Source of the DNA: an uncultured virus (IMG/VR IMGVR_UViG_3300044646_001246) | Taxonomy: Duplodnaviria; Heunggongvirae; Uroviricota; Caudoviricetes | Direction: 5' to 3' (one strand) | IMG/VR virus record: IMGVR_UViG_3300044646_001246 | Length of the DNA stretch: 20,000 bases | Part shown: one piece after another, positions 1 through 20,000 of the stretch | Layout of the letters: every line of letters starts with the position of its first letter | How positions within the stretch are numbered: the stretch's first letter is position 1 | Position numbers and translations under genes: made by a program | The notes under the pieces: generated by a model | Told to the model about the DNA's origin: nothing | Database searches by the model: none | Seen by the model: only the letters and a program-made list of their open reading frames with translations

Positions 1-233
1 TCTGCGCCTTCAGTCGGAGCCAGATACTTCATCAACAGATTTTGACTGAGTGTCCTCTTAATCTGAGACGGTCGCAGAAGGACGAGTGCCAGTGTCACAA
101 GCGACTTTACAACGTGCCGCCCGCAGACCTTCGGGTTTCCTCCTGCACGTACCCATGCGACTGGCGCGGTAAACCTGTTTCTGTTTCTTCATCACATTTA
201 TCCTCAAACGAAAAACGAAAGATCTCCATCGAC

Positions 234-1634
234 ATGAGCGACAAACCAAACCCCGCCACGAAACCCCTGTTCGGACTGATCGACGGTAAGCCGCTCGAAT
301 GTCCGGTCATCGGATTTAACGGCCCGCTTGGATCCGGCAAGACATTGGCAGCCCTCACACTCTGCCCTGAAGAAACCATTGAGATCGGGATTGAAGACTC
401 CGGCGTGACATACGGAAGCCTTCCAATCAAGCACCGGTTTTCAATGTATAAAGAGGTTATCGCTACCGGTAAGACCATGTATCCGAAGCCGATCGATTGC
501 TTCGAATGGTTCCTCAGCATTTTAGATAAGGTGGCAAAAGACGAACTGAAAGCTCGAGTGATTGTGGTTGACCCGATCACTGACATCCAGAACGGACTGT
601 TGGACTACATCGAAGCCCATGCTGCTGACTTCGGAAAGAGTCCCGCACAGTATGCCAAGGCGTCCGGTCTGTTGTGGGGAGATGCTAAGGCGTTCATGAA
701 GATGACGCTCGGTCGCATCAGTCGCAAGGTTGAGTGCTTCATCTACACCTCGCACATGGGAACAGTGTGGCAAGGTGGGGCTCCAGTGTCGGGCAAGAGC
801 AAGGTGAAGGGGATCGACACGTTTAAGGAGATCGCGAGCCTTGTCGTCCACCTGACACGCGACATTGATCCTCAGACTGGCAAGCAGATTGCAGCGCCGA
901 TCGGAAGCATAGCACCACCACACGGCAAGAGTCGGTTCAGCCGATTCGTTGTGGATGCTGAAGGCAGTTACACACCGGTCCCGATTTTACCACCACGCAT
1001 CGAGCCGTTTACTTGGCAGAAAGTTCGTGAGTACGTCGCCACACCACCGGACTACGCGAAGCTGAAGAAGCACGAAGTCGCTCGGCCGGAAGTGCTGACC
1101 GATGACGACAAGTTGCTGCTGGAAGCTGAAACCACCCGCATGAAGTTGGAGGAAGCTCAGATCCGTCAGGACTTGGCGGACAAGGCAGCGGCAGCAGCAG
1201 CGAGGAATAGTGGCGGGGCGGCGGTTCCGACTGCTGTGGCTGCGGCGATGGGAGCAAAGACTACGACGGCAAGTGCGAAGACGGCCGAGAAGCCTGTTGA
1301 CAAGCCTGTCGAGAAGGCAGCGACGACGGCACCTGTCGAAACCCCACCATTTGAAACGGGCAACAGCACCAGCACTGGCTCCAGTGATCTGGCGAATGAA
1401 TCCCTGATCGAGTTCCCGGCTGAACTGGTTCCTTGGGACCGTGAGAAGTGCGACCGCATCGTCCGTGAACAGATGGATGAAGCTGGCATGACGATGGATC
1501 AGAAGAAGAACGCCGTCAAGAAGCGAGGGGTTGAGAAGCTCGCTGACATGACGGACGCTCAGATCGAGGAACTCCGCAAGGCATTGTGGAACGTGCTGAC
1601 GAAGAGGGCGATGGAAGCCAAGGGAAAAAAGTAA
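234..1634 (+). CDS. Sak4/AAA_24-like P-loop ATPase (phage recombination/annealing protein) with Ala/Thr/Lys-rich linker and small helical C-terminal domain
   Basis: Walker A GPLGSGKT and Walker B-like VIVVDPIT; upstream of SSB-like and exonuclease genes. ATG 234 (MSDKPNP) preferred over the TTG at 42. Confidence 0.75.
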   Translation: MSDKPNPATKPLFGLIDGKPLECPVIGFNGPLGSGKTLAALTLCPEETIEIGIEDSGVTYGSLPIKHRFSMYKEVIATGKTMYPKPIDCFEWFLSILDKVAKDELKARVIVVDPITDIQNGLLDYIEAHAADFGKSPAQYAKASGLLWGDAKAFMKMTLGRISRKVECFIYTSHMGTVWQGGAPVSGKSKVKGIDTFKEIASLVVHLTRDIDPQTGKQIAAPIGSIAPPHGKSRFSRFVVDAEGSYTPVPILPPRIEPFTWQKVREYVATPPDYAKLKKHEVARPEVLTDDDKLLLEAETTRMKLEEAQIRQDLADKAAAAAARNSGGAAVPTAVAAAMGAKTTTASAKTAEKPVDKPVEKAATTAPVETPPFETGNSTSTGSSDLANESLIEFPAELVPWDREKCDRIVREQMDEAGMTMDQKKNAVKKRGVEKLADMTDAQIEELRKALWNVLTKRAMEAKGKK

Positions 1635-1792
1635 CAACGGAATATCACCCGTTCGCATATCGGGTGGTGGCGAAATACGGAGAGGCGGCTGCGGTGGCTG
1701 CGTGTATGGCAGAGTTTGGCTTCCCTCTGCTGCTTGTTGATTGTGCTAAGGAAGCCGAAGCAATTGAACGAAGGTTGAAACGAAATGTCTGA
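1625..1792 (+). CDS. Short ORF in the -1 frame of the ATPase; possible frameshift extension, or independent ~42-aa protein from GTG 1664
   Basis: Open frame fills the gap between the ATPase and SSB genes; its stop overlaps the SSB start (ATGTCTGA 1785-1792); A-AAA-AAG at 1625-1631. Confidence 0.5.
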   Translation, partial: KKVTTEYHPFAYRVVAKYGEAAAVAACMAEFGFPLLLVDCAKEAEAIERRLKRNV

Positions 1793-2408
1793 ATACGAGC
1801 CAGGACAAGACCCATTCTCAGTGAGCGGGTCAACATCAGAAGCCACGAAGGATGATGCCCACAAGGGCGGTGGCGGTGCCGGAGTTGCCAAGCCCGGCAT
1901 GTACCATGTGATGGTTGAGTCTGTGGAATTCAACCCACAGGACAAGACGCCGAACGTGCGTGCGATCATGAAGGTTCTGTCCGGAACTGAAGAGTCCGAG
2001 ATCGACAAGCGAATTTATCATCGAATCTACTTTAAGAAGGCCGACACGGAAGAGAAGGAACAGAAGCGGTTTCTCGCACTGGTCACGTTCCTGTTTGAGT
2101 TCGGCGTGCTGGCTGAATCAGAAGCATTCGGCAAAGAGAACGTCGTTCTGACGAAGGCGATGTTCGAACGCCTCGAAGGCTGTCAGGCTGTCGTCAAAGT
2201 CCAGCTTGAGAAGGCGTCGGAGTACAAGGACAAGGAATCCGGCGAGATGAAGATGGGCAAGGATTCCTACAAGATCCTGTGGAACAACGACGTGTGGAAC
2301 ATCCATCACGAGCATGTAAAGGACGTGCCGAAGGACTGGGCGATTGCAAACTACGCCCCGGCACCACGGACGGCGGATCAGAACGCAGCGGATCTGGCGG
2401 ATATTTAG
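1785..2408 (+). CDS. Phage single-stranded DNA-binding protein-like (DUF669-like OB fold)
   Basis: KPGMYHVMVESVE resembles the PGxYxVxI motif; acidic C-terminal tip (ADLADI); directly after a Sak4-like ATPase. Confidence 0.6.
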   Translation: MSEYEPGQDPFSVSGSTSEATKDDAHKGGGGAGVAKPGMYHVMVESVEFNPQDKTPNVRAIMKVLSGTEESEIDKRIYHRIYFKKADTEEKEQKRFLALVTFLFEFGVLAESEAFGKENVVLTKAMFERLEGCQAVVKVQLEKASEYKDKESGEMKMGKDSYKILWNNDVWNIHHEHVKDVPKDWAIANYAPAPRTADQNAADLADI

Positions 2409-2454
2409 AGTTTACCTGTATGGGTAATCGCTGAAGTGTGTTCAACCTTTGTGT

Positions 2455-2511
2455 AAGCAGGGCGGGTGTTTGCGTTTGCCCGGTAAGGCCGCCCGTCCTG
2501 CTTTTTCTTTT
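2455..2511 (+). terminator. Intrinsic terminator-like hairpin
   Basis: AAGCAGGGCGGGT (2455-2467) pairs with GCCCGTCCTGCTT (2491-2503; 2 G-U pairs), followed by a T-rich tract; the loop is large (23 nt). Confidence 0.55.
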
Positions 2512-2531
2512 CACTCGAAAGAAATCTTTCC

Positions 2532-3596
2532 ATGACCAGTCCATTTGAAACATCCGGATCAACCAAAGAGTTCACGTCTGCGGACGATTTGTTGCGGGAG
2601 TTGTGCGGCGATGATGAAGCGGAAGCCATTATTCGAAATGAAACCGAGGAACGCGCTGCGGTCGTTGAGGCGATTGAGGCAAGTGAAGCGGCGAAGACGA
2701 TCGAGAATCTGGAATCTGATTCGGTGGTGGAGTCAGCCGGGGTGGGTGCTGATCGGCGAGCAGTGGCATCTGGGGAGTCTTTCGATCCATTCGAATCCAC
2801 CGACGAATACCTCACTGCCCACCGAGGACAGTTCTTCATCTTCGACATCGAGACCTTTCCCGACGAGTCCAGATTCCCCCGTCCAACCGTGACAAGCCGC
2901 GAGCGCCGCGAATGGGATCTTGCAAAACTCCAGTCGCAGAACGCCGAGATCATCGTGAAGGATCTGAAGACCGGTCTGATGCAGGAAGATCAACTGGCTG
3001 AACTTCTGCAATTGGAGAACACCAGTAAGAAGCCCCGATCCACCGTTGCCAAAGAGATCATGAAGGCAATCGAGGATCTGGACAGCGACATGAAGGACTG
3101 GCAGACGGACGGCTCGCTCGATCCATGGAAAGGCAAGATCGTTGCGTTCTCATGGTCATTCCTTGGCGAAGAGACGGTCCACACGCTGACCGCACAGAAC
3201 GCGGATGAGGAACGATTCATCCTCGCCACATTCTGGGCACTGCAGTCTGTCGGCACACGCGTCGGCTACAACATTAAGGCATTCGACGATCAGTTCATTG
3301 TGGTTCGGTCGATGCTGCTGGGCGTGGAGCCATCGTGCCAGATGGAGACCGGGCGATACTCGAAGCAGTCAAAGGACATCATGCAGTTGCTGTTCCCTGA
3401 CATGCAGCGTGCGAAGAAGTGCAAAGACGTTGCCGCGATGTTGGGGATCCCAGTTCCGGCCGGCGACATTGAAGGCAGTCATGTGTTCGGGTTGGTTGAG
3501 AGTGGCGACTGGGACACGCTGAGTAAGTACAGCAACAGCGATGTGGTTGTTGAGAAGGCGATGTTCCGGGTTGTGAAGAAGTATCTGCATATTTGA
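2532..3596 (+). CDS. DnaQ-like/PolB-type 3'-5' exonuclease with acidic N-terminal extension
   Basis: ExoI FIFDIET, ExoII GYNIKAFD, ExoIII YSNSD (DEDDy pattern). Confidence 0.8.
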   Translation: MTSPFETSGSTKEFTSADDLLRELCGDDEAEAIIRNETEERAAVVEAIEASEAAKTIENLESDSVVESAGVGADRRAVASGESFDPFESTDEYLTAHRGQFFIFDIETFPDESRFPRPTVTSRERREWDLAKLQSQNAEIIVKDLKTGLMQEDQLAELLQLENTSKKPRSTVAKEIMKAIEDLDSDMKDWQTDGSLDPWKGKIVAFSWSFLGEETVHTLTAQNADEERFILATFWALQSVGTRVGYNIKAFDDQFIVVRSMLLGVEPSCQMETGRYSKQSKDIMQLLFPDMQRAKKCKDVAAMLGIPVPAGDIEGSHVFGLVESGDWDTLSKYSNSDVVVEKAMFRVVKKYLHI

Positions 3597-3608
3597 GGGA
3601 AGGGTGGT

Positions 3609-3875
3609 GTGGTTGTGTGGTTAGAAATACTTTGGTTTGTGATTCAGGTGGCAATCGTTTGGTGGTTGGCATGGGAGGCGTTTAAGAACAGTGAGCGTGC
3701 GAATGCTCTTGCTAAGTTGGCCAAAGACACGATGGACAACAACGACGATCTGATTGCGGCCAATATGGAACTGCTCGAACAGTTGCAGAAGTACGAGAAG
3801 CATCCGTCGCCATTCGAAAAGCCGTTTACGAATGCACACTCAGGGATGGGAGTGAAGGATAATGTCCAAGGGTAA
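3609..3875 (+). CDS. Small membrane protein (N-terminal TM helix plus coiled-coil)
   Basis: Hydrophobic Trp-rich first ~22 aa; purine-rich RBS-like GAGGGAAGG upstream; overlaps the next gene start. Confidence 0.55.
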   Translation: MVVWLEILWFVIQVAIVWWLAWEAFKNSERANALAKLAKDTMDNNDDLIAANMELLEQLQKYEKHPSPFEKPFTNAHSGMGVKDNVQG

Positions 3876-4848
3876 AGCCGCAGCCGCAGAACGCGATGCT
3901 TCCAGACGATCTGAAGAACTCACAGGAGTCTTTGAATCCGTCCGATGGCAGAACGAAGATGGCACGTACATCATCGGCACGCTGCAATCCGGCCAATCTG
4001 TCAAAGGCAATGCACGCGCGGGCTCATTCATTCGGGGCTGCGAGTACACCTTCGGCGGGTTCTGGGACAGCGGCAACGGAAAGTTCGGCCCGACATTCGT
4101 TTTTAAGACCTGTCAGCCGAAAGCCCCGGTCACGCGTGAGGCTGTTGTTGCCTACCTCATGCGACACTTGGCGGGCACTGGCTGTGGTATCGGTGAAGTC
4201 GGCATCAAGAAGATCATCACTCAGTATGGTCCCGACAAAGCGATTGACACGATCAAGAATCACCCGAAGGACATCGGCAGTTTCCTCGGGCTGGATCTGC
4301 AGAAAGCCATCGACGCGTCGAACACGATGAAGCGGATCGAGAAGTTTGAAACGACTCGCATCCAGCTCACTCAGTTATTCGAGGGGCGTGGCTTTCCTCA
4401 ATCCACAGTGGAAGCCTGCATTGACACGTTCGGCGTGAATGCAGTTGACGCGATCAAGCGAGATCCCTTCACCATGTTGGTTCGTGGGTTTCACGGGTGC
4501 GGTTTCCTGCGAGTGAACGCACTGTATGAGGCACTGAATCTTCCGAAGGCCCGGCTGAAACGCCAAGTCATCTGCATGTGGCACATGCTCACAGAGGGTA
4601 ATGGCTCAGTGTGGTATGACGCAGAGTGGGTTGGCGGAAGACTCGCGTCCATGATATCCAGCGACGTGAAGTTTGTGCGGGCAGTGAAGCTCGGCGTGCG
4701 TGCCAAGTGGCTATCAACCTTCAAATGCCCAAAGACTCGGCGGGTATGGTTGGCCAGTCGTGAGCATGCGGCGGTCGAGAATGAACTGGTTTTGACGTTG
4801 GCAGGATTCATTGATCGAGCGAGTTTACCTTTAGCGGTAGAGGTGTAA
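3862..4848 (+). CDS. RecD2-like helicase N-terminal part (OB-like + HhH domains), no motor domain
   Basis: GIGEVGIKKII HhH-like motif; DPFTMLVRGFHGCGFLRVNAL matches the RecD2 NPYxL..GIGF..AD motif; ends where the motor domain normally begins. Confidence 0.75.
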   Translation: MSKGKAAAAERDASRRSEELTGVFESVRWQNEDGTYIIGTLQSGQSVKGNARAGSFIRGCEYTFGGFWDSGNGKFGPTFVFKTCQPKAPVTREAVVAYLMRHLAGTGCGIGEVGIKKIITQYGPDKAIDTIKNHPKDIGSFLGLDLQKAIDASNTMKRIEKFETTRIQLTQLFEGRGFPQSTVEACIDTFGVNAVDAIKRDPFTMLVRGFHGCGFLRVNALYEALNLPKARLKRQVICMWHMLTEGNGSVWYDAEWVGGRLASMISSDVKFVRAVKLGVRAKWLSTFKCPKTRRVWLASREHAAVENELVLTLAGFIDRASLPLAVEV

Positions 4849-4856
4849 CGTGATCA

Positions 4857-5344
4857 TGGCTATGGAAAAGAAACCGAAACGCAGTCACAAAAAGGGAATG
4901 AGTGGCGGCGGCGAACGCAAGAAGAGAAAGCTCGAGTCATTCCCTGCCACTGGCAACACCAACCGCAGCCGAAAGCCCTGTCAGTCGGATGGCATGTTCA
5001 TCATTCGTCTTATGCGAGCTGTGCGGATTGCCGTGTGTGCGATGCGAAAGATGAAGCACGCACAAGGCATGGGGCTGACTGATCTGTACGAGAAGTTCTC
5101 GGAGGTCAAGCAGCAGTGGGTGGATGATGTTGTCTTCTATCGAATCTGGCCGATGTTTGAGATGGATCAGCCGCTGAACATCCACGTCAAAGACATGATG
5201 CTGGTTGATGCTGAGATGCTGAAAGAGTTCAGCAAGCAGATCGGATTCGTCGCGACGAAGATTGAGTTTGATCGGTTCATGGTGGCAAAAGACAACTACA
5301 AGTTTTACTACGAGATGGACGGCGACCATGCAGACATTGGTTAA
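4857..5344 (+). CDS. Hypothetical protein with basic N-terminus, between the RecD2 halves
   Basis: ORF with GAGGTG RBS-like sequence upstream; its stop overlaps the start of the helicase motor gene; no recognised motif. Confidence 0.6.
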
Positions 5345-6662
5345 TCCGGTGGTAAGTGTTGCGACCGCTGCGACTCTGGAGAAACGGATCGTTCTTACAG
5401 AAGAACAGGAAGCTGCGGCCGATGTGCTGAAGAAGAATCAGATTGCGTTACTGACTGGCGGCCCCGGGGTTGGCAAGACAACAGTGTTCTCGCAAGTCGC
5501 CAAGGCATTTGATCCATACACCACATACTGCTGTGCCCCAACAGGACGCGCAGCGCAGCGAATGTCAGAAGCACTGGCTGAGTCTCGCCTGAGTCTGACC
5601 GCCACCACAATCCATTCGCTGCTCGGTCCCGATCGTAACGGCCACGACAAGAAGGGGTGGGGGTTTAAGCACAACAAGCAGAATCGTCTGCCTGCTAAGA
5701 CGGTCATCGCTGACGAATGTTCGATGGTGGATAACGCCACGTTTAATTCACTCGTGACGGCATTACCTGACGATTGCCGACTGGTGATTATTGGCGACCC
5801 TGATCAGTTACCACCCGTGGGCGTCGGCGCTGCACTGCGTGACATGATCAACTCAGGAGTGATTCCGCACGCAAAGTTGACGAAGGTTCACAGGTTCGCC
5901 GGCCGAATCGCCCACGTCTGCCAGATGATTAAAGAGGGCAAGCGATGGCAGGCTTCACCAGCACTGGACGAAAACCCAAACGCTGGAGAGTTCGGGCCTG
6001 AGAACCTGAAGCACATGGAGCGGAAGACGGCGGGTGAGTGCATCGAGGCGATGGAGCAGGTCATCAACGCACTGGTGAAGAACCGCGGCTATAACCCGCT
6101 GGACGACATCCAGATCCTGTGCAGCCGGAATGACCAGGGGCCACTGAACCGCGTTGTGTTAAACGAACGCCTGCAGAAGATGCTGAACCCCGAAGGCGAG
6201 AGTCTTGAGGGCGTACCCTTCCGTGTCGGCGACAAGATCATGTGCCTACAGAACGGCTACCGTGAATCATTCGCAAGTGACGGGGCTGAGAAACTCGGAC
6301 AGGTCTACGTCGCAAACGGCGAGATCGGCATCGTCACTCAGATTAGCAAAAAGGATGTGCTGTGCAAGATTAACGGCACGTTCATTAAGTTCCCGCGAGG
6401 TGCATGGGACGGGCAGTTGACGTTGAGCTACGCCATCACGGTTTGGAAAGCTCAGGGTGGCGGGTTTCCTGCGTGCATCCACATGATTGACGAAGGCCGG
6501 AACGTGGACAGAAGTCTTGTCTACACCAGTTTGAGCCGAAGCAAGAGGCTGTGCTTCACGATCGGCAAGAAGATGGTGCTGGACAAGCAGTGTGAGACGG
6601 TGTTGTTGGAAGATCGGAAGACGTTGCTGAGTGAGCGATTGAGAGAAAGGGCGATGGTGTAG
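5328..6662 (+). CDS. RecD/RecD2-like SF1B helicase motor domain
   Basis: LTEEQ Q-motif, TGGPGVGKTT, APTGRAAQR, TTIHSLL, DECSMVD, GDPDQLPPVG, FRVGDKIM, NGEIG, YAITVWKAQG, VYTSLSRSK. Start taken as ATG 5328. Confidence 0.9.
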   Translation: MQTLVNPVVSVATAATLEKRIVLTEEQEAAADVLKKNQIALLTGGPGVGKTTVFSQVAKAFDPYTTYCCAPTGRAAQRMSEALAESRLSLTATTIHSLLGPDRNGHDKKGWGFKHNKQNRLPAKTVIADECSMVDNATFNSLVTALPDDCRLVIIGDPDQLPPVGVGAALRDMINSGVIPHAKLTKVHRFAGRIAHVCQMIKEGKRWQASPALDENPNAGEFGPENLKHMERKTAGECIEAMEQVINALVKNRGYNPLDDIQILCSRNDQGPLNRVVLNERLQKMLNPEGESLEGVPFRVGDKIMCLQNGYRESFASDGAEKLGQVYVANGEIGIVTQISKKDVLCKINGTFIKFPRGAWDGQLTLSYAITVWKAQGGGFPACIHMIDEGRNVDRSLVYTSLSRSKRLCFTIGKKMVLDKQCETVLLEDRKTLLSERLRERAMV

Positions 6663-6665
6663 GTG

Positions 6666-6884
6666 ATGAAGAATTGCGGGACGTGTTATTTCTGGATGGG
6701 TAAAACAGGGCGTTGTCATCGCCATGCGCCAAGGCCATCGACGCCAAACGAACTGCTCGATAAGCCGCCTGGACTGGGTGAAATCGATAATCTATGGGAC
6801 GAGTCGTCTGTTGTTTGGCCAATCACAGAAGAGTTTGATTGGTGCGGGGAATACAAGGAGGGGCGCGATGGTGTTTCTAATTGA
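6666..6884 (+). CDS. Small Cys-rich, probably metal-binding phage protein
   Basis: CxxC...C(H)RHAP...WP...DWCGE pattern; coupled to the helicase stop. Confidence 0.65.
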   Translation: MKNCGTCYFWMGKTGRCHRHAPRPSTPNELLDKPPGLGEIDNLWDESSVVWPITEEFDWCGEYKEGRDGVSN

Positions 6885-7038
6885 TTCATACACCTTCGCT
6901 CATAAGTCCCGGCAGAGCGATGGCAGGTGCTTGGTTTACAACCGAGTGGGTTTAGTTGGCCGGGTGATTCAGGGCGGCAGTGAGATGTTGTATTTCAGGC
7001 GTGGCTGTTACGCGTGGGAGATTTGGAATGGCGAGTAA
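6868..7038 (+). CDS. Hypothetical protein (~56 aa)
   Basis: AAGGAGGG RBS upstream of ATG 6868; overlaps both neighbours. Confidence 0.5.
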   Translation: MVFLIDSYTFAHKSRQSDGRCLVYNRVGLVGRVIQGGSEMLYFRRGCYAWEIWNGE

Positions 7039-7537
7039 ACCCACACCCGACTTCGCCGCCTGTGACTTCACCGTCATTGTCGACACCAGCGAACAAACGC
7101 CCTTCACCTTCCGTGAGATCGAACGCCTCAAACGCTACGGCGGCGGGACTTTGATCATCCCCACGAAAAAAAAATCCCTATACACCGGGGACTACTCGAT
7201 CGAGGGAATGGAGGATCAAGTCACCATCGAACGCAAAGAGATGGGCGACTTCTTCCATTGCTGCGGTGGTGATCGTGAACGGTTCGCCGGTCCCGGCGGC
7301 CAGTTGGATCGGCTGAACCAAATGAAGTTCGGCTGCGTGGTGGTGGAGGCTGAGTGGTCGGCAATCATGCGAGGCGACCGCAACAGCAAGATGAGCCCGG
7401 ACAGCATTCACGGCAGCGTGATTGCCTGGCAGCAGGATGAGTACCCCAACGTGAAGTGGTGGTTCTGTATGCGTAGGCATGCGGAAGTGACGACGTTTCG
7501 GATTTTGGATAGGTGGTGGAGGAAGAATGGGATCTGA
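7028..7537 (+). CDS. ERCC4 (XPF/Mus81-like) domain nuclease, possible resolvase
   Basis: VIVDTSEQ, GDYSI and TIERKEMGDF match the VDxRE...GDY...ERKxxxD signature. Start taken as ATG 7028. Confidence 0.8.
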   Translation: MASKPTPDFAACDFTVIVDTSEQTPFTFREIERLKRYGGGTLIIPTKKKSLYTGDYSIEGMEDQVTIERKEMGDFFHCCGGDRERFAGPGGQLDRLNQMKFGCVVVEAEWSAIMRGDRNSKMSPDSIHGSVIAWQQDEYPNVKWWFCMRRHAEVTTFRILDRWWRKNGI

Positions 7538-7604
7538 CGATTGGTAGTTGCGGTTTGCTGTTGTCTTTCTTCATCACATGAACACGTAAAAGAACCTTCC
7601 TCAC

Positions 7605-10469
7605 ATGTCCAAGATCGACGCATGGCGACAACTTCGAGAAGAGACTCTTGCAAACCTCGACATCCGCAGAGCCTACGAAGAGTTCGGCGTAAAGTTCACA
7701 GGCAAGATATCTGCGTCCAACTGGGCAGAGTGTCATGCTTTCGGCAGGGAAGACAAATCCCCATCAGCCGCAGTGAACCTGACAACGGGCGTCTACAAAG
7801 ACTTCGCGGGTGATCGGGCTTCAATCTTCGACTTCATGGTGGCGCACAACATCGCTCCATCATGGCAGGAGGCACAGGAGGAACTCGCCAAGAAGTGCGG
7901 GCTTGCCAAGAAGATCCCAAAGAAGGCCAAAGCCAAACGCACGCAGGATGTGTTGGGGTTCACGAACACATTCAACCTCGCATCCGTGGTCCCGCTGGCA
8001 CGGCAGTACGGCATCGAACCACAAACGATCGCCATCACCGGCGCTCGGATGGCTCGGTATCCTGCATCATCACAGGAACCTCAGATCGTCTGTGCGTTCC
8101 CGATCTACTCCCCGATCTCGATGCTCGATTCGCCACCGGACTCCTACGTCCTGCAGTCTGGATCAGGACAACCGATCATGGTCTATCAGGGACCGGACGT
8201 TCCTGCGAAACCTGAGAAGCGGATTGTTGTCGGCACAACCGGGATCCTGAACAAGTTCGCACTCGAGAACTGGGCGGGGGCTGAGCGGATCTACAAGGTT
8301 GAAGGCTTGTCGGATATGCTGGTCCTGCAAAACTTCATCCCGGATGAGTACCGCACAAAACATCTGGTGATCACGAACGCCTGCGGATGTGATGACGGTG
8401 CCCCGGCATGGGAACTGGCGAACCACTGTGTCGGCAAAGAGATCATCATCATCCACGATGCCGACGTTCCCGGGCAGTTTGGGAATGGCAAGGACCAATC
8501 TGGCGGCGCTCAGCGGTGGGTCAAAGCCCTGAAGGCCACTGCCAAGGTGCTGAAGAATGTCCAGCTTCCCTACGAGATCCAGTCGAAGCATGGCAAGGAT
8601 CTTCGGAACTGGATTGCTGAGGAAGGCCGGAAGTATTCAGATCTGTTGGAGTTGGTCACATCTACGCGCGATGAAATCACCAACACAACAGAGACCGGCA
8701 CCGGCGGCACAACACTTCGCACGCCCACACAACAGATCCTTGACCGCTTGAGTCTGATTGTCCTCGGCCACATGGAAGGACGCACGCCTGCAATTGTGGT
8801 TTTCCACCAGAAACTTACTCGCCGCTTTGAGATTACCGATATCGATAAGTACACCTACAACAAGATGCTGACGACGATCGGTGATGATGCGAAGAACGAT
8901 ATTGACCCGGCAGCAGAACCATCAAAAGCAAAGATCGGAGTAAGTCAATTAAAAGAAGCGATCGCATATGAAGCAAGTGGCCGCCGGATTTCACGAGCAT
9001 CTGCCATCGGGCTCGGCATCTGGGAGATCAATCACAAGTTGATCTTCGTCGGGTCCGGCCAGTGGTTGGCGATGAATGGCGACCTGCGAACTCGGAAGGA
9101 TCCTGAGATAGACGACAAACTTGTCGACTTTGGGGAAGGCAAGGAATCGTGGTACAACGAAGAAGAAATCCGGCGTTATCTTCCACACGCGACTGACAAG
9201 GCATGGCGAACTGAGGTCATGAGTGAATTCGCCGGATGGTTTGAACTCTGGGACAACTGGAGTGAAGACAAGGAGGAAAACCGCATGAAGTCGTACCTCA
9301 TCGCATCACTGGCGATGTGTTCATGGCTTCAGACAATCTGGTCGTGGCGACCTTGGGTTGCGATTATTGGGGAAACGAACTCCGGCAAAACTACGTTCTT
9401 CAAGTTCATGTCGAAGTATTTCGGCCAGCAGATGGCAGTGAATGTCGGCAATGCCACAGAAGCTGGACTGCGGCAGATGCTGGGAACAAGCTCCAGAATA
9501 ATGCTGCTGGATGAATTCGAGGCGTCGAAGGAACGCCAGAAGATTCTGGACTGGCTAAAAAACTCCGGCGCGGGCGGGTCATCAGTCCGCGGGACACCTG
9601 GGCAGAAGTCCGTTTCCTCAACCATAAGTGTGATCCCATGGTTCGGGGCGACTGAAGCCGGCATGAAGAACGAGACTGAGCGAAACCGGTATGTCCTGTT
9701 CAATATGGCATCTCGAATTGACAAGCCGTTCTTCGAACTGCCATCGGATGAACACGTAGACGATATGCGGTGTAAGACGCTGGCGATTCTACTGCGGGTG
9801 TGGGCAAGGGCTAAGGAGATCCACCATTACCTGAAGTCGAACTGCAATATCGACGGGATCTATTCACGGTACACGGAAAGCTATTCTCTGCCATGTGCCA
9901 TGTGGTCGGCTGTTGTCGGACACACGAACGAGGAAGCGAAAGAGCTTTTCAACTACGCCATCATGCCGATGCTGGAAGGGATTCTGTTCAACACGGAATC
10001 AGAACACGCCACGTTGGTGAATGACATCTCGTCTGCCAAGGTGTACGTCGGTCGCGGGGACACCAGAGTGGTGAATGAACTGCTGACATCCGCCAGTTAC
10101 GACGCGGGCGGGGCGAATTCTGAAACACCTGAGAAAATCCTGTCTCGCGTCGGCATCCGGAAGATGAAGGGCAGCGAGTTTCGCAAAGCCGGAATCGGTC
10201 CTGACGATCGGTACATCTTCATCGCGCATCGGATTGTGGCCAAAGAACTGTTGAAGGGTGATGCGATTGGAGAAAAGGGCATCGACCAGTTGCTGCTGCG
10301 AATCACCGGATCGTTTCACACGAAGCAACGGTTGAGCGGCGGAAGCATGCGAGGGATCGCGATTCCATGGACGGCAATGTTTTCCAAGGAAGATCAAGCG
10401 GCGGCGGCTGAAGGCGGCGATTCGTTTGTCCCGCCTGAGCATCGGTCGATTTCGAGTGATGTGTTTTAG
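7605..10469 (+). CDS. Primase-helicase (degenerate Zn-binding-like N-terminus, TOPRIM domain, C-terminal P-loop NTPase)
   Basis: ECHAFGREDKSPSAAVN..YKDF N-terminal domain; TOPRIM VEGLSD, HDAD and KDLRNW; Walker A GETNSGKTT; Walker B MLLDEFE. Confidence 0.85.
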   Translation: MSKIDAWRQLREETLANLDIRRAYEEFGVKFTGKISASNWAECHAFGREDKSPSAAVNLTTGVYKDFAGDRASIFDFMVAHNIAPSWQEAQEELAKKCGLAKKIPKKAKAKRTQDVLGFTNTFNLASVVPLARQYGIEPQTIAITGARMARYPASSQEPQIVCAFPIYSPISMLDSPPDSYVLQSGSGQPIMVYQGPDVPAKPEKRIVVGTTGILNKFALENWAGAERIYKVEGLSDMLVLQNFIPDEYRTKHLVITNACGCDDGAPAWELANHCVGKEIIIIHDADVPGQFGNGKDQSGGAQRWVKALKATAKVLKNVQLPYEIQSKHGKDLRNWIAEEGRKYSDLLELVTSTRDEITNTTETGTGGTTLRTPTQQILDRLSLIVLGHMEGRTPAIVVFHQKLTRRFEITDIDKYTYNKMLTTIGDDAKNDIDPAAEPSKAKIGVSQLKEAIAYEASGRRISRASAIGLGIWEINHKLIFVGSGQWLAMNGDLRTRKDPEIDDKLVDFGEGKESWYNEEEIRRYLPHATDKAWRTEVMSEFAGWFELWDNWSEDKEENRMKSYLIASLAMCSWLQTIWSWRPWVAIIGETNSGKTTFFKFMSKYFGQQMAVNVGNATEAGLRQMLGTSSRIMLLDEFEASKERQKILDWLKNSGAGGSSVRGTPGQKSVSSTISVIPWFGATEAGMKNETERNRYVLFNMASRIDKPFFELPSDEHVDDMRCKTLAILLRVWARAKEIHHYLKSNCNIDGIYSRYTESYSLPCAMWSAVVGHTNEEAKELFNYAIMPMLEGILFNTESEHATLVNDISSAKVYVGRGDTRVVNELLTSASYDAGGANSETPEKILSRVGIRKMKGSEFRKAGIGPDDRYIFIAHRIVAKELLKGDAIGEKGIDQLLLRITGSFHTKQRLSGGSMRGIAIPWTAMFSKEDQAAAAEGGDSFVPPEHRSISSDVF

Positions 10470-10484
10470 AAAGGGTGGTGGGTT

Positions 10485-11057
10485 ATGGTGAATGAACAGA
10501 AGCAGCCACAGGCTGGCGAATGGTGGGAGATGGGGGAGTCAGGCGCAGAAGGCTTGCGAGTTTTTATCGTGGGGATTCCTCATGATGGTGTGGATTTCGT
10601 TTGTCAGGAGGAAGATGGAGAGCCACACATCAGGCATTTGAACGGGTGGCGACACTTGCCGGACTGCACTGGATGGGACTCGGAATCAGATTCAGTGGAA
10701 TCCCCTCACGACTGGGTAACACAGGATCGAGTGCCTCCACGTTCAGGTGTTGATGAAATCAGTTGGTCTGGATGGCTCACAGGTCATTGGATTCCCGCTC
10801 AAGGAATTTGGGCTGACCATATGCTTCATGGCAAGGCGAGAACAGAGGGTACTCTTTTTGTTCGCTGTCGCCGCAAAGATCTCCCACCGATCCCACCAGT
10901 CAAGATCCCCGTCCGCCTATGGGTTTCCGAACGCATTACATACGAACCCGGCAGCGACTGGCCGGTCAGGTGCGGAGAGAACCCGCCGTCCGGACAAGGT
11001 TCGTGGGTCGAGATCCATCCTTCACCAGACGGGTTCTTTGTCACCAAGCAGTCTTGA
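10485..11057 (+). CDS. Hypothetical Trp/Pro-rich phage protein
   Basis: 190-aa ORF with purine-rich RBS-like sequence; last gene before the terminator. Confidence 0.6.
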   Translation: MVNEQKQPQAGEWWEMGESGAEGLRVFIVGIPHDGVDFVCQEEDGEPHIRHLNGWRHLPDCTGWDSESDSVESPHDWVTQDRVPPRSGVDEISWSGWLTGHWIPAQGIWADHMLHGKARTEGTLFVRCRRKDLPPIPPVKIPVRLWVSERITYEPGSDWPVRCGENPPSGQGSWVEIHPSPDGFFVTKQS

Positions 11058-11079
11058 ACTGTCCGCAACTCATCACCCG

Positions 11080-11111
11080 AAGCCAGCCGTACAAATCGTG
11101 CTGGCTTTTTT
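11080..11111 (+). terminator. Intrinsic terminator closing the replication operon
   Basis: AAGCCAGC (11080-11087) pairs with GCTGGCTT (11100-11107); T6 run at 11106-11111. Confidence 0.7.
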
Positions 11112-11237
11112 AACGCCCTGCGAACTCCACACGCTTCAATACAGGCGATTCTAATCACAAGACGACAATTCACCCGTCCTTCACCATCAAGGCTTTCTAA
11201 TGACCTGCTATGAGAACCCAAATGCCGTGCCAAAGTT

Positions 11238-11589
11238 TTCTGTTCCAGCGCGGAACAGACTGGAACAGATTTTGGAACAGGATTTTGCAGAGCCGAAACG
11301 CCTTAAACACAGAAGAAGAAGAAGAAGAACAACCAAAAATAAATAATAATAATAATACTGTTCCACTGTTCCACTAAATAATCGAGAGACACATTAGCAG
11401 AAGAACAAAAAATAGAACAAACAATAGCACCTGTACATACGCTATGTTTTGTTATTACGTTTTTGTCTTTTTGTTCTGATATATGTCTCTATATCTTTCG
11501 AGAAGTGTGGAACAGCGTTTTTGGAGTGTAAGTCTTTTGGTGTCAATATCTTATGTGTTCCAAGCCACTGGAACCGGCGCGGAACAGAA
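11238..11589. repeat. Iteron-like GGAACAG/CTGTTCC array around an AT-rich core; putative replication origin
   Basis: GGAACAG at 11252, 11262, 11274, 11509, 11581; CTGTTCC at 11240, 11358, 11366; variants at 11556 and 11569; (GAA)6 at 11312-11329; (AAT)5 at 11342-11356; non-coding and downstream of the primase-helicase. Confidence 0.7.
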
Positions 11590-11627
11590 TTGTTTTAACT
11601 GAACACGCTGACAGCACTGAGGTAAAA

Positions 11628-11939
11628 ATGGACACGACTAGAGAATATAGGAACTCTTTCCACGTCCGGTTGAAGCCAGCCCCTGCCTTGACACTGAACA
11701 CATCAACAGCAGTTGCCGACCGACTGGAGGTCTCGCCGTCCGTTGGCCCGTCTGCCGGGACGTACCGTCGCGTGTCGGCGGAATTCATCGCCACACTCGC
11801 CGCTGAGATTGCCGCCGAGCCGGCCGGGTCTGATCGTCTCGCCCGACTGCAGGAGATCTTGACCGCCGCTCAATCCACACCCGGCGTGGACGATGTCGAT
11901 CTGGGAAATTTTCCGACACTCGATCTGAGTTGGTATTGA
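11628..11939 (+). CDS. Hypothetical protein (~103 aa)
   Basis: GAGGT RBS upstream of ATG 11628. Confidence 0.55.
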   Translation: MDTTREYRNSFHVRLKPAPALTLNTSTAVADRLEVSPSVGPSAGTYRRVSAEFIATLAAEIAAEPAGSDRLARLQEILTAAQSTPGVDDVDLGNFPTLDLSWY

Positions 11940-11972
11940 ACATTTCATCGAACCTGCGCCTCCTGCACTCTC

Positions 11973-11999
11973 ACGAAAGTTTTCGCATACGAAAGTTTT
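11973..11999. promoter_or_regulatory. Tandem 11-bp direct repeat ACGAAAGTTTT, possible regulator site
   Basis: Exact copies at 11973-11983 and 11989-11999 in the intergenic region before the late gene block. Confidence 0.35.
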
Positions 12000-12024
12000 G
12001 TTTGGGCACGCGGGAGCGACAACC

Positions 12025-12396
12025 ATGCCATCACCAGCAGAAACCTTGAAGACTCAATTAGCCGCAGCGGATATCACATATCTTGCCACGCAGCTAAACG
12101 CCACGCTGGACATCCCGTGGGTGCCTGAGTCCTTCGAGCAGAAGTGGATCGAGTGGGTTTTAGCCAAAGCCATCTTGGTCATCCCAGAAGATCTTATCGC
12201 GTTTATCGTTGATGCTGCTGATGGTCTTACAGAGCCAGAGATTGCCGAGTACGAGGTCACAATCACAAACCTCGTGAACAAGCTCGTCGATCTGCCAGTG
12301 CTGTCCGAGTCCATGGAAGCCGCCATCATCCGGCCTGTGGTCAATCAATTGCTTTCATTCGCGGTTCAGGGCAAGGCTTTAACGCTGGCACCGTAG
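12025..12396 (+). CDS. Hypothetical protein with internal duplication
   Basis: GGGAG RBS; LNATLDIPWVPESFEQKWI resembles VNKLVDLPVLSESMEAAII. Confidence 0.65.
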   Translation: MPSPAETLKTQLAAADITYLATQLNATLDIPWVPESFEQKWIEWVLAKAILVIPEDLIAFIVDAADGLTEPEIAEYEVTITNLVNKLVDLPVLSESMEAAIIRPVVNQLLSFAVQGKALTLAP

Positions 12397-12447
12397 CCAA
12401 TGGGGTCACGCCCGGAGTAGTTCATTTCCGTAAAGGGGAATCAAGTC

Positions 12448-12912
12448 ATGCCAGGTCGAATCACATTAGCAACTCGTTCGTTTCTGAAAAAACAGGCTGC
12501 ACTTTGGGATGTTCTCTACGCCCAGTTCGGCTACCTGAACACGATGTTCACGGAGCTTTTCCCGAACATTCAGGCAGTTACTGCCACCGCTGACGGGCTG
12601 ACGACCGGGTTGATCACCGCCGGAAAGAACTTCATCACTGTCACCAGTGCGAATGCCGCTCACCAGATCACACTGCCCGCTTCATCTGTCGGGACCGTTA
12701 TTCGGATTCTGGTTGGCGCGACTGCCTGTGAACTCATCTGTGCAACTGCTGGCGACAAGATCAACGACGTTGTTTGTGGAGCCACGAACGAGGCGTTGCT
12801 CACAGCGACCAACCTTTACACCTGTGAACTGGTCGCCACGAATACTTGGATTTTAACTGGACTCACGAAACTTGGTGCCGTCCAAACAGCAATTGTTCCT
12901 GACGCACGATAA
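12448..12912 (+). CDS. Putative virion accessory/decoration protein
   Basis: AAGGGG RBS; Thr/Ala/Gly-rich, beta-strand-like sequence with HQITLP motif typical of virion fibre/decoration proteins. Confidence 0.5.
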   Translation: MPGRITLATRSFLKKQAALWDVLYAQFGYLNTMFTELFPNIQAVTATADGLTTGLITAGKNFITVTSANAAHQITLPASSVGTVIRILVGATACELICATAGDKINDVVCGATNEALLTATNLYTCELVATNTWILTGLTKLGAVQTAIVPDAR

Positions 12913-13027
12913 GACCAAACGTAATCCGCGAGAGCGTTGGCAGGGTTCTGCATTTCCCGCTCTAAACCGAGACCAAGATCGGTGCCAATCCGCGGCTTGG
13001 AATTACCTGTAGCGATAAGGCCGAGCA

Positions 13028-13522
13028 ATGACGAGTCAAATCACAGATGATATGGTTATTCGGGGTCATTTGTCTGCAACGACAATGACGATTCCAAATA
13101 ACACCGTTACGTCTGACGCTGTCCAGTCTGCGGCAAACATCAATGCCGATAAACTGGAGTCACGGATTTATGCCTCACATGCTCAGGCGAACTCAGCCGC
13201 CACTGCCGAGACGCGAACACTCTTCGTTGCTCGGCGTGTCGGCATCGTGAACCACATCTACGTCGGCTCGATCGCGAAAGCCATTGGGGATTCGACGGTT
13301 ACAGTGGACGTGAAGAAGAACGGCACGTCCATTCTTTCCTCAACGGTCACACTCAACAGCAGCAACACCGCACGCATCGCTGTGGCGGCCACAATCGACG
13401 GAACGCAGGACGATCTGGTGGCGGCTGACTGGCTGGAGGTTGTCATCACCATCAGTGCTGGCACTGGCACATTGCCAACTGGTGTTTTTGTTCAAGCCGA
13501 AATCGATCAGAACGGCGTTTGA
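13028..13522 (+). CDS. Putative virion structural protein (beta-sandwich)
   Basis: TVTVDVKKNGTSILSS motif; Thr/Ser/Ala-rich; resembles 16831-17226. Confidence 0.55.
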   Translation: MTSQITDDMVIRGHLSATTMTIPNNTVTSDAVQSAANINADKLESRIYASHAQANSAATAETRTLFVARRVGIVNHIYVGSIAKAIGDSTVTVDVKKNGTSILSSTVTLNSSNTARIAVAATIDGTQDDLVAADWLEVVITISAGTGTLPTGVFVQAEIDQNGV

Positions 13523-13565
13523 TTTTCATTCATCACACAGGTCACAGGCAGGAGCGACAGGGTAT

Positions 13566-13934
13566 ATGGCCACATCCGAACAAGCATCAATGAGGATCGC
13601 GAACAGAGTTGTTGGATTGGGAGTTAAGTTCGGCTTTGAACTGCTCCCGTTCATCCTTCCGCTGGTCTCACGCCTATTCGGTTGCCTCACTGACAACGAC
13701 GAAGTGACACCATCCACAGCTCAGGAGAGAATTCAAACTCTCCATGAGAAGGATCCGGCCCGCCTCCTTCGCCGGACAACCAAGGCAGTCCACCGGCACG
13801 CCCGCAAGGAAGGCCGACGACTCACTGACGATCAGGCTGAGGTAATTGCAAAAGCCACCATCGACGAGGCTTGTGAATGCGACGACAGGGAATGTTGTGC
13901 AGTCTTCGCCTCTATGCTGGGAGATGTTCAGTAA
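13566..13934 (+). CDS. Hypothetical protein with hydrophobic segment and Cys-rich C-terminus
   Basis: ATG 13566 after GGAG/AGGG; FGFELLPFILPLVSRLFGC; C-terminal CECDDRECC; TAATG overlap with the next gene. Confidence 0.6.
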   Translation: MATSEQASMRIANRVVGLGVKFGFELLPFILPLVSRLFGCLTDNDEVTPSTAQERIQTLHEKDPARLLRRTTKAVHRHARKEGRRLTDDQAEVIAKATIDEACECDDRECCAVFASMLGDVQ

Positions 13935-14833
13935 TGCGGACACTCACCCACATCATCGCGTTCATTGCCATTCTGCTCATCGCAGGCCAATCCTCGCACG
14001 CGCAGACGTTGGAAAAACTACAGTCGGTCCCTGATGCGGTCAGCACAAAGCCTGCACCATCACCCGCCGCCCCGCCAAAGATTGTCTTCCCAACGATCCC
14101 GATTCTGGACGAACAGGATATTCCACCAGAGGATCATCCGTCGCCACCACCTCAGCCGTACAAGCCGAAGTTTATCTCTGAACTCTCAGAGGAAACTTGG
14201 CTCGTGATTGAATCACCTGAACCACTACTCGTCACCAGTTCGCCTCTTGGTCACGTCGCCATTCAGCCGGAAGTCGGTCCTGTTCGTGTGCGTGGTAAGT
14301 TTGCGGACGGCACCGGTAAGGTTGAGACTCGAGTCTTCAAGTCGGCCAATCTGTACTTCATCAACGCGGTCTTACCGGGCAAAGTGGAGATTCTGATCTA
14401 CCATAGTCAGTTGACTGAAGAGAAGGACATCCCGCGGTACACACTAAACGTGATGGGCGTGACTCCAAACCCGCCGCCGAAACCAGATCCGCCAAAACCC
14501 GAACCAGATCCGATGCCTGATCCGGCTTCTGATCATCTAATGATTGAGATCGTAGAAGATCCTCTCAATCGCAATCCAGACACGGCAATTGTTCTATCAG
14601 CGATTGCTGAGTGGAACGCACTGAAGGACAAGGGCCACGACTGGAGGATTTACTCAATTCGCACATCTGAGCCCCTCGGAAAAGAGGCAATTGAAAGTGC
14701 TAAAGATGTGCCACAGCCGGCCATGGTCATACGCGACAAGTCAACCCGCAAAGTCCTGCGTGTTATTCCACTGCCGCTCACGATGGCAGACGTGAAACGC
14801 GTGTTGTCTGAACTGACTGGAAATCTGCCATGA
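13934..14833 (+). CDS. Secreted proline-rich protein
   Basis: Signal peptide MRTLTHIIAFIAILLIAGQSSHA-Q; Pro-rich linkers (PNPPPKPDPPKPEPDPMPDP); ATGA overlap with the protease gene. Confidence 0.7.
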   Translation: MRTLTHIIAFIAILLIAGQSSHAQTLEKLQSVPDAVSTKPAPSPAAPPKIVFPTIPILDEQDIPPEDHPSPPPQPYKPKFISELSEETWLVIESPEPLLVTSSPLGHVAIQPEVGPVRVRGKFADGTGKVETRVFKSANLYFINAVLPGKVEILIYHSQLTEEKDIPRYTLNVMGVTPNPPPKPDPPKPEPDPMPDPASDHLMIEIVEDPLNRNPDTAIVLSAIAEWNALKDKGHDWRIYSIRTSEPLGKEAIESAKDVPQPAMVIRDKSTRKVLRVIPLPLTMADVKRVLSELTGNLP

Positions 14834-15657
14834 GCGAACCATTTTCAAACGACGACATCGACATTGATGAAATCGTGGACGACAACGGTGAAATCCGTCG
14901 TCTCGGTTCGCTCGCGCCGCCAACAGGATTTGTTTCTTCCTTTCAAGTGTGGGAGCAGGAGAAACCAGTTTGGGACGACAAGGATATTCGCCGGGTGATC
15001 ACTGATTCATCTCGCACACCTCGTCGTATCCTGTTCGACTTCAAGAAATGGATACAGAACCAGTTCTCGAAAGGATCGTGCAACGGATATGCAGCCGCTG
15101 GTTCTCTATCCAAGGCTCGATTCCTGCGTGGAATTAACGACTACCTGATTTTGTCTGGTGCGTTCGTCTACTCGCTGATCAATGGCGGGCGAGACAATGG
15201 GTCAGCACTGGAAGACGGGTTGCGTGTCATTCAGACACATGGGGCACCGCCAGAATCATTGGTGCCATGGGATAAGATTTACCCGAATCTCCAGCCAGCA
15301 AATGCAAAAGCGGAAGCCCTGAAGCATCTCGGTCTTGATTGCTACGCGGCTCAGACAATGCAGGGTTTTCGGACAGGGATCGCTGCGGGATACACCGGAA
15401 TCATTGCAGTCCATGCCGGCCGAAACTTTCAAAAATTGAATCAGAATGGCATTGCTGGAGTGGATTCGGGACGCGGCAACCATGCAATCCATTGCGATGA
15501 CTTAGTGTTTAAGGGTGGCACAGAACTCTTCGATGCCGTGAATTCATGGGGAGCAAGTTACGGCGAGAACGGTCGCGCGTATCTTCACCAGGACTCATTC
15601 GCTCAAACATTCGGTGTCCACACGTTTTATCTGATCGGGTCCACTGAGGAGTCATAG
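14830..15657 (+). CDS. Papain-like cysteine protease (peptidase C1 family)
   Basis: Oxyanion Gln and catalytic Cys in NQFSKGSCNGYA; catalytic His in GNHAI; Asn in NSWGASYGENGRAYL. Confidence 0.9.
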   Translation: MSEPFSNDDIDIDEIVDDNGEIRRLGSLAPPTGFVSSFQVWEQEKPVWDDKDIRRVITDSSRTPRRILFDFKKWIQNQFSKGSCNGYAAAGSLSKARFLRGINDYLILSGAFVYSLINGGRDNGSALEDGLRVIQTHGAPPESLVPWDKIYPNLQPANAKAEALKHLGLDCYAAQTMQGFRTGIAAGYTGIIAVHAGRNFQKLNQNGIAGVDSGRGNHAIHCDDLVFKGGTELFDAVNSWGASYGENGRAYLHQDSFAQTFGVHTFYLIGSTEES

Positions 15658-15659
15658 GC

Positions 15660-16076
15660 ATGTGGATTCTGCTTCTCGTTATTACGTTTCAGCCGCCGCT
15701 GATCTTTCAGCCCACGGGTATCTACGCTCAGGCACAGCAGGATCAAGCGGCAGTCAAAGAGGAACTTTCTTCACCATACAACCTGATCTTTTTCACTGCG
15801 AGCTACTGTGGCCCCTGCCGGCAATACAAAGACTCAGGTAAGTTCGACGAACTGAAAGTTTCTTTATCTCAGCATGGCATACGCGTGCGAGAAGTAGATG
15901 TTCAGGAGAACCCTGATTTCTACAAAGGACAAATCCCAAAGTTTTGGCTTTGCAAAGAAGATAAAGACGGCCGAAATTTCCGTGCCGCTGAGTGGCCTGC
16001 AGGCGACCTAATAACACCACAGCGAGCATTGGATAAAATCAACGAGCAGATTAAGGAATCACCCGATGTCGAATAA
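15660..16076 (+). CDS. Thioredoxin-like protein with N-terminal hydrophobic/export segment
   Basis: FTASYCGPCR active site; VDV..NP..IP cis-Pro-like region; hydrophobic start MWILLLVITF. Confidence 0.8.
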   Translation: MWILLLVITFQPPLIFQPTGIYAQAQQDQAAVKEELSSPYNLIFFTASYCGPCRQYKDSGKFDELKVSLSQHGIRVREVDVQENPDFYKGQIPKFWLCKEDKDGRNFRAAEWPAGDLITPQRALDKINEQIKESPDVE

Positions 16077-16443
16077 CCCAGCAGAAAAAACCTACCTAGT
16101 TGCCACTCCAAAAGGTGGCGCGTCATCCTATCGTTCGATTGACCTTGGCGTGACAGGACTCATCGCTAAGGCGACACCGGGAAAGCTCATTAGTATTCAT
16201 GCACACAACGTGAATGCCGCTACGCGATTCCTGAAGATCTACAATAAGGCGACAGCTCCAACAGAGGCTGACACGCCCAAGCTAACCATCCCTTTACCCA
16301 CAGGTAACAGCACGTTCTTTCTTGGTGATTCAGGGGTGAACTTTACGGCTGGTATTTCTGTCCGAGCAACAACAGGACTTGCCGACAACGACACGGGGGC
16401 ACCGACAGCAAGTCAGACAATTGTCAATTTGACGTATGCGTGA
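16066..16443 (+). CDS. Putative virion accessory protein
   Basis: Thr/Ala/Gly-rich, beta-rich (FLKIYNKATAP...GVNFTAGIS); overlaps the thioredoxin stop. Confidence 0.5.
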   Translation: MSNNPAEKTYLVATPKGGASSYRSIDLGVTGLIAKATPGKLISIHAHNVNAATRFLKIYNKATAPTEADTPKLTIPLPTGNSTFFLGDSGVNFTAGISVRATTGLADNDTGAPTASQTIVNLTYA

Positions 16444-16477
16444 TTTTTAAGTTGTTTGGGCAACAGGAATCAGACCA

Positions 16478-16699
16478 GTGAACATATCAGCAGAAGTCAT
16501 TCTTGGAATCATCACAACGCTAGGTGCGGTGTTGTCCGGCGCGGTAGGAAAGATGTGGGTCTGGTTTAACGCGGAACTTCGCGAGTGCAAGGACGACCGA
16601 AAGCACTTGCATGATCGGATTCAGGTCATGCACGAAAACATTGCTGAAATCAGCACAACAGTGGGACGGCTTGAAGGCCGATTGAGTGACGACAAATGA
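16478..16699 (+). CDS. Holin-like small membrane protein (one TM helix + coiled-coil)
   Basis: Hydrophobic VILGIITTLGAVLSGAVGKMWVWF followed by charged heptads; AGGA upstream of GTG. Confidence 0.5.
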   Translation: MNISAEVILGIITTLGAVLSGAVGKMWVWFNAELRECKDDRKHLHDRIQVMHENIAEISTTVGRLEGRLSDDK

Positions 16700-16791
16700 A
16701 AAAGACTGTGAATGGCCTTGCGGTGGTGCTGAGTTGGGTTTGGGACGCAACAGGCGGGCTGGTTTATTCAGTTTGGAAGCAGTTGCAGTAA
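16696..16791 (+). CDS. 31-aa hydrophobic peptide MKKTVNGLAVVLSWVWDATGGLVYSVWKQLQ (not in ORF track)
   Basis: ATGA overlap with the holin-like stop; open to TAA at 16789-16791; fills the gap to the next gene. Confidence 0.45.
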   Translation: MKKTVNGLAVVLSWVWDATGGLVYSVWKQLQ

Positions 16792-16830
16792 ACGCGGACT
16801 CGTTGATCCGCTGTTGATTTGGAAAACATC

Positions 16831-17226
16831 ATGAGTCGTGACCAGATACTGCCAATCCCCGAAAAAATCTACCTGCAGGTCGCCCTGTCAGGTAATGGGC
16901 AGGCGATCGCGTCTGGTGCAAAAAAAGGCGTAGTTCCTGTCCCAGTTGCGGGCACGATTACAGCGTTCCGGGTGGATTGCGATCCAGCAAATGAGCCATC
17001 AGCAGCGGCGGTACAAGTCGACCTAAACACGATCAATCGAAGCACTGGAACGGCTACAAGCATCCTGAGTTCTGTCGCCTCAATCGCCACAGGGGCCAAC
17101 GTCTCGACGGGTGGTGCAATCAACGGAACGCAGACGGTTACAGCATCTGACATGCTGACGCTGGACATTGACCAAGGCAGCGACGGCAAAGAGCTGATCG
17201 CAACAATCGAACTGACTCCAAGCTGA
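16831..17226 (+). CDS. Putative virion structural protein, paralog-like of 13028-13522
   Basis: VQVDL...TSILSS...SDMLTLDID; start taken as ATG 16831. Confidence 0.55.
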   Translation: MSRDQILPIPEKIYLQVALSGNGQAIASGAKKGVVPVPVAGTITAFRVDCDPANEPSAAAVQVDLNTINRSTGTATSILSSVASIATGANVSTGGAINGTQTVTASDMLTLDIDQGSDGKELIATIELTPS

Positions 17227-17236
17227 GGACACTGAA

Positions 17237-17809
17237 ATGGCTCTGAATACTACAACCGGAATTGATCCTGTCGTTGACCGCTTCGTCATTTGGCGAGCGT
17301 CAACGCAGCAATATACCAACATGAACGCAACATGGCCCCGAACAGACGGCGGTCAGATCGTTGGTGCAAATCCTGATTTCGAATACTACAAGAAGGTCGA
17401 CTCGGCTCAGCCAGACGTTGACCATCGCTACACGATCACGTCGGAATTCGGGAAGACTGCAATCACCCCGACGCCTGCGGTTGGATTACCACAGGGCACT
17501 TACTCTGCTCAGTATTCGCTTGTGAAGCGAGAACTTCCGGAACTGCTGGCACAGATCGAAACCGAGTATCAGCGGCAAGTGCGACTGCAGTTTCCTGAAA
17601 CGGAAAACCCATCGACCATTGTCAACGTGGGCGGAATTCTGATTAAGCAGCAATCCGGGGCTGTGCTGACTGAGACGGAAACGGCAACACTCGCAGCTTT
17701 CGTCGCCGTCCGAGACAGGATCGTGTTGTTGGCCGTGCGACGGCAAGAACTGATTGACGCAGCAACTGCCGATGCAGATTACGACCTAACCGTGTGGCCG
17801 GTGCTGTAG
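17237..17809 (+). CDS. Hypothetical protein (possibly fibre-associated)
   Basis: GAGG RBS; 190-aa ORF among structural genes; ends in ..WP like tail-fibre assembly proteins (weak). Confidence 0.55.
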   Translation: MALNTTTGIDPVVDRFVIWRASTQQYTNMNATWPRTDGGQIVGANPDFEYYKKVDSAQPDVDHRYTITSEFGKTAITPTPAVGLPQGTYSAQYSLVKRELPELLAQIETEYQRQVRLQFPETENPSTIVNVGGILIKQQSGAVLTETETATLAAFVAVRDRIVLLAVRRQELIDAATADADYDLTVWPVL

Positions 17810-18651
17810 TGACTCCCGGCTTCGCAAAGCCACGATCAAAGATGCCGTGGCTACCTTATGGGGAACAAGATCGAGTGATTATCAACGCTCATAATTTTAC
17901 GCCTGCATTTAACCCCGCAGTAAACGGCAAAACGCCAGTCGCTGCATGGGTAGAATCTCGCGATCCGGAGACAACAAGCTCAACGGTCATCACGGATCTC
18001 GTCGGCTCAAACGACGGCACCATGACGAACATGGACCCGGCCACTGATCGAGTTTCGGATACAGGGGCCGGAGGTGTCAGAGCGTTGGATTTCGACGGAT
18101 CGAATGACTACGTAACAGTGCCACACAATTCGGTGCTAAATCCCGGCTTATCAGCGTTTTCCATTTCATGCTGGATCAAACCGCCGAATTCGAACCAGTT
18201 CGGGCCGATCATTCAGAAGCGAAATTCTGACGGAGGAATTGGTCAGGTGTACGCACTAGCTGTCGCTGGTGACGCATTTAATCAGCTTGTGGGGAAAAAA
18301 GTTAGTATGACGCTGCTCTGGAGCGGCGTGTCAATCGTGAGGTCATTTCGAACGGCAGATGATGTGGCTGATGGAAACTGGCATCACGTTGTCGGCATCT
18401 GGACAGGATCGGCAATCCAGATTTGGGTTGATGGTGTAAACAAATCACTTGTTTCAGAGTTTTCTGCGGGAACCCCATCTACTGCGATGAGTCCGAGTGG
18501 AGCTTTTCGGCTTGGCGTCAACACAACATCAAGCGGATCGTATTACACGGGCCGTCAAGATGACGTACGACTGTTTCACGGATATGAGTTGGATTCTACT
18601 GATATCGCTGCGTTATACGCTTCTGGAGCGGGTCGAGGGGTGCAAGCATGA
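17794..18651 (+). CDS. LamG/concanavalin A-like jelly-roll protein (putative receptor/glycan-binding virion protein)
   Basis: ALDFDGSNDYV, FSISCWIK, DGNWHHVVG, IWVDGV and GRQDDVRLF match the Laminin_G_3 pattern. Start uncertain (17794, 17809 or 17842). Confidence 0.8.
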   Translation: MAGAVVTPGFAKPRSKMPWLPYGEQDRVIINAHNFTPAFNPAVNGKTPVAAWVESRDPETTSSTVITDLVGSNDGTMTNMDPATDRVSDTGAGGVRALDFDGSNDYVTVPHNSVLNPGLSAFSISCWIKPPNSNQFGPIIQKRNSDGGIGQVYALAVAGDAFNQLVGKKVSMTLLWSGVSIVRSFRTADDVADGNWHHVVGIWTGSAIQIWVDGVNKSLVSEFSAGTPSTAMSPSGAFRLGVNTTSSGSYYTGRQDDVRLFHGYELDSTDIAALYASGAGRGVQA

Positions 18652-19826
18652 CGACACAGACAGCAGTTCTCGCGGCACCAACCGGCCTTACATTGACAGC
18701 GAAATTGTTCACGCTGGCGGCTCCAGACACGACGGCCTTTACAGCGGATTCTGTCACGGAGCGGACGAACGCCAAAGGGCAGTACGTTGCGTCATTCGGT
18801 GAGGCGTCTGCAATCAGCGGCGATCACACATTGATTCTGTTTTCAGGGACGCGGCCAGTTGCGATCGGATATCGCACATTTGCCGGGACAGATGCGGAGG
18901 TTGCGACGGAAACACCACCAACAGTGGAACTGGACTCCGCTGCTACTGCCGCACTGGTAGACCTGATCTGGGACGAGCCATTAACAGGTGCCACGCATAA
19001 TGTCGCAACGTCATCTGGTAAGCGGCTGCGTCAGTCAACAGCATTTCAGCAAATCGACTCGACTGTCATTGATGCGTCTGCGACCACAACTACGTTCGTC
19101 ACTGGCCTGACTTCAGCCGTCGATGATTTTTATAATGATTCGATGCTCGTCTTCACTGATGGGGCACTGGCCGGTCAGGTTCGTTCGATAGTAGACTATG
19201 TGGGAGCCACAAAGACGATCGTGCTGGAGGAACCTCTGACATCGGCTCCGGTCAACGGAGTGGCGTTTACCATCGTGTCGCTGCATATCCATCCGGTGAG
19301 TCAGATCCAGAGTGGGTTAGCGACGAGTGCTGCATTGGCTGCAGCTAAAACTATTTTAGACAAGGTTGATACCGGATTGGTCGTCGACGGTGCTGTCTAC
19401 CAGTTTACTGCCAATATGCTGGAGCTGGGGCCGAGCGGAGGCGGTGGATCAAGCGTTAATGTATTGCCAGCGACTGGCATTGTTGCAGATCGATCGGCCG
19501 GAGTGACATTAACGCCGGTGGTGGGGGAAACAATTAGCCAGTCGATCACGCTATACCGCATTGATGGTACGACGCCGGTCAGTTTAAGCGGAAAGACATT
19601 GGCCATTGTGTTTGAAACACTGGCTGGCGTTGATGTGGCTACCGTTGCAAGTGGCAATATCACAATCAGTGGTGCAAGTAGTAATGTGGTCACCTTTGCT
19701 TATCCATCAGCAGTTACAGCATCAGAGCGTACATTGCGGTTTGCGATCAGGGATGCAACAGCACCAAGCACCATGTATCTGCAGGGTGTATGTAGCGTGG
19801 TCAGGGCACCACAGGTAGACGCATGA
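18648..19826 (+). CDS. Putative multi-domain virion structural protein
   Basis: ATGA-coupled on both ends; Thr/Ala/Ser/Val-rich; DDFYNDSMLVFTDGALAGQVRSIVDY; GPSGGGGS linker. Confidence 0.6.
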   Translation: MTTQTAVLAAPTGLTLTAKLFTLAAPDTTAFTADSVTERTNAKGQYVASFGEASAISGDHTLILFSGTRPVAIGYRTFAGTDAEVATETPPTVELDSAATAALVDLIWDEPLTGATHNVATSSGKRLRQSTAFQQIDSTVIDASATTTTFVTGLTSAVDDFYNDSMLVFTDGALAGQVRSIVDYVGATKTIVLEEPLTSAPVNGVAFTIVSLHIHPVSQIQSGLATSAALAAAKTILDKVDTGLVVDGAVYQFTANMLELGPSGGGGSSVNVLPATGIVADRSAGVTLTPVVGETISQSITLYRIDGTTPVSLSGKTLAIVFETLAGVDVATVASGNITISGASSNVVTFAYPSAVTASERTLRFAIRDATAPSTMYLQGVCSVVRAPQVDA

Positions 19827-20000
19827 GGTTGCGGCTGTGCCCATGTGGTGCTGTGCTGGAGGCAAGGCACAGAGAGTGCGAACGGTGTGGACGTGGCAAA
19901 CAAAGGGCATCAATCAGCACGACAGAGGCAGGGTATGACGGAGCATGGAAGCGGTTGAGCGTGCGGTTTCGACAGGAGAATCCATTGTGTGAGGAATGCA
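19823..20000 (+). CDS. HNH endonuclease, terminase-associated (gp74-like) type; truncated by window end
   Basis: Manual translation MRLRLCPCG...CERC...GYDGAWKRLSVRFRQENPLCEEC fits the GY..W...R...PLCxxC N-terminus of phage packaging HNH proteins; ATGA overlap. The HNH motif itself lies beyond the window. Confidence 0.7.
   Translation, partial: MRLRLCPCGAVLEARHRECERCGRGKQRASISTTEAGYDGAWKRLSVRFRQENPLCEEC

Follow-up and report, generated by a model that had tools for sequence, protein, structure and literature searches.

A candidate programmed −1 frameshift would append a three-helix domain to a Sak4-like ATPase in an uncultured virus and its relatives

Results

Genes and features of the window

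The DNA analysed here (the window) is a 20,000-nucleotide stretch of an uncultured virus of the Caudoviricetes, IMG/VR record IMGVR_UViG_3300044646_001246. It encodes a Sak4-like ATPase, an SSB, a 3′-5′ exonuclease, a split RecD2-like helicase, an ERCC4 nuclease and a primase-like protein, which make up a phage-type recombination and replication module, with virion-like genes further right. The RecD2-like helicase is divided in the window into an N-part with OB and HHH (3862–4848) and a motor part (5262–6662), with a 164-aa ORF between them; among 16 loci it is split in ten and a single frame in six.

The ATPase matched Pfam AAA_24 with 31.2 bits against a cut-off of 27. It gave no match to PHROG 124 (Sak4-like), to which eight of 14 distant ATPase relatives matched (best E 8.7e-13). 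No stop interrupts its frame between the window edge and ATG 234, and the protein may start further upstream. The stretch at 3–233 is Cys-rich and conserved in P0004, P0008, P0014, P0018–P0020 and P0022, and is possibly a second, longer start with a metal-binding N-terminal domain. The last 70 residues were modelled by AlphaFold as a three-helix bundle, for which the top two of 48,161 chains were the lambda Red-beta CTD (6m9k, 57 residues aligned with rmsd 1.6 and Z 7.6; 8tfu, Z 7.2), at 9–10% identity and with Z values that can arise by chance for helical bundles; Foldseek alone was not significant. A partner-binding role would fit this domain, because HK620 Sak4 needs the SSB tail (PMC5928155; sources given by PMC number are cited from the parts of their text that were accessible). 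The assignment of the next gene as a DUF669-like SSB is weak in the window itself (Table 1); among the corresponding downstream proteins of relatives, 5/16 match DUF669, with a best E of 5e-6.

Table 1 Features around the end of the ATPase gene in the window
Feature	Position	Strand	Evidence
Sak4-like AAA_24 ATPase, short form, 466 aa	234–1634	+	Pfam AAA_24 E 2.4e-7
C-terminal three-helix domain of the ATPase, Red-beta-CTD-like	1422–1631	+	AlphaFold pLDDT 89
Possible 5′ SD-like stimulators	1603–1617	+	GAGG and GGAAG, 17 and 7 nt ahead of the heptamer
Overlapping second heptamer G GGA AAA	1622–1628	+	
Slippery heptamer A AAA AAG	1625–1631	+	ATPase zero frame; strict heptamer in 16/20 −1-ORF loci
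−1 frame ORF, 53 aa, three-helix domain without its own start	1631–1792	+	ORF in 22/26 loci, pLDDT 92, strain changes
Zero-frame stop TAA	1632–1634	+	Abuts the heptamer
3′ hairpin, 9-bp stem, candidate stimulator	1643–1669	+	Compensatory pairs, strain change at 1645
DUF669-like phage SSB, acidic tail	1785–2408	+	Weak: DUF669 E 0.042 (below cut-off), PHROG 378 E 0.019

In the ATPase frame, positions 1620–1634 read AAG GGA AAA AAG TAA. A sequence-only reading of the window had placed a −1 frameshift site here, and our re-reading agrees with it on the in-frame A AAA AAG that overlaps G GGA AAA, on the stem (1643–1651 with 1661–1669) that follows the heptamer after 11 nt, and on the upstream GGAAG (1613–1617). 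In the −1 frame no stop occurs from 1547 until a TGA at 1790–1792, which leaves 53 codons beyond the slippery site, as had been claimed. The stop of this ORF was also said to overlap the SSB start codon, which it does not do directly: the ORF and the SSB gene, which starts at ATG 1785, overlap by 8 nt.

Conservation of the small ORF and the heptamer

Scans yielded 52 loci, of which 26 non-redundant ones were kept, the window included; duplicates, the truncated L016, L036, L040 and L047, and the masked pair L037/L046 were left out. The compared ATPases (25 in the tree) are 27–60% identical to that of the window. No relatives were found among 50,697 GenBank phage records or in the first viral and first genome scans, and single-protein scans added only L050. 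Among listed runs, 20/24 contain at least half of the window's words, and these are lake-water metagenomes, three of which could be where the sequence came from. Relatives occur in five genome records, three of them Planctomycetota MAGs, and the ATPase is carried by 1/401 and 4/401 sampled genomes around G001.

The same small ORF lies 3′ of the ATPase stop in 22/26 loci, in the −1 frame in 20 and in the +1 frame in two (L002 and L003), and is missing from L004, L006, L031 and L033. The profile of the first ORF alignment recovered L025, L038, L039, L041 and L045, and L050 was read directly. A strict zero-frame X XXY YYZ heptamer occurs within the last 12 codons of the ATPase in 16 of the 20 −1-ORF loci vs none of the six others (Fisher p 9e-4), and the same search in the two wrong frames gave 1/20 in each. 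At control gene and ORF ends of the same loci, a heptamer was found within 12 codons in 5/156 cases and within three codons in 1/156, a count made on a 23-locus set in which the ATPase figure was 14/17. The motifs are A AAA AAC (nine loci), A AAA AAG (four), and G GGA AAG, G GGA AAC and A AAA AAT (one each), and the loci that carry them are spread over several separated clades of the ATPase tree. Because the loci are related, the p-values overstate their independence. Both the slippery site and the −1 ORF, whose presence in homologs the sequence-only reading had offered as a check, are thus conserved in distant relatives.

From amino acids and gene codon use, the mean chance of a heptamer at these positions is 0.09 (over the 16 loci picked for having one), and in the bodies of the ATPase genes (16 loci) 1/152 KK, KN, GK or GN dipeptides makes a heptamer. 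The heptamer at the ATPase end reflects codon choice and not merely Lys content. One of these four dipeptides stands within the last four residues in 25/27 homologous proteins, despite tails of varying length. Heptamers at gene-body dipeptides are also rarer than codon use at the sites predicts, a possible sign that shifty motifs are avoided. In L005 the heptamer precedes the stop by ten codons, and the overlap contains the conserved Trp-Pro with which the domain begins; a 42-nt tandem duplication (L005:5273–5353), either real or an assembly artefact, spans the A run of its slippery site.

No strict heptamer is present in four of the 20 −1 loci: L015 and L020 have A AAG only, L025 has none, and L045 (G559, reverse strand) carries a free-standing 48-aa extension gene with its own ATG in a TAATG overlap with the ATPase stop. 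From the ATG of L045 and the heptamer-less −1 loci it appears that the domain can also be produced as a protein in its own right. In L003 the ATPase ends CCC TTT TGA (5480–5490) with the extension ORF in the +1 frame, which we take, from prfB-type sites, to be a candidate +1 shifty stop reaching the same fusion. L002 (5225–5296) also has its extension ORF in +1 but no clear shift site; a contig indel is the alternative, and a TCC TTT CGC about 21 codons before the stop resembles a viral +1 motif.

Naturally fused versions had likewise been suggested as something to look for, and none appeared. No fused ATPase-extension homolog occurred among 27 protein matches (256–816 aa), and a profile of 16 extensions run against 134–2000-aa proteins retrieved none at E≤0.01 in a weak search with 8,000 scored.

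Candidate RNA stimulators

The hairpin of the window does not exceed shuffled sequence (z 0.10 over 121 nt and −1.10 over 50 nt, with the 11-nt spacer), and its significance comes from the family, not from the window alone. Across the family, the 50 nt 3′ of the site have a mean z of −2.37 (17 loci) vs −0.25 for 155 controls (p 5e-7). Exceptions are L038 (z +1.0), which lacks a stable hairpin, and L005, L008 and L019 (near −0.7); L004, which has no small ORF, is also strongly folded downstream. Three central stem pairs are C-G, A-U and C-G in the window vs U-A, G-C and G-C in L012, L007 and L008, compensatory changes that occur although the amino acids change. MAFFT alignment failed to register these short hairpins, and the stem pairs were counted on a hand-chosen anchor in five loci picked for a shared stem register, an illustrative count. 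At 1645, a strain change (T>C) replaces a U-G pair of the stem by C-G.

Upstream of the site, anti-SD pairing averages −5.1 kcal/mol (15 loci) vs −3.0 kcal/mol at 686 positions (p 4e-4), at a distance that is not fixed; a search for classic SD cores found none in 10/15 loci. Of the dnaX-type signals that had been proposed, the heptamer and, at family level, the hairpin are supported, and the GGAAG SD lacks a fixed, conserved spacing.

Strain variants and coding constraint

Three of the four lake metagenome runs that were compared cover the junction, with variants from two or three contigs, and none of the three has an indel there. One contig with 19 substitutions spans 1100–2392 without gaps. 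All three substitutions at 1565–1610 are silent in frame 0 and non-silent in the −1 frame, where one creates a stop. Beyond the site, 8/8 substitutions at 1642–1735 fall on third positions of −1 codons, seven of them silent and one changing Glu to Asp. Mismatches in L009, L010, L039 and L041, sorted by position in the −1 codon, number 41/34/117. Coding constraint switches from frame 0 to the −1 frame across the slippery site, and by these patterns the extension peptide is under purifying selection.

The added domain

Counted from ATG 234, the predicted long form has 519 aa. Its extension models as a three-helix bundle (pLDDT 92) that differs from the C-terminal bundle of the ATPase; descent of the extension from that bundle as a paralog was considered and rejected (profile probability 0.6%). 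The extension family has no Pfam match and a weak match to PHROG 2003 in 1/24, and a Foldseek search with its fold returned nothing at E≤0.001 (best structural Z 4.4). C-termini ending in Ile/Val-Pro-Phe, like bacterial SSB tails, are found in L003 and L006 (short form) and in L018 and L019 (long form); in the latter two, this SSB-tail-like end would be carried only by the shifted form.

Weighing the explanations

We consider it probable, at a little under nine in ten, that a programmed −1 ribosomal frameshift yields short and long forms of the Sak4-like ATPase. The two isoforms put forward by the sequence-only reading are supported by the comparison, in which site and ORF are conserved and starts are mostly absent. 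In hand are the site, the ORF, their conservation, the coding selection and the lack of starts, and from these we infer slipping itself and its rate. In a rival reading the small ORF is an ordinary separate gene, translated by coupling or initiated at GTG 1586, at GTG 1664 or at a non-canonical junction codon, and the heptamer is incidental. L045 has an ATG that overlaps the ATPase stop and no heptamer, L001 and L007 have TTG/GTG at the junction, gene callers annotate the extension as a separate gene of 42–71 aa, and GTG 1586 in the window follows a GAGGA (dG −5.7). The annotated starts vary and are probably false. Only 3/22 loci have a start codon between −4 and +5 codons from the ATPase stop, the window being among the 19 that have none; between the upstream stop and a point 12 codons beyond the junction, 7/16 examined loci contain no start codon. 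In strain X12 the change 1568 G>A breaks the GAGGA ahead of GTG 1586, and the −1 stretch past this codon takes a non-silent change while frame 0 stays silent. An independent start at GTG 1664, named at the outset as an observation that would count against a frameshift, is unlikely because this codon has no SD (dG +1.2), and lies inside helix 1 of the extension, which would be cut off, and because relatives mostly lack any start. Furthermore, the motor halves of the split helicases in the same loci begin at ordinary ATG/GTG starts, unlike the extension, and a separate gene leaves the heptamer enrichment unexplained. We regard such a gene as distinctly unlikely.

A frameshift that is real but whose main role is to bring ribosomes to the SSB start, with the peptide secondary, is improbable, though somewhat less so than a separate gene. 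The next start lies within 10 nt of the extension ORF stop in 12/19 loci, six of them with a 4-nt stop/start overlap, and there the coupling of SSB translation suggested by the sequence-only reading is possible. It is not general: gaps of 30–62 nt make it unlikely in 4/19 loci, and strong SD-like motifs precede several SSB starts. In this count the next ORF taken in L025 and L039 does not look like an SSB. A peptide under purifying selection, with a confidently modelled fold, also argues against a secondary role. Transcriptional slippage, in which a base inserted on the A run would fuse the frames in the RNA, could draw on runs of six A in the window and eight in L001 and on the precedent of T. 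thermophilus dnaX (PMC5009743). It is very unlikely: the slippage covered by the same source takes place on runs of about 9 A/T, L007 and L011 (G GGA AAG and G GGA AAC) have three A only, and the motif is bound to the zero frame and followed by a hairpin. Least credible, to the point of being negligible, is a sequencing error or a decayed gene with one frame broken by an indel. Nothing in the window speaks for it, although L002 could be such a case, and the same offset in 20 diverged loci, the covering runs free of indels and the 27 unfused homologs speak against it.

Discussion

Judged by its sequence elements, the mechanism would be the standard bacterial −1 frameshift, with an outcome like that of lambda G/GT and not that of E. 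coli dnaX. The A AAA AAG motif, the 3′ hairpin and possibly an SD-like element are shared with the −1 shifts of E. coli dnaX and IS3/IS911, and the IS repertoire comprises A AAA AAG, A AAA AAC, G GGA AAG, G GGA AAC and A AAG (PMC4066793). Compared with the dnaX and IS signals, the window has a spacer of 11 nt and the SD spacing is not fixed. The term dnaX-like, used in the sequence-only reading, thus suits the motif and not the outcome, since the −1 frame stays open for 53 codons past the zero-frame stop: in E. coli dnaX the shift gives a shorter product of a clamp-loader gene, whereas here it would give a longer product of an unrelated AAA_24 gene. A reversed dnaX arrangement, in which the shift gives the longer product, is on record (PMC5009743).

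Closer parallels are lambda G/GT and the capsid/tail extensions of T3, T7, A2, A118 and PSA, where, as is proposed here, the shift lies close to the gene's 3′ end and produces a longer form. In these phage systems the shift adds a C-terminal domain to a minor share of the chains and is −1 or +1 depending on the phage (PMC5009743); here it would be −1 in most loci and apparently +1 in L003. Unlike the virion assembly and structural genes of the G/GT type, the gene at issue encodes an ATPase for recombination and belongs to a replication module, and its added domain matched nothing known.

The module itself has relatives in HK620 Sak4/SSB (PMC5928155) and Healer Gp64/Gp63 (PMC13687109), and DUF669 is the usual partner of Sak4 (PMC5928155). 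As in those modules, an AAA_24 core-only RecA-like ATPase stands beside a DUF669-type SSB; by contrast, the window ATPase is long, at 466 aa or more, and includes a linker and a bundle like the Red-beta CTD, and the frameshift-linked ORF lies between it and the SSB. The lambda Red-beta CTD (6m9k, in complex with lambda exonuclease, and 8tfu, with an SSB tail peptide) resembles the domain that precedes the shift and not the extension.

Nearly all conserved frameshifts on record in phages concern tail chaperones and structural proteins, and here we report a well-supported candidate in a DNA recombination gene. Tail chaperones account for 2,397 of 2,476 annotated SEA-PHAGES frameshifts (PMC10885494), and the tail chaperone frameshift was the only one found in the PMC3711429 supplement as far as accessible. 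Our literature search, which covered few subscription papers, found no paper in which a Sak4 or annealase gene is said to contain a frameshift; the word 'recombinase' is absent from the examined text of PMC5009743, 'recombin' from that of PMC10885494 and 'frameshift' from that of the Healer paper (PMC13687109). Five prophage clusters in the PMC4066793 supplements may bear on the novelty of a frameshift in a recombination gene.

Under a programmed frameshift, most ribosomes would finish the ATPase at TAA 1632 and release the 466-aa form. A fraction of them would stall at the 3′ hairpin and the neighbouring stop, let both lysine tRNAs slip back one base on A AAA AAG and read the 53 further codons, so that the 519-aa form would carry its extra domain right after the Red-beta-CTD-like domain. 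The slippery site would in this way set a fixed minority of long subunits. What the minority does is speculative. The extra domain may be an adaptor, a reading we favour only tentatively and at rather less than even odds, by which a few subunits of an annealase oligomer would dock another recombination or replication partner. With similar reserve, we suggest that deeply diverged phages might keep a minority long annealase by several routes, the extension being a new adaptor in mixed oligomers; the routes could be the −1 heptamer, the A AAG tetramer, a shifty stop for +1 and, in a single lineage, a free protein made by coupling. This would amount to a recoding switch, shared by the whole family, in phage homologous recombination.

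Sak4/DUF669 modules have recently been tied to repair after CRISPR cleavage (PMC13687109, as far as accessible). The natural series of heptamers, hairpins, a +1 site and a coupled start offers material on which rules of recoding can be tested beyond E. coli, and the conserved fusion points to a folded domain whose dose seems to matter. The adaptor reading, if true, would place a new three-helix domain behind a Red-beta-like partner-binding domain, and the mixed oligomers would then connect annealing with a further component of the replication machinery, as the counterpart in recombination of tau/gamma and G/GT.
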